A stretch of 64,000 nt of DNA from Candidatus Latescibacterota bacterium (GTDB lineage Bacteria; Latescibacterota; UBA2968), in assembly GCA_965222605.1 (NCBI GenBank), contig OZ244960.1, positions 5,664,001 to 5,728,000 on the forward strand, read 5' to 3'. The position numbers and the translations under genes are program-made. A model generated the notes under the pieces. That model saw only the letters and a program-made list of their open reading frames with translations, did not search any database and was not told the DNA's origin. Position 1 is the stretch's first letter. Every line of letters begins with the position of its first letter. Below are positions 1 to 64,000 of this stretch, piece by piece.

Positions 1-1811
1 TGGCGAAGCCGTATGTAGTAGGCATTCTCTTTGAGCGGATGCTCATCCACGTAAGTCAGATCTACGTCCAGCGTGTTCGGACGCCAGGTCTTCAAGCGTC
101 GATCATTCCGGATGAGATCTACGCGCTGCACTGTTGAGCATGCGTGAGCTACCACACGAACTCTGGCTGGGCCTGAAAGCTGTATCTCGCTGCCAGCGGG
201 ATTGCCCTCTAGCGAAACCATCAGAATGATTCGAGCCCCAGTCGTTGCAAAGGTTCGTTTTTCAGCGACAGCTTGCCAGATGGCCTTTCGTTCACAGCGA
301 GTGGCCCACACACCTGCCAGAGGACCCGATCCAAATCCGGTGTCACGGATGTTGAGCACCTTGTTGAACCGACCCCGGAAGCAATGGGGAGCCATTGGGG
401 CGCCCAGTGTGGGCAGATGGATATCTCCCGATCCGATAACGGCTGGTCGATAGCCGTACCTTAGTGCCTTCTGCAGGAGCCACTCGAAAGCGCCGTGACC
501 GCTGGCCACTTCCAGCAGTGGTTCGACATTTGGCCGAAATTCGTCCCAATTTGGCGGCCCCCCTCCAACGTGGGATTCAAGAAGAACATCCTCCCGATCT
601 CCGTAGGTTTCCAGCAGGGTTTCCTTCGACGAAAAGGTCGGCAGGTACCCATCTTCCATCTCCCGGAACACAACGTTTCGGTCCCCTCCAGAGCGCGTGT
701 GAACTTCCGATGCCAGGAAGGGCACATATATTCCGGGCTCATCATGATTGGTATATGCCTGTTGAAAGGCTTCCCACAGTTCAGGTTCGTCAGCCTGATC
801 TGGTGGCGACATGGGCCCCGGAGCCGCAAAATCCAGCCGTCCCACTTCGCGGGCTTGCCTGTGTCGGGCATCCGGATCCAGCTTGAAACTGGGCTCGTCC
901 ATCAGCGCCATGGACGTATCGCCCCAGGCGTGGGAGTGAAAGTCTCCCCAGAGCAGCCGGAAGTCCGGAGACTTCCGGCAGAATATCGGATTGCTTCTGG
1001 CTCGAAGGTCTCCATCCCTCGCTTCAAGGCGATAAACGCCTGGGTGGCCAATCTGAACGTCCTCCAACCTCAGGACGCCGTTATGTACTGGCTCAAACAC
1101 CGCTCGATCCGGCAGGCCCGATACGTTGTCGGGGGCAGTTAACTGGACGACGCCCTGATATTGTTCACACACATTTCGATGGATATCGAAAGCGACCAGA
1201 TTGAGGTGAAACGATTCGCCCTGTTCGACAATGGATGGTCCCAGGATTCGCAGCATATCTGCGGATGCTTCTGAAGTAATGCGAATCCGGGTCTCTCCAC
1301 CCGCGATGCTGACAAATTCACGGCCGCCATTGCGATCTACCGCTGCCTCCAGTCGCGCCATTGTAGTCGAGTCATAAACTTCAGCACCTGGACCACCCCC
1401 GCAGCGATCACCGATTCGCAATCTGACCCAATCTCCCTTTCGAAGGATCCCTTTCGACACTCGAACCCTCGCAACTTCGGGTTCGTGACCATGGTCGGAA
1501 TTGACAGCCAGGTCCAGCCTGGCGTCAGAATTTGACTCCATTGTCACATAGTCGCGTCCCAGTGGGTTATTCAGCTGAGGGGCGTGGCCCATGAGGAATC
1601 CGCGGCGGAAGAAGCAGAATCCTCCACCATCCTGCACATCCGCTGCAGCAGTAAATGCGATCTCCCATGTGCCGACTTTCCCAGCAGGCAGATTGAATGT
1701 GGATCCCGATGCAACAGAACCATCTGCACCTCGAAACAGGACCTCAAATCCGTCGGGTTCATCCCCGGGAATCGAGGCTTGGATCCACTCTATGCGAGCG
1801 TTTTTTGACAT
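1..1811 (-). CDS. DUF3604-like (PHP-fold/CehA-McbA-type) metallohydrolase, paralog of 5921..8161; 3' end runs off the window
   Basis: Absent from the ORF track because it has no stop in the window. Hand translation from ATG 1811 gives MSKNARIEWIQASIPGDEPDGFEVLFRG...LLWGDFHSHAWGDTSMALMDEPSFK...ENAYYIRLR, colinear with the 746-aa ORF (LLWGDLHCHGWGDISM...EGAYYVRLR). Same frame at both ends. Confidence 0.85.
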   Translation of the reverse strand, partial: MSKNARIEWIQASIPGDEPDGFEVLFRGADGSVASGSTFNLPAGKVGTWEIAFTAAADVQDGGGFCFFRRGFLMGHAPQLNNPLGRDYVTMESNSDARLDLAVNSDHGHEPEVARVRVSKGILRKGDWVRLRIGDRCGGGPGAEVYDSTTMARLEAAVDRNGGREFVSIAGGETRIRITSEASADMLRILGPSIVEQGESFHLNLVAFDIHRNVCEQYQGVVQLTAPDNVSGLPDRAVFEPVHNGVLRLEDVQIGHPGVYRLEARDGDLRARSNPIFCRKSPDFRLLWGDFHSHAWGDTSMALMDEPSFKLDPDARHRQAREVGRLDFAAPGPMSPPDQADEPELWEAFQQAYTNHDEPGIYVPFLASEVHTRSGGDRNVVFREMEDGYLPTFSSKETLLETYGDREDVLLESHVGGGPPNWDEFRPNVEPLLEVASGHGAFEWLLQKALRYGYRPAVIGSGDIHLPTLGAPMAPHCFRGRFNKVLNIRDTGFGSGPLAGVWATRCERKAIWQAVAEKRTFATTGARIILMVSLEGNPAGSEIQLSGPARVRVVAHACSTVQRVDLIRNDRRLKTWRPNTLDVDLTYVDEHPLKENAYYIRLR

Positions 1812-3091
1812 ACGGTATCATCCGTTAATTCAGAAAGCCGCGAACGGTTGTCATATACCTTCTGAAATGCCTCTGCCGTTTGTTCGACCCAGATCGGATC
1901 GGGATCTACAGGGGTGGACAGCCAGAAGCACGTGCCATGTATCCTTTCGCTGATCGGCAGGCTGCCCGGTCGATACGATTTCCTCACGTTATCTGGAAGA
2001 TATCCCCAGGGACCCCCAAGGCCCTCGAATGAGAAATCGTTGAACAGTGACTCCAGATGCATCACACCATACCCGTAAGGCGTTATCTCCGGTTTTGTCC
2101 GCACCCCTTCGGCTACCAGCGCTTTCAGAACCTTCGACACGGGTACTCCATAGACTTCAGGATCGACCAAACCCACATACAACAGGAGACCGCCGCGGGT
2201 AGCCTTTGGATAGACCTTCTGAGTCTCAACTCCCTCTACATTCTCGAGAAGCTCGTCCATTTGTGCAAACCACTTTCGGCGCTTTTCGTTGAGCTCTGAC
2301 AGGCGTTCGAGCCGTCCTCGAGCCATCGCGATACCAAAAGGATTCGCCCTGTATTTGACGCCCAGGCCCATGTTGTGCAATCCCGTAAACCGATCGGTTT
2401 TCCACGATTCCCCGCAACGACCGTACTGTCCCAATGCCATCATCCGGTCGTAGAGATCATCGTCATCTGTCACCACCACCCCGGCCTCCAATCCCGTAAC
2501 CGGCTTGCTGCCCTGAAGACTGAAGCATCCAATGTGGCCAATGCTGCCCACTGGCTTGCCATCCCACAGAGCGCCGTGTGCGTGAGAGGCGTCTTCAATC
2601 AGCTTGATATCGGTTCCGGCGATCAGGTCCAGCAGTCCATCCATATCCGCCGGATTCCCGTAGACGTGTGTGACGACAATCGCGCATGTCCTGTCTGTGA
2701 TTCGTTGCTTTACATCTTCCGGATCCGCACAGAAGGCGTTCGGGTCCACCTCGCAGAATACTGGTGTTGCGCCGCAATGGAGGATGGGTGAAATCGTGGC
2801 ATGCCAGGTGACTGATGGCACGATCACTTCTTTGCCAACACGGGCGCCCGCAGCAAAAATGGCCGAGTGCAAAGCTGCGGTTCCGTTGCACGTACAGATC
2901 GCGTGCTGGGTCTTTACCAGTTTGCTGAAATCAGATTCGAAGAGCTCGAGATGTCGCCGGGCTTTCTTCGGATCGTCCAGCACCTCGTTTACGTACGACT
3001 TTTCAAGCGGCCCGATATTTTCCCACCCATCCCCTACCGGAGCCGTAACGGCCTTTGGGCCTCCTTCAATTGCCAGAAGTGATTGTGCCAT
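1790..3091 (-). CDS. DegT/DnrJ/EryC1/StrS family PLP-dependent aminotransferase
   Basis: CNGTAALH, IEDASHAHGA, and FSLQGSKPVTGLEAG with the PLP lysine; 433 aa; AGGAG RBS. Confidence 0.92.
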   Translation of the reverse strand: MAQSLLAIEGGPKAVTAPVGDGWENIGPLEKSYVNEVLDDPKKARRHLELFESDFSKLVKTQHAICTCNGTAALHSAIFAAGARVGKEVIVPSVTWHATISPILHCGATPVFCEVDPNAFCADPEDVKQRITDRTCAIVVTHVYGNPADMDGLLDLIAGTDIKLIEDASHAHGALWDGKPVGSIGHIGCFSLQGSKPVTGLEAGVVVTDDDDLYDRMMALGQYGRCGESWKTDRFTGLHNMGLGVKYRANPFGIAMARGRLERLSELNEKRRKWFAQMDELLENVEGVETQKVYPKATRGGLLLYVGLVDPEVYGVPVSKVLKALVAEGVRTKPEITPYGYGVMHLESLFNDFSFEGLGGPWGYLPDNVRKSYRPGSLPISERIHGTCFWLSTPVDPDPIWVEQTAEAFQKVYDNRSRLSELTDDTVCQKTLA

Positions 3092-3188
3092 GGTATTCTC
3101 CTAACGTAATCTCTGATGCGACTACCCTGGTTGAGATTTTTGGAATCAAAATACGAACTCTATCGATCCCCAGTAATAAATACGATTT

Positions 3189-4472
3189 CTACCCGTTCGG
3201 TTGCCCGACGTAATCAGAAAGGTCTGCGATGAACAGCTGCCGTGCGCCTTCGAAAGCCGCCTGAAAACAAACCTTCCTGTAATCTCGGCTCCAAACGGGA
3301 TGTCCATCCAGGCGAAGAAACGGGTCTTTTTCCGGTTTCTTCTCGATCGTTGGCAAAATCGCGATGTTCATGTGCTTTTGCTCCACGAGATCTGCGAGAC
3401 GCAAAACGATCGTGTGACCTTTGTCGATTTTCTCGTCTGTAAAGATGTATCTTCCAGTCGGATCAATGCTCGCGTGCCCCCCTCCAATCAGCGACTCGCC
3501 GAGAATTTTCCGCTCTGTACCGTTAGATCGTATTTGGCAGTATCGTCCATCCTTATTTTCATCCAATACAATTCTGATCAGGTGTTCGCCGTCCGGGTGC
3601 CAGTTGGCGTGACCCCCTTTCGCTCCCCACGGCGAAGTAAAGGGAAGGTACTGAATGTCGCTCCCATCGGGATTGAAAGTAAACGTTGAGGGATTTCGCT
3701 TTCCCCAACCGTCTGGAAACACACAGCGCAGAACCTGCATGATCCGGGTACCCTGTTGGTTGAACTTCGAATGCCAAAAGTAGAACGTACCATCCTCTCT
3801 GGGAGCCGGATCAGGAAGCCTGGAGGCCAAATCCGCCAGGCTCACGATCAAGCTCCGCTGATTCGTTTTCAGGTCCGTACGCCAGATGCCTTCACTCTTC
3901 GAGGTGCCCGGAGGCAGCTTTTGCGGTTGGTCCGGATTCTTACTCGGGACTCCGTAACCGAGCTGTGTAATATCCATCAGTTCAAGAGGAAATCCGACAA
4001 CACAGGATTCATCGGGAGCAATGGTGTACATCGGACCCGAATACGTCGTTGTTTGACCTGACTCAAGGTCAATGCGTACGCAGACCGCCTCACCATCTAC
4101 GACATCATTCGTATACAGGTGCCGATCCGTGCTGCCCCAGTTGAGCAAGGCGCCGGTTTGAAATCCCCAGCACTGGGTGGTATATACCGTCTCAATCGTC
4201 TCCTCTTCCAGGTCGATCACACAAACATCTGCGATATCACCCAGCACAGGCATCCGATCCTGATAAGGCAAACGCGTAGTGGCCAGGAGACGTTGTGACG
4301 GGCTGAAGGGACAGACGTCAAAATAGGTGAAAACATAGAACCCATCGTCGGGTGTAACTCTCGTCACAGGTGCTGTACAGGTATCAGAGCAATATGGCTC
4401 GAACGAATAGTGCCGTTTCATAGTCCCTCTCAGTACTGGAGAATCATTCTGCAGGGTTGGATTGGCCATCAA
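3189..4472 (-). CDS. beta-propeller protein, oligogalacturonate lyase/TolB-like
   Basis: 427 aa with propeller-type motifs (YFDVCPFSP, HANWHPDG, DGHPVWSRD...QLFIADL); overlaps the sulfatase stop, so likely operonic. Confidence 0.6.
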   Translation of the reverse strand: MMANPTLQNDSPVLRGTMKRHYSFEPYCSDTCTAPVTRVTPDDGFYVFTYFDVCPFSPSQRLLATTRLPYQDRMPVLGDIADVCVIDLEEETIETVYTTQCWGFQTGALLNWGSTDRHLYTNDVVDGEAVCVRIDLESGQTTTYSGPMYTIAPDESCVVGFPLELMDITQLGYGVPSKNPDQPQKLPPGTSKSEGIWRTDLKTNQRSLIVSLADLASRLPDPAPREDGTFYFWHSKFNQQGTRIMQVLRCVFPDGWGKRNPSTFTFNPDGSDIQYLPFTSPWGAKGGHANWHPDGEHLIRIVLDENKDGRYCQIRSNGTERKILGESLIGGGHASIDPTGRYIFTDEKIDKGHTIVLRLADLVEQKHMNIAILPTIEKKPEKDPFLRLDGHPVWSRDYRKVCFQAAFEGARQLFIADLSDYVGQPNG

Positions 4473-5832
4473 AGATTACCATTTCTCCATTATACCATTT
4501 GTATAAAAGCCATTTGCTCAGCGCCTGCCCATCTCCAATTTGCCACGCCCAATCTTCGAGTTTCCTGAACAGCGTCCGCAGCACTTCTTCCAGCCCGGGT
4601 CCGCGAAACCTGTTGTTTATTTCGTCCGGATCAGAGGGACGATGATAGAGTTCCGGGGGTCGCTCCGAGTTGACGATCAGTTTCCATTCATTTGTTACAA
4701 TACACCTTTCAAACATCGTAGGGTCACTTTCCGGAGGACAGTAGCGACCATCCTGACGATATGGATGGTTCTGAATATAAACAGAATCGCGCCATGGACC
4801 TTTGCCAGAAAGCAGGAGTTCTCTCGCGCTGTGTCCGTGCAGGCCAGCAGGAATGTCTAGCCCGCAGAGATCCAGGATGGTGGGCACCAGGTCTGCGTGA
4901 CTGACGAGCTCGCTTCGGACTCCAGGTTTGATCTTTCCGATCCAGTGGAAGATCAGAGGAATTCTGCTCGCCGTGTCGTAGCAATTCCGTTTTGGCTGAG
5001 GATTCCATCGGTAGACAAAATCATGTCCGTGATCCGATGTATATACAATCAAGGTGTTTTGCTCGAGGCCTAAAGCATTCAGGACATCCACCATCCGGCC
5101 AACGTTTTCATCAATTCTGTTAACCATTGCATAGTACGTGGGATACTGGACCTTTCCCTGAAACCGCTCGCAGTTTTCCCGGGGGGCGGTCCACGGTGTG
5201 TGTGGAGGCCGGAAAGATACGATCAAGCAGAACGGATTCTGGTGGTGTTCGCGAATAAACTGGATTCCGTGGTCGAACTCGAAGTCAACACGGTACTCGC
5301 CTGGTTCTTCACGACCAAAATCAGGAATTGCAGACTCGTGATTGTCGGGCACGGTCCATTTCTCCATGGGCTCTCCAACCCATTGTGATGCACCCCCGTC
5401 ATGACCTTGCCAGACATCAAAGTAGTCCGGAGGAGGCTGGATCGGTCTTCCTGATATAGGTCGATCGAAAGGCTCAGGCTTCGGACCCAGATGCCATTTA
5501 CCGACGTAGCCGGTGGTGTAACCTATATCGTGCAGGAGCCTCGGAAAAGATGTTGTGTGGTCGGTCAAAGTCACATCGTTGTCCCAGACCTCAGTCTTGT
5601 GGGGAAATAGTCCCGTTAGGATTGAAGATCGGGCCGCGGAACAGAGAGGCTGGGTCACAAAAGCCGATTCAAAACAGGCACCTTCACTTGCCAGTCGGTC
5701 GATATGAGGAGAAATCGCATTCCGATTGCCGTAACATCCCAACGAATCAAACCTCTGTTGATCAGGAAGGATTAGGATGATGTTGGGTGGTCTCCCCTCT
5801 GTCTCGCCTAGATTTTTACCTCTGGTCCACAT
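4444..5832 (-). CDS. sulfatase (Cys-type, formylglycine-dependent)
   Basis: PNIILILPDQQR, CSAARSSILTG (CxxxR), GKWHL, PPHTP, YTSDHG. Confidence 0.93.
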   Translation of the reverse strand: MWTRGKNLGETEGRPPNIILILPDQQRFDSLGCYGNRNAISPHIDRLASEGACFESAFVTQPLCSAARSSILTGLFPHKTEVWDNDVTLTDHTTSFPRLLHDIGYTTGYVGKWHLGPKPEPFDRPISGRPIQPPPDYFDVWQGHDGGASQWVGEPMEKWTVPDNHESAIPDFGREEPGEYRVDFEFDHGIQFIREHHQNPFCLIVSFRPPHTPWTAPRENCERFQGKVQYPTYYAMVNRIDENVGRMVDVLNALGLEQNTLIVYTSDHGHDFVYRWNPQPKRNCYDTASRIPLIFHWIGKIKPGVRSELVSHADLVPTILDLCGLDIPAGLHGHSARELLLSGKGPWRDSVYIQNHPYRQDGRYCPPESDPTMFERCIVTNEWKLIVNSERPPELYHRPSDPDEINNRFRGPGLEEVLRTLFRKLEDWAWQIGDGQALSKWLLYKWYNGEMVIFDGQSNPAE

Positions 5833-5920
5833 CCCCTATCTCCTGTTTTCCAGTGCCAGAATTCGACCCAAGAGCCAGTCGGTCTGTTTTGTACGCGCCA
5901 AAAGCGTCCAGAGACTCAAG

Positions 5921-8161
5921 TCAGAGATGCCCGCCAGACTCCAGGATATGCTCCTCCACTCTGGGAGGGGTCGGCCGGAGTCCAAAATCTCTCCACCCCC
6001 AGTCCACATGGATTTTGGGCATGTCGAATTCAAAATACCAGCGAATACTGATGGGATCTCGATCGGAACCAAAATATCCGAGGAAAAGCGCACATTTTCC
6101 GGTGACCTCCTCAATTACGTCGAAAGGGGTCAGATCGTGAAACTCATCGATCTCTTCTTCCACCTCCAGGTAGCGGTACAGATCGGCTTCGTAAGACTCC
6201 GCCTGGTTGGGCCTGAGGCTCGTGAGATCAAGAGGATCGTGCGCGTTCCACTTGGGTAGGTCATCTTGCTCAGATCCATCCGGACAGAAGGTCCAGATTG
6301 GCGTGGACCATGCATATTCACCGTCGACTTGGCGGAGACGAACGTAATAGGCTCCCTCTCGCAGCGGAATCTCGTCGGCGTAGGTCAGATCTATATCGAG
6401 TGCATCGGGATGCCATGAGTGGAGGCAACAGTCATTCCGAATCAGGTCTACTCGCTGCACGGGAGCACAGGCGTGCGCGCAAATGGTGATCTCAGCAGGA
6501 GCCGCGATTTTGGCCTCGCTGCCCGCAGTGTGTCCGTTGACATCCACGGTCAGGATGATGCGCGCCCCAGTGGTGGCGAAGGTGCGCCGATCCCGAATCG
6601 CCTTCCAGATTTCGTTACGCTCGCAGCGCGCTGCCCAAACGGCGGCGATCGGTCCGTTCCCATACCCGGTGTCTCGGAAGTTCAAACCAACATTGTGCCA
6701 CCTCCCGAAGTAGGCTTTGGCGGCGATTGGAGCGCCCATCGTAGCAAGGTGGGTGTCCCCCGATCCAATAACGGCTGGGCGAAAGCCACAGCGTAGGGCC
6801 CACTGGAGCACCCATTCAAAGCAGCCATGCCCGCTGGCGACCTCAAGAAGCGGCTCGTGACTGGGACGATAATCGTGCCATTGGGGGGGACCACCCCCGA
6901 TGTGGGCTTCAAGGATCACATCCTCCCGATCTCCAAACTCGGCCATCACTTCGTCCATAGTGCAGAAGGTGGGGTGGTAGGTTTCAGTCCATTCACGGTA
7001 GATCACGTTCCGATCCCCTCCAGGTCTCGGGTGAACCTCTGAAGCAAGAAAAGGAACGTAAGTCCCCGGCTCATCGTTGTTCCGATAGGCTTGCTGATAG
7101 GCACGCCACAGCTCCGGTCGGTCCTCATGGATTGGCGGGACGGCCGGTCCCGGCGCCCCAAAGTCCAGCCGGCCGACTCTCCGCAACTGTTCGTGTCTCC
7201 GCTCAGGATGAATCTTGAAGGTGGGATCGTCCAGTAGCGACATGCTAATGTCGCCCCATCCGTGGCAATGGAGATCTCCCCAGAGGAGACGGCGGTCGTG
7301 CTGTTCCTTGCAGAGGATGGGATTGCTCACTGCCCTTAGACCGTGGCGTTCGTCTTCCGCGATCAGACGGATAAGGCCGGGTTCTGATATGCGAATGTCT
7401 TCCAGAATCACGAGCCCGCTGTCACTGGAGCCCAACGAGATGGATTTGGGTAAACCCTCAACCGCTGAAATCGGACCAGAGAAGGCCACTCGAGCCTCAA
7501 ATTGCTCGCAGACGTTGTGGCTTGCATCGAAGGCCATCAGATGCAGTGCAAAGGCCTCATCGGGCGTAACGATCGACGGACCCAGAAGCCGAAGCAGCGT
7601 CGGCACAGGATTGGATGTGATGTGGATCCTACAAGGGTTGCAGGCCAGTTCTCGATAGACTCCATCCCCTATCCGATCCACGGCGCCGGTAATTCGACCC
7701 AGAGTCGTTCCGTCATAAACGGCGGTCCCCGCGCCTCCCTGGCTTGAATCGCCAATCTGAATGGTGAAGGAATCACCGGCCTTCATCTCACCCTCATCGA
7801 CCAGCACCTGGGCGAATCCCGGATGGTGGGACTGCTTTTCTGAATTGACGATCAGGCGTAAGGCCGCATCACATTGGGTTTTTAGAGTGACGAAATCACG
7901 TCCCTTTGGGTTGTAGTCCTGAATCCGATGCGAGAGCAGAAACGAGTGCCGCTGAAAAAGAAAACCGCCGCCGGCAGTTATGGTTTCTGATACGGTGGCA
8001 GTAATCTTCCACATCCCCAACTTGCCTGCGGGCAATTCCAGTTCGTGCCCACAGCTCCGTGAGCCGTCACCTCCGTGAAATTCGATCTCGAACGCATCGG
8101 GCTCGTTACCCGGCACAGGTTGGACTGTGATGCTGACGCGCTGCACTCGTGATTTCGGCAT
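5921..8161 (-). CDS. DUF3604-like metallohydrolase
   Basis: 746 aa; WGDLHCHG, GSGDTH, RRTFATTGARI, YYVRLRQVDGEYAWSTPIW. Confidence 0.8.
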   Translation of the reverse strand: MPKSRVQRVSITVQPVPGNEPDAFEIEFHGGDGSRSCGHELELPAGKLGMWKITATVSETITAGGGFLFQRHSFLLSHRIQDYNPKGRDFVTLKTQCDAALRLIVNSEKQSHHPGFAQVLVDEGEMKAGDSFTIQIGDSSQGGAGTAVYDGTTLGRITGAVDRIGDGVYRELACNPCRIHITSNPVPTLLRLLGPSIVTPDEAFALHLMAFDASHNVCEQFEARVAFSGPISAVEGLPKSISLGSSDSGLVILEDIRISEPGLIRLIAEDERHGLRAVSNPILCKEQHDRRLLWGDLHCHGWGDISMSLLDDPTFKIHPERRHEQLRRVGRLDFGAPGPAVPPIHEDRPELWRAYQQAYRNNDEPGTYVPFLASEVHPRPGGDRNVIYREWTETYHPTFCTMDEVMAEFGDREDVILEAHIGGGPPQWHDYRPSHEPLLEVASGHGCFEWVLQWALRCGFRPAVIGSGDTHLATMGAPIAAKAYFGRWHNVGLNFRDTGYGNGPIAAVWAARCERNEIWKAIRDRRTFATTGARIILTVDVNGHTAGSEAKIAAPAEITICAHACAPVQRVDLIRNDCCLHSWHPDALDIDLTYADEIPLREGAYYVRLRQVDGEYAWSTPIWTFCPDGSEQDDLPKWNAHDPLDLTSLRPNQAESYEADLYRYLEVEEEIDEFHDLTPFDVIEEVTGKCALFLGYFGSDRDPISIRWYFEFDMPKIHVDWGWRDFGLRPTPPRVEEHILESGGHL

Positions 8162-8257
8162 GGGTTCTCCTCAACAGCCGTTCGACGAATCACGGCGCCA
8201 GAACAAGTTCATGTTTAAGATTCGGTGGGTGGGATTCATTTGCAACTCGGTATGTGA

Positions 8258-9286
8258 TCAGAGACCACCGTTCCTCCATTTATTCAGGACATCACTGGCG
8301 ACTTTCATATTGAACTGGTGTCCGCCATCAAATTTGTCGACAAACAACCGATCCGAAGCGCTGGCTGCTCCATATGCCTTCCGCACTCTGACCAAGGCTC
8401 TCTCCGCCCATTCGTGTGGCACCAGTCGATCCTCCAACCCCCATTCAATCACCATATGGCGGGGGGCGATGAGAGAGAAGATCTCCGGAGTATCCCCATA
8501 CTGGAGAAGTCCCGGGATGAGTTGTGCGCCGCACTTCTTCAAAGCCTGATAACGTTCCTGGTACATGCTCAGGCAGCCCGAGGGTACGGCAATCTTGACC
8601 CGTGAATCAAAAGCAGAGATCATCATGGCCATTCGACCTCCGAGCGAAATCCCCGCACAGCCAAGCATCTCACTGTCGACATAATCAAGGGACTGAAGCA
8701 CATCGAGTGCCGCCTGTAGATCGCACAGATGTAGTGCCACAACGGTTGTGCCCATCAGCGTTGCACAAAGGTAGTTGCGCATGCAATAGTCAACCCGGGG
8801 ATTTGGATAATTGGGCCGTCGTTCGCCAAACCCGCGTAGATCGGGCATCAGGGTGACGTAGCCCTGCTGTGCGAATTTCTGGCCGAAGTTGTATCCCTTC
8901 GTAACAATTTCTTCTTTCCGCTCGGGTGAAATGTCGATCCCCGCCACACCATCTTTCCCAAACTGGCTGTGCCCGTGCAGGCAAAGGAAACCCGGAACCT
9001 GATTCTGTACCTCCTTGGGAACGAGCAAATAAGCCGGTACGAACACGTCCAGCTCCGTCTGGTAGCGAATGCGATGGCGTACGTGGTCCCCGCAATCCGT
9101 TTCAGTCAGGAATTCCAGAGAAAGGTCCGACCGTTCCGGGCGAAGGCCCAACAGTTCCACTACTGTTGACCGAAATCGATCCTGCCACCTCTCTAGTTCA
9201 TCGACCGTTGAGCCTTCGAATAGCATCGATGGCTCAAACTGATCCAGCAGTTGCGAAAGGTCATCTTCGAAGATGATGGGTCTCAT
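8258..9286 (-). CDS. alpha/beta hydrolase (dienelactone hydrolase/acetyl-esterase-like)
   Basis: LCLHGH, nucleophile elbow GISLGG, ED..V acid, FDGGHQF catalytic His. Confidence 0.85.
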   Translation of the reverse strand: MRPIIFEDDLSQLLDQFEPSMLFEGSTVDELERWQDRFRSTVVELLGLRPERSDLSLEFLTETDCGDHVRHRIRYQTELDVFVPAYLLVPKEVQNQVPGFLCLHGHSQFGKDGVAGIDISPERKEEIVTKGYNFGQKFAQQGYVTLMPDLRGFGERRPNYPNPRVDYCMRNYLCATLMGTTVVALHLCDLQAALDVLQSLDYVDSEMLGCAGISLGGRMAMMISAFDSRVKIAVPSGCLSMYQERYQALKKCGAQLIPGLLQYGDTPEIFSLIAPRHMVIEWGLEDRLVPHEWAERALVRVRKAYGAASASDRLFVDKFDGGHQFNMKVASDVLNKWRNGGL

Positions 9287-9601
9287 TGTCCAATCTCGGT
9301 TAGGCTCGAATGCGGCTCTCTCTCAATCTGGCAAAGATTTGTTCTGAGCAGCACTCTATTTGGTGAAGCCGCGAGGAGAGAAGTGGTTGGAGATATCCAG
9401 TGATCTAAATGTGCCACTTGTTAGAGTAGTAATTGCTTAAACATCTTCAGTATAAAATTTAATTCAGAAAAGCACAAGCGAATCCAAATCTCTTTGGGAT
9501 TCCCAAACCTTTTGTCGTGAATGTATGCGATTCCCTCTTCTGTCAAGTCCAGTTTTGTATTCCGAACATGTTCGCAGATGCTTCCTGTGGAGGCATCGTT
9601 T

Positions 9602-9859
9602 CTAATCAAATACCACCGCGTGCGCTTGTGGGCTTTCAATCGACAATGGGCAAATGAACCGTAGGCGGATGCAATTGGCGTGCGTCTGGTTTGCAAGCGC
9701 GGCCTCTTCGCGGAATTGGTCCGGGCTATAGTCCCACCAGGCCTGCTCGATGCGAGCGCCCCAGGATGGTACGATATTGAATCCGCGGAGCCAGGCGTAG
9801 TTCTGGTAGTGATGGAGTCTCACATTTGCTGATTCTGCCATTGCTTCTATCCTTTTCAC
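9602..9859 (-). pseudogene. N-terminal fragment of a TIM-barrel glycoside-hydrolase-like gene
   Basis: WLRGFNIVPSW...WWDYSPDQFREEAALA...ANCIRL resembles the start of GH5/GH42-like proteins, then the resemblance stops. Confidence 0.45.
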
Positions 9860-10662
9860 AGGCTGTGAACCTGTGCAGCAAGTTCATCGATAAGTCTCAT
9901 GATTTCTTCATACTGCACAGTCAGGACATTTTCCGCTTGCGGGGGGTACAGAATAGCCCTGATCCGTTCAGCAAAATCTATGGGCTGAATGGCAAATTGT
10001 TCGACATAGTGCAGATTGTTCCCATCTCCCACATAGTAGGTCTCGTTGATAGCGAAGAGCACTTGCATTATATCATGCACCAGTCGTGCGGAAATGCCGG
10101 CGAGGAAGACCACATCGCCCCGCGCCAATTTGTTCCGGTAATGATAGTCAGATCGCCAGTAATTAAGCGATTCCATGTGCTTTTCAATGATCGCCTGCTG
10201 CAAAGCCAGAGGGTATGGGGTTAACCGCGCCTGCCATCCAGCAATAAGTCCGGATGGATCATCAATGACCATCTGATTGGCCAGGTCTGTCAGCAGATGA
10301 TACCCCCACAAGGTCCACACTCTTTCCTCCGGCAGCACTCGTCCACTTAACCAGTCATCCAGTTGCGTCTCGATCTGATCGACCGTGCGAATCCAGCAAT
10401 TGTCGATATCGACGCCTTGTATGCGCCACCTATCGACAATTTGAGCAAAGACCTTCCACTCTCCAGTCTCCCGAAACCCTGGCGCACCAACTATCTCATC
10501 GCAAAACATGCGGAAATCGACATCTGACCGGTTGTCAAATATACCCTTGCCGTGTGACCCCCCCAGGGTCACTGCGCAACGCCCCTTCGCCAGTGCTTTC
10601 AACGGCTGCACACATTCATCTATCACGGCTTGAACGCATGGATGTATTTGATTTTGCCGCAT
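9856..10662 (-). CDS. nucleotidyltransferase-fold protein (DUF4037-like)
   Basis: LGGSHGKG...SDVDF pol-beta NTase motif; C-terminal VLFAINETYY. Confidence 0.75.
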   Translation of the reverse strand: MRQNQIHPCVQAVIDECVQPLKALAKGRCAVTLGGSHGKGIFDNRSDVDFRMFCDEIVGAPGFRETGEWKVFAQIVDRWRIQGVDIDNCWIRTVDQIETQLDDWLSGRVLPEERVWTLWGYHLLTDLANQMVIDDPSGLIAGWQARLTPYPLALQQAIIEKHMESLNYWRSDYHYRNKLARGDVVFLAGISARLVHDIMQVLFAINETYYVGDGNNLHYVEQFAIQPIDFAERIRAILYPPQAENVLTVQYEEIMRLIDELAAQVHSL

Positions 10663-10674
10663 ATTTGTAGTCTT

Positions 10675-10770
10675 TTATACCAGTGCATCTTTGGCTTTGC
10701 GAGGCAGTTCGACGCGGATGAAATAAGATTCGGGATATAAGTAGTCTTCCCTTGATTCATCAATTTCTCA
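10675..10770 (-). pseudogene. C-terminal remnant of a small TA-associated protein
   Basis: The intergenic minus strand reads IDESREDYLYPESYFIRVELPRKAKDALV*, matching the IDESGEDYLYP tail of a family of small proteins; no 5' part present. Confidence 0.5.
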
Positions 10771-10795
10771 AGATATAATAGTTCGAACACTTTTT

Positions 10796-12157
10796 TTAAT
10801 TTCGGCTAAAGCGTCTTTTTTTAAAACACAAGTTTTTGACCCGGTTTCCTGTTAGCCTGAACCCTGTAACTTGTCCCGTATCGTCTCGCGAAAAATAAAC
10901 TTCTGGGAAAAACCACGCCTCTCCGACGAAATGGCCGTCGGCATAGGTTAGCGATATGTCGTCATGCCGTCTGTGTTGCGCCACAAGCCTGTTCCCTCGC
11001 ACACCAATGGTATAGGTCGTATCGAGTTCTTCGGTGTAATAATCGCCTTCGAATTCTGACAATAGTTCTGGTGATAGGGGTTCAGTCTCGGTGCGTTCAA
11101 GGGGTTGGGTATCCGGCTCGGGTGCTTCGGGAGCAAGGACATCAGCGAGATAGAGATCAGCGATCTTTCTCGCCAAATTAAGCGGACTAAAGGTGTCCAG
11201 ATTGCACAATATGACAACGCCAAATTTCTGAGCCGGAAAACGTATGAGATGGCTGCGAAATCCCCTCCATGATCCGCCGTGTCCGACCGTTTTCAGTACT
11301 CTGTACTCGCCGATGTCCAATCCGAAGGCGTAGCTGATCTGTTCCCCATTATTGAGAACCCCCTGCTGATGCATCTGCTCAACCACTACCTGTCCGCCTA
11401 TCCGTGCATCGTCAAAGTTCAGAATCCACTTTGCCAGATCTTCTACTGTTGAATAGAGAGAACTCGAACCGAGAGCGGTTAAATTGTTCACGGCATTCTT
11501 GAATCCATTATCTTTCACGGACAAATAGGAATACGCCCGGTTCTTCACAATCATCTCGTGGTCATCGTGAAAGTGGGTGTTGGTCATGGCGAGGGGCTTG
11601 AAGATGTTGGCGTCCGTCCATTCTCGAAATGAATCTCCCGTTATTTTTTCAACGATTTCTGCCAGCAGATTATACCCCGTATTTGAGTACAAAAATGCTG
11701 TCCCAGGCTCGAAATTGAGTTCTTTCTGACGCCTTACCATTTTCAAAATATGCTTAAACGAAATTACGTCATCCATCTCTCCGCCCGCGATGACAAGTGC
11801 CTGTACCCAATCCCGCAATCCACTCGTGTGATGTACCAAATGTCGAATCGTTATTTTTTTTTCAAAATCCGGGACATCGGGCAAGTGCATCCGAATGTCG
11901 TCATCCAGCGAGAGTTTCCCTTCATGCAACAACGTGGCGATGGCAAAGCCCGCAAATTGCTTGGAGACCGAAGCAATGTCGAAGATGGTTGTCGGCGCAA
12001 TCGGGATGTCGTATTCCAGATTCGCCATACCGTATCCGCGTTTGTAGATAATTTCACCGTCTCTGATAACCGACAGGGCCGCGCCAGGGGAATCTGGCCT
12101 GTTCCATTCCGCGAATACTTGATCGACTTTTTCCTCAAGTGACTCGTGATTTGTCAT
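10796..12157 (-). CDS. serine hydrolase, beta-lactamase class C/AmpC-like family
   Basis: SVSK (SxxK), YSN, HGG; no signal peptide. Confidence 0.9.
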   Translation of the reverse strand: MTNHESLEEKVDQVFAEWNRPDSPGAALSVIRDGEIIYKRGYGMANLEYDIPIAPTTIFDIASVSKQFAGFAIATLLHEGKLSLDDDIRMHLPDVPDFEKKITIRHLVHHTSGLRDWVQALVIAGGEMDDVISFKHILKMVRRQKELNFEPGTAFLYSNTGYNLLAEIVEKITGDSFREWTDANIFKPLAMTNTHFHDDHEMIVKNRAYSYLSVKDNGFKNAVNNLTALGSSSLYSTVEDLAKWILNFDDARIGGQVVVEQMHQQGVLNNGEQISYAFGLDIGEYRVLKTVGHGGSWRGFRSHLIRFPAQKFGVVILCNLDTFSPLNLARKIADLYLADVLAPEAPEPDTQPLERTETEPLSPELLSEFEGDYYTEELDTTYTIGVRGNRLVAQHRRHDDISLTYADGHFVGEAWFFPEVYFSRDDTGQVTGFRLTGNRVKNLCFKKRRFSRN

Positions 12158-12187
12158 TGGTCACATCCTCTTGGCGCTCTTACTTAG

Positions 12188-12393
12188 ATCATGCCCGTCA
12201 CTTGCATCGCGACTCTGGCAATCTCAGAGAGTGCGCATTCGCCGGTGACGCGATCGCCGAGTTTCAGGCTGTAGAGGGCAATCACCATCGTCCCGACAGG
12301 GGATTCGACGAAGCCGACATCATTGATTACACTCCGATTTGAGCCGGTTTTGGAACCCCAGCGATAGGTCCTGGAGGTCGGCACATATCGGCC
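12188..12393 (-). repeat. 206-bp diverged direct repeat of the 3' end of the 13110..13901 gene (second copy 13114..13319)
   Basis: Hand alignment is ungapped with 12 mismatches in 206 nt; encodes the last ~68 codons and has no start codon. Confidence 0.95.
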
Positions 12394-12656
12394 TAACTCG
12401 CAACTGATTTCCCTCGTATGTACTCAATTAAACGGACATTCACTAGAGTTTCAATCGATACGCCTTGTGCTTGGGCACTCTGCCAGAGTTCTTCTGCTAT
12501 TTCAGGTAGTATCGCAACGCGAACTGCTCGCTTGTGTGGCGTATCAAAGCGAAACCATTCCCCATCATCTTCCATAAAATCAGCCGTATCCAGTTTATCC
12601 CAAAATGTAGCTTCCTCTTCATAACTCTCGAATTTTGGGACTTGTAACTCTTTCAT
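12393..12656 (-). CDS. CopG/BrnA-like antitoxin
   Basis: PKFESYEEEATFWD N-terminus plus RHH-like C-terminus; ATGA overlap with the upstream toxin. Confidence 0.8.
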   Translation of the reverse strand: MKELQVPKFESYEEEATFWDKLDTADFMEDDGEWFRFDTPHKRAVRVAILPEIAEELWQSAQAQGVSIETLVNVRLIEYIRGKSVAS

Positions 12657-12925
12657 TTTCTCAGCCTCCTGAAGTTTTGTTTTTCACGGTCGGTCATATC
12701 TCGAGCGGTAATGGATTTATAAACTGTACCGCTAAGATGTTCCAAGACGACAAATAGATACCGCCCATCCGCTGTCTGTCCATAAAGCCGATACCGGTTA
12801 CGTCCTTGACGACGAGCTAAATGTAATGGATCCCCACAAACTTCCCAGACTTCATCTGGTTCCACATTGTGTTGAGCAATATGTTCAATGCGATAGTCAT
12901 CCCAATCCAATCTGCTGATAAACAT
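12653..12925 (-). CDS. BrnT family toxin
   Basis: WDD..IEHIAQH.V...E..EV, GQT.DGRYLFVV, ITARDMT.RE. Confidence 0.85.
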   Translation of the reverse strand: MFISRLDWDDYRIEHIAQHNVEPDEVWEVCGDPLHLARRQGRNRYRLYGQTADGRYLFVVLEHLSGTVYKSITARDMTDREKQNFRRLRK

Positions 12926-12984
12926 GTTTCTCCCGAGTTGTTTTTTATTTTTATTATGAAACTGTTAGTCCTATTTGAGATTAT

Positions 12985-13074
12985 ACCCATGATTAGATGC
13001 ACCGGGATACGGGTACCTTTAATACAGACTTGTCCGTGACAAACTCTGGGATCAATGGCAATACGTTCCTGCAT
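12985..13074 (-). pseudogene. truncated DUF433 antitoxin (first ~30 codons)
   Basis: MQERIAIDPRVCHGQVCIKGTRIPVHLI with a GGAG RBS, then AT-rich unrelated sequence. Confidence 0.75.
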
Positions 13075-13109
13075 TTTTTATCTCCATTAAAAGGACTTTC
13101 ACTTCTTAC

Positions 13110-13901
13110 CTATATCATGCCCGTCACTTGCATCGCGGCCCTTGCAATCTCGGAGAGCGCGCATTCGCCGGTGACGCGATCGCCGAGTTCCCGGCTGTAG
13201 AGCGCAATCACCATTGTCCCGACAGGGGATTCGACGAAGCCGACATCATTGATTACACCCCGATTCGAGCCGGTTTTGGAACCCCAGCGATAGGTCTTGG
13301 AGGTCGGCACATATCGGCCGATGCGGCGACCATTCTGTTGCAGGGTCAAGGTGGTGAGCATGGCCTGACAGGCTGCGGGGGATGCGGCCTGATCGTCGAG
13401 GATTGTCTTGACGACGGCAGTGTAGTCATTGGGTGTAGCCCAATTTTCCTGTTCCCCTTCAACCGCGAGGCGCCCGCGCATGGGACGTCCGAGAGAGGAG
13501 GCGGTCATACCGAGTTCTCGCATTGTCGCGTTGATGCGATCCATTCCGGCCACTTCAATCAATATGTTGGTGGCGGTGTTGTCGCTGATGGACATCATCA
13601 AGTAGAGGAGATCTCCAAACGACAGTTGCAGCCCGGTATGCATGTGTCGCAGCACACCACTGCCGGGGGATTTATCTTTAGAGCGGATGATATATGTGTC
13701 GTCGAGCGCGAGTGTGCCGCGATCAATAGCTCTGTAGATCTCGATCATGATCGGGATTTTAACTGTGCTGGCCGCCGGAAACTGATGATCACCCCGTGAG
13801 GCCCAATTCTCCCCCCGAGGCGAAATCACACTGACGCCGATCGTGCCGTGCGATTCGTACGTTTTAACCGCTTGTTCTATCCTACTCCAGTCTGTGGTCA
13901 T
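13110..13901 (-). CDS. serine hydrolase, class A beta-lactamase-like
   Basis: STVK, SDN and KTG motifs; no signal peptide. Confidence 0.88.
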   Translation of the reverse strand: MTTDWSRIEQAVKTYESHGTIGVSVISPRGENWASRGDHQFPAASTVKIPIMIEIYRAIDRGTLALDDTYIIRSKDKSPGSGVLRHMHTGLQLSFGDLLYLMMSISDNTATNILIEVAGMDRINATMRELGMTASSLGRPMRGRLAVEGEQENWATPNDYTAVVKTILDDQAASPAACQAMLTTLTLQQNGRRIGRYVPTSKTYRWGSKTGSNRGVINDVGFVESPVGTMVIALYSRELGDRVTGECALSEIARAAMQVTGMI

Positions 13902-13937
13902 GGTGACGCTCCTGGTAATATCCAGGTCAAGCGGCCT

Positions 13938-14999
13938 CTAATCAACAATGGGCAAATGAACCGTTGCGCCGCGTTCGACAGAGCGGAATACTGCTTCGGT
14001 GAATTCCATGTATTTCACGCCTTGATAGAAGGTTGATTCGGCGGGTTTGCCGGTTTTGATCATGTCGATAAAATCCGCCTCAACCGTCCATTCGCGTCTG
14101 TCGGATGCGGGGACATCCAATTCCTTCAATGCGCTATCACCGGACTTGGCGCCCAATATCCGCTGCTCGTCCAAAACGGGGGAGGTTTCGTAAACAAGTG
14201 TGCCGTCCGTACCGTAAATTTCAATGCATTCACTCGGTGCGTGATGCGCGGTGCCAGAAAAGAGATGGACCGCAGTTGCACCGCTTTCCATTTGCGCCAA
14301 AATATTCACCGTGTCCGGACGATCAACTGGTCCCATGCCATCCTCTGTGAAACGCTCGGTGACATAGGCCTCTGCATGTGCGGATACGGATTTTGTATAA
14401 CCACACCAGCGATGTACAAATTCCACAAGCATGCCCACACTCATGGTATTTAAGCCGGAAAAATGACCCATTTGCCGCCAGTGTAGCGGCGTATCGGGAT
14501 CAATGCCCCCAGGCGTCATTGAGCGCACGATGATATTGCGAATATCGCCAACATATCCCTCGGCGATCAGCCGCTGCATAAACCAGTCGCCTTTTAATGC
14601 GTGAGGTGGCTGGCATATCTGGTGCGCGAGTTCTGATTCCATTGCTGCGGCATACATGGCCTTTGCTTCGCGCAAATTCATTGCCATGCGCGCCTGTACG
14701 AACGCATGCTTGCCCGCATTGAGGGATTTGATTACAAACTCGCAGTGTTTATACGGCCATGTACCAATCATCACGGCATCGATGTCATCTCGCGCAATGA
14801 GCGCGTAGGGATCGGTCATCAGGTCGGGACGCAACCCAAATTCAGCCGCGATTTTGCCGCCACTCGCTTCACTGCGGTTGCAAATTGCCACGACCTCGGC
14901 ATCGTCAATTTGAGCCAGGCCCGGAAAGTGGCGGGTGCGAAAAATACCGCCCGCACCAATAATACCAATGCGAATTTTATTTGCCATTACAACCTCCAT
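13938..14999 (-). CDS. Gfo/Idh/MocA family oxidoreductase
   Basis: IGIIGAGG Rossmann motif, AGKHAFVQARMA, EIYGTDGTL. Confidence 0.88.
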   Translation of the reverse strand: MEVVMANKIRIGIIGAGGIFRTRHFPGLAQIDDAEVVAICNRSEASGGKIAAEFGLRPDLMTDPYALIARDDIDAVMIGTWPYKHCEFVIKSLNAGKHAFVQARMAMNLREAKAMYAAAMESELAHQICQPPHALKGDWFMQRLIAEGYVGDIRNIIVRSMTPGGIDPDTPLHWRQMGHFSGLNTMSVGMLVEFVHRWCGYTKSVSAHAEAYVTERFTEDGMGPVDRPDTVNILAQMESGATAVHLFSGTAHHAPSECIEIYGTDGTLVYETSPVLDEQRILGAKSGDSALKELDVPASDRREWTVEADFIDMIKTGKPAESTFYQGVKYMEFTEAVFRSVERGATVHLPIVD

Positions 15000-15000
15000 T

Positions 15001-15996
15001 TTACGGCATGGTCAAATCGTCATAGCTCGATAGGTGATACTCATATCCCAGATAATCCAGCAAATTGCACAGTGCGCGGAATGCCACGCCAAAACCATCA
15101 ACGCCGCTAAAGCCGCCAAATTGTCCACCGCCTTTTACGTGCGGTTCCAAATCGATAAATACACCCGGCACGCCCTGTTCCTGAAACTGGCGTTGCAGGT
15201 GCGGCACGAGTGTCTTAAAATCTCGCAGGACCATTTCATGTCCGGCATCGCCTTGATCGACGGGAATAAACCGCGTTAACCCTCGCTTTGTTGCGCGATC
15301 CAACATTGGCTGATTGGCCGGCGCGTTAAATCCTTTGATGTGAATCCATCCCAATCCGGGCTTTGTTTTGACGTACTCGGCAAAGACGCTGTCCGGGCTA
15401 TGTCCCATGCTTTCCATATTGCCCACATCCATGATGATGCAGGTGTTGGGATTGTCGATCTTTTCGTGCAATGCGATCAGTGTTTCGCCATCTCCACCGA
15501 CTAAATGTGATTCGACTTCAGAGCCGTAGATCAGGCCTTCTTTTGCACACACAGCCACAATCTCTGAGAGCTGATCTGCCGCTTGATTCAGATGTGCCCA
15601 GGGATCGGTCCCATGCGGATGGTAATAGCTAAAACCGCGAATGAGCTTTGTGTCAAACGCATGGGCAAGCTCGATGGCGCGTTTGACATCTGTCTCCAAA
15701 TATTCCTTAAACGGCACATAGCGATTGTCTGTACCGTCATCCACGTCCAGCAATTTCACTTTTCCAAGCGGTGAGCCAATGCTCGATACCGAAATGCCAA
15801 ATTCACCGTGCAATTTTTGGAGTTGTACAATCTCCTGCGCGGTCAATTCCATTGCGTTCTTTATCCCATTGCCCACGTCGATAAACCGAATTGTGTAATA
15901 AGACAAGCCGAGCGCGCGCATCATGGTAAATTGCTCTTCGGCACGCTTGCTCACCGGTCCCTCGTCGGCAAAACCCGATAAAATCACCTCTGCCAC
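15001..15996 (-). CDS. sugar phosphate isomerase/epimerase (xylose-isomerase-like TIM barrel)
   Basis: SGFADE, SIGSPLGK, DVGN, IHIK, LEPH. Confidence 0.85.
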   Translation of the reverse strand: MAEVILSGFADEGPVSKRAEEQFTMMRALGLSYYTIRFIDVGNGIKNAMELTAQEIVQLQKLHGEFGISVSSIGSPLGKVKLLDVDDGTDNRYVPFKEYLETDVKRAIELAHAFDTKLIRGFSYYHPHGTDPWAHLNQAADQLSEIVAVCAKEGLIYGSEVESHLVGGDGETLIALHEKIDNPNTCIIMDVGNMESMGHSPDSVFAEYVKTKPGLGWIHIKGFNAPANQPMLDRATKRGLTRFIPVDQGDAGHEMVLRDFKTLVPHLQRQFQEQGVPGVFIDLEPHVKGGGQFGGFSGVDGFGVAFRALCNLLDYLGYEYHLSSYDDLTMP

Positions 15997-16010
15997 AATA
16001 ATACTCCTTT

Positions 16011-16472
16011 CTATGAATCAGGCCAGGTCACCGGAATCAACCGCAGTGTGCCAGTACCCTGATCGCAACCTGGCGTAATCTCAATTGAATGACTCGTCCT
16101 GTAATCCGCGCCCTCCGCCAATACAACAGTTGTTGAAAAAGTACACGACCCTCCGGGGGCTATTTCAGCGGGTGTACACACTTCTTCGCCCATCCCCAAC
16201 GGGGTGCCGTTTTCACCCAACACACGCACGCGTACCTTAAGGCCCGTGAGGTCCAAACCCGATTGACTGTCAATCGTGCCCTCAGTGTAGATAATATTCA
16301 AGCTTGTAGGCGAACCGGTATCGCCCGCAGGCGTATTACTAGTTTCACCCCTGATGGAGGTCAAGCCTAAAACGGTTAAATCCTCGGGTATAAAAATACG
16401 CGACCCGGCAGAGTCGTCTTTAGAACACCCGAAAAGAAAAAAGACAGACAAAAACCCAATGATGTATTTCAT
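16011..16472 (-). CDS. putative lipoprotein
   Basis: Start moved to ATG 16472: MKYIIGFLSVFFLFGC lipobox; beta-rich body. Confidence 0.65.
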   Translation of the reverse strand: MKYIIGFLSVFFLFGCSKDDSAGSRIFIPEDLTVLGLTSIRGETSNTPAGDTGSPTSLNIIYTEGTIDSQSGLDLTGLKVRVRVLGENGTPLGMGEEVCTPAEIAPGGSCTFSTTVVLAEGADYRTSHSIEITPGCDQGTGTLRLIPVTWPDS

Positions 16473-16568
16473 CTCAATATCCTTTTTTTTCTGATACGGC
16501 GCGTTTGACGCAACAATATACACGCCAAAACCGTATCGGGCAAGGGGCTATCAGTTGTCGGTTGGCTG

Positions 16569-16597
16569 GTACGGTCGGGTTTAAAACCCGCCTCTAC
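16569..16597. repeat. degenerate REP-like palindrome (minus strand GTAGAGGCGGGTTTTAAACCCGACCGTAC)
   Basis: Same 29-nt length and GTA...GGTTT.AAACC...TAC layout as the copies at 56593 and 59132. Confidence 0.6.
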
Positions 16598-16967
16598 TTT
16601 CCTCAAAATCAAATGTCACCACATTCTGCACATCCGATAAACTCGAACGCGGGGTAAATGCGAGGGTCAATGCAATTTCCTGCACCTGTCCCGCGTCAAA
16701 TCTGGAAAATCGATGGGTTGCGCGAGCTATTTCTTCGCTGTCAGCAGTCCGCAATTTCCAGGTCATGATAAACGGACTGATAATCGGCACCGGTCCCGTA
16801 TTGATGACATCGGCAGAGATATTGACTCCCACAATATCACCCGCCGCATTGTGGGTTGGCTCGCGGTGTACGTTGGCAATGGACATAAAATCCGAAAGTA
16901 TCTCGTTTTCAGGCGATATGGGAACACCGCCACAGCCGAGCAAAAGGCATACGATTAGCCATCTCAT
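16581..16967 (-). CDS. putative lipoprotein
   Basis: MRWLIVCLLLGC lipobox; Ig-like beta pattern. Confidence 0.6.
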   Translation of the reverse strand: MRWLIVCLLLGCGGVPISPENEILSDFMSIANVHREPTHNAAGDIVGVNISADVINTGPVPIISPFIMTWKLRTADSEEIARATHRFSRFDAGQVQEIALTLAFTPRSSLSDVQNVVTFDFEESRGGF

Positions 16968-16974
16968 GGATTAT

Positions 16975-17754
16975 TTACTTTCCAAAATACGCTATGCCCA
17001 CCAGGCCGATGAGCCAGCAATAATAGGCAAATTGTGCAAAATGCCCGCCACTGAGCAAGCCCAGGAGCCATCGGATAGCAAATACGCCGGATATATAAGC
17101 CACAACAGCACCAATCAGCAGAGGCCATAGCGCGTTCATTTGCGGCGGATGGGCGAGCAAATCGCCAGCTTCTAATGCGGTTGCGCCCAAAATAATGGGG
17201 ATGGATAATAAAAAAGAAAATGTTGCGGCTTCGCGGCCATCTAACCCGCGCCACAGGCCCAGGCCAATGGTTGAACCCGATCTGGAAATTCCCGGTAATA
17301 CGGCGAGTGCCTGTGCAAAGCCGATTAAAATGGCGTCTAAAAATGTAATTTTTACGCGGTCGCCGCGCGCAAACCGCGTGCTCCACAAAATACAACCGGT
17401 CGCGATCAAGAATCCGCACACTGCGACTGGACTGGCAAAAGCCGCTTTGAGCATGTCTTTGAACAAAATCCCCACGACGCCAGCGGGAATGGAGCCGACC
17501 ATTAACAGACAGATTGTGTGCCAGGATGCGCCATCGCGCTGCAAACATCCGGCGATCAAATGGGTGATACGTGCTCGCAATGCGGTCACTACGGCCAGCA
17601 ATGTTCCAAAGTGTACGATTACTTCAAAGGTGACATTACCGGTTTGAATACCCCAGGCCGCTTGTCCCAAAGCGAGATGGCCCGAACTGCTCACGGGCAA
17701 AAATTCGGTCAGCCCTTGCAACAATCCCAAGAGCATGGCTTCATAAGGTGCCAA
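16975..17754 (-). CDS. uppP: undecaprenyl-diphosphate phosphatase
   Basis: QGLTEFLPVSSSGHL and PGISRSG signature motifs. Confidence 0.96.
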   Translation of the reverse strand: MAPYEAMLLGLLQGLTEFLPVSSSGHLALGQAAWGIQTGNVTFEVIVHFGTLLAVVTALRARITHLIAGCLQRDGASWHTICLLMVGSIPAGVVGILFKDMLKAAFASPVAVCGFLIATGCILWSTRFARGDRVKITFLDAILIGFAQALAVLPGISRSGSTIGLGLWRGLDGREAATFSFLLSIPIILGATALEAGDLLAHPPQMNALWPLLIGAVVAYISGVFAIRWLLGLLSGGHFAQFAYYCWLIGLVGIAYFGK

Positions 17755-17767
17755 GAGGTCTCCTTAA

Positions 17768-17818
17768 GTGAGACGTGAGAGGAGGTAGGGTACTTACCTC
17801 TTACGTTTTACGTCTTAC
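17768..17818. repeat. heptamer tandem repeats (nnnTTAC x4) opposite GTGAGAC/GTGAGAG, forming an imperfect hairpin
   Basis: tacttac ctcttac gttttac gtcttac preceded by gtgagacgtgagaggaggtag. Confidence 0.55.
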
Positions 17819-18639
17819 TGCCTTTTACACAACGCTTCCAACAATTCTATCACGGGTGCCATAGATGCGTCGTTGCAGATTACAATATCGTAAGCGCGTA
17901 GATATGCAGCACTGTTTTCTTCGACTGCTTCGTTCAAAAATCCCATGCGAATGACACGGGTTGCATCGGCGTCATTTACCATCTGTGCATCTTCTATTGT
18001 ATCTCCCAGAAGGAGGACGTAGCCTTGTGGCGTACTTGCATGACGTGCTTTGTTAAAGCTGTGGATTACCGGCTCGCAAAATCCCGCCACTATGCCATGT
18101 GTATCGAATATCAATTTGTTTGCCGTCACTGTCACATTTGAGGTGAGCAATGTTCTAACGTTTAAGAATTTTGAAATTACGTTGCCAATGCCCGCGGATA
18201 AAATTAACAGGGGTATCTCTCTGTCTGCCAATATGTTAAAGAAATCTATGGCGCCATCGCGCAAGCGCATGAAATCTCGAACGGCAATGTCTTCTATTAT
18301 CTCCTCGGTAAGTCCATATTTCTGCATCATCGCAAGTGCTGCCATCCACCAGTCGCGCATGGCTTTTTGTTTTTTGCGGTGCGAGATTGTCTGCGATATT
18401 TCAATGGGGCGATATCGCGCGTACAGGCGATCCATTTCGACGCGATATGCCTCTCCCAAATAGGCTCCGTGTGCAATTGCCGAATAAGATGTCGCATCTT
18501 GCCCATCTTCTGTTCGCGCTTTTGTCAATGTGCGATCCCAATCGCTGACTACACATAGTTGCTCGATTCCCGTATAGCAGTTCAAATGCGCGATTTTGCC
18601 CTGTAGGGCATCCTGATCAGCAATCAATACGCGTTCCAT
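17815..18639 (-). CDS. HAD hydrolase, pyrimidine 5'-nucleotidase (UMPH-1/NT5C3-like)
   Basis: SDWDRTLT, YRPIE, MRDWW, LRDG, LSAGIG, IHSFNK, LLLGD..ED..M, GFLN, YDIV. Confidence 0.8.
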   Translation of the reverse strand: MERVLIADQDALQGKIAHLNCYTGIEQLCVVSDWDRTLTKARTEDGQDATSYSAIAHGAYLGEAYRVEMDRLYARYRPIEISQTISHRKKQKAMRDWWMAALAMMQKYGLTEEIIEDIAVRDFMRLRDGAIDFFNILADREIPLLILSAGIGNVISKFLNVRTLLTSNVTVTANKLIFDTHGIVAGFCEPVIHSFNKARHASTPQGYVLLLGDTIEDAQMVNDADATRVIRMGFLNEAVEENSAAYLRAYDIVICNDASMAPVIELLEALCKRQ

Positions 18640-18641
18640 AG

Positions 18642-19838
18642 TTATTGTTCAATCCGCTCGCTGATTTCACCTGTTTCTCTGTCTTTCACAATTCGTTTCA
18701 AGCGGCCATCGGGCATGCGCTCGGTTTTCAGGGTGACAAACTGCGCGTCTGTTTCTGCCGATTCGGTTTCCCGATCTACTTCACCGCCGCGCCATTCCAT
18801 TTCTATCGGTTCCCACTGCTTTGTTTTTGCCGATTTGTAACACGCATCTATAATTGCATTGACGACATAGCCGTCGTACAGTGTTTCCATTGGTTCGCGT
18901 CCTTCATCCCAGGCATTGAACATATCTACGAACATGTCTGAATAGCCCAATTCGGCGACTTCGTCGCCCACGGGGAAGAGCCAGCCAGTATCGCTTTCGG
19001 CTTTTTCTGCTACATAACCCCCTTGTCCCACAGCAGTAAACATGTCAAATCCCGTGCGCAACCAGTGGTTGAGCCAGATTGTTCCTTCTGTACCTGCGAC
19101 CTCGTCCCGCAGGTCCATGCCTCCGCGAAATGCCCATCCGACTTCAAATTGTCCCATGGATCCATTTTCAAATTTGATCAATCCAATCCCGTGATCCTCT
19201 GCTTCGACTGGATGTACGAGTGTGTCGGCCCAGCACATCGCTTCGACCGGGCGAATGCCTTTGCCGATGAAGTTGCGAATGATTTCGATGCAGTGACATC
19301 CCATATCGACAATCGCGCCGCCACCTGCTTTGTTTATGTCCCAGAACCAATCGCTGTGGGGACCGGGGTGTGTTTCGCGCGATCGCACCCACAAGATGCG
19401 TCCCAATGCCCCATTGTTCACGGATTCGAGGGCTTTTAAGGTTTTTGGGGGATATACCAGGTCTTCTAAATATCCGCCAAATACGCCCACTTTTTCTACC
19501 GCATTCAGGATTTGCTGAGCTTCATCAGCGGTGCGCCCGAGAGGTTTGGTACACAATACGGCTTTGCCAGCCTGGGCTGCGAGTGTTGCGGCTTCGAGAT
19601 GTAGATCGTTGGGCAATCCGATTACCACGCCATCGGTTTCCTCGTCTTCAATTGCAGCTTTGAGATCCGTTGTCCACCTGGGTATATCCCATTCTTCCGC
19701 AAATGTTCTGGCCCGTTCTTCGGTCCGCGAATACACGACTTGCACCCGATCAATTCCCCGATGTCTGTGCAAGGTCATGGTATAAAACATTCCGATCAAT
19801 CCAGTTCCCAACATGGTCAATTTATGTCCTTCAGCCAT
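18642..19838 (-). CDS. Gfo/Idh/MocA family oxidoreductase
   Basis: Start at ATG 19838 after AGGAG; [21 protein letters not shown]. Confidence 0.9.
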
Positions 19839-19883
19839 TTTAAACTCCTTGTTTTTTTGTATCCTATAGGATACATTTAATAA

Positions 19884-20174
19884 ATGATAGAAATTCGTCA
19901 GACAAATGTTTACATCCAATGGTTTGACAAGTTACGTGATCGACACGCACGAGCACGTATTAATACCCGGATTCGGCGTCTCTCGCTGGGCAATTTTGGT
20001 GATGTAAAACCCGCTGGACAAGGTGTCTCAGAGTTGCGAATTAACTATGGTCCAGGCTACCGCGTGTATTTTATACAGCAAGGGCAAACGCTGGTCATCC
20101 TACTCGCGGGTGGTGACAAACGAACACAAAACCAAGATATTAAAACAGCACAGAATTTAGCGAGCAATCTATGA
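19884..20174 (+). CDS. RelE/ParE-family addiction module toxin
   Basis: [34 protein letters not shown]. Confidence 0.92.
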
Positions 20175-20184
20175 GGAGACAATC

Positions 20185-20472
20185 ATGGGAAAAACAAAAA
20201 CACATCCATGGAATGCTGCGACTCATTTAAAAACTAAAGAAGATATCGCCGCGTATCTCGAAGCCGTGCTCGAAGATGGCGACCCCAATTTAATCACTGC
20301 TGCTTTAGGTGACATAGCATGCGCTAAAGGTATGACACAAATTGCCCGTGAAACTGGTCTTGGACGCGCAAGCCTCTACAAAGCATTGTCACCTGAAGGT
20401 AATCCGGGTTTTGCCACAGTGCTCAAGGTTATACACGCATTGGGCTTGCGGTTGCATGCGACCCCTATTTGA
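20185..20472 (+). CDS. addiction module antidote (HTH antitoxin)
   Basis: IAAYLEAVLEDGD, KGMTQIARETGLGRASLYKALS..GNP. Confidence 0.92.
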   Translation: MGKTKTHPWNAATHLKTKEDIAAYLEAVLEDGDPNLITAALGDIACAKGMTQIARETGLGRASLYKALSPEGNPGFATVLKVIHALGLRLHATPI

Positions 20473-20517
20473 TTATAAAGAAAGCTATCAGCGGTCAGCC
20501 CATCCAAACCGAAATTT

Positions 20518-21057
20518 TCATAACTTTTGCCCAAATAACTCTGGTTGAATCACGCCTTCATGCATTAAGAGAAATCTTTTCTTGTCCATCCCACCGGCAT
20601 ATCCCGTTAGATGGCCAGATGCGCCGATCACACGGTGACAGGGTACCACTATTGCCACGGGATTTTTGCCATTGGCCGCGCCCACGGCTTGTGATGCGCC
20701 CGCATTGCCCAATGCACGGGCGATATCGCCGTAGGTTCGCGTCTCTCCGAAGGGTATCTCCAGCAATAATTTCCACACGCACTTCTGAAAATCTGTTCCA
20801 CGCAAGTCCAGTGGCAAATCGAAAACTTGCAGCGTTCCATCAAAATACATCGCGAGTTGTTCGACTGCCGTATTTATTATTGGATGATCTGCTGCGCGAG
20901 GGAAATTTATCTTCGCCTGTTCCGTTCGATCACTTCCAAATGCAATCGCATGTACGCCATTATCTGAGGCCAACACGATTAACGGTCCTATTGGACTTGC
21001 TGCCTCTTCCCATACGGTCTCACGCGGCAATTGTTTTAATATTTGTAAATATAGCAC
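20518..21057 (-). CDS. ogt: methylated-DNA--protein-cysteine methyltransferase
   Basis: GTDFQ..VW, IPFGETRTY, PCHRV active site; GTG 21057 has GGAGG 5 nt upstream (the ORF track start is 21084). Confidence 0.92.
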   Translation of the reverse strand: MLYLQILKQLPRETVWEEAASPIGPLIVLASDNGVHAIAFGSDRTEQAKINFPRAADHPIINTAVEQLAMYFDGTLQVFDLPLDLRGTDFQKCVWKLLLEIPFGETRTYGDIARALGNAGASQAVGAANGKNPVAIVVPCHRVIGASGHLTGYAGGMDKKRFLLMHEGVIQPELFGQKL

Positions 21058-21098
21058 AGGGACCTCCGTGAAGGTGAAATACATCTTACCTTAAATTA

Positions 21099-22271
21099 CT
21101 GATGTTACGCACCGGTTGAATAATGTTTTATATTCCAAGGATGTAGCCCCCCGTATGGGTTTTGTCATCCCTGTGACCTTGCAAATTATGGTGGTAGATT
21201 AAAAATATGGACAAAAAACTCTTAGAATTGTATAGCGATTACCTCCTCAGTTCCTTTGGCGCGACCACAGCAACGGGTTTATCCGCGCTGTTGGAAGGCC
21301 GCATAAGCCATGATCGGGTCACGCGTTTTCTCTCACAAGCAGACTATAATGGCAAAACGCTGTGGCGACAGGTTAAGGGTATGATCCGTGACATCGAACA
21401 GGATGATGGCGTGCTCATCTTTGATGATACGATCCAGGAAAAGCCTTATACAGATGAGAATGACTTAATCTGTTGGCACTATGATCACAGTCAAAATCGC
21501 ACGGTCAAGGGTATCAATCTGCTTAATTGTGTCTATCACGCAAGCGATGTCAGCTTACCCGTGACTTACGAGTTGATCACCAAACCGGCCCTCTATACCG
21601 ATGTGAAGACCCGTCGCGTCAAGCGCAAGAGCCTGGTCACAAAAAATGACCTGATGCGGGACATGTTAGGTGTGTGCAAGCAAAATCGCTTGAAATATCG
21701 CTATGTATTGGCCGATAGTTGGTTCTCAGCAAAGGAAAACTTACAGTTTATTCGCAACAGCTTGGATAAGCACTTCGTTGTCGCAATAAAATCTAACAGG
21801 ACGGTTGCCTTGAGCTATGAAGATAAACGAGATGGACGTTTCGCACGCATTGATGCTCAAAACCTGACAGAAGATACGCCTGTGCAAGCATGGATAAAAG
21901 GATTAGATTTTCCCGTCCTTTTAATCCGGCAAGTCTTTACAAACAAAGATGATAGCACAGGAGAGATGTTTCTGGCTTGTAGTGATCTTACTTGTGATGG
22001 CGAAACCATCGAAACGATCTATCAAAAACGATGGAAAGTGGAGACGTTTCATAAAACCCTCAAGTCCAATGCCGCCCTATCCAAGTCCCCAACAAGGCGC
22101 GTGCGTACACAAAGCAATCATTGTTTTATGGCTATTTATGCCGCCGCTCAATTGGAAGGCCTGCGCGTCAAACATCACCTCAATCATTTTGCCCTCAGGT
22201 CAAGACTCTATCTCAAGGCCATTCGGTATGCTTTTGATGAACTACAAATTCTTAAAACTGCGTAACATCAG
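21099..22271 (+). mobile_element. complete insertion sequence, IS701/ISAba11-like, 1173 bp
   Basis: Perfect 13-bp TIRs CTGATGTTACGCA (21099-21111) and TGCGTAACATCAG (22259-22271); 8-bp TSD TTAAATTA at 21091-21098 and 22272-22279. Confidence 0.92.
21207..22265 (+). CDS. DDE transposase (IS701-like)
   Basis: SHDRVTRFL, LIFDDT, VLADSWF, YQKRWKVETFHK. Confidence 0.93.
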   Translation: MDKKLLELYSDYLLSSFGATTATGLSALLEGRISHDRVTRFLSQADYNGKTLWRQVKGMIRDIEQDDGVLIFDDTIQEKPYTDENDLICWHYDHSQNRTVKGINLLNCVYHASDVSLPVTYELITKPALYTDVKTRRVKRKSLVTKNDLMRDMLGVCKQNRLKYRYVLADSWFSAKENLQFIRNSLDKHFVVAIKSNRTVALSYEDKRDGRFARIDAQNLTEDTPVQAWIKGLDFPVLLIRQVFTNKDDSTGEMFLACSDLTCDGETIETIYQKRWKVETFHKTLKSNAALSKSPTRRVRTQSNHCFMAIYAAAQLEGLRVKHHLNHFALRSRLYLKAIRYAFDELQILKTA

Positions 22272-22275
22272 TTAA

Positions 22276-22305
22276 ATTATACAAAAAAACGGGACGTATG
22301 CTCAA
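22276..22305 (-). promoter_or_regulatory. putative sigma70 promoter TTGAGC-N18-TATAAT, probably the original ogt promoter now displaced by the IS
   Basis: Minus-strand hexamers at 22305-22300 and 22281-22276; the -10 box overlaps the TSD. Confidence 0.45.
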
Positions 22306-22323
22306 AAGAACATACGTCCCGTT
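22282..22323 (-). terminator. rho-independent terminator
   Basis: 13-bp inverted repeat AACGGGACGTATG/CATACGTCCCGTT with a T-run on the minus strand, just downstream of 22345..22593. Confidence 0.75.
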
Positions 22324-22344
22324 GGGAGGAGAAAGAGTGGTCGT

Positions 22345-22612
22345 TTACTCAATCGGCTTAAAACAGTATCCCACGCCTCTCACCGTGCGGATCATTTCCT
22401 GTGCTGTGCTCAGTTTTGCGCGCATGCGACGAATATGTGCATCTACCATCCGTCCATTGCCCAGATGGTTGTATCCCCATACGGCGTTGAGTAAATCTCT
22501 GCGCGATTGTACGCGTCCGGCGCGTTCCATCAGTGTGAATAGCAACTGAAATTCAATTGGCGTCAAATTTTTGACTTCATTCCCAATAGTCACTTTGATG
22601 GCGCGAGTTCAT
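22345..22612 (-). pseudogene. OmpR/PhoB-type winged-helix DNA-binding domain without receiver; probable remnant
   Basis: LTPIEFQLL, SRRDLLNAVWG, VDAHIRRMRAKL, IRTVRGVGY; upstream MNSRHQ joins VTIG only through a 1-nt frameshift near 22595. Confidence 0.6.
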
Positions 22613-22756
22613 ACTACTGTACACAGGTCACAGTCCTATTTCAAAAGTGTTGCGGTTTAGTGACAATTTCGATAGATAAACGCAGTCAGGTCTCATTGCA
22701 CCGATTTTAGAGGATTTACAGATCAAATGCAGGCGCAGTTTATCCCATCTCAATCC

Positions 22757-22785
22757 TTGAATCCCCTCGTATTCCGTGTTATATT
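22757..22785 (+). promoter_or_regulatory. putative sigma70 promoter TTGAAT-N17-TATATT with TGn extension
   Basis: Consensus-like hexamers about 50 nt upstream of ATG 22834. Confidence 0.45.
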
Positions 22786-22833
22786 GGGCGGTCTTTGGAG
22801 TTTCTGCTATTTCAACTAAGACAGGACGCCGGC

Positions 22834-23658
22834 ATGGCTGAATATAGAAAACCAGTAGATGTATTGCTTACACTTGGCGATCCACGAGAACTTTCGGATC
22901 AATGGCTCGATTATTCGGAATACGGGATTGGTGCAGAACATATTTCCGATTTGATCCAATTGGCGACCGATTCAGAATTGTATTGGGCAGATTCGGAGAG
23001 TTTAGAAGTTTGGGCGCCAACCCATGCATGGCGAGCATTGGGACAGTTGCGTGCAGAGGAGGCGATTAAACCCCTCCTCAATTTGTTTCACGAACTGGAA
23101 GAAGATGATTGGGTCGGAGAGGAATTGCCCACAGTATATGGCATGATCGGGGCGGCTGCTATTCCCGCTCTGACAGCGTATCTTGCGGATACTTCTCGCG
23201 GTATATCTCCTCGGATTAGTGCAGCACAGGCATTGTTTGATATTGCAATGTCACAGGCCGAAGCGCAGGAGGCATGTATTACCGCCCTAACACGGCAGTT
23301 AGAGGCGTTTCGGAAAAATGACCGCGAATTGAATGGATTTCTGATCAGTTATCTGGTTGACTTGCAAGCGATAGAAATAGCACCGCTTATGCAAAGAGCT
23401 TATGCGGCTGGCCGTGTAGATGAGATAGTTATGGGAGATTGGGAAGATGTGCAGGTTGAATTGGGATTGAAACCTTATGTCGAAAGAGATGCCGACTTCT
23501 TCATGGACGATATCGAAGACGTTGACCCTGAAGACAGACCCTTTGCCTTCAAGCCTCAGAGTGCGGCAAAACGCAAGAAAGCAAAAACAAAACGAAACAT
23601 GGCGCGAAAATCTCGAAAGCAGAATCGAAAGAAAAAGAAAAGAAAAAAGAAGAGATAG
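22834..23658 (+). CDS. HEAT-repeat/DUF1186-like protein with Lys/Arg-rich tail
   Basis: WAPTHAWRALGQLRAEEAI, LNGFLISYLVDL, GDWEDVQVELG; acidic body and a KRKKAK...RKKKKRKKKR tail. Confidence 0.7.
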   Translation: MAEYRKPVDVLLTLGDPRELSDQWLDYSEYGIGAEHISDLIQLATDSELYWADSESLEVWAPTHAWRALGQLRAEEAIKPLLNLFHELEEDDWVGEELPTVYGMIGAAAIPALTAYLADTSRGISPRISAAQALFDIAMSQAEAQEACITALTRQLEAFRKNDRELNGFLISYLVDLQAIEIAPLMQRAYAAGRVDEIVMGDWEDVQVELGLKPYVERDADFFMDDIEDVDPEDRPFAFKPQSAAKRKKAKTKRNMARKSRKQNRKKKKRKKKR

Positions 23659-23733
23659 CGGTGTGAAGTGTGAAGATCGATTGCCGACTAAAATATAAGC
23701 CACAATCCGTTTAAAATATCGAGAAAGGTAAAT

Positions 23734-24522
23734 ATGCCACTGGAAAACCTGCTGACATTGGTAAAAAAGCTCCGAGAGCGTATTGATAGTCATGGCGATG
23801 CGCTCAGAAAAAGTGAAGCGTTGACCCGCTACGTGCTGATTGACCCACTTCTGCGTGAACTGGGTTGGGATACCGAAGACCCGGCATTGGTAAAACCCGA
23901 ATACGGTTCAGGCAGAGGCTTCGCGGATTATGCACTTTTCAGCAATAACGGTCCCATAATGATGTTGGAAGCCAAGAAGCTGGATGAGTCTCTGGTGGGT
24001 GCGCGTAGGCAGGCTGTAGATTACGCCATGGATGAGACAGGAATTAAAACTCGCTATCTTTCGGTAACTGATGGCGCGTGTTGGGAAATATACGATACAA
24101 ACAAGCCCGTATCTGATATGTTAGCAGCATCATTCGATCTGAAGAGTCCCTCGGCGGCGGATACGTGCCTGAAAGCGTTGGCTCTGTGGAGGCCCAGCGT
24201 AATTTCAGGTCCGATTGCTGTTGGGGCAACTCCTGTTATCGGATCGCCTGAGAAACAGCGCGATAATGTCGCGGCCATTCCATTCCCTGAAGAAAAAACA
24301 GAAGTGCTCCAGACGCCGCTGGAAGTGATCGACATCAATCAGGCGACAGCAAAAGATCTCGAGCATCTGCCCGGGATTGGACCTGCAACGGCGCGGCGCA
24401 TTGTGGACTACCGCAAAAAGAATGGGCCATTTGAACAAATTGAAGATATCACAAAGGTCAGAGATATTGGTACTAAGACCTTCGAGAAATTGAGTTCCCG
24501 CATCACGATAAGTACACCATGA
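23734..24522 (+). CDS. HsdR_N-like PD-(D/E)xK nuclease fused to a ComEA-type helix-hairpin-helix domain
   Basis: EALTRYVLIDPLLRELGWD, ADYAL, LEAK, Q...Y, TDG..W; C-terminal IDINQAT..DLEHLPGIGPATARRIVDYR...GPF..IEDI.KVRDIG. Confidence 0.8.
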   Translation: MPLENLLTLVKKLRERIDSHGDALRKSEALTRYVLIDPLLRELGWDTEDPALVKPEYGSGRGFADYALFSNNGPIMMLEAKKLDESLVGARRQAVDYAMDETGIKTRYLSVTDGACWEIYDTNKPVSDMLAASFDLKSPSAADTCLKALALWRPSVISGPIAVGATPVIGSPEKQRDNVAAIPFPEEKTEVLQTPLEVIDINQATAKDLEHLPGIGPATARRIVDYRKKNGPFEQIEDITKVRDIGTKTFEKLSSRITISTP

Positions 24523-24575
24523 ACTTCCCTTCTATTCGCTGAGTTGTAGGTTACAGCCTGTGCGCATCTCGCCTT

Positions 24576-24730
24576 TCATCTGCATTTATCTGCGTTTATC
24601 TGCGGATACTCGCCTTTCTTTTTTGACTTCTGTGCTTTTTGTGGCTTTTTGGTCTTTTATCCACTTATTACTCTGACCTACGGGTTTTAATCCTGATCAT
24701 CCTTTCATCCTGCTTATCCTGATTCTGACA
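24576..24730. repeat. cluster of short strand-biased tandem repeats
   Basis: tcatctgcat ttatctgcgt ttatctgcgg; ttctgtgctttttgtggc; atcctgatc atcctttc atcctgctt atcctgatt. Confidence 0.6.
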
Positions 24731-24736
24731 GTTTTC

Positions 24737-26692
24737 ATGGCCCTTTCATCTGAAATACAAGCAGAAACATCTCCCGCTCCGGATACGATAACTTTTCGGT
24801 CTATTTTATTGGGGTTGGTGACCATTGCGGTTGCTACGTGGTATATGAGTTATTTTGCGGGGAATCTGGTCAAGAGCTATTTGCCCGTGGCCGCTTTGAT
24901 TCCCTTTGTGATGTGGGTGGGGATCAATGCGGGGATGATTCATTTCGCGCCTCGATTCGCGCTGTCTCGCATTGAGTTGCTCACGATTTTTTCGATGATG
25001 TGGATTGTAGGCAGTTTGCCAGCGGTGGGGTGGGGGTTTTATGCGGTGAGCTTGATTCCGTCGCCCGAGTTTTTCGCCTCGCCGGAAAATCGCTTGCGAG
25101 ATGCGGTCATTCCCTTTTTGCCCCGGTGGTTCTTTTTAGACGCCAATATACCCGAGGTAAGGGCAGTGTACACCGGGCGTCATCGCGGCGATCCCGTGCC
25201 GTGGTTGCTGTGGGTACGGCCTTTTTTCTGGTGGTTTGTCGGCTGTATCAGCGCGGTGATGGCGGGATTTTTCGGCAGCGTACTTTTTTTTAAGCAGTGG
25301 CAGGAAAAAGAGCGCCTGGTCTTTCCCATGTCCGAATTTCCCGTGGCTTTGATCGAGGGCGCAGATGAAGGTCGCGTGCCCGCTGTGTTGCAAGACAAAA
25401 TTTTCTGGATCGGGTTCTGGTGTGTGGCTGGCGTGATTTGCTGGAATATTGTGGGTTATTTTCAACTGAATATGCCGCGGATTACGGTTTTTGATCACTA
25501 TCTCACCAAAACGGTGGATTTAGGACCGTATTTCCCGGCGTATTATTTGCGCGTGCAACCGCTGATTATGGGCCTGGCCTATCTTTGTCCGGTGGATATG
25601 TTGTTCAGTGTGTGGTTTTACAATGTGATCAATATTTTCAAGGTGGGGTTGCTGAATCGAACGGGCTTTACGGTGGGATTAGAAGGACAACCCGCCAAGG
25701 CCGGCGAGATTGCGATGCTCGAGATGCACGGTGCGCTGGCATGTCTGGTGCTGTGGTCGGTGTGGGTTGCGCGGAAGCACTTAAAGGAGACGGTTCAAAA
25801 AGCGTTGCACCGTTCCCGTATGGTTGATGATGGTGTGCCCGTTACGTATCGCACGGCCTGGGTTGGCCTAAGTTTAGCAACGGTTGGTATCGGCGGTTGG
25901 ATGATGTCTTCGGGGGTGGGGTTCTGGGCGATGGTGGGGCAACTCATTCTGATGTTTATGTGTTATTTTGGCATTGCGAAATACGCGGCAGCGACTGGTT
26001 TTACCTTTCTCAATCCCGCTGGCGGTAAGGGCGTGGCGCTGATTCACTCTTTGATTGGTACGTCAAAACTTTCGCCCACGTCTCAGTCGATGCTGATCTT
26101 GTTCAATCGCAATGTGTTTTTAGGGGCTTCAATCCGAACGACATGTCTGGCTGCTATTCCGCATATTTTTCGCATGTTTGGCAATTCGCTGCGCCGGCAT
26201 CCGTGGATATGGGGGATGGTCCCTCTGGCGTATTTGATCGGGTATATGAGTGCGGGGGGTTTTTATTTGTTCCGGTGTTATGACGAAGGCGGGTTGAATG
26301 GGCTACTGGTGTCGTGGCCTATGGATTCACTCATTTCGCGGGTGCCCTATATTGAGGGCAGTAAAATATCGGTTTTTGATACGCAAAAGCTCGGTGTGTG
26401 GTTGTTTGGATTTGCCGAAGCAGGTGTTTTGACTTATTTGCGTTCGCAGTTTGCGTGGTGGCCTTTTCATCCGGTCGCCATTGCGTTTCCGCCCGGGCGA
26501 TATGCGTTTTGTTTGTTGCTCGTGTGGCTGGTGAAGGTGGTCGTGTTGCGATTTGGGGGCGTGCAGCTTTACAGGCGGTCGCTGCCGTTCTGGTATGGCG
26601 TGATTGTCGGATATTTGTTTGGTATTGCTCTGTCGAGTGTTGTGGATGCGATCTGGTTTCCAGATGGCAAGCATTTTGTTCACGGTTGGTAA
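24737..26692 (+). CDS. polytopic membrane protein, DUF6785/DUF6784-like putative transporter
   Basis: 651 aa with many TM helices; KQWQEKERLVFP, WWPFHPV, RFGG..LYRR..PF..G. Confidence 0.75.
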   Translation: MALSSEIQAETSPAPDTITFRSILLGLVTIAVATWYMSYFAGNLVKSYLPVAALIPFVMWVGINAGMIHFAPRFALSRIELLTIFSMMWIVGSLPAVGWGFYAVSLIPSPEFFASPENRLRDAVIPFLPRWFFLDANIPEVRAVYTGRHRGDPVPWLLWVRPFFWWFVGCISAVMAGFFGSVLFFKQWQEKERLVFPMSEFPVALIEGADEGRVPAVLQDKIFWIGFWCVAGVICWNIVGYFQLNMPRITVFDHYLTKTVDLGPYFPAYYLRVQPLIMGLAYLCPVDMLFSVWFYNVINIFKVGLLNRTGFTVGLEGQPAKAGEIAMLEMHGALACLVLWSVWVARKHLKETVQKALHRSRMVDDGVPVTYRTAWVGLSLATVGIGGWMMSSGVGFWAMVGQLILMFMCYFGIAKYAAATGFTFLNPAGGKGVALIHSLIGTSKLSPTSQSMLILFNRNVFLGASIRTTCLAAIPHIFRMFGNSLRRHPWIWGMVPLAYLIGYMSAGGFYLFRCYDEGGLNGLLVSWPMDSLISRVPYIEGSKISVFDTQKLGVWLFGFAEAGVLTYLRSQFAWWPFHPVAIAFPPGRYAFCLLLVWLVKVVVLRFGGVQLYRRSLPFWYGVIVGYLFGIALSSVVDAIWFPDGKHFVHGW

Positions 26693-26706
26693 GGGGGAGT
26701 GCGATT

Positions 26707-28920
26707 ATGTCTGATGCAGAAGTGAAAAAGTTATATGGGAGTGCGACAGTGAGTCCATCGGAAGATGTGGTGGCCGGGTCCTATGGCACATGGACGCTGA
26801 CTTATACGGCAGGGGAAAAAGGGATTGCAAGAGGGGGAACGATTCGGATTTATACGGATGCGGATTCAGACCGCGCAACCCCTCAGATGGATGATCCCGC
26901 GGGGGCGGATTATTTGACGGTTGACGCGCCGAGAGAAGCGCGTGTGGGTGCGCTGGTGCAGAGTATGATGTCGCTTTCGCTGACTGTGAATGGCCGCGCT
27001 TTGGCAGCGGGAGAGCAGGTCTCGGTGACTTATGGCGATACAACAGGTGGGGGACCGGGGTTTCGGTCGCAGACCTTTGCCGAGGCGCAGCACTTTTCTT
27101 GGGTGGCTGTCGATGCTGGTGATGGCGAGGTTGCGATATTGCCCAATCCGCCATCTTTGCGCGTTGTGGGGGGCGAGGCTGTGAAGCTGGTGATCAATGC
27201 GCCGTCCATTGTCGTGTCTGGCAAACCGTTTCGCATTCAGGTCAAGGCCGAAGATGCATGGGGCAATCCGTCGGTCGCGTATCGCGGGGATGTGGCCCTG
27301 AACGGCAATGATGTGCGCGTGCCGCAAACCGTAAGCTTTGGCGATGCAGACGGGGGCGTGCGGTGGGTGGATGAGTGTGTGGTAGAGCGCGGGGGTGTTC
27401 ACCGTATCGATGCCGATGACGGTACACTGGTCGCGCAGAGCAATCCGATTGCGTGCCGCAATACAGCACCGCAATTCGCGCTTTACTGGGGAGACTCACA
27501 CGGCGGTCAGGTGGCTATGGCGGAGAAGATTCCCGATTTTTTCAGGTACGCGCGAGATGTTGCAGCCATTCACTTTGCCGGGTACCAGCGCAACGATCAC
27601 GTTTTGAGCAAAAGCGATTGGGTGTTGCAGCAAGAGACGGAACGCGCGTATAATCAGCCGGGGCAATTTGTCGCTTTGCCGGGCTTTGAGTGGTCGGCAC
27701 AAACCACGCGGGGCGGGCATCACAACGTGTATTTTCGGCGGCACGATCAACCGATTCGTCGATCTGGACATGAGGGCTTGGCTGACAAGTCGGACGAAGA
27801 TACGGATTTGAGGCATATTACAGAGGTTTATGAAGCGTATCGCGGGACGGATACGGTGATTACGGCTCATGTGGGCGGCGAACATTCGGATTTGCAATAC
27901 CACGATCCCTATCTGGAACCCGCTGTGGAAGTGACATCGGATCACGGGACATTTGAGTGGATTTTGCAGGAGACATTTGAGCGCGATTATCGCATGGGAT
28001 TTTTCGGCGGGAGCGATAGCCATAATGGACGACCAGGTGGCGATACACCGGGTTTTCAGCATCGCCGTTATGCCAAGGCGGGATTGGCTGCGGTGTATGC
28101 GCCCGAGTTGACGATTGAGAGTGTTCTGGACGCGTACAAAGCGAGGCGCATTTACGCGACGACAGGTGCGCGGATTTTGCTGCATACTGCGTGCGAAGGC
28201 CATTGGATGGGGGAGGAGTTCACAACGAGAAATACACCGCAGATCTCGGCTTTTGTAGCGGGAACTGCGCCGTATGAATCGATGGAATTGTACCGTGGGT
28301 TGGAACGGATTTACAGCCATCCGATTGAAGGAAAAAAAGACCGCAATCGCGTGCGTATTTTGTGGGAGGGCGCGAGTCGCAAGAGCAGTTATTCCGGTGT
28401 GATCTGGGAGGGGACACTGAGGGTTTCGGGGCGCGCGATTAATGGCGTTGAAAAAATTCGGTTTGACAGCCCGCGTTCTCGCGTTTTTGATGTGACCGAT
28501 GAGGGGTTGCGCTGGTATTCGGTGACGTGTGGATATCGCAGTGGGATTATTCTGGACCTGCCGGGCGATGGCGATGTGGATATTGAATGCGTGGTGGATA
28601 CTTCGGTTATTACCGGTCCTTTATTTGGCGATCAGGGGATCAAGCCCCCGAGGCGCATGTCGCATGCGCCGGCTGAAAAGGTCGGATTTCACGTTGGGTC
28701 AAGCGATCTGGAAAACGGTGCGGTGACAATGGAATTGGGACCATTGAATCGGCGCGTGACAATCGACTACGCGCCTGAGGTACAACCAGCGGGTGAGGTG
28801 TCGTTCGATTTTACCGATGAAAACGCAAAGCCGGGCATCAATCCGTACTATGTTCGCGTGGTGCAAACCGATATGGAGATGGCCTGGAGCAGTCCAATTT
28901 TTGTAGATTACGCAGTGTAA
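26707..28920 (+). CDS. DUF3604-like metallohydrolase
   Basis: Start at ATG 26707 after GGGGAG; YWGDSH, PGFEWS, GGHHNVYF, GGSDSHNGRPG, RRIYATTGARI, YYVRVVQTD..MAWSSPIFV. Confidence 0.82.
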   Translation: MSDAEVKKLYGSATVSPSEDVVAGSYGTWTLTYTAGEKGIARGGTIRIYTDADSDRATPQMDDPAGADYLTVDAPREARVGALVQSMMSLSLTVNGRALAAGEQVSVTYGDTTGGGPGFRSQTFAEAQHFSWVAVDAGDGEVAILPNPPSLRVVGGEAVKLVINAPSIVVSGKPFRIQVKAEDAWGNPSVAYRGDVALNGNDVRVPQTVSFGDADGGVRWVDECVVERGGVHRIDADDGTLVAQSNPIACRNTAPQFALYWGDSHGGQVAMAEKIPDFFRYARDVAAIHFAGYQRNDHVLSKSDWVLQQETERAYNQPGQFVALPGFEWSAQTTRGGHHNVYFRRHDQPIRRSGHEGLADKSDEDTDLRHITEVYEAYRGTDTVITAHVGGEHSDLQYHDPYLEPAVEVTSDHGTFEWILQETFERDYRMGFFGGSDSHNGRPGGDTPGFQHRRYAKAGLAAVYAPELTIESVLDAYKARRIYATTGARILLHTACEGHWMGEEFTTRNTPQISAFVAGTAPYESMELYRGLERIYSHPIEGKKDRNRVRILWEGASRKSSYSGVIWEGTLRVSGRAINGVEKIRFDSPRSRVFDVTDEGLRWYSVTCGYRSGIILDLPGDGDVDIECVVDTSVITGPLFGDQGIKPPRRMSHAPAEKVGFHVGSSDLENGAVTMELGPLNRRVTIDYAPEVQPAGEVSFDFTDENAKPGINPYYVRVVQTDMEMAWSSPIFVDYAV

Positions 28921-28931
28921 GGAGGGTTAAG

Positions 28932-29726
28932 ATGGATGTGACGCGCATTTCAGCGTGTAGTTTTCCGCTTCGGGAAAAGGATCTGGATTATACGTTCAAG
29001 GTGATTTCCGAAGCGGGGTTTGACAAAATTGATCTGGTGGGGCGCATGCCGCATTTTTCGGTGACTGATCCGGATTACGATATGGACGAACTGCGGCGGG
29101 TATGCGACAAATACGGCGTGGCGTTGGCAAATATCGGGTCGTATTGCGGGCGAGATTTTATCGCCGATTCGGAAGATGACAGGCAGGCGGCAATGGATGA
29201 TATGAAAAAGACGCTGGATATAGGGAAGGCGTTTGATTCAAAGTCCATTCGCATTATGCCGGGTGATGGCAAACGCGCTTCGATTGATACGCTGGTGCCC
29301 TATTTTCGCGAATCTGCGGAATACGCCGAGAAATTGGGTATTTATATGGGGATTGAGAACCACGGCACTGAAATTTCTGGCAATCCGGAGGCGTGTCGGG
29401 AGATTTGTGAGAAGGTCGATTCAAAGTATTTTGGGATTTTGTACGAGCCGTGCAATTTGATGGCTGCGGGTGCAGATTACAAGTCCGCTTTTGATGTGTT
29501 TAAGGATTATATCGTGCATGTGCATATCAAGGATGGCGATTACAACTCGGAAGGGAAGTGGGAGCGCTGCATGCTCGGTGACGGTATTATCGATTATCAC
29601 TGGGTGTGGGATCAGGTGGAAGCACTGGGCTACGATCGCGATTATGCACTGGAGTTTGAGGTGGGCGATATCGAACCCGTTGAGACGGGTTATCGGAAGT
29701 GGTATGAGACTTGGGAGAAGGGGTGA
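28932..29726 (+). CDS. sugar phosphate isomerase/epimerase (TIM barrel)
   Basis: IENHG, EPCN, HVHIKD, LGDG.ID, LEFE. Confidence 0.88.
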   Translation: MDVTRISACSFPLREKDLDYTFKVISEAGFDKIDLVGRMPHFSVTDPDYDMDELRRVCDKYGVALANIGSYCGRDFIADSEDDRQAAMDDMKKTLDIGKAFDSKSIRIMPGDGKRASIDTLVPYFRESAEYAEKLGIYMGIENHGTEISGNPEACREICEKVDSKYFGILYEPCNLMAAGADYKSAFDVFKDYIVHVHIKDGDYNSEGKWERCMLGDGIIDYHWVWDQVEALGYDRDYALEFEVGDIEPVETGYRKWYETWEKG

Positions 29727-29792
29727 GAATTAAAAATTAAGGAACGGCGTACAACTGCGTAGCAGTTCATTAGGAGCAGGGGGCTGACCGCT
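29726..29792 (+). repeat. dispersed ~65-bp intergenic element, copy 1
   Basis: AGAATTAAAAATTAAGGAACGGC (23 nt) is identical to 52581, and similarity continues through TAGCAGTTCATT.GGAG.AGGG. Confidence 0.85.
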
Positions 29793-29795
29793 GTT

Positions 29796-30470
29796 TCACA
29801 ATATCGAAATTGCGGCGTCGAGGCGGGGGAATATGCGGTCGGCTGTATCGTGGTTTTGATGTGCGGTAAAGAAATTGGGGATGGCGAAGACTGTCATGCC
29901 AGCGGCTTTTCCAGATTGTACGCCAGCCTCGCTGTCTTCAAATACAACACAGGTTTCGGGCAGGACATTGAGTTTTGAGGCGGTTTTGAGGTAGATTTCC
30001 GGATCGGGTTTGGTGCGGATGACATCGCTGCCCGAAAAAATGGCTCCAAAAATGTCGTGGAGCGCGTTGGCATTTATGTGGGGCAAGACGCCATTTTGAA
30101 GGGTCACGCGCATGCGCTGGCGCGGTGTGGATGATGCGATGCCGAGTTTGTAGTGTTTGTTTTGAAGGTGTGATAGCAGGTCGAGAAAGCCGGGCATGAG
30201 GTCGATTTGATCTGGGTCTGAGATCGCGGTTTCAAACCGGGTCATCCACGCTTCGTGGAAGTCTTCGGGGCGGATCGGCAAGTCGTAGCGTTTGACGGCA
30301 TCTGCGCTGTTGTTTTCCACGGGATGTCCAACACAGCGCACATAGCTCTCGCGCGGTATGTCAATCCCCAGTTCGTTGAGGGTCTGGTTATAGGTGTTAT
30401 AGTAAATATTTTCCGTATCGACAATCAGGCCGTCCATATCAAATATGACGGCCTGGTATGGTTTATACAT
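29796..30470 (-). CDS. HAD family phosphatase (beta-PGM/CbbY-like)
   Basis: FDMDGLIVDTE, ASS, KPDPEIY, VFEDSEAG. Confidence 0.92.
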   Translation of the reverse strand: MYKPYQAVIFDMDGLIVDTENIYYNTYNQTLNELGIDIPRESYVRCVGHPVENNSADAVKRYDLPIRPEDFHEAWMTRFETAISDPDQIDLMPGFLDLLSHLQNKHYKLGIASSTPRQRMRVTLQNGVLPHINANALHDIFGAIFSGSDVIRTKPDPEIYLKTASKLNVLPETCVVFEDSEAGVQSGKAAGMTVFAIPNFFTAHQNHDTADRIFPRLDAAISIL

Positions 30471-30523
30471 GGTTGCTCCACTTCTCGTGTGGTCATTGAA
30501 CTGGGATTGACACCTTTTCTGAT

Positions 30524-30853
30524 CTACTCAGGTGGATAAATCCGCACAGCCTGACCGAACCGAAGCTCTGATAGTATGCTCTCAAGTTCAGGCATTAACT
30601 TTAGCAAATCTTCGAGACGCTTGCTTGGAGCACGCAGGATCACCACTGATAGTTTGAACCTTTGAATAGATTGCTGGTCGGGGATATTGTTATCCATTGT
30701 CACGAGGACATCGAAATGCTCATGGGCAGCGTGCAGCAAAGCACCGTTTTTGAGTCCTTTCCAGCCTCGGTATTCGACCGTTTCGACATTCACCGTCTTT
30801 TGAAAATGAAATCTGAGCTGAATGGGTATATCCTCGTCAAGTAGTATTCGCAC
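30524..30853 (-). CDS. DUF5615 PIN-like toxin
   Basis: MRILLDEDIP, GWKGLKNGALL, FDVLVTMD; lies downstream of a DUF433 domain. Confidence 0.85.
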   Translation of the reverse strand: MRILLDEDIPIQLRFHFQKTVNVETVEYRGWKGLKNGALLHAAHEHFDVLVTMDNNIPDQQSIQRFKLSVVILRAPSKRLEDLLKLMPELESILSELRFGQAVRIYPPE

Positions 30854-32342
30854 TTTGTGTTCCCAAGTGATCCAGAGCTTTGAATGAGACTTCGAGATAG
30901 GACTCGACCTGCCAACGTGTGACAGTGGGAAAATCCTTTAGAAATTCTCCAATGTCATAATCCCCTTTGAGATAATCCACGAGCGTGTCAACGGGAACCC
31001 GAGTGCCCGAAAATACTAGATCTCCGCTGTGAATTTCAGGATCACGCGAGACAACGCGCTCCAGATCGTTAGAACTGGGTGCAGGTTGGAGGTTATGAAA
31101 ATTGGAAAAATCCCGTGCAACTCGGATATGTTGCGGCGTCAGAACCGGAAAATCGTCTAAAACCTCAACTTCGGTCATTCCCCCGGCCAAGTATTCCAAT
31201 ATGTCATAGACGGTAATTCGGGTACCCTTGAAGCAGGGCTTGCCACTGCGAACACCTGGACGGATCTCAATGTAGTCTTCGAAGCTCATTTTGCGATACT
31301 TTGCGACATTTTCTTTTAGCCAATTCCAGTCTTCAGTCTGTGTAACTTTAACGTAGTCTTCGAAGCTCATTTTGCGATACTTTGCGGCATCGCGCATGAT
31401 GTGATACCTTGCAGCATTCACCTCTGGACTATTCCAGTCTTTAGACTGTGCGGTTTTATTGTGTCTGTACTTGCGTATCCTCTGGGAGAAGCCTGCGGCA
31501 TCCGCGAGGACGATCCACTTTTTGTCATTGGTGGCCACGACGTGGTCATTATCAGTTGCGTAGAGAAAGAAATCAATATCCCCACTATCGTTTTTTTGAG
31601 GCAAAAGCCCTTCCGTCATCAGGCGGATCAAGTAGTGTGTGTATATGTGGGAATAGCACTCTATCTTGGTAATAGCATCGGTTAATTTATTTACTTTTTC
31701 TTTAGTAACTACACTGAGATCATTTTTGTCCGCTTTGGCAAAGGCACGCATCTGGCAGGCGGATATAACTTGGGCAAACCACTCTCTCGACTTCATTCCG
31801 TAGAGGAACTTTTTCTTTTCCTCGCCTCGTAGTTTCGGCACAGACGAAGACCGCTTTTTTGGATCTTTTGAGTACCACTCTCGAAATCCCGAGATGTTCT
31901 CCTCCATCAGGGGGATGAGGGAATCCACCCATGATTGCTCCCACATATCGCGCCAGGTCGCTACAAGTGGTACATCCAAGCTTCGTCTGACAAGAGCCTC
32001 GTAGTCCGGTACGCCTCTCCGAACTTCCTCAAGGTTCTGACCTGTCGCCAGAGCGCGGACAGCGTCGGAGTATGAGGATGGCGGTTCCGCCAACTCGTAA
32101 CCAAATACCATCGTCAGATGCGATTCAGGATCCGGAAGTTCGTCTATCCGATGCTCAATAATGACTTTAGCCGCTGCCTTTCGATCTTCATAAGACCTGT
32201 CATTGAGTTTAGATACCAACTCAATGATTGAGATGGGAGAGTAACAGAGGTGCTCTCCAGGTTGTCTGACATCCTCAATGCGGATGCGATTCAGTCCTAT
32301 GTCGTAAAGCACGTTCGTCTCAAGAATCACTGTCTTAGCCAT
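30837..32342 (-). CDS. fusion protein: PIN-like domain, repeated linker and two DUF433 domains
   Basis: ILETNVLY, SPISIIEL, NDSGDIDF, VATNDKKW; then RSGKPCFKGTRITVYDILEYLAGG and HSGDLVFSGTRVPVDTLVDYL; start ATG 32342 after GGAG. Confidence 0.75.
   Translation of the reverse strand: MAKTVILETNVLYDIGLNRIRIEDVRQPGEHLCYSPISIIELVSKLNDRSYEDRKAAAKVIIEHRIDELPDPESHLTMVFGYELAEPPSSYSDAVRALATGQNLEEVRRGVPDYEALVRRSLDVPLVATWRDMWEQSWVDSLIPLMEENISGFREWYSKDPKKRSSSVPKLRGEEKKKFLYGMKSREWFAQVISACQMRAFAKADKNDLSVVTKEKVNKLTDAITKIECYSHIYTHYLIRLMTEGLLPQKNDSGDIDFFLYATDNDHVVATNDKKWIVLADAAGFSQRIRKYRHNKTAQSKDWNSPEVNAARYHIMRDAAKYRKMSFEDYVKVTQTEDWNWLKENVAKYRKMSFEDYIEIRPGVRSGKPCFKGTRITVYDILEYLAGGMTEVEVLDDFPVLTPQHIRVARDFSNFHNLQPAPSSNDLERVVSRDPEIHSGDLVFSGTRVPVDTLVDYLKGDYDIGEFLKDFPTVTRWQVESYLEVSFKALDHLGTQSANTT
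31272..31386. repeat. 34-bp perfect direct repeat within the fusion gene (31272-31305 and 31353-31386)
   Basis: gtagtcttcgaagctcattttgcgatactttgcg occurs twice and encodes AKYRKMSFEDY. Confidence 0.95.
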
Positions 32343-32532
32343 GTTGTGCTCCTTTTCGTTCACCTTCACGACGCAGGTTTTTGTGGGGAGAGATGGTGCT
32401 TACCACACGACTGCAATCTTGTATTTCAGCGGCTTTCAAGCAGTCCATCAATTGGTTGAGGTTGCCACCACACTCTCCCATGAGTTTCTGCCTCGTCTGG
32501 TGAATTTCTTCAACAATGGGATCGCGTTTCAA
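32335..32532 (-). CDS. small antitoxin-like protein
   Basis: MKRDPIVEEIHQTRQKL N-terminus typical of small PIN partner proteins; its start overlaps the stop of the PIN remnant. Confidence 0.6.
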   Translation of the reverse strand: MKRDPIVEEIHQTRQKLMGECGGNLNQLMDCLKAAEIQDCSRVVSTISPHKNLRREGERKGAQHG

Positions 32533-32690
32533 AGTTCCCCTCCGGGCGTTTCCAAGAGTTCTTCTGGTATAACAATGATTGGGGTATGACGATGTAATTC
32601 CGAATTGATGTCCATGAGCCGACGAATGACTGCGCCATTAGCAATATGGGCACAATTTCATGTTACCAGATAATCCATTGTGTATGCAAT
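32529..32690 (-). pseudogene. C-terminal remnant of a PIN-domain toxin with an in-frame stop
   Basis: Reads MDYLVT*NCAHIANGAVIRRLMDINSELHRHTPIIVIPEELL; TGA at 32660-32658 replaces the W of the DYLxTWNCxHIAN motif. Confidence 0.75.
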
Positions 32691-32732
32691 AACAAAAGTG
32701 AAAACCCTTTACACCCCCGTCCGCTTAGACAA

Positions 32733-33782
32733 TTATTGCTGGTTTGAAAGGTACTCTTCAGGTTTCAAGACGATAATGCCCAACCTATCTTGTAGTTCAG
32801 AGGCAAAATGTAGAATTTTTTTATCCCATGTTAGAAAGTAATTTCTTCCATATCTATAGTGTGTGTGGACATGATCCCAATCTCGCCAATCTGGTCGACT
32901 CTTTTCGTTCATTAGATCGAATTTCTTGGTGAAGATAGGAGATTTTAAAAATTCCCTAAATTCATTGTTTCCCGCCACATCAATACCTGGCTTCCAGTGA
33001 CCGAACCGAATAACTGAACCGATCTTTTGAATGTTTAGACTCGGAAGTTCATTGATCCTGCCAGCCAAGGGTAAATCAGGAATATCGTCATGAATTCTGT
33101 CTGTCACTGCGAGATCAATCTCAAATTTTTTGCCAAGCTCTAGTAATTTGTTTACATGTTCAACTTTATCTCGATTCTCCAACCGTTCTCTTACCACGTT
33201 GGTATCAAGAGTTACAGTTGGTGGCTTAATACTATTATCTATCAACACATTGCCTTCTGACTCAACGTAGATAAGCATCTGTGCCCCATGAGGATCAGGG
33301 AGGTAGATGCCGATTTGGATATCTGGGCGGATCGTTTGGGATTTGGGGATAATTTCATTAATATTTTTTAGCAAACCGCGCTGTATTTCCTTCACAATTT
33401 TAGTCTTATCAAGTATTGAATCCAGTCTCGTGGTCTCAGTTGAAGGTAAAGTAAGAAGGCCATCTATTTCGGCAAGTGTGACAGGCCGACCTATCTGCTC
33501 TTCTATTTGGGAACAAAGCTCTTTCTCAACATGCGATTGTACTTGCTTAAGATATTCCTGTAGAATCCCTTGTGGAGGGAAGCTTCCTAAAACCATGGAG
33601 ATTTTGATTTCGGGAATTGCCTCAACTTTCAAGTCCATAAGTCGCGGATTTTGATCTCTGAGTTTTGCTAACAAATCTTGAATTGCTTCTTGAGATGAGG
33701 CTTCATATTCAGCCATATCCCTATCGAATTCTGCTTTGAACTCTTGTATTGGAAATGATATTGGAAATGATTTATCCATCAT
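32733..33782 (-). CDS. hypothetical protein with helical N-terminus and C-terminal PIN-like domain
   Basis: TLDTNV, D..D..HV, YFLTWD; ATG 33782 directly follows the upstream stop; AT-rich. Confidence 0.7.
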   Translation of the reverse strand: MMDKSFPISFPIQEFKAEFDRDMAEYEASSQEAIQDLLAKLRDQNPRLMDLKVEAIPEIKISMVLGSFPPQGILQEYLKQVQSHVEKELCSQIEEQIGRPVTLAEIDGLLTLPSTETTRLDSILDKTKIVKEIQRGLLKNINEIIPKSQTIRPDIQIGIYLPDPHGAQMLIYVESEGNVLIDNSIKPPTVTLDTNVVRERLENRDKVEHVNKLLELGKKFEIDLAVTDRIHDDIPDLPLAGRINELPSLNIQKIGSVIRFGHWKPGIDVAGNNEFREFLKSPIFTKKFDLMNEKSRPDWRDWDHVHTHYRYGRNYFLTWDKKILHFASELQDRLGIIVLKPEEYLSNQQ

Positions 33783-33783
33783 A

Positions 33784-34284
33784 TTATCCCAGATAAGCCC
33801 GAGGTTCATTGTCCGGTTCCAGAGCTTTCAGGTTTTTGTCTTTAGTCCAGATATGCACGCGCCAGCCTGGTCCTCGATATGTGGTGTTCTTGAGTCTGCG
33901 GGCTTCGTCGATTAAGGTGCTATCGCTTAAATCAATGCCCTGGATGACGTGATTATCGACAAAGCTCACGATCAGGTTTTTGAAGGTATCGAGTTGTTGA
34001 GAGGGGATGATCGTCCACGGCGCTCCCAGGTCGAGGCTCAATAGAACAGTATCTCGCACCTGTTCTGACAATGACCGACGTACGTTGCCGTTAGGGACAT
34101 CAGAGATGTGATTCGCTAATTCGTATATGGATGGTACAGTGACGAACAGACGTGCGCCACTTTTGGTAGCGGCGGCGATACGGCTTCTTATCTCATCTAT
34201 TGCTTCTTTAGTAGAGTAACCGGGAACGGCAAATATCTCCAGCAAATAACTCGTATCAATCACGTAAACTCGCGACAAATTCAT
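33784..34284 (-). CDS. PIN-domain protein
   Basis: VIDTSYLLE, SIYELANH, DLSDSTLI, IWTKDKNL; ATGA overlap with the ATPase. Confidence 0.75.
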   Translation of the reverse strand: MNLSRVYVIDTSYLLEIFAVPGYSTKEAIDEIRSRIAAATKSGARLFVTVPSIYELANHISDVPNGNVRRSLSEQVRDTVLLSLDLGAPWTIIPSQQLDTFKNLIVSFVDNHVIQGIDLSDSTLIDEARRLKNTTYRGPGWRVHIWTKDKNLKALEPDNEPRAYLG

Positions 34285-35561
34285 GCAAGAGCCTCAACCC
34301 ATTCCAGTACCTTTTGGCGTTGCCGTTCTTCAAACTCGGGCGCGAGATATTGCTCGATGACACGGCGCGATACGAGATCACCTAACTGTCCACGCTCGAG
34401 CAATTCATCGGATCTTGGCAAGCTGTCTAACTCGACAAGATCGGCGGCTTGCTTTTCCTCGCTCCAGGTACAAAGAACGACCCCTTTCATCTGCTCAGCA
34501 GTCAAATTGTTCATGGTAGCGGGATTATGCGTCGTAACAAGGACGCGGAGGTTACGCCGCTTAGTCGCTTCCACTATTGCAGAGGTGAGAACGCCCACCC
34601 GACTTGGATGAAGTCCATTATCAAACTCTTCCACAATAACATGCGAACCTTCCTGGACGGTCTCCAGGGCTGTCAGGATAGCGAGTGTTCGCAAGGTGCC
34701 GTCTGACAATAAACGGGCATCGACTTTGTAACCCGTTCTTTCGCGCAGACCGAAAATCACGTCGCCGAGATCCGTTGTCGTGAAGCGGAACTCTTCATAA
34801 GGCTCGTCTGGAATCTGACTTATTTGGAAGAGCAACCGATCTAACGAGGCTTTCTGTGTCTCGTCTCCAATGGAAAGCGAGTAAAGCACCGCCGATAGAT
34901 TCGCGCCATCTTTAGAGAGAATATTGTTCCCGATTCGCTCGTAGGTGTGCATTAATTTTGGATTTGGATCAAAGACAAAAGAAGCTTGCAAGTGGCGCAT
35001 GATTAATTGTACTAGCCCAACGCACTGCTTGAGGTTGCGATTTTTTCGTGCGATTTCTCGATACTGAGATAGGACGGAACGCTCTGACGAAGCCGTTGTT
35101 TGGGGTTTCTTTCCACCGCGGGCAAAGTTGTCATATATAACCTCTAAGTCGCGCGATGCTGACTTGGGGTCCTTAAGCAGCGTTTTATAGATTACGCGGT
35201 CACCAACTTTTAACTCTTCGTACTGTATTTGCGGATGCGGTTTAGTGCGAATGTGTACTCTATAGACAACTCGTTTGAGTGCACCATCGAACCTTACGGG
35301 AGCCCCAAACGCTAATGCAAAGACGTCTTGGCCCATATGACCACAAGCCTGAAGGCCCCCTCGAATCTGGAGACCGGTTTCGGCGCGACCAACGTCAGAA
35401 ATTTCATAGAGGGGCTGTCCTCGAGCGATAAAGGAAAGCAACTCGATTGCTTCGATGACGTTCGTCTTACCCGATCCGTTTGGTCCGATCAGCAGTATGA
35501 ATGGTCGCATCAGGTCAATGCCGACGCTGTCGAATCCTTTGAATTCAACGATGTGGTGCAT
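34281..35561 (-). CDS. ABC-type/AAA_21 (AbiEii-like) ATPase
   Basis: Walker A GPNGSGKT, signature LSDGTLR, Walker B IVEEFDNGLHP, H-loop TTHNP. Confidence 0.9.
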   Translation of the reverse strand: MHHIVEFKGFDSVGIDLMRPFILLIGPNGSGKTNVIEAIELLSFIARGQPLYEISDVGRAETGLQIRGGLQACGHMGQDVFALAFGAPVRFDGALKRVVYRVHIRTKPHPQIQYEELKVGDRVIYKTLLKDPKSASRDLEVIYDNFARGGKKPQTTASSERSVLSQYREIARKNRNLKQCVGLVQLIMRHLQASFVFDPNPKLMHTYERIGNNILSKDGANLSAVLYSLSIGDETQKASLDRLLFQISQIPDEPYEEFRFTTTDLGDVIFGLRERTGYKVDARLLSDGTLRTLAILTALETVQEGSHVIVEEFDNGLHPSRVGVLTSAIVEATKRRNLRVLVTTHNPATMNNLTAEQMKGVVLCTWSEEKQAADLVELDSLPRSDELLERGQLGDLVSRRVIEQYLAPEFEERQRQKVLEWVEALA

Positions 35562-35594
35562 GGAGTAAGCCTTTTGGTATGCATAGCATAACGC

Positions 35595-37520
35595 TCAATA
35601 TTCAACGGGTTCTCGCGCAACAACGCGCTGGGCAGTTGCTGCAATTGCTTCGGGTGAGATGCCCGCTTCGTCGCGCAGCGCGCCTTGTGAGCCGTGTTGG
35701 AAAAAGCGATCGGGAATGCCCAGGGTGTACACGCGCTGGCCCGCTCGCATCTGGTCGCTTAAATAACGCGCAACACCCGATCCAAATCCGCCTTCAATGG
35801 TATTCTCTTCAACGGTAATCAAAACCTGATAGCGGTCGGCCAGATCGTCGAGCATTTCCAGGTCCATGGGTTTGACAAATCGGCAATTGATCACAGCGGC
35901 AGAAATGCCTGCTTCCAGGAGTTTTTCGCGCGCCTGACAGGCGTGATCTACCATTGTGCCCACTGCGAGAAACGCCAGATCCTCACCATCTGCCAATGCC
36001 TCCCACGAACCGATTTTCAAGACTTCGGGATCGCGCCCTGTAAGCGGGATATGCACATTGCCGCGCGGATACCGAATGGCAAAGGGGTTATCGACTTGCT
36101 GAACTGCTGTGTATAGCAAATCGCGCAATTCATCGCCGTCTTTTGGCGCGGTTACGATCATATTGGGCACACAGGTTAGGTAGGACAGATCAAAATCGCC
36201 GTGATGCGTGGGGCCATCTGCACCCACCAGTCCGGCGCGGTCCATGCAGAAAATCACCGGTGCCGACTGCAGGGCCACATCGTGAATGATCTGGTCGTAA
36301 GCCCGTTGCAAGAATGTGGAATAAATCGCTGCGACGGGGCGCATGCCCTCGAGCGCCATTCCGGTTGAAAACGTCACGGCGTGCTGTTCGGCAATGCCGA
36401 CATCAAAAAAGCGGTCGGGATGCGCTTCGGAAAAAATATCCAGACTCGTGCCTTCGGACATCGCGGCTGTCACGCCTACAATGCGGCTGTCATTATTGGC
36501 AAGCTCGATCATTGCCTCGCCAAAAACCGTCTGATATTTGGGCAGCGGCGTTTTGGGCGATGGCGGGCTGATCGAATGGTATTTTATCGAATCGACACCA
36601 TACGGGTCTTCCTCTTCTTCTTGAATCGCGCCCTTGCCCTTGATGGTGTGGATGTGCAATAGCACCGGTCCCTTCAAATCCCGCACATTTTTCAGGGTTT
36701 TTACCATCTCTTCCAAATTATTGCCATCCAGAGGTCCCAGGTACAGAAATCCCAGTTCTTCAAAAAGAATGCCCGGAACTAACAGGCCCTTTAACCCCTC
36801 TTCGAATCCACTCAGTGCATGGCGCAAATTTGTGCCGACAACGGGAATGCGCCCGGCCAAATTCCAGATTTCTCTTTTGATTTTTTTGTAAAGCGGATCG
36901 TTTGTAATGCGATCTCTAAGGCGATTGTAAATCGGATCGGTAATAATGCGCGTCAAATAATGCGAAATAGCACCGACATTGGGCGAGATTGACATGCGAT
37001 TGTCATTGAGAATGACAAGCAAATCGCGGTTGGATGCACCGGCATTGTTCAGCCCCTCAAGCGAAATACCACTGGTCATGGCACCATCGCCAATAACGGC
37101 GACTACTTTGTGTTTTTCGCCCATCAAATCGCGCTGTGTCGCAAATCCCAATGCTGCGGAAATTGATGTGCCCGCATGTCCTACGGCAAATGTGTCGTAC
37201 GGGCTCTCTGTTCGCAGCGGGAAACCGCTGATGCCACCCGGCTGACGAATAGTCTTGAGTGCTTCGCGCCGTCCGGTAAGCACCTTGTGCCCGTAAGCCT
37301 GATGCCCCACATCCCACACAATTTTGTCCTGAGGCGTGTTGTATAGATGATGCAAAGCTACCGTTAATTCTGCAGCCCCCAGGCTGGATCCGAAATGTCC
37401 ACCTATCTCTGTCACTACGTCAATGATATATTGCCGCAATTCTGTACAGACTTGATGCAATTCTTCTATTGACAGGGACTTTAAGTCGTCAGGTGAATTG
37501 ATTGTTTCGAGAAGGGACAT
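35595..37520 (-). CDS. dxs: 1-deoxy-D-xylulose-5-phosphate synthase
   Basis: GGHFGSSLG, WDVGHQAY, GDGAMT..LNDN, DVGIAEQH, DRAGLVGADGPTH; start ATG 37520 after GGAG. Confidence 0.97.
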   Translation of the reverse strand: MSLLETINSPDDLKSLSIEELHQVCTELRQYIIDVVTEIGGHFGSSLGAAELTVALHHLYNTPQDKIVWDVGHQAYGHKVLTGRREALKTIRQPGGISGFPLRTESPYDTFAVGHAGTSISAALGFATQRDLMGEKHKVVAVIGDGAMTSGISLEGLNNAGASNRDLLVILNDNRMSISPNVGAISHYLTRIITDPIYNRLRDRITNDPLYKKIKREIWNLAGRIPVVGTNLRHALSGFEEGLKGLLVPGILFEELGFLYLGPLDGNNLEEMVKTLKNVRDLKGPVLLHIHTIKGKGAIQEEEEDPYGVDSIKYHSISPPSPKTPLPKYQTVFGEAMIELANNDSRIVGVTAAMSEGTSLDIFSEAHPDRFFDVGIAEQHAVTFSTGMALEGMRPVAAIYSTFLQRAYDQIIHDVALQSAPVIFCMDRAGLVGADGPTHHGDFDLSYLTCVPNMIVTAPKDGDELRDLLYTAVQQVDNPFAIRYPRGNVHIPLTGRDPEVLKIGSWEALADGEDLAFLAVGTMVDHACQAREKLLEAGISAAVINCRFVKPMDLEMLDDLADRYQVLITVEENTIEGGFGSGVARYLSDQMRAGQRVYTLGIPDRFFQHGSQGALRDEAGISPEAIAATAQRVVAREPVEY

Positions 37521-37619
37521 GATGTCTCTCCTTGTGACAGGGTCAGTAATGCTATTCGCAACACATATGCAATATAACCAACACCCCAAAAATCACAAAG
37601 TTCTAAAAAAAGAAACGAT

Positions 37620-37663
37620 AAATACAAAATCGGGCATGCGGAGTCATTCGATATGCCCGATTT
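37620..37663 (-). terminator. putative rho-independent terminator after the SDR gene
   Basis: 11-bp stem AAATCGGGCAT/ATGCCCGATTT followed by T-rich sequence on the minus strand. Confidence 0.55.
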
Positions 37664-37688
37664 GTCATTGTGCGACACCTTATCGCGC

Positions 37689-38468
37689 TCAAAAAGCCGT
37701 GGGTCTTCCCTGTGCGCCATCTACGGGAATGGACGCGCCATTGATCCAGCTCGCGCGGTCGGATGAGAGAAATACGACGACATCGGCGACTTCGAAGTCC
37801 GTGCCGAGTCGCTGTGCGGGAAATTCGCGCGTGCGGAATATTTCGTATTCTTCCGGCGTTTCGTTTTGGAAGCGCGCCCAACCGCCGCCGGGGAAAAGAA
37901 GCGAGCCCGGACAGATAGTGTTGACGCGGATGTTGTGCGCTGCCAATTCCCACGCAAGCGCGCCGGCGAGAAATATCTCAGCCGCTTTGGTTGCGCCGTA
38001 TTGCGCGCCTCTGTTTGCTGGTTTCCAGCCCGAGATGGAAGAGATGGTGACAATACTGCCGCCATTTCTTTTTTTCATGTGAGGAACAGCCGTGCGGCTG
38101 GCGCGAACCGCGTGAAAAAGGTTGAGGTCAAAGGTTTGCTGCCAATCGGCGTCTGTGGAGGTGAGCAGTTCGCGCGATCCCGCTGTGCCGCCCACATTGT
38201 TGACGAGGATATCAACGCCGCCGAGTGCATCTGCGGCTGCATTGACAAATCGCTCGGTTTCGCCGGGTTCGGCTACATCGAGCGCGAGTCCAAATACCTC
38301 GACATCGTGTGCGCGAATTTCTTCGAGAGTTTTGTCAATGCCCGCTTGCCCGCGCGCACACAAGGCGATATTGCAACCTTCTGCGGCAAATCGCAATGCA
38401 GTTGCCCGACCAATGCCGCGACTGCCCCCGGTGATGAGGGCGACTTTGTCGGTGAGATTGAGGTCCAT
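37689..38468 (-). CDS. SDR family oxidoreductase
   Basis: TGGSRGIG, NNVG, ISSISG, YGATK. Confidence 0.93.
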   Translation of the reverse strand: MDLNLTDKVALITGGSRGIGRATALRFAAEGCNIALCARGQAGIDKTLEEIRAHDVEVFGLALDVAEPGETERFVNAAADALGGVDILVNNVGGTAGSRELLTSTDADWQQTFDLNLFHAVRASRTAVPHMKKRNGGSIVTISSISGWKPANRGAQYGATKAAEIFLAGALAWELAAHNIRVNTICPGSLLFPGGGWARFQNETPEEYEIFRTREFPAQRLGTDFEVADVVVFLSSDRASWINGASIPVDGAQGRPTAF

Positions 38469-38479
38469 GATCAAATCCT

Positions 38480-39618
38480 TCAATCCTGTTCAACCTTCGG
38501 TGGGTTGGCAAAGTCGTGATAGCGCTCGCGGATATTGCCGTCGGTAGCGTCGCCTTTGTGGAAATAATAGCGATAAATGCCCACGAGCGACTCGCCCTGC
38601 GAGAGTGTGTGATGCCCGCGCTGGCTTTCATCGCCGTAGAAATGCGAGTGTCCAAAAGGGTTGGCTGTCATCAACCCGTAATTGCGTACGTGCCAGTGCG
38701 TGGGGTGTCGAAAGCTGTCGGGGTGATCCATGATCGCGACGCCTGTAATATTGCCATTTACCGGACCTGAGTAATGGCACCACGGCGCGCGTTTTCCCCA
38801 GGTTTCGTCCTCATCAATGCCGCCAATGCCATTTTCGATTTTGCCGCCCAGGTCGCGTTTGACTTCCATTGTTTCTTCCACCCGTATAGAGGCGAGACCG
38901 CCTTCTTTTGTGTCGCCGAATAACACATCCATATTTCGGGCGGTGAGCGTCAGGTACAAATCCATGATTCGCACGGAGGAGGGCGTGTTGTACACAATCC
39001 ACTCTGCGCGCTGATCCAAAATCTCGCGATTTCTGCCCGGAGGCCCTGTCCAACCATCCATGCCCACCCAGTCGCTATTCGATACAATTCGCCCCAATAC
39101 GGGGCCGCTTTCGAGCAATTCAAAGTCCCGATGCAAAATCCGCCCGTGAGATTCGCCTTCTGACCAGTTGTCTGCGCCATTCACTTCGCCGTGTGCAATC
39201 CAGACCGAGCGATGGTGGTGGTGATCCATTTCTCGCCCATCTGCTGGCGTAGCCAACCGTCGCGTTACCGGATCGCCATAAGGCCCAATTACGGGATATA
39301 AAAGCGGGCGGGCGAGTTCTTTGCCATGACAATAGGTCGTAAAATGTTGGCCTCCAAGCGATATAGACACTTCATTTTCACCTTGTGTGACTTCCACACC
39401 GCGCTCGCGACCTTTTGGTTCTTGTCCTATTGCAAGTTCGTATTCAGCGGTCTTTCCCGCTTCGAGATTATCACGGGCGTTATCTGACAGGGAACTTCTG
39501 CATCTCCCGTGCTCAAGGTCGCCGTTGTGGCGCTTTCTGGTGTTTCTACCATCGCCAAAACCGGACAGTTGATCCGATTGTGAGGGCCTGCGTGAACGGC
39601 CAGTTTTACTGTTGCCAT
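38480..39618 (-). pseudogene. DUF6807/PmoA-family protein, frameshifted near 39473
   Basis: GGAGG plus ATG 39618 gives MATVKLAVHAG...VPCQITP; the body (DNLEAG..., RPLLYPV, DHHHHRSVWIAHG, WHVRNYGLMTANPF) is in another frame. Confidence 0.7.
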
Positions 39619-39708
39619 TGTTATCCTCCGAAAAATTGATATAAGAATACATGTCGTGTATGAGGTTACGAAATCCATTGCCAAAGTCAAGCCTTTCGCA
39701 CAAAGCCG

Positions 39709-39737
39709 TTGACATACCCCATGGGGGCAATTATCAT
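39709..39737 (+). promoter_or_regulatory. sigma70 promoter TTGACA-N17-TATCAT with the palindrome CCCCATGGGG in the spacer
   Basis: Near-consensus hexamers 45 nt upstream of ATG 39782. Confidence 0.65.
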
Positions 39738-39781
39738 AGGACCGAAAATCGTCATTTTTATAATCCATCTGGAGATTTATA

Positions 39782-40708
39782 ATGTCCATTCTCGTCACCG
39801 GAGGCTCTGGCTTTGTCGGTTCCTGGGTCGCCAAACTCCTCGCCGAAGAGGGCGAAGACGTCATCGCTTTTGATATGTTTGAACGGCGCGACGATTTTTT
39901 GTCACATGTGTCGGATCGCATCACCTTTGTTGAAGGCAATATCCTGGGCCTTGCACATATTAATGAGATTGTGCGCAACAACCCCGATCTCACGGGTATT
40001 GTTCATACTGCCGCGCTTTTGGGGGGAGATGTGCGCGACAATCCCCATTTTGCGACACAGGTGAATGTGGGGGGGACGCACAATATCCTCGAAGTTGCGC
40101 GACAGGTTGGCGGTCTGAATGTCGTCTATGTATCCAGCGGTGCGGTTTATGGCAAGCAAGAAGGACCACTGACGGAAGACACCCCCATGATTCCCAGCGA
40201 TCCCTATGGCGCGACCAAGGCCATGTCGGAACATCTCTGTCATCAGTATTATGCGACTTATGGCGTCGATGTTTTGTGCGCCCGTATCTTTTTTTTATAT
40301 GGTCCTCCCAATGCACCCGGCCCGGATGCGGGCTTTAATACGCGCATTTTTGCCGGGCTGAGCGGGCAGGATGTGAACCTGCTAAAGGGCCGCGAACAAA
40401 AGGCCGATTGGACTTATATCGAAGATGCCGTACGGGGTGTTTTGCTCATGCTCAGGGCGACAAATGTCGCCAGTCGATCTTTTAATATTGCCACGGGCAC
40501 GTACAATCCCATTGACGAAATTATCGAAGTCGTGAGGCGGCATTCGCCGGGCAATCCCCGATATGAAGTTGGTCCAGGCGTCAACCTCGAGCGCGGCGCG
40601 CCACTCGATATTACTCTTGCCAGAGACCAACTCGGTTACGAACCCAGATACGATCTCGATTCCGGTGTGCGGGCTTACCGCGCCTGGTTTGATCAACAGC
40701 GTGCGTAA
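39782..40708 (+). CDS. NAD-dependent epimerase/dehydratase
   Basis: TGGSGFVG, HTAA, SSGAVYG, YGATK. Confidence 0.92.
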   Translation: MSILVTGGSGFVGSWVAKLLAEEGEDVIAFDMFERRDDFLSHVSDRITFVEGNILGLAHINEIVRNNPDLTGIVHTAALLGGDVRDNPHFATQVNVGGTHNILEVARQVGGLNVVYVSSGAVYGKQEGPLTEDTPMIPSDPYGATKAMSEHLCHQYYATYGVDVLCARIFFLYGPPNAPGPDAGFNTRIFAGLSGQDVNLLKGREQKADWTYIEDAVRGVLLMLRATNVASRSFNIATGTYNPIDEIIEVVRRHSPGNPRYEVGPGVNLERGAPLDITLARDQLGYEPRYDLDSGVRAYRAWFDQQRA

Positions 40709-40724
40709 ATAACAGGAGAAGACA

Positions 40725-41663
40725 ATGCCAAACAAAACCCTTCGCTACTTAGACGATGGCAGCATTGAACTGTTTGAACAGGTGGTGCCCGACCCCGGCG
40801 AGAACGAAGTGCAAATTGAGGGCGGCGCGTGTGGGATATGTTCGTGGGATGTGGTTACGGCCAAACTCGGCAATCAAATGCACCCTATGGCACCGCCGGG
40901 GCACGAAGGCGTTGGTTATGTCGCCAAAATAGGTGCTGGTGTCACGGGTTTCAAAGAGGGCGACCGGGTCGCTGGCGGCGGTTTTGCCAATATCCGAAAC
41001 TTATCCGCACAGCGCGTTTTCAAGATCCCGGAATCCGATTTGCCTGACGAATACTGGATTGTTGAACCCGTGTCCTGTGCCGTCACGGGTATTGACCATT
41101 GCCAGATTCAGCCGGGCAATCGCATTGTGGTCATAGGCTGTGGATTTATGGGGTTGTTGATCTTGCAAGGGCTTCTGCGTTATCCCCTCGACGATTTGAT
41201 CGTTCTGGATATTGTGCAAAGCCGTCTGGATCTCGCGCAACAACTCGGTGTTGGCGAGGTGTATAACACGGCTCAGGTTGACCTCTCCGATCTATCGCGC
41301 GAACTCAAGAGCAGAGAGATTGACGTGGTTGTCGATACCTCTGGCAGCCAGGCTGGTCTGGATCTATCTACCGATATTGTGAAACGCGGCGGGCGCATCA
41401 ATCTCTTTGGATGGCTCAAAGGTCAGAGGGCCTCCTTTGACCCCACAAAGTGGCATTTGGGGGGATTTACCGTTGTCAATTCCGCGCCAGCTTCAAAACT
41501 GCGAGATACTTTTGACCCTGCGATTCGCCTCATTCACAAAGGCATTATAGATCTCAAACCGCTGGTGACGCATACGGCAACACTCGGAGATTATCCTTCT
41601 TTGATGGCGCAAATTGTAGCGGGCGATGAGAGCTATATCAAAGGAGTTGTGACGCTCAAATAG
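40725..41663 (+). CDS. zinc-binding dehydrogenase (MDR family)
   Basis: CGICSWD, GHEGVG, EPVSC, GCGFMG. Confidence 0.9.
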   Translation: MPNKTLRYLDDGSIELFEQVVPDPGENEVQIEGGACGICSWDVVTAKLGNQMHPMAPPGHEGVGYVAKIGAGVTGFKEGDRVAGGGFANIRNLSAQRVFKIPESDLPDEYWIVEPVSCAVTGIDHCQIQPGNRIVVIGCGFMGLLILQGLLRYPLDDLIVLDIVQSRLDLAQQLGVGEVYNTAQVDLSDLSRELKSREIDVVVDTSGSQAGLDLSTDIVKRGGRINLFGWLKGQRASFDPTKWHLGGFTVVNSAPASKLRDTFDPAIRLIHKGIIDLKPLVTHTATLGDYPSLMAQIVAGDESYIKGVVTLK

Positions 41664-41671
41664 AATATGGG

Positions 41672-43309
41672 GTGATTATGAATGTATCAGGTGAAATGTT
41701 GTACAATGGGATTGTTTTGCCAGAGGTCTGGCCGCCTCGCGATGTGGATGAAGGCGGCACAGCACCTCTTCCCATTCCCTATTTGGACGATCCGCCAGAG
41801 GTCATTTGCATCGATCTGGGCAGGCAGTTGTTTGTAGATGATTTTTTGATTGCCTCTACTTCTCTAACAAGGGTTTTTGGCGAGGCAAAGATCCATGAGG
41901 CCAGTCCCGTTCTGAGCCCCGAGACGGATGACGAGATGGACAATGGCTATTGTCCAATGGCTGCACCGTTTAATGACGGCGCGTGGTACGATCCCGAAGA
42001 TGGATTGTTTAAGCTGTGGTACATGCCGGGCTGGTTTCGCAGCACGGCGTTGGCAATAAGCCGAGATGGCATCCACTGGGAGCGTCCAGATCTCGATGTT
42101 GTGCGCGGTACGAATCTCGTATGGCCCAATCGGGATGGATACGATAGAGATGGGTGTCTGGTGTGGCTGGACTATGACGCGGAAAGACCTGAAGAACGCT
42201 TTAAGATGTTTCAGTATTATCGGTATGACACAGAGGGCAACGCGACTACAGCAGAAGGCTGGTTGCACACATCGCCCGATGGGATTCACTGGTCCGACCC
42301 TGTTGTGACAACACCCGTGGGCGATAATACGTCATTTTTTTACAATCCATTTCGCAAAAAGTGGTGTATGAGCATTCGGCGGCAAAGTGCCAATTTGCGC
42401 GCGCGATTTTATCGGGAGTGCGATGATTTTTTGAGAGGAGCTACGTGGGATCAAGAGCGCGATGAGGTTCTCTGGCAGCGCATTGACAATCTCGCTTTGC
42501 CCGATCCCGAACTGCCCGATCACCGGGTCGCACTTTACGATGTGAATGCAACGCCTTATGAGAGTTTGATGTTGGGACTATTCGCAATTTTTCGCGGGCC
42601 TGAAAATAATATTTGTGCGGAGAAGGGCGTGCCCAAAACAATGGATCTGGAACTGGGATATAGCCGCGATGGATTTCATTTTAGCCGTCCAAATCGCACG
42701 CCTTTTCTCGCGTCGTCGCGCCGTATTGGCGATTGGAATCGGGCGTATTTGCACGCGGTGGGCGGCGTTTGTATGGTGGTGGGGGATGAAGTGTGGATTT
42801 ATTTCACGGGTTTTTCTGGCCAGTCGCCAAAGCTCGGCAAGACAGATGTGGGGGCGTCTGGGCGAAGTCGGCGCGTGATGTATGCGGGGGCGAGTACGGG
42901 ATTGGCAACCATTAGGCGAGATGGTTTTGCATCTATGGATGCAGGTGCCGATGGCGGTGTGTTGACTACGCGCTCTGTGGTTTTTAAGGGGCATCGGTTA
43001 TTTGTGAATGTGGAGACGGCTGGTGGTGAATTGCGGGTGGAAGTACTGGAAGAAAACGGGCAACTGGTCGAAGGTTTAACCGCGGAACAGTGTGTACCGC
43101 TTTGTGTGGATCGCACCTGCTGCGAGGTCTTATGGACTTCTGGGAAAAATTTGTCTTCGGTTTCTGGGCGTCCTGTGGTGTTCCGGTTTTATTTGCGGTC
43201 GGGGCGATTATTTTCGTTTTGGGTCACAGATGATCCCAATGGAGCGAGTTCTGGATATCTGTCGGCCGGTGGACCCGGTTGTATAAAGGGCAGGGATTTG
43301 TCCAGGTGA
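41672..43309 (+). CDS. five-bladed beta-propeller glycoside-hydrolase-like protein (GH32/GH43/GH130-like)
   Basis: RQLFVDDFLI, repeated Asp-box motifs (SRDGIHW, SPDGIHW, SRDGFHF), RRDGFASM. Confidence 0.7.
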   Translation: MIMNVSGEMLYNGIVLPEVWPPRDVDEGGTAPLPIPYLDDPPEVICIDLGRQLFVDDFLIASTSLTRVFGEAKIHEASPVLSPETDDEMDNGYCPMAAPFNDGAWYDPEDGLFKLWYMPGWFRSTALAISRDGIHWERPDLDVVRGTNLVWPNRDGYDRDGCLVWLDYDAERPEERFKMFQYYRYDTEGNATTAEGWLHTSPDGIHWSDPVVTTPVGDNTSFFYNPFRKKWCMSIRRQSANLRARFYRECDDFLRGATWDQERDEVLWQRIDNLALPDPELPDHRVALYDVNATPYESLMLGLFAIFRGPENNICAEKGVPKTMDLELGYSRDGFHFSRPNRTPFLASSRRIGDWNRAYLHAVGGVCMVVGDEVWIYFTGFSGQSPKLGKTDVGASGRSRRVMYAGASTGLATIRRDGFASMDAGADGGVLTTRSVVFKGHRLFVNVETAGGELRVEVLEENGQLVEGLTAEQCVPLCVDRTCCEVLWTSGKNLSSVSGRPVVFRFYLRSGRLFSFWVTDDPNGASSGYLSAGGPGCIKGRDLSR

Positions 43310-43320
43310 TGATGTGTGAT

Positions 43321-44046
43321 TTAGCCGTGCTTTGTCCAGTAGGCTTCGAGTTTGTCTCGAGGGTCAAAGCCGAGTAATGTGCGCGCGCGCGTGTTTGGGA
43401 AGCGATTGTGTGGCAGGTCTGTGGTGATGAAGAAGACTTCAAAGCGCGATGGGAGTGTTTGGAGATCTACGTCTATGGCGCACTTAACGGCTTGTGCGGC
43501 ATCTCTGGCTGATATGCTGAGGGTGCTGTCATCGGTGTTGTGTGGATCGGCAGTGGGTTCTCGAAAGCGCGAAAAGATGAGCGAAAGGACGTGTAGCGGA
43601 TGGTGTTCGCTGAAGAGTCGGCAGATTTCGAGGCCGAGTCCTTTGCTCATTGCATAGAGTTCCGTGCCGGGTTGTGGAGGGATTTTTTCAGAAATGGTAT
43701 GGTCGTAATCGAGATAGGAAGGACCGACGAGTGAGAAGCGCGGTCCCGTGTTTATAAAGCGTTTCATGCCATATGCAACTGCGGCGCGGAGCGCGTTGTG
43801 CGTTCCCATTGTGTTCACGCCAAAAGCAATTTTGCGATGGGTGCGCTGAACAGAGCAGTTGATGATGACGTCCATGCCCTCGGCAGCGGACATGACTTGA
43901 GCAAAATCGGATACATCGACCTGCCGCGTGTCGTGTGGTGTATCGATGGGCCTGAGGTCGGTGACGCGAAGTTGATGGTGGTCTTCGAGCGCGCTGACGA
44001 CATAAGGACCGAGAAAACCATTGCCACCGAGAATGAGAACTTTCAT
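43321..44046 (-). CDS. NAD-dependent epimerase/dehydrogenase (uronate dehydrogenase-like)
   Basis: MKVLILGGNGFLG, YAMSK; start ATG 44046. Confidence 0.8.
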   Translation of the reverse strand: MKVLILGGNGFLGPYVVSALEDHHQLRVTDLRPIDTPHDTRQVDVSDFAQVMSAAEGMDVIINCSVQRTHRKIAFGVNTMGTHNALRAAVAYGMKRFINTGPRFSLVGPSYLDYDHTISEKIPPQPGTELYAMSKGLGLEICRLFSEHHPLHVLSLIFSRFREPTADPHNTDDSTLSISARDAAQAVKCAIDVDLQTLPSRFEVFFITTDLPHNRFPNTRARTLLGFDPRDKLEAYWTKHG

Positions 44047-44050
44047 GGGA

Positions 44051-44857
44051 TTATTGGGTGACGCGCGGGCGGTTTGTGCGGTAGGGCGGTTCGAGAAGGG
44101 CGCGTTGTGTGGGTGTAAATTCGTCGAGTGCTTTTTCCACATCTGGCGGCAGATATCGAGCTGAATAGGTCAGCGTGCCGGGGGAGTATTTGTAGAGTAT
44201 GGATCTGCGTTGATGGTCGGCTGTCCAGGGGAGCGTGCCATGCGCCAGTGCTTCTGTGAAGATGATGGCCGATCCCGCTTTTGCCGGGACTTGCTGTACA
44301 ACCCCCATATCCCGGTCCACACGTGCGACATCGCGGGGTGTTTTGTAGTTGGATTTGTGGCTGCCGGGAATGCAGGCAAAACCGCCCTCGCCGGGGTTGC
44401 AATCGGTGAGTACCCACGAGACCACGGTGAGGCCACAGCGCATTCGCCCATTGTGAAATTGATAGAAGTGCGTCAGGTCGTCAGCCGTGCCCCCGCCGTG
44501 GATGACATGGCCTTCGGCTCCTTTTTCCATGATGATGCCGTAGAGGTGGTCGAGGCGACAGTCTTCGCGCAGCAATTCTGCAAGGTAGGGCACGATATTT
44601 GGATGGGCGAGCAAATCGCGGAAGGGTTGACACCAGGGTTTGGGCCATGTGAGCATGCCGCTCAAATCGGTGCGCCCGTGTTTGCCCTTGAGTGCTTTGG
44701 ACTCGCCGGAGAGGGATTGCTCTGACGGGCGAATGTGCATCTTGTCGGGGTTGTTGTCAATGGCTTTGTTGCACGCGGCAATTTCGTCGGCTGTCAAAGC
44801 GTTTTCAACCACGAGGTAGCCGTTGAGGTCGAAGAAGAATTTTTCGTGTTCGTCCAT
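44051..44857 (-). CDS. phytanoyl-CoA dioxygenase (PhyH) family protein
   Basis: FFDLNGYLVV, GGFACIPGSHK, AGSAIIF.E...HG, RRSILYKY. Confidence 0.88.
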   Translation of the reverse strand: MDEHEKFFFDLNGYLVVENALTADEIAACNKAIDNNPDKMHIRPSEQSLSGESKALKGKHGRTDLSGMLTWPKPWCQPFRDLLAHPNIVPYLAELLREDCRLDHLYGIIMEKGAEGHVIHGGGTADDLTHFYQFHNGRMRCGLTVVSWVLTDCNPGEGGFACIPGSHKSNYKTPRDVARVDRDMGVVQQVPAKAGSAIIFTEALAHGTLPWTADHQRRSILYKYSPGTLTYSARYLPPDVEKALDEFTPTQRALLEPPYRTNRPRVTQ

Positions 44858-44884
44858 GTTCGAGATCCCTATGTAGAAGGCCAG

Positions 44885-45085
44885 TTAATCTTCATCTCCC
44901 TTGTCCCGCCTCATCCGATAGCGACCAATCCGCCGGATAAAAATCCACACCAGTCCAATAAGTGCAATATATTGCACAAAATCCCAAATCCAGCCCTTCC
45001 AGCCCAGGATGCCCGGCCAGACTGCGCCGATGCACAGGATGATAAATGCGTCTTCCAAAATCAGCCACAGCGGTCGCTCATTCAT
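44885..45085 (-). CDS. small two-TM membrane protein
   Basis: 66 aa, two hydrophobic segments, overlaps the stop of the slt-like gene. Confidence 0.65.
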   Translation of the reverse strand: MNERPLWLILEDAFIILCIGAVWPGILGWKGWIWDFVQYIALIGLVWIFIRRIGRYRMRRDKGDED

Positions 45086-47255
45086 TTTTATATCCCAATG
45101 ATATTTCTACCTCTGACTGTGCATCGTTGAGGTAAGAATAAACACGATAATTGCGATATACGAGTTTCACATAATTGCGGGTTTCTTTATAGGGAATGCG
45201 CTCTATAAATTCATCAACGTCGCGTTTTGTGAGGTGTTTTTCCCACCGCTTTGCAGCTTCCAGACCCGCATTATAAGCCGATAGTGCCAGACTAAGTTGC
45301 CTGTGCTTATCTTTTCGAAACGCCTTCATGTGGTCGGAGAGATGTTTCCCGCCCAATAAAATCGACGTGTGGGGATCGTGCAGGTCTTCGGTTGAAAAAG
45401 TTTTGAGCTTGACAAGTCGGGCCATATTCCGCCCTGTTTGTGGCATCACCTGCATCAATCCGCGTGCGCCCGCGCGAGACACAGCGGTTGTATTAAACGC
45501 GCTTTCCTGTCGCATGATGGCGATCATGAGATTGGGGTCCAGATTCATTTTTCGCGCGACCTGGTTGATCTCGCCCCAATAATACGTTGGATACAACCGC
45601 CGGAATGAAGCCCGCGTCATGGATATTCCCTTAGTGCGTTCTAACATTACAATCTGTGCGGACACTTGAAGTGCCTTGTGCATCGCGCGGACGCGCTCAT
45701 AGCGCGGCTTCAAATCATCCAGGGCAAACAAATTGCGTCCGAGAATTCGCCGAGCGCGGTCGTATTCGCGCTCGGCATCTCGGTACAACCCGATGGACGC
45801 CAATACGTCTCCTTTTGGGATATGCGTCGAAGGCGTATAGGATTGACCTACTGATAGGTGTTCGCCGGGTTGGGGTACTTCGATATAAGCATTTTCTGTT
45901 TTGCCCAGGACTGCATGTGCGCGTGCCGAGTAATAAGAGGTGGGAAACCCTTCTGAGGCGCGTTCAATCCAGAATCGCGCTTCTGCTTTTTGTCCCAATT
46001 TTTGGTAACACTTGCCCGCCCAGTAATACCCCTGATCGCGCAGATGGCTCGCAGAGGTCTGGCGCGCCAGGCGCAAAAAGGCTTTGGCAGCAGCCGTGTA
46101 TTGCCGCGTTTGATAAAGCGCGAATCCCGCCCGCCACGCCGCCTGGTCGGCATAATTACTTTTGGGATAGGTTTTTGCCAGTGTGAGAAATAGTTTGCGC
46201 GCATCGCTATGACGCCCCCGTCGCTCGTAGGCCATGGCCGCCTGCCAGAGGGCTTCGGATGCGGTTTTTGAGTTGGGATAGCGACGCACAAATTCTCGAA
46301 ACCGCGTTGTTCCCGTCAAATCTTGCCCGCGCTTGATGGCACATTGCCCCAGGTAAAAAAGTGCTTCGGACACATGATACACTTTGAAGGCGCGGTCAAA
46401 CGCGCTTTCGGCCTTGAGATATTTTCGACTGCGATAATATACATGGCCCAGTTCGTATTGCGCTTTTCCGCGCCATGTGGCATCTTGAGATTCATCAATC
46501 ACGCGGCGTAATAAATCGGTAGCCTGTCGATATTTTTCGGCATGCATGCAGGCTACACCCGCGTAAAACAGTTCTTCAATACCGCGCATATCACTCAGCG
46601 CGGGGAGCATTTCGAGAATGCCCGGATGTTTGGGATAATTTTTGACCAATTGCAACCACATTTCGCGCGCAGCAACAGAATCGTCCAGAGCAGTCCATGC
46701 CACGACCAGCCCGGCCAGTGCATCGCCTTCGTGCGGACGCTTGCCAACAAGTGTTTGATAATATGCGATAGCGCCTTCCGCATTGCCCTGTGCAAGCGCG
46801 ACCCGCGCGGCATTGAGTGTCGCCTGATCGCCGAGTAAACTCACTGGTCTCATGTGCAGGATTTTTGCATAATGATTTTCAGCGTCTTTGGCTTGCCCCA
46901 AAGCCTCGGCGCATTGTCCTATCCAAAAGGTCACATAATCGGCAATTTCTTTGCGCGTGGTGCCTGAAGACTGAAGAATTGTTAATGCGTCTGAGTATTT
47001 GCCGAGGTGCATCAGACAAATCGCGCGTTGCAACGCGATGGTGTGAGTATCCCAGGCATCGCGCTGGGTAGTGTCCATATTGTCGAGTGCGGATAATGCA
47101 TCGACAAAATTTTGCTGTGCAATTAGTTCTGCAACCCGGAAAATGGGATCGCGTTGTTCCCCTATTCCCAAATATCCCACGATTACAAATACGGCTATAA
47201 AGGGGAAGGCAAATAGCGCGACGCGGCTCACTAATCTGTTTTTGAAAAATGACAT
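45078..47255 (-). CDS. TPR-repeat soluble lytic transglycosylase (Slt-like)
   Basis: N-terminal TM, TPR repeats, RQESAF, GLMQVMP, AYNAG, ETRNYV. Confidence 0.9.
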   Translation of the reverse strand: MSFFKNRLVSRVALFAFPFIAVFVIVGYLGIGEQRDPIFRVAELIAQQNFVDALSALDNMDTTQRDAWDTHTIALQRAICLMHLGKYSDALTILQSSGTTRKEIADYVTFWIGQCAEALGQAKDAENHYAKILHMRPVSLLGDQATLNAARVALAQGNAEGAIAYYQTLVGKRPHEGDALAGLVVAWTALDDSVAAREMWLQLVKNYPKHPGILEMLPALSDMRGIEELFYAGVACMHAEKYRQATDLLRRVIDESQDATWRGKAQYELGHVYYRSRKYLKAESAFDRAFKVYHVSEALFYLGQCAIKRGQDLTGTTRFREFVRRYPNSKTASEALWQAAMAYERRGRHSDARKLFLTLAKTYPKSNYADQAAWRAGFALYQTRQYTAAAKAFLRLARQTSASHLRDQGYYWAGKCYQKLGQKAEARFWIERASEGFPTSYYSARAHAVLGKTENAYIEVPQPGEHLSVGQSYTPSTHIPKGDVLASIGLYRDAEREYDRARRILGRNLFALDDLKPRYERVRAMHKALQVSAQIVMLERTKGISMTRASFRRLYPTYYWGEINQVARKMNLDPNLMIAIMRQESAFNTTAVSRAGARGLMQVMPQTGRNMARLVKLKTFSTEDLHDPHTSILLGGKHLSDHMKAFRKDKHRQLSLALSAYNAGLEAAKRWEKHLTKRDVDEFIERIPYKETRNYVKLVYRNYRVYSYLNDAQSEVEISLGYKNE

Positions 47256-47316
47256 CGTGAAAGCCTTTGATTGCAACCAACGCGATGAGGTTATTTGATG
47301 CGTCTCTAAAGAAAAA

Positions 47317-47345
47317 ATTGTAGTCCATATTGTACGCAATGTCAA
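47317..47345 (-). promoter_or_regulatory. sigma70 promoter TTGACA-N17-TACAAT for the slt-like gene
   Basis: Near-consensus hexamers; supports a start at 47255 rather than 47345. Confidence 0.7.
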
Positions 47346-47429
47346 GACACAAAAAGAGGTCAGTAGTTGGTGATCAGGCCTTGATAGAGAAATTCAAGGC
47401 CAAGTTTTGTATTTCAGTCAGGAGTTTCT

Positions 47430-48803
47430 ATGAAAGCACTTATTCTCGCGGCGGGAAAAGGCGAACGTTTTTTTCCATTTAATATTTTTCGCCCCAAGCC
47501 GATGTTTCCCATATGCAATCGCCCGCTTTTGGAGTGGACGGTTTCGCGTCTGGTCGATGCGAATATTACGGATATCGGCATTGTGGTGGGGCATCGAGGG
47601 GGGCGAGCGCGCAATTATTTTGGCAGTGGGCAGCGATTTGGCTGTCAAATTACTTATATTGAGCAACCGCAGCCAAAAGGCACGGCGCATGCGGTGGGGC
47701 TGGCGGCTGATTTTATTGGCACTGATGATGTTCTGGTCATTTTCGGAGATATTTTTTTTGGTGGCGATGCAATCCCACACCTGTTAGATGTGTTTAGGGA
47801 TAGAAAATGTTCTGGTGTTGCTGGCATTGTCCAGGTTGACGATCTCTCATCTCATATACGCGCACACGCTGAAAAGGACCAGAGCTTGTCTTCCTATACC
47901 TATAAGCCCCGAGGCGGGTCGGGCCATGCCCTGTCAGGTCTTTATGTTTTTAAAAATGAAATTTTGTCCGATCTGGGCAATACCTCTGACTTTGTACCGA
48001 GAACCCAATATGGCATTTTTCCGCCTGAGGGCCAGGAAATTTGCGATGTTATCCCATTGCTCTACGGCGAGGGACGTGCGCTTATCGCGGTAGATTTGCC
48101 CGGGTCCTGGTTCGATATGGACCTGCCCTGGCATCCGAAAAATGTCGCGCTTATGGCACTTTCTGAAATGGCTGATGCACTCACAGAAGCGGTTGTTGCG
48201 CCAACGGCTACAGTCGATCCCGACGCTCGCATTCGCGGTCCCATTTTCGTCGATGAAAATACCACGATTGCCCGAGATGTCTATATTGAGGGACCAGTCT
48301 GGATTGGGAAAGATACTCAGATATTAGAAGGCTCTCACATCGCATCCCGTACTGTGATCGGCGATCGCTGCAAAATTGGCCCTTTTGCCAAAGTATCGGG
48401 TACGGTAGATACCAACTGTCATATCACCTATTTGGGCGAGTTTAGCGGTATCATGCTCGAAGAAGGTCGCGTGACCCATCAGATTCAGCTTTCGGGCATT
48501 TTTGGCGAGCGCGCAGAAATAGGCGCGGGTACACAGGTGGGCACGCTGCGCTTTGACGATGCGGAGATTGAGGTTGAAGTTCAGGGCATTCGCCGAAAAG
48601 CACCCGGGTTTACCGGCGTGTTGTTTGGGGATTATTCGCGTACGGGTATCGGTGCGATGATTATGCCCGGTCGCATTGTGGGGCCATGTGCGATGGTGGG
48701 CGCGGGCGTGGTACTCATGAAAAACGTGCCGCCGTACAAGGCAGTGCTCGTCAAGCAGCAACTCGATGTCGTTGATTGGTCACCCAATATCTATGACCGC
48801 TAA
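47430..48803 (+). CDS. bifunctional sugar-phosphate nucleotidyltransferase/acetyltransferase (archaeal GlmU-like)
   Basis: LAAGKGER, PKPM, GTAHA; C-terminal hexapeptide repeats, GAGTQVGTLRFDD. Confidence 0.8.
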   Translation: MKALILAAGKGERFFPFNIFRPKPMFPICNRPLLEWTVSRLVDANITDIGIVVGHRGGRARNYFGSGQRFGCQITYIEQPQPKGTAHAVGLAADFIGTDDVLVIFGDIFFGGDAIPHLLDVFRDRKCSGVAGIVQVDDLSSHIRAHAEKDQSLSSYTYKPRGGSGHALSGLYVFKNEILSDLGNTSDFVPRTQYGIFPPEGQEICDVIPLLYGEGRALIAVDLPGSWFDMDLPWHPKNVALMALSEMADALTEAVVAPTATVDPDARIRGPIFVDENTTIARDVYIEGPVWIGKDTQILEGSHIASRTVIGDRCKIGPFAKVSGTVDTNCHITYLGEFSGIMLEEGRVTHQIQLSGIFGERAEIGAGTQVGTLRFDDAEIEVEVQGIRRKAPGFTGVLFGDYSRTGIGAMIMPGRIVGPCAMVGAGVVLMKNVPPYKAVLVKQQLDVVDWSPNIYDR

Positions 48804-48804
48804 T

Positions 48805-51795
48805 ATGCCAGAACTCGATCCCATCACATTAAATGCACGCCAGCGCGAAGCTGTTACCGCGCCGATAGGTCCCGTCCTCGTGCTGGCTGGGCCAGGCACG
48901 GGGAAGACGCGGGTGCTGACCGAACGCATTGCGTATCTGGTCTCGAAGCGCGGCGTTCATCCGGAAAATATTCTCGCGCTTACATTTACAAATAAGGCCG
49001 CGGCAGAACTGCAAATCCGCTTGTCGCGCACATTGAGCAAAGATGCTGCGGAGGCCGTTACCGCAGGTACATTTCACAGGTTTTGTATCTCAGTGCTGCG
49101 CCAGCATCGAGAAACGGTCGAGTTGCCACCTCATTTTGGCATCGCCGATGAAGATCTTCAGCGCACGCTGATCTATCGCGCTTTTCCACGCCTGAATCCC
49201 AACGAAAGCAATTTGAATAATGTGATGCAAAATGTGAATCGTCTGAAATGGCAGCGGCGATACAAGCGTCCGATGAAAAAGGGGGATGCGGCATTGCTCG
49301 ATCAGTACGAAGCAGAGCTTAAAAAGAATCGATTGATTGATTTTGACGATCTCATCTTTCTCGCGCATGACTTGCTTCATTCGCATCGCCAGATTTTGAT
49401 GGATTATCGCGCGCAATTTCAACACATCCTCGTCGATGAGTTTCAAGATACCGATCCGGTTCAATACGCCCTCGTTTATTTATTGAGCGCGGCCCACCGC
49501 AGCATTTTTGTGGTTGCAGATGACGAGCAATCTATTTACGGGTGGCGTCATGCAAGGCCAGAACATATTGAACAATTTCAAGATGATTTTCTCAAAGGAC
49601 ATCTACCTGTTTTTTTAGAGGAAAACTACCGATCATCCGCAGAAATTTTGCATCTGGCGCGCGTGTTTATCGCCAAGAATGACGTATTGTTTGAACGCAG
49701 CATCCGCACCCAGAGATCGGGACGCCGCGTGCGGGGGATGGCTTTTGACACGTTTGAGGAAGAAGGCCAGTTTATTGCGGGCGATATCTGGGATCGCATC
49801 CGGGAAACACCAGATCTGAGTCACCGAGATATTGCGGTGCTTTATCCCCAACATGCAATAGGCAGCGAACTCGAGCGCATTTTTATGCGCGCCAACGTAC
49901 CCTGCCTGATGGCCCATCGCAGGGGCTTGTTCGACCAGCCCGTGATCCGCCGCGCTCTGTCTGTGTTGCGCTATGCACTCGATGGCGCAAATGATGCGAG
50001 CCTCGAGTTGTTTTTGCGTCGCGAACTCGAAGCAGTGGATCCAAAATTATACCCGGCGGTGCGGGAATTTCAGAGACAAAAAAATATTGGCAGTTTCAAA
50101 CAGGCGGCTTTTCTATATCCGCGAACGGTTTCGGAAGAAGAGGGCGTTGATGTGGAACGCGCACTGGGGCTGGCAGGCGTGGTACACAATGCCGTGCAAA
50201 GGGGCGCGGTGGCATCTTTGCCCCATCTGGTGGATGATATTCTGGACCAATTGAATACATCGGAGTTGCCATCCCTGAAAAATCATCTCGACGACATCGT
50301 GGATCCACTTGAGCTTTCGGGTCTCGATACTGTTCTGAATCGCCTGTTGGCGCTCTGGCGTAGGGGAGGCACCTTGTATGTGGCCTGTCGCGATGAGGTG
50401 TTGCGGCACATGCTCACAACCCTGATCAGGGATGCGCTGGCGCGGCCGGGGCTTGTCATACGAGAGGCAGTGCCAGGCAGCCGATTGGATGTGTTATCTG
50501 ATACCCTGATTTTGTCGTTTGACAAAGATCCGCCGAAAACACCCAAACACTTTTTACATCTGGGCGGCCTGGCGTGCGGTGCTGTGCTCGCCGCACTCAA
50601 ATTGTGCCAGGCGATCCGCTGCGTCGATCTGCCGGCGTATATGCCGGAATACACTGCATTTGCTCTGGAAACCGCGAGCGACGATCCCGACCATGCACAG
50701 ATCACAGCCCTGAGTGCTGTGCGCGTGCGAGATGGGCATGTTGTCGATACGTTTTATTCTCCTGTGCGTTTGCGGGAAAATAAAGGTACGGCCCCGACAT
50801 TTCAGGAGATTTATCTCTCTTTTCAGGCGTTTGTCGGTATTGATATTCTGGTCGCTCATAATGGTTATGCATTCGATTTTCAAGTTTTGCACCGCGAAGC
50901 CCGTCGCAATGGCAGGTCTCGCATGCCCAATCCGACGGTTGATATATTGCCTATGGCTCGAAGCTATGGCGCGACCGCTGCACGCGCTCTGCGCCCTCTT
51001 TGCAAGCGGTATGATATTGCGTCAGATCCGAATGATCCGCCGGCGCTCGCGCGGGCATTGGCATTGCATCGCGTGTTTGAAGCTATGAAAAAAGAACGCG
51101 CTTCTCGCTACCGGCGCATGACGCATGAGCGCCTTTTGGATCAAGTTGCTCTGGGTTTGCTTTTTCGCGCGCGTGATGGCGCAAAGAACACGGAATTTTC
51201 CCGCGAAGAACACGTACATTTCGACCTGGGAGCGCAGCGTCTTTTGGGGCCGGCCAATTTGTGCATTCGCAATCTCGTGCGGCACTACCCTCGATTGGAT
51301 GCCGACCGGCTGCGGGGGCAGACACGGATGTTGCTCGGCGAAGATCCGCGTCCTGATGTGCTCGCATTGCACGCCCCCGATCAAATTCAACGCTTTCGGG
51401 ACCTGTGCGAACGCCACGGTGCCGCCGCGACATCTCTTCAGGAGGGCATTCGCAATTTGCTCGATTTTGCCGATCTCTATAAAGTTGAATTGGATACCCC
51501 AGACCGCGATGCCGTACATTTGCTCACGTTGCACGCAGCAAAGGGGCTTGAGTTCCGAGAGGTCTATATCTGCGGCCTCGAAGATCGCATTTTGCCCAAT
51601 GCACGCGCCTTGAACAGCGCAGATCTGGCCGAACAGCGCAGGTTGTTATACGTGGGGATTACCCGCGCAATGGATCGCCTCACGCTTTCCTGCGTGCGGC
51701 ATCGTCCGGGCCGAAATATGACGCCTTCTCGATTCTGGGACGATCTCGGTTTAGAGCGCGATGATCTCGGCGTGGATGCCGCTCCAACGGCGTGA
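48805..51795 (+). CDS. UvrD/PcrA-family helicase with an inserted, degenerate DEDDh exonuclease domain
   Basis: AGPGTGKT, TFTNKAA, VDEFQD, QSIYGWR, ENYRS, TLHAAKGLEF, RRLLYVGITRA; insert carries ALET...VAHNGYAFD. Confidence 0.88.
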   Translation: MPELDPITLNARQREAVTAPIGPVLVLAGPGTGKTRVLTERIAYLVSKRGVHPENILALTFTNKAAAELQIRLSRTLSKDAAEAVTAGTFHRFCISVLRQHRETVELPPHFGIADEDLQRTLIYRAFPRLNPNESNLNNVMQNVNRLKWQRRYKRPMKKGDAALLDQYEAELKKNRLIDFDDLIFLAHDLLHSHRQILMDYRAQFQHILVDEFQDTDPVQYALVYLLSAAHRSIFVVADDEQSIYGWRHARPEHIEQFQDDFLKGHLPVFLEENYRSSAEILHLARVFIAKNDVLFERSIRTQRSGRRVRGMAFDTFEEEGQFIAGDIWDRIRETPDLSHRDIAVLYPQHAIGSELERIFMRANVPCLMAHRRGLFDQPVIRRALSVLRYALDGANDASLELFLRRELEAVDPKLYPAVREFQRQKNIGSFKQAAFLYPRTVSEEEGVDVERALGLAGVVHNAVQRGAVASLPHLVDDILDQLNTSELPSLKNHLDDIVDPLELSGLDTVLNRLLALWRRGGTLYVACRDEVLRHMLTTLIRDALARPGLVIREAVPGSRLDVLSDTLILSFDKDPPKTPKHFLHLGGLACGAVLAALKLCQAIRCVDLPAYMPEYTAFALETASDDPDHAQITALSAVRVRDGHVVDTFYSPVRLRENKGTAPTFQEIYLSFQAFVGIDILVAHNGYAFDFQVLHREARRNGRSRMPNPTVDILPMARSYGATAARALRPLCKRYDIASDPNDPPALARALALHRVFEAMKKERASRYRRMTHERLLDQVALGLLFRARDGAKNTEFSREEHVHFDLGAQRLLGPANLCIRNLVRHYPRLDADRLRGQTRMLLGEDPRPDVLALHAPDQIQRFRDLCERHGAAATSLQEGIRNLLDFADLYKVELDTPDRDAVHLLTLHAAKGLEFREVYICGLEDRILPNARALNSADLAEQRRLLYVGITRAMDRLTLSCVRHRPGRNMTPSRFWDDLGLERDDLGVDAAPTA

Positions 51796-51817
51796 TATCC
51801 CTTTCTCTACTCTGCCG

Positions 51818-52588
51818 ATGAAAAAAGACAAAGTTTATTTTATTTCTGACGCGCATATAGGTGGGGGCAAATTTATCCGCCCACCGCGCGTTCGGGAAGA
51901 CGCGTTGATCGATTTTTTACGCGCCATTCGCAAAGATGCCGAGTGTCTGTATATTGTGGGTGATCTTTTCGACTTTTGGTTTGAATATCGGTCTGTCGTT
52001 CCCGCACATGGCGCGCGTGTGATCTTTGAACTGTATCACCTCGTTCAAAGTGGAACGCGCGTCATTTATCTGCCGGGTAACCACGATAGCTGGCTGGGGG
52101 GCTATTTATTAGAGCAGGTGGGTGTAGAACTTCCCGGACCTTTTTGCGATGTCGCGCATCAGAATCGCCGCCTGTATGTGACACACGGCGATATTTTTCA
52201 GCAAAATTGGAAATTTGAACTGCGGCGACGCATTTTGAGTCATCCTCTTTGTATCGCCCTCTTCCGATGGTTACATCCAGATATCGGTGCTTATCTGGCG
52301 CGTCTTGTGTCGCGGTCTTCTGACGTCGGTGCAAAAAAAGGGGTGCGAATAAAAAAGAAAACATATTTGCCTTCATATTTTATCAAAAGCGCGGGCGAGA
52401 AAATTGCCGAGGGATTTGATTTTGTGATTTGTGGACACTATCACGCGCTGATAGTTGAAGCCCTAGATGGCGGGACACTTGTTGTATTGGGCGATTGGAT
52501 GAGATACGACGCTTATGCAGTGCTCGAACATGGCGAGATTGCATTAAAACACTGGCATACAGCACCGGAAAAACCACTAAAGAATTAA
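51818..52588 (+). CDS. lpxH: UDP-2,3-diacylglucosamine diphosphatase-like metallophosphoesterase
   Basis: ISDAHIG, GDLFDFWFEY, GNHD, HGD, CGHYH, LGDW. Confidence 0.8.
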   Translation: MKKDKVYFISDAHIGGGKFIRPPRVREDALIDFLRAIRKDAECLYIVGDLFDFWFEYRSVVPAHGARVIFELYHLVQSGTRVIYLPGNHDSWLGGYLLEQVGVELPGPFCDVAHQNRRLYVTHGDIFQQNWKFELRRRILSHPLCIALFRWLHPDIGAYLARLVSRSSDVGAKKGVRIKKKTYLPSYFIKSAGEKIAEGFDFVICGHYHALIVEALDGGTLVVLGDWMRYDAYAVLEHGEIALKHWHTAPEKPLKN

Positions 52589-52650
52589 AAATTAAGGAAC
52601 GGCATACAATTGCGATAGCAGTTCATTGGGAGTAGGGCGGGGCGACTGCT
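52581..52650 (+). repeat. dispersed ~65-bp intergenic element, copy 2 (contains the lpxH stop codon)
   Basis: Matches 29726-29792. Confidence 0.85.
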
Positions 52651-52695
52651 AACCACTGACCACTGATAGCTGGCCGATGATACAGGAGATCGCGG

Positions 52696-54174
52696 ATGAT
52701 TTTGAGCATTGATCAGGGCACAACGGGGACAACCGCGTTGGTGTTGGGTTCTCAAGGGGAAATTTTGGGACGGGGATATTCGGAGTTTCGACAGATTTTT
52801 CCGCGTCCCGGCTGGGTGTCGCACAACGCAACGGAGATATGGAATACGACACTGAAAGTTATTGATACAGCAATCACAGAGGCGGGGATAGATGCCTCAG
52901 AAATAAAAGGTATTGGCATTGCCAATCAGCGCGAGACGACCGTTTTGTGGGATAGGAGAACGGGTGAACCCTTACACGACGCGATTGTCTGGCAGTGCCG
53001 ACGCACGGCGGATTTGTGCGCTCTATATCGCGCAGATGGCCTCGAAGATATGGTACGCAAAAAGACGGGGTTGGTCATCGATGCTTATTTTTCTGCGAGT
53101 AAGATTGCGTGGTTACTCGACCGCGTCTATAGTCTGCGGGCGCGTGCGGAGCAGGGTGAGGTGTGTTTTGGCACTGTAGATAGTTTTTTGTTGTACAAAC
53201 TCACGGGGGGGGCTGTTCACGCGACTGATTATACCAATGCATCGCGTACGATGATTTACAATATTCACAGAAGAAAGTGGGATGACGAGTTGTTGGAAAT
53301 TTTTGACATTCCGGCGGGCATACTCCCCGAAGTGCGATCATCGGCTGGCGACTTTGGGGCTACTGTGGATTTGGGCATCTTGCCTGCGGGCATTCCAATA
53401 GGGGGGATTGCGGGCGATCAGCAAGCCGCGCTTTTTGGGCAACGCGGCGTTCGGGTAGGTGATATTAAAAATACGTATGGCACGGGTTGTTTTACACTTT
53501 TTCAAACGGGTGATTGGGCGGTGCCGTCCGCGCATGGTTTGTTGACGACGCTTGCGTGTGGGCCTTCTGGGCGTATATCCCACGCGCTTGAAGGCGCAGT
53601 GTTCAGCGCGGGGGCGACGGTTCAATGGCTGCGCGATGGTTTGGGGATTATTGATACCGCCGCTGAGACCGAGGCCTGGTCCCAGGCTATTGACGATACG
53701 GGGGGCGTGTATCTCGTTCCCGCATTTACCGGCCTGGGTGCCCCTCATTGGGATGAGGATGCGCGTGGCGCTATTGTGGGCCTTACGCGCGGCACTGGGC
53801 GCGCCCAGATCGCTCGCGCGGCACTGGAGTCCATTGCCTATCAGTCCGCCGATCTCATCCATGCGATGATAGCCGATGCCGGGCAATCTGTGGTGAGTTT
53901 GCGCGTGGATGGGGGGGCTGTGGTGAATGATTTTTTGATGCAGTTTCAGGCGGATATTCTGGATGTGCCGGTGATTCGTCCCAGGTACGTGGAGACGACT
54001 GCATTGGGGGCGGGGATGCTGGCGGGATTGGCGACGGGCGTGTGGGATGATGCTGACGCGCTTGCCGATATTAATCCACCGCAACGCACCTTTGAGCCTG
54101 CGATGTCGCAAGATCGCCGCGAAGCATTGCTGGCGGGCTGGCACAAAGCAGTAGAGCGCACACTGTTGGCGTAA
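52696..54174 (+). CDS. glpK: glycerol kinase
   Basis: IDQGTTGT, NQRETT, AIVWQCRRT, GDQQAALFGQ, KNTYGTGCF, VDGG. Confidence 0.96.
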   Translation: MILSIDQGTTGTTALVLGSQGEILGRGYSEFRQIFPRPGWVSHNATEIWNTTLKVIDTAITEAGIDASEIKGIGIANQRETTVLWDRRTGEPLHDAIVWQCRRTADLCALYRADGLEDMVRKKTGLVIDAYFSASKIAWLLDRVYSLRARAEQGEVCFGTVDSFLLYKLTGGAVHATDYTNASRTMIYNIHRRKWDDELLEIFDIPAGILPEVRSSAGDFGATVDLGILPAGIPIGGIAGDQQAALFGQRGVRVGDIKNTYGTGCFTLFQTGDWAVPSAHGLLTTLACGPSGRISHALEGAVFSAGATVQWLRDGLGIIDTAAETEAWSQAIDDTGGVYLVPAFTGLGAPHWDEDARGAIVGLTRGTGRAQIARAALESIAYQSADLIHAMIADAGQSVVSLRVDGGAVVNDFLMQFQADILDVPVIRPRYVETTALGAGMLAGLATGVWDDADALADINPPQRTFEPAMSQDRREALLAGWHKAVERTLLA

Positions 54175-54181
54175 CCTGTAC

Positions 54182-55348
54182 TCACTGTATTTGTTCCAAA
54201 TAGGCAAGATGGGTTTGGGCAGCTTTGTTTTGAGGATCAATGGCGAGCATATCGCGGTAGTGTTGACGAGCTACCGCGATATCGTTTTTTTGTTCGGCAA
54301 TGATAGCCAATCCGTGTAGGATGCGGGTATTTTTCGGACGCTGTTCTCGAATGTGCAGCAGCAGTATTTCAACATCATCAATATAGTCGGGGTGATGCAG
54401 CGGTTCGTTATTTTCTTGAGACAATCCCACGAGATGTAACAACGGATTCACACTGCCTGCAACGCCACTACCTCGGCGCGGTTTGAGATCAATTTTATCC
54501 CCAATTTCGGGAAGACCGAGAACAATGGCTTCGATCAGGGATTCAGTCGCTTCATCTAACCGATCCAGTTCAATTAAAACATTGCCTCGGTTATAATGGA
54601 CAGCGAGATTATCGGGCACCAGTTCAGATAAGATATCGTAAATCCTCAGTTCCTGTTCAGAATTTTTTGTCTCGGCCAAATGTTCAGCCCGATCGTAGAG
54701 TTGCTCAATTTTAGTATGATTTTTATCCGCGATCTCTTGCGCCTGCTTCTCAAATTCTGGATGCACCAGCAAGACGAGTTGGTTCTTTTGATCTCGTGAA
54801 AACAAGGGCGTTTTGACTGTGTGCGATATGTCGCCCAATTCCGAAATAATTTTGTTCAAAAACGCAGGTGATCGCGATTGAAAAATGGGTTTCCAGGTAT
54901 TGAGATCATGCGATACATCAACCGCCCACAATTCGAGAGATAAAAAACGCCTGAGCGTTGACTTCAACTGTTCTGTGGTAGCGAAAAAAAACGACGTTAA
55001 GTAACCATCTTCTACATAGTGGTGAACGAGCCATTGACTGAATTCACGCTGAATAACCCATATATCCTCCAGGCAATTGGTGATTGTGAGAATCGACCAG
55101 AGCGGAATATCGGAATGTACTTTTGCAAGCACCTGATCAATGGTACACGACTCACCTGCCTCATCATTCTGAGCCAGGTGGATATCGTCGAGAAAGGTTT
55201 CTATGGATAATGCGCGTTTTTCTCGTTCGCTTTCTGCGATAACGAGAAAAGTCTCCTGGAAATTTTTTCGGTCAATCGTCAGTGTACGCACAAGTTCCCG
55301 ATCGCTCATCGCAGCGCACTGTTGTATAACTCGATCATTCAAGTTCAT
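54182..55348 (-). CDS. TPR-containing hypothetical protein
   Basis: TPR-like segments (VHYNRGNVLIEL..., ILHGLAIIAEQ...AIDPQN); start uncertain. Confidence 0.65.
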   Translation of the reverse strand: MNLNDRVIQQCAAMSDRELVRTLTIDRKNFQETFLVIAESEREKRALSIETFLDDIHLAQNDEAGESCTIDQVLAKVHSDIPLWSILTITNCLEDIWVIQREFSQWLVHHYVEDGYLTSFFFATTEQLKSTLRRFLSLELWAVDVSHDLNTWKPIFQSRSPAFLNKIISELGDISHTVKTPLFSRDQKNQLVLLVHPEFEKQAQEIADKNHTKIEQLYDRAEHLAETKNSEQELRIYDILSELVPDNLAVHYNRGNVLIELDRLDEATESLIEAIVLGLPEIGDKIDLKPRRGSGVAGSVNPLLHLVGLSQENNEPLHHPDYIDDVEILLLHIREQRPKNTRILHGLAIIAEQKNDIAVARQHYRDMLAIDPQNKAAQTHLAYLEQIQ

Positions 55349-55352
55349 AAAC

Positions 55353-55571
55353 TCAACGGTGATATTCGCGTAAAGACAAACGCTTTCGCGGTCGTTGGAA
55401 GCCTGTGGGTTTTTCAGACACACTAACGTCATTGCGCATCTTGCGACCAATCTTGCGAATCAGATGAACACCCCACCAGATTAGCGCCCCGATCACAGCC
55501 ATTACCATCCCAATGCTGCGACCACTGGCACTTTCGAGACTCTTAAGCAAACTGTTAATCAGATCTTCCAC
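55353..55571 (-). CDS. small membrane protein
   Basis: 72 aa, one TM and a basic tail; fills the gap between purC and the TPR gene. Confidence 0.5.
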   Translation of the reverse strand: MEDLINSLLKSLESASGRSIGMVMAVIGALIWWGVHLIRKIGRKMRNDVSVSEKPTGFQRPRKRLSLREYHR

Positions 55572-55586
55572 TGTTGACCGCTTCTT

Positions 55587-56552
55587 TTAAAAATAAGGCT
55601 CGATATTTTTTTCGATGCGCTCGAGTATGGGCATATCATCTACTTCGTTTTCAAATTTTTCGCCTGTTACGCGCTCGAACAAGTCGATGTATCGCGCGGA
55701 AACTTGTGTGCGAATTTCATCATCCAGTTCGGGAATATTGTCGTCGGAAATTCCCTTATCCACGAGCCAGAGGCGCAAAAATTCTTTGTCCAGACTTTCG
55801 GGTTCTTCGCCGCGCGCATGGCGGTCTTCATAAGTATCGAGGATCCAGTAGCGCGATGAATCGGGCGTGTGAATCTCATCGCCAACGGTCAGATTGCCCT
55901 CTGGATCCAGACCCATCTCGTATTTTGTATCTACCAGAATCAAACCGCGCTGTGCAGCCAGTTCTGTTCCGCGCGCGAATAATTTCAGTGCCACTTTCTC
56001 GACTTCTGCCCACCTGTCTGCATCCACCAGGCCGCGTTCGACAATTTGCTGTGGCGAGATCGATTCGTCGTGATCTTCTGCTTTTGTGGTTGGCGTAATA
56101 ATTGCTTCCTCAAATTTCTGATTTTTTATCATACCATCGGGCAAGTCAACGCCGCAAAATTTCCTCACACCTTTGTTGTAATTTGTCCACACCGAGGTGT
56201 CTGTGCTGCCGGTCAGGTACCGTCGCACGACGATTTCGACGGGTAACATATCGAGTTCGCGTGCAACCGTCACATTGGGGTCTGGTACGTCAAGCACCTG
56301 ATTGGGCACGATATCTGCGGTCTGATCAAACCAGTATTTTGCCGTTTTGTTCAATACTTGTCCCTTCAGAGGAATCGCACCGAGCACATGATCAAACGCG
56401 CTTTGACGGTCTGTGGTAATCAAAATGCGCTTGTCACCAAGCAGATAGATGTCCCGCACTTTCCCTTTTTGGTATTTATTCACCCAGCGGTCAAATTTGG
56501 CTTCCAACAAACAGTTATCCAATTGTGAACGGATTTGTTCTTGAGAGATCAT
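55587..56552 (-). CDS. purC: phosphoribosylaminoimidazolesuccinocarboxamide synthase
   Basis: GKVRDIY, TDRQSAFD, KGQVLN, DTKYEMG, DEIHTPDSSRYW, DKEFLR; ATG 56552 after AGGAG. Confidence 0.96.
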   Translation of the reverse strand: MISQEQIRSQLDNCLLEAKFDRWVNKYQKGKVRDIYLLGDKRILITTDRQSAFDHVLGAIPLKGQVLNKTAKYWFDQTADIVPNQVLDVPDPNVTVARELDMLPVEIVVRRYLTGSTDTSVWTNYNKGVRKFCGVDLPDGMIKNQKFEEAIITPTTKAEDHDESISPQQIVERGLVDADRWAEVEKVALKLFARGTELAAQRGLILVDTKYEMGLDPEGNLTVGDEIHTPDSSRYWILDTYEDRHARGEEPESLDKEFLRLWLVDKGISDDNIPELDDEIRTQVSARYIDLFERVTGEKFENEVDDMPILERIEKNIEPYF

Positions 56553-56592
56553 GGATTGTACACTCCTTGGAAAAAATTTAAAGAAAGACAGT

Positions 56593-56621
56593 GTAAGGAC
56601 AGGTTTCAAACCTGTCCTTAC
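56593..56621. repeat. REP-like perfect palindrome GTAAGGACAGGTTTCAAACCTGTCCTTAC
   Basis: 14-bp arms around a single central base; same family as the palindrome inside the RAYT gene. Confidence 0.85.
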
Positions 56622-56643
56622 GCGACCATACCTACGCTCAGGG

Positions 56644-58056
56644 TTAATTATGACGATGGTGGTAGCCCGTTTCATCTTCCAGCCAGTCAATAGCCGTTTG
56701 TTCGTCTTGATCGATAGCCATTTCCACCGCTCGCTTGGCACATTCTAATAGATGTTTAGATTGCTTTCGCAGGTTGAAAGACTCGATTACTTTTTGCTGA
56801 ATTTGAGTTTGTTTTTCCTCTACGATTATTGGCAATATAACCTTGCCAAATTCATCTTTATTGATTGCTGTAAGAATTGTACCGCTGCATCCTTTTTTGA
56901 GTTGTAATTGCCCAACGATACTTTTCAATAGTACAAGCAAAGTTTCTGAATTGAATGTCTGTGAGTTGACTGCATGGAATCCAGTAGAGCAAAGAGCTTG
57001 ATCGTATTCCTCATTTATCAGGGCGATGCTGTCCAATGAACCCTCTATAGATGAAACAATGACATCTCCCATTGCTACCTTACGCCTTGCTCTACTTGGC
57101 AAATCTTGACCTTGCGCTATCATGCTGTCGGTGATTTCACCATTGCCTGCGATATTTGCCAGTTCGATATATTTGTAATCTTGTTTGTCTTCAGGATGAT
57201 AATTCTGCGCTTTCAGGTTTAACAAATTCCGCAGTCTATCCCATCCGCCCGCATAACTCTTAATCGCGTGGACTATTTCTTCGTATTGCGGCTGAAAATA
57301 ATCAGCGTCAATGCGTTCTGCCCGTTGGGTGTTAGAGTAGTTTTTGACAAAGGTTAAACGGGGTTTGGGTTGCCATTTGGCAAGTCCGAGTTCGGAGAGG
57401 AGGATGGTTTGGGCTTGAACATATTCATCATCGGATTGCGATTTTATTGTTTGGCTATCTGAAACAACATCCTCTATTTTTTTTTGAAAATTTGTCCCCA
57501 TTAACGGCACTGGTAACTTAGCTAAATTAACCAGACTAATGTATGGATTCATCTGTTCAGTCTTTAAGCTATCAGCTAAACCCTGACCGAAAGAACAGTT
57601 AAAATATACAGCCAAAAAACCCGATAATAGATTTGCTTTCGGACGAATCAGAGCTACATCTTGATTCAGAGCCATCTTCTTAGTTTTTGATAGGAAAGGA
57701 TAAGCCTTACAAATTCTTCTTTTTATTGTACAAACTACCGATCCTTGACTGATGATTTTATTTTTATACTCTGACTTATACTGCTCATTGGTTATGCGTT
57801 TTGTTTTCTCATCAAAAAACTCCAGGTCGCCTATACATTCGACAGTTATAAAAGGAATTTCACCGCTACTCACATCATGCTTGTAAGGAGTATGTCCCGA
57901 TCCTATAAAATCGACTTCTTTTCCCAAAGTTGAAAACCGTAACCGCTTTTCTCGTTTAAGAAATTTTTGGCGAAATGGGTGAGAGTAAAAATCAGCATCA
58001 AGCCTCATATCTGATTGTTGCAATACATTAGAGTATTCGAGCACAGAATAGCGCAT
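56644..58056 (-). CDS. restriction-modification specificity subunit (HsdS-like, two TRDs)
   Basis: Repeated RLDADFY/RIDADYF motifs, two TRD-like halves and helical spacers; AT-rich first TRD. Confidence 0.85.
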   Translation of the reverse strand: MRYSVLEYSNVLQQSDMRLDADFYSHPFRQKFLKREKRLRFSTLGKEVDFIGSGHTPYKHDVSSGEIPFITVECIGDLEFFDEKTKRITNEQYKSEYKNKIISQGSVVCTIKRRICKAYPFLSKTKKMALNQDVALIRPKANLLSGFLAVYFNCSFGQGLADSLKTEQMNPYISLVNLAKLPVPLMGTNFQKKIEDVVSDSQTIKSQSDDEYVQAQTILLSELGLAKWQPKPRLTFVKNYSNTQRAERIDADYFQPQYEEIVHAIKSYAGGWDRLRNLLNLKAQNYHPEDKQDYKYIELANIAGNGEITDSMIAQGQDLPSRARRKVAMGDVIVSSIEGSLDSIALINEEYDQALCSTGFHAVNSQTFNSETLLVLLKSIVGQLQLKKGCSGTILTAINKDEFGKVILPIIVEEKQTQIQQKVIESFNLRKQSKHLLECAKRAVEMAIDQDEQTAIDWLEDETGYHHRHN

Positions 58057-58119
58057 TTTTGATTTCCTTGCAAAAACGACAGTGTTTAGATTTTTATTAT
58101 TTTGAGATAGAATACTCCA

Positions 58120-58875
58120 TTATTCAGTTCTCTGATCCCTTTTTTCAATGCTTTCTTTATCTTTTTGAGGGAGGCGATTGAACATCGCTTCAATTTGCTT
58201 AGGTTGAGTAATCAAGGTATCGGCAATTACATTTATCAAGTCAAAAAGTGCCTGAACATCGGTAGTGTCGTCGAAGTCAATTTTACCAGGATGAACCGCA
58301 TGATTGCCAGTTACTCTCACAATATCTAATGCTTGCTGTATTTTTGGATCAAGTTCCTTTACCACCAGATTTTTTATGTCGTTATTAATATTATCTCCCG
58401 TTTCTCCAAGTTGTTTGAGAAGCATTTGTATAGCTAATCGCAACAAAGCACAGGCCGCACGAGGAGACCGATTAGCAATATCAGCGGCCTCATTGTAAAT
58501 TTTTTTTATGCCGTCATCTAAATCGTCATTTGCTGACGGAGATGTGCGCGTGGCAGGGTACATAATTTTTGCAACCCACTTTGGCCGCGTATCAATCCCG
58601 GCCGCGTGTGCGACAGCCGATATCTCCGGAGGCGGAATCTTTAGGGCAACCAACCAAAATGTTGGTTTCTTACAATGCGAACATAAAGAGATTTTCACTT
58701 CATTATCGCCAATTTCAAGAGGTATCAATGTATCAGCACTATACTTGTCAGTGGCTTCTTTAGCTTGTTGAAGGCAATCTTCCCAAGTTTGCTTTGCATA
58801 GGCGCTGCAATAGGGGCAGTTAAATGCCTTACTTCCATATTTAGGGGGATAATATTTAGATATGATTTTAGGCAT
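58120..58875 (-). CDS. DUF4145 (HEPN-like) protein with N-terminal Zn ribbon
   Basis: CPYC...CSHC, IYNEA...SPRAACALLR, RVTGNHAVH (RxxxNxxxH). Confidence 0.85.
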   Translation of the reverse strand: MPKIISKYYPPKYGSKAFNCPYCSAYAKQTWEDCLQQAKEATDKYSADTLIPLEIGDNEVKISLCSHCKKPTFWLVALKIPPPEISAVAHAAGIDTRPKWVAKIMYPATRTSPSANDDLDDGIKKIYNEAADIANRSPRAACALLRLAIQMLLKQLGETGDNINNDIKNLVVKELDPKIQQALDIVRVTGNHAVHPGKIDFDDTTDVQALFDLINVIADTLITQPKQIEAMFNRLPQKDKESIEKRDQRTE

Positions 58876-58917
58876 TATCATCTCCAAAACTCAAATTTTT
58901 TGATTTTGCCCATTTAG

Positions 58918-59445
58918 CTAAAGATTGTCTGGGTTGTCCGCATCTAATGCCCATTTTAAGGGATTGTTTCGGATGTACACCCGGATGTTGTCCAAAGATT
59001 CTTCGTCCCGGATGATGTGGTCGTAAAATGAACGTTGCCAGCGAAACAATTCGGATCGCGATGTTTCATTGATACGACGGGATGAGAAGGTTTTGAAGCC
59101 GCGTATAAATTCGGATATACCATGGCGTCTGGTAGAGACAGGTTTCAAACCTGTCTCTACACCATCATCATTTGTCCCTACCTTATTATTTTTTATGAAC
59201 AAAATACCGTGTATATGGTTTGGCATAATTACCCATTCATCCAATGAAAGATTGAAGTAATGGTTAGGCAAATCTAACCAGCATTGGCGAACAATTTTCC
59301 CATATCTGTTTAATTTCATCTGTCCACTGTTTATATCTCCAAAATAACGCATTCTATTTTGCGTACAAATCGTGACAAAATAATATCCCGCCTGTGAATA
59401 ATCGTAATTCTGTAATCGGTTCGGTTTTCTATTTCGGTTATTCAT
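58918..59445 (-). CDS. REP-associated tyrosine transposase (RAYT, IS200-like Y1 HUH)
   Basis: YDYSQAGYYFVTIC, IMPNHIHGI (HUH), WQRSFYDHIIR, YIRNNP..W. Confidence 0.9.
   Translation of the reverse strand: MNNRNRKPNRLQNYDYSQAGYYFVTICTQNRMRYFGDINSGQMKLNRYGKIVRQCWLDLPNHYFNLSLDEWVIMPNHIHGILFIKNNKVGTNDDGVETGLKPVSTRRHGISEFIRGFKTFSSRRINETSRSELFRWQRSFYDHIIRDEESLDNIRVYIRNNPLKWALDADNPDNL
59132..59160. repeat. REP-like perfect palindrome GTAGAGACAGGTTTCAAACCTGTCTCTAC inside the RAYT ORF
   Basis: 14-bp arms; translated in frame as VETGLKPVST. Confidence 0.88.
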
Positions 59446-59452
59446 TATCGTC

Positions 59453-59535
59453 CTACAAACTCAATCCTTCATCTTTTGTCCAACTGCAAAAGTAGCGGCT
59501 CCGTCGCATCTTCGCTCGGCAATGCTATCCGACAG
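59453..59535 (-). pseudogene. degenerate copy of the methylase 3' end
   Basis: LSDSIAE...WTKDEGLSL* versus LPDGIAE...WAKGEGLSFW; shares CTCAATCCTTCA exactly with 60111-60122. Confidence 0.7.
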
Positions 59536-59546
59536 CCATTGCTATA

Positions 59547-59951
59547 TCACAGTATTGTCACGCGAACCGTTGCAAATTCTTTGATCTTGCTAAAGTCTCT
59601 CTTGTTGTAGGTCATCAGTTCCGTACAGTGTGATTCCGCAATCGCCGTATGAATACAATCATTGATGTTTCTGAACCCGACACGATTAGCCATATCAAAC
59701 GCCCTTCGCAGAGTTTCTATGTCATAAGCGAGAGGCTCCAATTGCATGACTTCATTGTAAATGCTGTGGATAACCTCATCTTCAATGCCCAACTTTGCAA
59801 GAACAAATAACAATTCCTGAACAGTAAGGGTTGAAATGACCGCAATGTCATTGTCATTCGCTTGCCTGATGAGTTGATTGGCTTGTTGATTTTTCTCAAC
59901 ATCCTGAACGACATAGGCATTGACCAAGACATCTGTGTCGATGTAGATCAC
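59547..59951 (-). CDS. VapC-like PIN-domain toxin
   Basis: IYIDTDVLV, STLTVQE, NDCIH.AIA, TYNKRDF; GTGA overlap with the methylase stop. Confidence 0.88.
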   Translation of the reverse strand: MIYIDTDVLVNAYVVQDVEKNQQANQLIRQANDNDIAVISTLTVQELLFVLAKLGIEDEVIHSIYNEVMQLEPLAYDIETLRRAFDMANRVGFRNINDCIHTAIAESHCTELMTYNKRDFSKIKEFATVRVTIL

Positions 59952-62203
59952 CCTTCAAGCTCCATTTCCATATCGTTCATTTCGTCGGCCAGGCGGGAGA
60001 TGTCGATATCAGGATCGACATAGAGCCTCCGGTTGCTATTGTTGTTGACAATGTTCTCCCATGCCTTGCGCCGTTTGTTGTCAAGCCTATCTTCCCCATT
60101 TTTCCAAAAGCTCAATCCTTCACCCTTCGCCCACTCAATAAACGCCTCTGCTATCCCATCTGGCAATTCTTCATCGTGGTTATGCAAATCGTGGTCAACG
60201 ATCAGATGGCCGTTTCTGTCCAACTTGTCCTGTCCGATCTCATTTTTGAAATAGACATAATCGCCAGAGTTATCCTTACCACCTTTTTCGCTCACGGCAA
60301 AGAAGATGGGGTAGTCATCCACTTTGGGGCAAAGCGGCCCTTTTTTTGGATCATCATTCCACTTTTGCAGAAATAACACGCTGGTTTTAGTGCCTGTATG
60401 TGGCTTAAAGGTATTGCCATGTAGCCCAACTACAGCCAGGATGCGGGCCTGATCTGTGACAAATGCGCGAATATGCTTATCTGTTGTGTTGTTGAATCTG
60501 CCCTGCGGTAGCACAATCGCCATGCGCCCACCGGGCTTTAGAAAGTCCAGATTGCGCTCAATAAATAGGATATCGCGCCCGACTTTGCTTTGCGCCTTGC
60601 CGTTTGCCTTAAAGCCAAGTTCGTATTGATGCAAAAGGCGACTTTCCTTGATGTCTCCGGCAAAGGGTGGATTTGCCATCAGAATATCAAAATTAAACCG
60701 CTTGTTTTGGCCTCTTCTGGCTCTCAATTTTTCTAATCGTCTAAAACCATCGCGATAAGTGTCTCGCCATTTTACATCTTTCTCGGTCCTGTCGCTCCAG
60801 CGTTCAAAATCCAGCGTGTTCAGGTGCAAAACATTGGTTTCGCCATCTCCGGCGATCAGGTTCAGCGTGCGAGCAACGCGGACGGTTTTTTCGTCAAAGT
60901 CTATGCCGAACACTTTTAAGATATTTTCTCTTTCCTCAGCCTTTATCTCAGCATTGCCGAACAGATGTCCCGTGAGTTTGAAGATGGTATGCACCGGAAA
61001 ACCACAACTGCCGGAAGCAGTATCAATCATGTATTCACCGGGTTGAGGGTTGAGCATTTGTACGCACATATCAATGACATGACGAGGCGTAAAGTACTGT
61101 CCTTTTTCGCCTTTGGCGGATTTGTTGACCAGATATTCAAATGCTTCATCCACGATCAGCAGGTTGGAGTTAAATAGTTTGACGTCCTGCAAGCTGGACA
61201 CGCAGACGGATAGATGGCTGTCAGAGAGTTCAAATGTCGATTCTTCGGGAAAAACGCCCTGCCATTTATTTTTAGCCTGATCAAAAAGGCTTTGTATTTT
61301 CTCTTTCAGTTCCGTATCAGTCTGTCCTGTATTCCTGAACTCCATTAGTCTGAACCCTTCATCAGAGACCCCATTAACCGCCGCTTTAAGAGCTTCATAA
61401 TCCTGTCCGTCGAGGTAGTCTGGTCGCTTAGGTTCATGTACAGCCGTTTTTATAACCTGTCGCATAAAATAGTTGATAACTTCTTTGTCTGGCTGGCTAA
61501 GAAATTCATCATAGAGCTTGGTAAATATGAGCTTGAAAACCTCCTCGAATACATCGACCCCGGCATTTGCCAGAACTTCATCCTCCATTTCCAGAATAAT
61601 GTCTTTCAAGGATTTCCGCTCATTGGCGATTTTGTCTTTGATGATCAGGTCTTTCAGCGTAAAGTTTTCGCTGAGTATATCTTCAAGACTCTGTTTGCTG
61701 TTGGGAATATCGGTGATGTCTTCAAAGTAATTGGGATCTTTGCGGTGGTAATGGGAGATCTGCTCGCCATTCGTCCATACGCCAATCGGTGCGCCTGTGG
61801 CGTTGCAATAGGATCGGAGCTGGTTTTTGCCGTCTTTGAGCTTGGGCTTTTTTAATTCAACAATGATATAGGCGGTATCAAAACGGTCTTTGTCGAAGAT
61901 GACAATATCGGCCTTTTTCTTTTCCCTCCCAAAGTTGACCGGATGTTCAAAGCCCAATCGGTTTTTGGGATATCCATACTGATTGATAAGTCTTGTAGCA
62001 TAAAGCTGGCGGACAATCTCTTCGGGTTTTAGCTGGATATCCTTATCCCGCACAATGCACTTCACATGCGGGTTTTCTTTGCCACGGACAGTTTTGAGGA
62101 AAAATTTGGCACGCAGATCGTCAATTTCATCTTCCGAGAACAAGGCAAGATGATAATTGCTGTCTTTGAGTATCGCCTGGATAATGTCCGATTGTTGTGT
62201 CAT
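59948..62203 (-). CDS. restriction endonuclease-N6-adenine methyltransferase fusion (HSDR_N_2 + N6_Mtase, type IIB/IIG-like)
   Basis: PEEIVRQ, ADIVIF, VELK, WTNG; GQYFTPRH, DTASGSCGF, ANPPF, LKPGGRMAIVLP. Confidence 0.9.
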   Translation of the reverse strand: MTQQSDIIQAILKDSNYHLALFSEDEIDDLRAKFFLKTVRGKENPHVKCIVRDKDIQLKPEEIVRQLYATRLINQYGYPKNRLGFEHPVNFGREKKKADIVIFDKDRFDTAYIIVELKKPKLKDGKNQLRSYCNATGAPIGVWTNGEQISHYHRKDPNYFEDITDIPNSKQSLEDILSENFTLKDLIIKDKIANERKSLKDIILEMEDEVLANAGVDVFEEVFKLIFTKLYDEFLSQPDKEVINYFMRQVIKTAVHEPKRPDYLDGQDYEALKAAVNGVSDEGFRLMEFRNTGQTDTELKEKIQSLFDQAKNKWQGVFPEESTFELSDSHLSVCVSSLQDVKLFNSNLLIVDEAFEYLVNKSAKGEKGQYFTPRHVIDMCVQMLNPQPGEYMIDTASGSCGFPVHTIFKLTGHLFGNAEIKAEERENILKVFGIDFDEKTVRVARTLNLIAGDGETNVLHLNTLDFERWSDRTEKDVKWRDTYRDGFRRLEKLRARRGQNKRFNFDILMANPPFAGDIKESRLLHQYELGFKANGKAQSKVGRDILFIERNLDFLKPGGRMAIVLPQGRFNNTTDKHIRAFVTDQARILAVVGLHGNTFKPHTGTKTSVLFLQKWNDDPKKGPLCPKVDDYPIFFAVSEKGGKDNSGDYVYFKNEIGQDKLDRNGHLIVDHDLHNHDEELPDGIAEAFIEWAKGEGLSFWKNGEDRLDNKRRKAWENIVNNNSNRRLYVDPDIDISRLADEMNDMEMELEG

Positions 62204-62249
62204 GATTCCTCCGCTATAATATGCTTACGACGCGAGAGCGTTGGGTGCG

Positions 62250-62480
62250 TCACACTGGTTCCCCATCCTCGGAGGAGTAAATGTCTTCTCCCTCCTCCTT
62301 CCAGAAGTCAAATGCACCACTTTGTTCCGCCAGGCGCATGATATCCCATGTTGGCACAGCATCTTCCTGCCTCTGCACGGTAATTTCTTCATAGCGTTGC
62401 GCGAGTTCTACCAGTCGTTCGAGTTCGTTTTGCGGAACCAGCACTTTCTCACCGATGTATTGGATGTGAATTGTTGTCAT
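62250..62480 (-). CDS. small acidic antitoxin-like protein
   Basis: 76 aa, AGGAG RBS, C-terminal SGAFDFWKEEGEDIY typical of small antitoxins. Confidence 0.55.
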   Translation of the reverse strand: MTTIHIQYIGEKVLVPQNELERLVELAQRYEEITVQRQEDAVPTWDIMRLAEQSGAFDFWKEEGEDIYSSEDGEPV

Positions 62481-62515
62481 TTCGGCTCCTGTTCAGGGTT
62501 TTATGTGTTTAATTT

Positions 62516-64000
62516 GTAACTATTTAGGTATGTGAGTAATCAAGGGTATAGTTGTGTTCTTTCAAGACCAGTGCAAGTTCTTTCAAGACAGGGATGCGCT
62601 GTTTTCTCAAGGTTGAGAGGAAGGCTTGGAGGCGTGCATATCTCTTGGCCCCTGCCAAGGTGCGAAAGCATGTGGCGACTTTCTGTTTGACTTTTGCCGG
62701 GCGCAAGTCTCGTTCGGCTTGATTATTGGTGAACGGGACAGCATGGTGAAAGGCAAAGGCCAATACCGCGTCTTGATGTGTGATGAGCCGTTGGAGTAAG
62801 TTATAGGCACGACTACCTTTTGCCCGTCCCTTCTTGCCAGTCTTCTTGACAGGTGGCGGTTCCTTCTTTTGGGCATAAAGGAGCAGACGTTGATAGATTT
62901 GGCGGGCTTTGGGCTGCTTCGCTTCGGGCAGATTGGTTGTGCCTTGCACACTCATGCGATAAAGGGCTAAGAGGAAGCGGTGCATGTGCTTGGCCCATCG
63001 GCTCCCATTCTCATAGGCATCGGTGAGTTCGCGCAGGAGATGTGCACCGCAAAGACTATGGCGACAAGGCCAAGAGGTGAAATAGCTCGCATAGCTATCG
63101 TGGACGGCCCAACCGGGGAAGGTGTTAAGCACCGAATCGGCTCCTTGCAACGCCTCACGTCCCCGTTTTTGATGCACGAACAAATGTGTCTCGTGTCCTG
63201 TGCTTGAGACATGCAGCCAGTGCAGGCGGCCTGCTACCCTCAGTCCGGTCTCATCAAAATGCGCCACCGGACTTGCCATCAGCCGTTTCTTAATCACCGA
63301 TTCGGTCTTTTCTAAGCCCCGATAGGCCAAGTCCAAGGCATCCTGTTGCGTGCTTTCATTGATGCCATGCCCAAACAGGTCTTCAAACAGATGCTTGATT
63401 TTCTTGAACGGAAGCCGATAGTCCACATTGAGCAGACAGGATAAGGCACGAACACGCGACCCATATTGCACCGGCGCAGAGATAGGAGGTGGAAAGCGAG
63501 AAGTGTGATAGGCGCCACAGCGCGAACAAGAACACCCAAAGGTCTGATATTCGGTCACCACCATACGAGGCTCTGGCAGATCAAAGCATTGGCGACGCGC
63601 AAGCAGACTTTGGGCAGCGGTGGACAAATCCTGACCGCAAGAACACTTTTCAACCCGCAGGGGAACCACCACATCAGGCGTCTCAACCTGCGACAACGTT
63701 TGACCCTTATGACCGCGCAGACCACCGCGCCGACGCTTCTGACTCGACTTGGGAAAGGCTGGCTTTTTGCGATATCCCTCGCTGGATGGGGGACGATGGC
63801 TATTCTGGCTATCTTGACCTACTTGCCGCTTGAGGCGGGCATTTTCTTCGCGTAATTGCACGTTCTCTTCGCGTAATTGCTCAGTCTCAAGACTTAAGCA
63901 CTCATGCCCTGCTTCCAAGTGCTCAATGCGACTTAATAACTCATCTATGAGGTGATGAAGGCCAACAATATCTTCTGGACGACGCAATTCCACATCCTTT
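62516..64000 (-). mobile_element. IS66-family element (single-ORF type); other end outside the window
   Basis: Terminus GTAACTATTTAGG at 62516 overlaps the transposase stop; IS66 ends begin with GTAA. Confidence 0.75.
62524..63993 (-). CDS. IS66 family transposase
   Basis: Coiled coil, NSHRPPSS, Zn finger, HFDETG, VHD.Y..Y, LCGAHLLREL, FTNNQAERDLR..KVKQK. Confidence 0.95.
   Translation of the reverse strand: MELRRPEDIVGLHHLIDELLSRIEHLEAGHECLSLETEQLREENVQLREENARLKRQVGQDSQNSHRPPSSEGYRKKPAFPKSSQKRRRGGLRGHKGQTLSQVETPDVVVPLRVEKCSCGQDLSTAAQSLLARRQCFDLPEPRMVVTEYQTFGCSCSRCGAYHTSRFPPPISAPVQYGSRVRALSCLLNVDYRLPFKKIKHLFEDLFGHGINESTQQDALDLAYRGLEKTESVIKKRLMASPVAHFDETGLRVAGRLHWLHVSSTGHETHLFVHQKRGREALQGADSVLNTFPGWAVHDSYASYFTSWPCRHSLCGAHLLRELTDAYENGSRWAKHMHRFLLALYRMSVQGTTNLPEAKQPKARQIYQRLLLYAQKKEPPPVKKTGKKGRAKGSRAYNLLQRLITHQDAVLAFAFHHAVPFTNNQAERDLRPAKVKQKVATCFRTLAGAKRYARLQAFLSTLRKQRIPVLKELALVLKEHNYTLDYSHT

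Follow-up and report, generated by a model that had tools for sequence, protein, structure and literature searches.

Decayed methylase 3'-ends between the cargo genes of a restriction-modification operon, probably left by serial displacement of the gene end

Closest described systems

C-terminal displacement arrays of polymorphic-toxin loci were reportedly described by Jackson et al. in 2009. In the parts of the article considered here, C-terminal or sequential displacement is presented for the T6SS effector-immunity arrays of Vibrio cholerae, for rhs and for CDI orphan modules; the authors propose homology-facilitated illegitimate recombination and draw the parallel to integrons themselves (Kirchberger et al. 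2017, PMC5361080). The array analysed here would match that known process. As far as those parts go, it resembles the rhs and T6SS arrays in that a conserved part of a gene would provide the homology for anchoring, a new 3' part enters with its attached gene, the old 3'-end and its partner gene are moved downstream, and growth takes place without an integrase. It differs in having as anchor the extreme 3' terminus of an RM methylase gene instead of a pre-toxin region of the toxin, as displaced piece a non-coding scar of 20-140 nt instead of an orphan toxin tip, and as cargo unrelated stand-alone defence, toxin or transposase genes instead of cognate immunity genes; moreover, the same scars are found at unrelated housekeeping genes of this genome. 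The displacement mechanism itself is known from rhs and T6SS arrays, and no description of serial 3'-end displacement in RM operons was found in the literature searched.

HEPN, RhuM, Fic/Doc, PrrC and PIN genes embedded in R-M operons have been reported in the portions of PMC3710099 (Anantharaman et al. 2013), PMC5499597 (Matelska et al. 2017) and PMC9881135 considered, as have PIN genes in HsdM-HsdS operons without an antitoxin gene; PIN-RM operons are shown in Supplementary Figure S7 of PMC5499597. The loci studied here likewise have RhuM, Fic, DUF4145/HEPN and PIN between core R-M genes, whereas those portions of the three texts deal with neighbourhoods and say nothing of scars left by insertion, of a defined junction or of how the genes came in. 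A methylase-fused antitoxin is not mentioned in them either.

Like integrons, the array is an ordered, one-directional stack of promoter-less genes behind one entry point, in which the newest gene would lie nearest to that point and TA genes are among the cargo; unlike integrons, it has no intI, attI or attC hairpins, its repeats are pieces of coding sequence and most cargo is without repeats. Islands and prophages targeting tRNA genes or icd bring a replacement 3'-end that keeps the target gene intact, and the displaced 3'-end persists as a direct repeat on their distal side; such elements measure kilobases and carry, or rely on, a site-specific integrase. The array also has an intact target with a new 3'-end and the old end as far-side remnant, but the inserts described here measure 0.5-5 kb, lack recombinases and occupy many different targets. 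No integrase was found between 51.7 and 64 kb, in agreement with the proposal of an integron-like array without integrase, in which the term integron-like holds as an analogy only.

The operon and its tail copies

In the window (the whole 64-kb stretch of DNA analysed) the order on the minus strand was methylase, ext/PIN, copy 2, RAYT, copy 3, DUF4145, a possible trace 4 and S. The RM-methyltransferase gene (59948..62203, 751 aa) encodes an HSDR_N_2 nuclease-like N-terminal domain (Pfam, 7e-28) and an N6_Mtase domain (2e-33); the protein matched PADLOC MTase_I PDLC03034 (1.5e-293), a model that stops near residue 701, and its nearest solved chain was the type IIB enzyme RM.BsaXI (8w0p, 7e-18). 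The gene of a PIN-domain (VapC-like) toxin follows (59547..59951; Pfam PIN 2.8e-14), whose acidic residues D5, E46, D98 and D119 were invariant across 12 sequences. The RAYT-like Y1 (HUH) transposase gene (58918..59445; Pfam Y1_Tnp 1.5e-7) reached 71.1 bits against NCBIfam REP_Tyr_transpos, under the cut-off of 80, and contains an in-frame REP-like palindrome (59132-59160); it is not toxin or defence cargo, as which it had been counted. The zinc-finger and DUF4145 (HEPN) gene (58120..58875; Pfam DUF4145 1.6e-17) was assigned by PADLOC to PD-T7-4 (1.6e-78) and its translation shows CxxC…CxxC and RVTGNH (Rx4H) motifs; it is a homologue of the single-gene defence system PD-T7-4/RAZR (RAZR: PMC13017515). 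The specificity (S) subunit gene (56644..58056) matched PADLOC Specificity_I PDLC03181 (4e-62) and had no Pfam match. A terminator-like, REP-like hairpin with a 13-bp stem (56593..56621, minus strand) lies directly 3' of the S stop codon, and no terminator-like sites were found in the spacers between the operon genes.

The core tail of the methylase, TGGGCGAAGGGTGAAGGATTGAGCTTTTGG (60133-60104, minus strand), encodes WAKGEGLSFW, which had been taken for the 3' tail of the gene. These are residues 691-700 of 751, followed in this genome by 51 further codons, and so they are not the present end; they do represent the ancestral end, because 57 of 80 homologues terminate 1-4 codons past W700. The genuine tail was accordingly defined as the 75 nt of conserved core that lead up to and include W700 (…ELPDGIAEAFIEWAKGEGLSFW; 60104..60178, minus strand; profile E 1e-18). 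The C-terminal extension (ext; 59951..60103, minus strand) has a stop codon that overlaps the PIN start (GTGA). What lies upstream of PIN is this extension of the live methylase and no tail copy, so the claim that every cargo gene is preceded by one fails at this gene.

At least 14 codons beyond W700 were present in 20 of 80 homologues, and PIN was found in 14 of these 20 and in none of the other 60. Hence ext looks like a candidate fused antitoxin by which PIN may be neutralised. As free-standing antitoxin relatives, all 10 small ext homologues (28-90 aa) were rejected, being methylase-derived fragments. If ext binds PIN, the RM enzyme would silence a toxic RNase encoded in its own operon, a situation like that of PrrC-EcoprrI, in which, according to the summary in PMC3710099, a type I R-M enzyme holds a latent RNase. 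As summarised there, PrrC, an anticodon nuclease of the ABC-HEPN kind, binds the entire enzyme non-covalently, whereas the VapC-like PIN would be restrained by the 51 residues that form the tail of the methylase.

A DNA profile of the tail (last 75 nt of the conserved core, 81 genes) was scanned on both strands of the 64-kb window. The tail itself, copy 2 and copy 3 ranked top, and the remaining matches had E values of at least 1.1. Copy 2 (59457..59535, minus strand, about 79 nt; nhmmer E 0.011 in the whole window) is a decayed methylase 3'-end that reads LSDSIAE, then FA/WTKDEGLSL and a stop codon, with an insert of about 20 nt and a 1-nt frameshift after LSDSIAE; its repeat core (59482-59453) runs on through GACGATA (GGACGATA) to the RAYT ATG at 59445. 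Copy 3, equally decayed (58886..58922, minus strand, about 37 nt; E 0.24 in the window and 0.16 in the M-S gaps), encodes KWAKSKNLSF with 1 nt missing before GG, and its repeat core (58912-58884) runs on through GATGATA (GGAGATGATA) to the DUF4145 ATG at 58875. Both passages through GATA into the next start codon were as first noticed. In a direct-repeat search of 56.5-62.3 kb the three 26-nt tail copies were the top family, with identities of 21/26 (copies 1 and 2), 16/26 (1 and 3) and 18/26 (2 and 3).

When the profile was built without the window's own tail, dinucleotide shuffles reached the real score in 0 of 5000 cases for the PIN-RAYT spacer and 1 of 5000 for the RAYT-DUF4145 spacer; with a 30-nt weight matrix copy 2 scored 21.8 and copy 3 15.2, against a maximum of 5.5 in 771 control gene starts. 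The tail copies in both spacers are thus significant. The fourth trace suggested near 58095-58070 (TAAACACTGTCGTTTTTG; 58071..58088, minus strand, 13 nt upstream of the S start) is weak: an 18-nt matrix gave a nominal score of 8.5, equalled by 7 of 772 control gene starts, and no profile match was found either in the 64-kb scan or with the leave-out profile and shuffles. It has a TCG serine codon, like live methylase-S junctions.

Divergence provides no clock, copy 2 being closer to the genuine tail of L080, a foreign locus (24/26), than to that of its own locus (21/26); no clear donor for its tail part was found among 80 live tails. Assembled contigs from three runs of two studies span copies 2 and 3 (X15, 57346-60988, and X17, 58524-59884, with 0 differences each; X19, 57283-59884, with 21), and therefore the array is no artefact of a single assembly. 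No cargo-less or excised form (a joint between tails) was present in the contigs of four runs, although contigs drop rare variants.

Cargo and tail remnants in homologous loci and elsewhere in the genome

In plain loci, the S gene starts 15-18 nt past codon W700 and its Shine-Dalgarno sequence lies within the last codons of the methylase, the canonical junction being TGG, about three codons with GGAGG, a stop codon and ATGCA. More than 60 nt separated W700 from S in 46 of 72 loci (window included) and in 12 of 54 metagenome loci. The RM family, in which a fused nuclease-methylase is paired with an S subunit, is widely transferred from phylum to phylum, and the variable cargo, which had been predicted, shows that the methylase-S junction is a cargo hotspot in homologous loci from many phyla. 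According to Pfam or PADLOC, the cargo was RhuM (9+2 loci), PIN (14), DUF4145 (5+1), RAYT (4), Bro-N (3+1), MazF (3) or DUF5677 (3), besides NYN, DUF488 and IS elements. The cargo state changed at least 30 times in a tree built from 76 rows of the methylase core without its tail, the minimum possible being 11 and the shuffled mean 45.9. Cargo types recurred across different methylase backgrounds, and congeners of the genus carried different or decayed versions at the same chromosomal site beside purC. Similarity in the last 27 nt of live tails was 0.692 both within and between cargo types. The Ser698 codon was TCN in 25 of 26 loci with S directly after and AGY in 42 of 54 cargo loci (Fisher 5e-11), a link that failed phylogenetic control (6 independent pairs, about 1.8 concordant, 0 opposite and the others unchanged, p 0.5).

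When the 46 M-S gaps were searched with the profile, 12 plus-strand matches (10 loci and the window) outranked the first minus-strand match. Remnants were met in about a dozen loci. Clear ones, about 18 to 140 nt long, were present in L006, L008/L013, L012, L030, L046, L138, L199 and L122, and after RhuM in L010, L020 and L039; in loci other than the window E values were 1e-5 to 1e-16. In most cargo-bearing loci among these 46 gaps no remnant was detectable, and therefore scarless exchange or scar loss must be the rule; a tail copy is no obligatory part of each cassette. Only the window had more than one remnant, so the successive rounds originally proposed rest on one array plus single-scar loci.

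Remnants started at 367-388 of the 450-nt profile with four cargo types (PIN, RhuM, RhuM-Fic and unknown), and in several loci the starts clustered 66-83 nt upstream of W700. Those linked to PIN have common derived letters in the window, L006, L008/L013 and probably L030 and L035, which makes it likely that they go back to a single old event and were then passed on, by descent or by transfer, as one unit. Each of the five RAYT genes located downstream of a methylase (before S, or on a contig without S) begins 1-7 nt past a tail end; this is the genuine tail for L025 and L043, whereas it is a remnant for the window, L010 and L012. The copy-2/RAYT junction of the window matches the live methylase-RAYT junction of L043 and, taken together, the copy-2/RAYT and copy-3/DUF4145 junctions match live or remnant-cargo junctions of L043, L038, L070, L030 and G032; longer versions of copy 3 lie upstream of the DUF4145 gene in L030 and in the congeners G032 and G003. 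On its left side the L199 remnant shares 56 of 60 nt with the live tail of its own locus, but at the end only 13 of 20, and L046 is similar. Such switches of ancestry imply a crossover inside the tail and, with the remnants downstream of cargo in other loci, support the proposed role of the conserved gene end as a recombination anchor.

The parallel predicted at 12.2-13.3 kb of the window was also found: young repeats (12178-12393 and 13104-13319), a 216-nt duplicate of a gene 3'-end with 94% identity, flank a BrnTA cassette. The genome has at least five further scars of this kind; of the six duplicated gene 3'-ends (156-535 nt, 88-94% identical), the others flank HEPN plus RmuC, an AAA-PD-(D/E)XK protein with an Xre-like protein, an AbiEii-like protein with Phd, two ABC transporters with TnpB, and APH with a methyltransferase. 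The six target genes are unrelated to one another. Microhomology of 6-12 nt was present at the cargo/remnant junction in three of the six, and mismatches along the whole repeat indicate two different alleles.

Origin of the array

The observation behind the original prediction is thus confirmed and its interpretation partly supported. The array is probably, if by no means certainly, a stack of recombination scars: 3'-ends would have been displaced one after another, with the conserved end of the gene as anchor. The donor would be another allele, bringing the methylase 3' part and whichever gene comes after it there, and would pair with the resident methylase through the conserved 3'-end; its other end would be joined illegitimately, often at microhomology, 5' of the stop codon in the recipient gene. 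That methylase would thereby gain a new 3'-end and cargo, and its old 3'-end would shift downstream as a non-coding remnant, still joined to the gene it once preceded. Repeated rounds could give the present order from methylase to S, with remnants decaying from the 5' side, and their last 15-20 nt would survive because they hold the ribosome-binding site of the next gene. We infer the order of events, the recombination enzymes and the co-transcription of the array. If so, defence genes can be stacked by ordinary recombination without a dedicated integrase.

The data do not discriminate between this linear-fragment model and an unlikely alternative in which the tail and cargo loop out as a circle between tail copies, or a fragment circularises at microhomology, and the circle can enter any live tail through one Campbell-type RecA crossover, duplicating the tail around the cargo in an integron-like way without integrase. 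This would yield the observed order of gene, tail, cargo, tail and next gene, with the illegitimate junction where the cargo ends and the downstream copy starts, as well as mosaics when the crossover falls inside the tail and the recurrence of cargo types on different methylase backgrounds. However, with 16-21 of 26 nt in common, the old remnants have become too short and too divergent for recombination today, no tail-tail joint was present in any of the four runs, and most cargo has no second tail and hence could not loop out.

We give a similarly low probability to a duplication or tandem placement of the methylase through IS activity or a second RM allele, without any role as anchor, followed by deletions that trim the spare copy from the 5' side while selection keeps the ribosome-binding site of the next gene. 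L001 carries a 720-nt second copy of the methylase 3'-end beyond an IS element, some 7 kb further downstream, and methylase 3' fragments are rearranged in L072, both of which could also be larger intermediates of the displacement; a truncated RhuM gene fused to 140 nt of methylase 3'-end in L046 is a deletion product; the variable remnant lengths and the Shine-Dalgarno sequence of each next gene within a remnant agree with this too. It leaves unexplained, though, the mosaics, the microhomology junctions of the young cases in the genome and the clustering of remnant starts across four cargo types.

That clustering, together with the RAYT genes abutting tail ends, could also point to a recombinase acting in trans (the RAYT/Y1 transposase or an unlinked integrase) on a site within the final 70-85 nt of the methylase gene, but this is very improbable: there is no integrase near the locus, the tail has no hairpin or attC-like fold (fold z-score +1.8), RAYT is missing from most cargo loci, and the six unrelated target genes have no common site. 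Chance similarity, or convergence from ribosome-binding-site or codon constraints upstream of starts, can practically be dismissed, since, even if each remnant is best preserved where it overlaps the Shine-Dalgarno region and the fourth trace is only nominally significant, shuffles hardly ever reached the real scores, none of the 771 control starts reached that of either copy, remnants in other loci gave the low E values cited above, and copy 2 matches 59 profile positions well 5' of any ribosome-binding site.

Genes of the RM operon and the extension of its methylase

The operon is located on the minus strand (62203-56644) and consists of tightly packed genes. The first one codes for a methylase of 751 aa (62203..59948), in which Pfam recognised an HSDR_N_2 nuclease-like domain (residues 60-167) and an N6_Mtase domain (351-620); it matched the PADLOC MTase_I model (1.5e-293), and the closest solved chain was that of RM.BsaXI, a type IIB enzyme. 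A nuclease-type domain and a gamma-class N6-adenine methylase in a single chain, together with a separate specificity (S) subunit carrying two target-recognition regions, are the features of type IIB-like or type I-like RM systems, and both were found here. The type I-style S subunit is encoded by the last gene (58056..56644; PADLOC Specificity_I 4e-62, residues 18-465), and no HsdR gene was detected with Pfam within the operon. Three genes lie between the methylase and S genes. The first is a PIN toxin gene (59951..59547; Pfam PIN), whose GTG start overlaps the methylase stop codon and whose acidic residues D5, E46, D98 and D119 were invariant in the 12 sequences aligned, as is characteristic of VapBC toxins. 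The second codes for a RAYT-like Y1 transposase (59445..58918), scoring above the Pfam cut-off (Y1_Tnp, 32 bits; cut-off 23) and below that of NCBIfam (REP_Tyr_transpos, 71.1 bits; cut-off 80). The third (58875..58120) codes for a zinc-finger and DUF4145 protein that matched PADLOC PD-T7-4 (1.6e-78, residues 6-249). PD-T7-4 is described in passages of PMC13017515 as a single-gene defence system, now called RAZR, a HEPN RNase with a Cys4 zinc ribbon and a DUF4145 HEPN domain; the translated gene contains the CPYC…CSHC and RVTGNH motifs, corresponding to the Cys4 zinc ribbon and the Rx4-6H motif of the HEPN domain.

A consensus scan found no terminator-like sites in the intergenic spacers of the operon and two inside coding sequence on the same strand, and a hairpin with a 13-bp stem follows directly after the S stop codon. 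An ORF of 76 aa belonging to no known family (62250-62480) is located immediately upstream of the methylase gene, and beyond it an IS66-family transposase gene (62524-63993) reaches the window edge; the cargo region of a related locus (L008) is likewise interrupted by an IS66 copy. We also observed a palindrome, GTAxxGACAGGTTTCAAACCTGTCxxTAC, with five copies in the genome, two in the window (59132-59160 and 56593-56621) and three elsewhere (positions 722116, 860686 and 2652606 of G000, this genome). The first lies in frame within the RAYT gene (…VETGLKPVST…), and the second, terminator-like, is right behind the S stop codon, 2.5 kb downstream of RAYT. A set of five copies is too small for a typical REP family.

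The original prediction took the sequence WAKGEGLSFW as the end of this methylase, which proved incorrect, because it sits at residues 691-700 of 751. It is the normal end of the methylase family: among 80 homologues the stop codon was found 1-4 codons past W700 in 57 and 7-9 codons past it in three, and the remaining 20 bore an extension of 14-63 codons. That of the window methylase has 51 codons (59951-60103). PIN genes were present in 14 of the 20 loci with an extension and in none of the other 60; every PIN-carrying locus had the extension, its stop codon overlapping the PIN start, and in three of the six extension-bearing loci lacking PIN the extension was truncated. The small DNA-binding antitoxin gene that in VapBC modules lies directly upstream of the toxin gene was absent, and the 51-codon extension occupied its place. 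This co-occurrence with PIN suggests that the extension is a candidate antitoxin tail fused to the methylase. PIN genes without an antitoxin gene in HsdM-HsdS operons have been noted earlier, in passages of PMC5499597. Word searches of open-access text returned no earlier description of an RM methylase with a fused antitoxin tail; such a protein, if real, would be a compact coupling of a suicide RNase to the integrity of the RM enzyme.

No free-standing antitoxin related to the extension was found, all 10 matches of 28-90 aa being methylase fragments, and its 70-aa homologues are internal deletions of the methylase. One of these is found in a Caldilineaceae genome (L108, G031:C1:3509097-3512306; positions 1323-1710, minus strand), where methylase residues ~170-188 are joined directly to the extension in a 70-aa ORF, followed by only the C-terminal half of PIN. 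It is a relic left by deletion in an additional copy of the RM locus and is uninformative on addiction.

Copies of the methylase tail in the window

By the tail we mean the final 75 nt of the methylase's conserved core; a profile of it, made from 81 genes, was used to scan the complete window on both strands. The best match was the gene's own tail, followed by copy 2, between PIN and RAYT (59535-59457, E 0.011), and copy 3, before DUF4145 (58922-58886, E 0.24); no other match fell below E 1.1 on either strand. The three tail copies, read on the minus strand, are where they had been predicted, and they form the top direct-repeat family of the region. Their similarity to the tail was significant against shuffled controls when the profile was built without the window's own methylase gene: the score was reached in 0 of 5000 dinucleotide shuffles for the PIN-RAYT spacer and in 1 of 5000 for the RAYT-DUF4145 spacer. 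With a 30-nt matrix, 0 of 771 control gene starts in related loci reached the score of either copy. Copy 2 was longer than first noted (~79 nt), consisting of LSDSIAE, an insert of ~20 nt, FA, a 1-nt frameshift and WTKDEGLSL followed by a stop codon. The fourth trace proposed before the S gene (58088-58071) was recovered with an 18-nt matrix, but it was missed by the profile and 7 of 772 controls scored as high, so that it is weak.

The array of tail copies is real DNA, because contigs from three sequencing runs of two studies span both copies with 0 to 21 differences. Neither a cargo-less form nor a joint between tail copies was seen in the contigs of four runs over 56600-62300; one contig (run X1) joining 56693 to 62234, which would skip the whole operon, was discarded because just 24 letters supported one side and it was flagged as unreliable. 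The 3' half of the S gene (56793-57378) showed many differences and replaced stretches in run X17 and in X19, from another study, the rest of the operon being near-identical, which is the usual target-recognition-domain swapping.

A rise of divergence with distance from the methylase had also been proposed as a check. Genuine tails agreed among themselves at a median of 18/26 positions, compared with 17/26 between copies and tails; since genuine tails differ mutually as much as the copies do, how far a copy lies from the methylase is no guide to its age.

Cargo turnover and tail remnants in related loci

We compared 80 related loci, with methylases 73-89% identical to that of the window, from Latescibacterota, Chloroflexota, Poribacteria, Nitrospirota, Pseudomonadota, Thermodesulfobacteriota, Bacteroidota and other phyla, many of them sponge-associated MAGs. 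In the plain form S is directly behind the methylase, and the junction consists of TGG (W700), ~3 codons including GGAGG, a stop codon and ATGCA. More than 60 nt separated W700 from S in 46 of the 72 loci with an identifiable S gene, the window included. The genes found there, which we refer to as cargo, were the extension with PIN (14 loci), RhuM (nine, one fused to Fic), DUF4145 (five), RAYT (four), Bro-N, MazF with a small partner, and DUF5677 (three each), as well as NYN, DUF488, IS transposases and unknowns. In a further set of 80 metagenome contigs, 12 of 54 loci had inserts, among them RhuM, RhuM-Fic, Bro-N and PIN with DUF4145. Such genes inside R-M operons were already known, from passages of PMC3710099 and PMC9881135.

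A tree of 76 rows was built from the methylase core without its tail, leaving out three loci with in-frame stops and two that were too short. On it the cargo state changed at least 30 times, the possible minimum being 11 and the mean of shuffled states 45.9, and none of 200 shuffles gave so low a count. Judged from this, cargo is in part inherited and is frequently exchanged; its predicted variation among homologues was borne out, and gene content between methylase and S is not fixed. One mark of C-terminal displacement is an upstream gene part that alleles share and that has a variable module behind it, as is the case here.

A second mark, modules preceded by 3' fragments of the conserved gene, was found in copies 2 and 3 and in about a dozen other loci, where the extra tail copies are located downstream of cargo and always on the coding strand. 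They follow PIN in L006, L008 and L013 and RhuM in L010, L020 and L039 (27-45 nt); others were found in L012, L046, L138, L199 and L122, and L030 has a tail, a truncated extension, a second tail and then DUF4145. When the profile was run on 46 gaps alone, 12 plus-strand matches (10 loci and the window) outranked the first minus-strand match. Remnants ranged from ~18 to 140 nt, and in L001 a second copy of 720 nt lies ~7 kb downstream, behind an IS element. Most cargo loci had no detectable remnant, so the proposal of one tail copy per cassette did not hold; the tail copy is a frequent scar and not part of every cassette. Behind four cargo types the remnants start 62-83 nt before W700, at positions 367-388 of a 450-nt profile (L008, L013, L006, L030, L012, L138, L199 and copy 2 of the window), a clustering accounted for by none of the explanations considered.

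The junctions relate the two copies of the window to particular cargo. All five RAYT genes downstream of a methylase start 1-7 nt past a tail end, that of the live gene in L025 and L043 and that of a remnant in L010, L012 and the window. The copy 2/RAYT junction of the window (…GGACGATA-ATGAATAAC) matches the live methylase-RAYT junction of L043 (…GGACGACA-ATGAATAAC), and the left part of copy 2, as well as 10 nt past the PIN stop codon, recurs in the remnants that go with PIN in L008 and L013 (WTKDE). Copy 2 thus looks like a hybrid, its left side being an old remnant of the PIN-linked kind and its right side a tail end that goes with RAYT. In a donor search among the 80 live tails only the RAYT start pointed to a locus, L043, and the tail parts of copies 2 and 3 had no clear nearest relative. 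Longer versions of the copy 3 remnant precede the DUF4145 gene in L030 and two congeners (in G032, …IE*VKDGNLSFWR-stop and then ATG), and in L038 and L070 that gene is behind a live tail. Judged from these sequences, copy 3 is assigned to DUF4145.

The methylase was kept in four of 20 congeners, with the orders methylase-extension-PIN-S (G001), an IS element after the extension (G016), a shortened extension and then S (G010), and methylase-S-RAYT (G018). Decayed loci were found at the same site, beside purC, in three congeners: G002 retains the PIN end, a degraded equivalent of copy 2, RAYT and a truncated S, and G032 and G003 retain tail and extension fragments, then a copy 3-type remnant and DUF4145. 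The order methylase(extension)-PIN-remnant-DUF4145-S was likewise found in one Caldilineaceae MAG (L006) and one metagenome contig (L123), and for this reason it probably predates the RAYT insertion that would have split it in the window lineage.

Gene ends as proposed recombination anchors

Between the L199 remnant and the live tail of that locus, 56 of 60 nt agreed on the left side and only 13 of 20 nt at the end, and the L046 remnant showed the same pattern, which is the predicted product of a crossover inside the tail. In such an event, the stretch from the crossover to the illegitimate join would be duplicated from the recipient, and the last nucleotides of the live gene would be supplied by the donor together with the cargo. 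The data fit homology-facilitated illegitimate recombination displacing the old 3' end, as has been proposed for T6SS effector-immunity arrays and for the 'C-terminal displacement' of rhs genes (PMC5361080, PMC3240628). The remnants would then decay from the 5' side, and their last 15-20 nt would be kept because the Shine-Dalgarno sequence of the next gene is located there (AGGA before RAYT, GGAG before DUF4145 and AAGGA before S). A circle integrated by a single crossover, in place of a linear fragment, would leave an identical product; we consider this route improbable.

Two comparisons that might have extended this pattern to other loci gave it no backing. Within-type likeness of the tail ends of loci carrying the same cargo was no greater than between-type likeness. 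The raw codon class of Ser698 was TCN in 25 of the 26 loci with S directly after the methylase and AGY in 42 of 54 cargo loci, a strong association; with relatedness controlled it was no longer significant, the only six independent pairs giving ~1.8 changes the same way and 0 opposite (p 0.5). A table of remnants read by eye, small and not independent, had AGY in 0 of 6 before S and in 7 of 11 before other genes. The TCG codon of the fourth trace and the AGT of copies 2 and 3 fit the idea of Ser698 as a marker and carry little weight.

The parallel predicted at 12.2-13.3 kb was confirmed: the 216 nt that end a class A beta-lactamase-like gene (13104-13319) recur, 94% identical, at 12178-12393, and the cargo between the two copies (12394-13103) consists of a DUF433 fragment, BrnT and BrnA. 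Different DNA lies behind the beta-lactamase-like gene in each of the congeners, one of which (G017) has partial extra copies of the gene end. Compared with 11 congeners the upstream copy is slightly closer (91-97% vs 89-94%), which does not tell the incoming copy from the resident one. A k-mer scan of the 6.3 Mb genome gave 84 isolated direct repeats, and the 21 of these inspected included five further scars (L088, at 180000-186500, L089, L090, L091 and L092 of G000) with the anatomy of a complete gene, cargo, a copy of the gene's 3' end and the next gene. The displaced ends and their cargo are those of an AlbA_2 gene (HEPN and RmuC), a PhyH gene (an AAA-PD-(D/E)XK protein and an Xre-like protein), a second PhyH gene (two ABC transporters and TnpB), an unknown gene (an AbiEii-like ATPase and Phd) and a GNAT gene (APH and a methyltransferase). 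The scar copies are of 156-535 nt and 88-94% identical, with the differences spread along their full length, as would be expected of two alleles and not of a fresh duplication; like the mosaic remnants of L199 and L046, this speaks for recombination anchored in the conserved part. The cargo of the five further scars is made up of TA, defence or other accessory genes. No integrase was encoded in the inserts, and in three of six scars the end of the cargo and the displaced copy meet precisely at a microhomology of 6-12 nt. A purely deletional origin of the remnants from tandem copies would account for the spread of their lengths but leaves these microhomology joints and the mosaics of L199 and L046 unexplained, and it seems to us a rather improbable source.

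The likeness to an integron was more limited than first suggested. Integrons have an IntI tyrosine recombinase beside the array, and this operon has none: a Pfam search of all long ORFs between 51.7 and 64 kb identified an IS66 transposase, a TPR protein, glycerol kinase, metallophosphoesterase, SAICAR synthase and the operon genes, and no integrase. Nor did the tail or the copy spacers contain an attC-like imperfect palindrome, which in integrons lies at the cassette 3' end; the DNA folds had z +1.8 (genuine tail) and z -1.2 (copy 2 spacer), and the copy 3 spacer formed just a 10-pair A/T hairpin (-4.9 kcal/mol). A trans-acting site-specific enzyme is unlikely, since the targets across the genome share no site and the tail has no fold, even though the remnant starts at 367-388 for four cargo types are left unexplained. 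Of the original interpretation, the parallel at 12.2-13.3 kb stands and the gene end is a likely recombination anchor, but one tail per cassette, the label of the 3' end and the integron analogy need qualification.

We put forward, as a tentative and still doubtful reading, that the conserved last 70-85 nt of this widely transferred methylase gene are a true capture site, at which the host's own homologous recombination has repeatedly brought toxin and defence genes to the junction between methylase and S in many phyla without any integrase, each arrival marked by a displaced end; that anchoring in the end of a neighbouring gene is a general route by which TA and defence genes spread in these sponge-associated Latescibacterota, with at least seven scars here; and that the fused antitoxin tail lets the RM enzyme hold the PIN RNase in check. 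If this were true, loss or inhibition of the RM enzyme would free the PIN toxin, giving a PrrC-like guard made from a TA module.

The cargo families, their residence in R-M operons and displacement arrays in toxin loci are already known. Word searches of open-access text returned no description of displaced methylase-end remnants marking ordered capture at this junction. Defence genes cluster in R-M operons and their entry route had been left open; the scars would be a readable record of the point of entry (the methylase gene end), the order of arrival and a mechanism needing one-sided homology only. 'C-terminal displacement', so far peculiar to polymorphic-toxin loci, would thereby reach R-M operons and, within this genome, ordinary genes as well, and would offer a simple explanation for the growth of defence islands without an integrase. 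Remnants of conserved gene ends could also serve as a search key for locating newly captured defence genes.

Finally, the 500-residue methylase cores of L046 (a Candidatus Spongiihabitans MAG) and L048 (a MAG of Ekhidna, Bacteroidota) were identical, which means either that transfer between the phyla was very recent or that the bins were mixed up. The RhuM gene is intact in L048, where no scar is present, and in L046 it is truncated and joined to 140 nt of the methylase 3' end.
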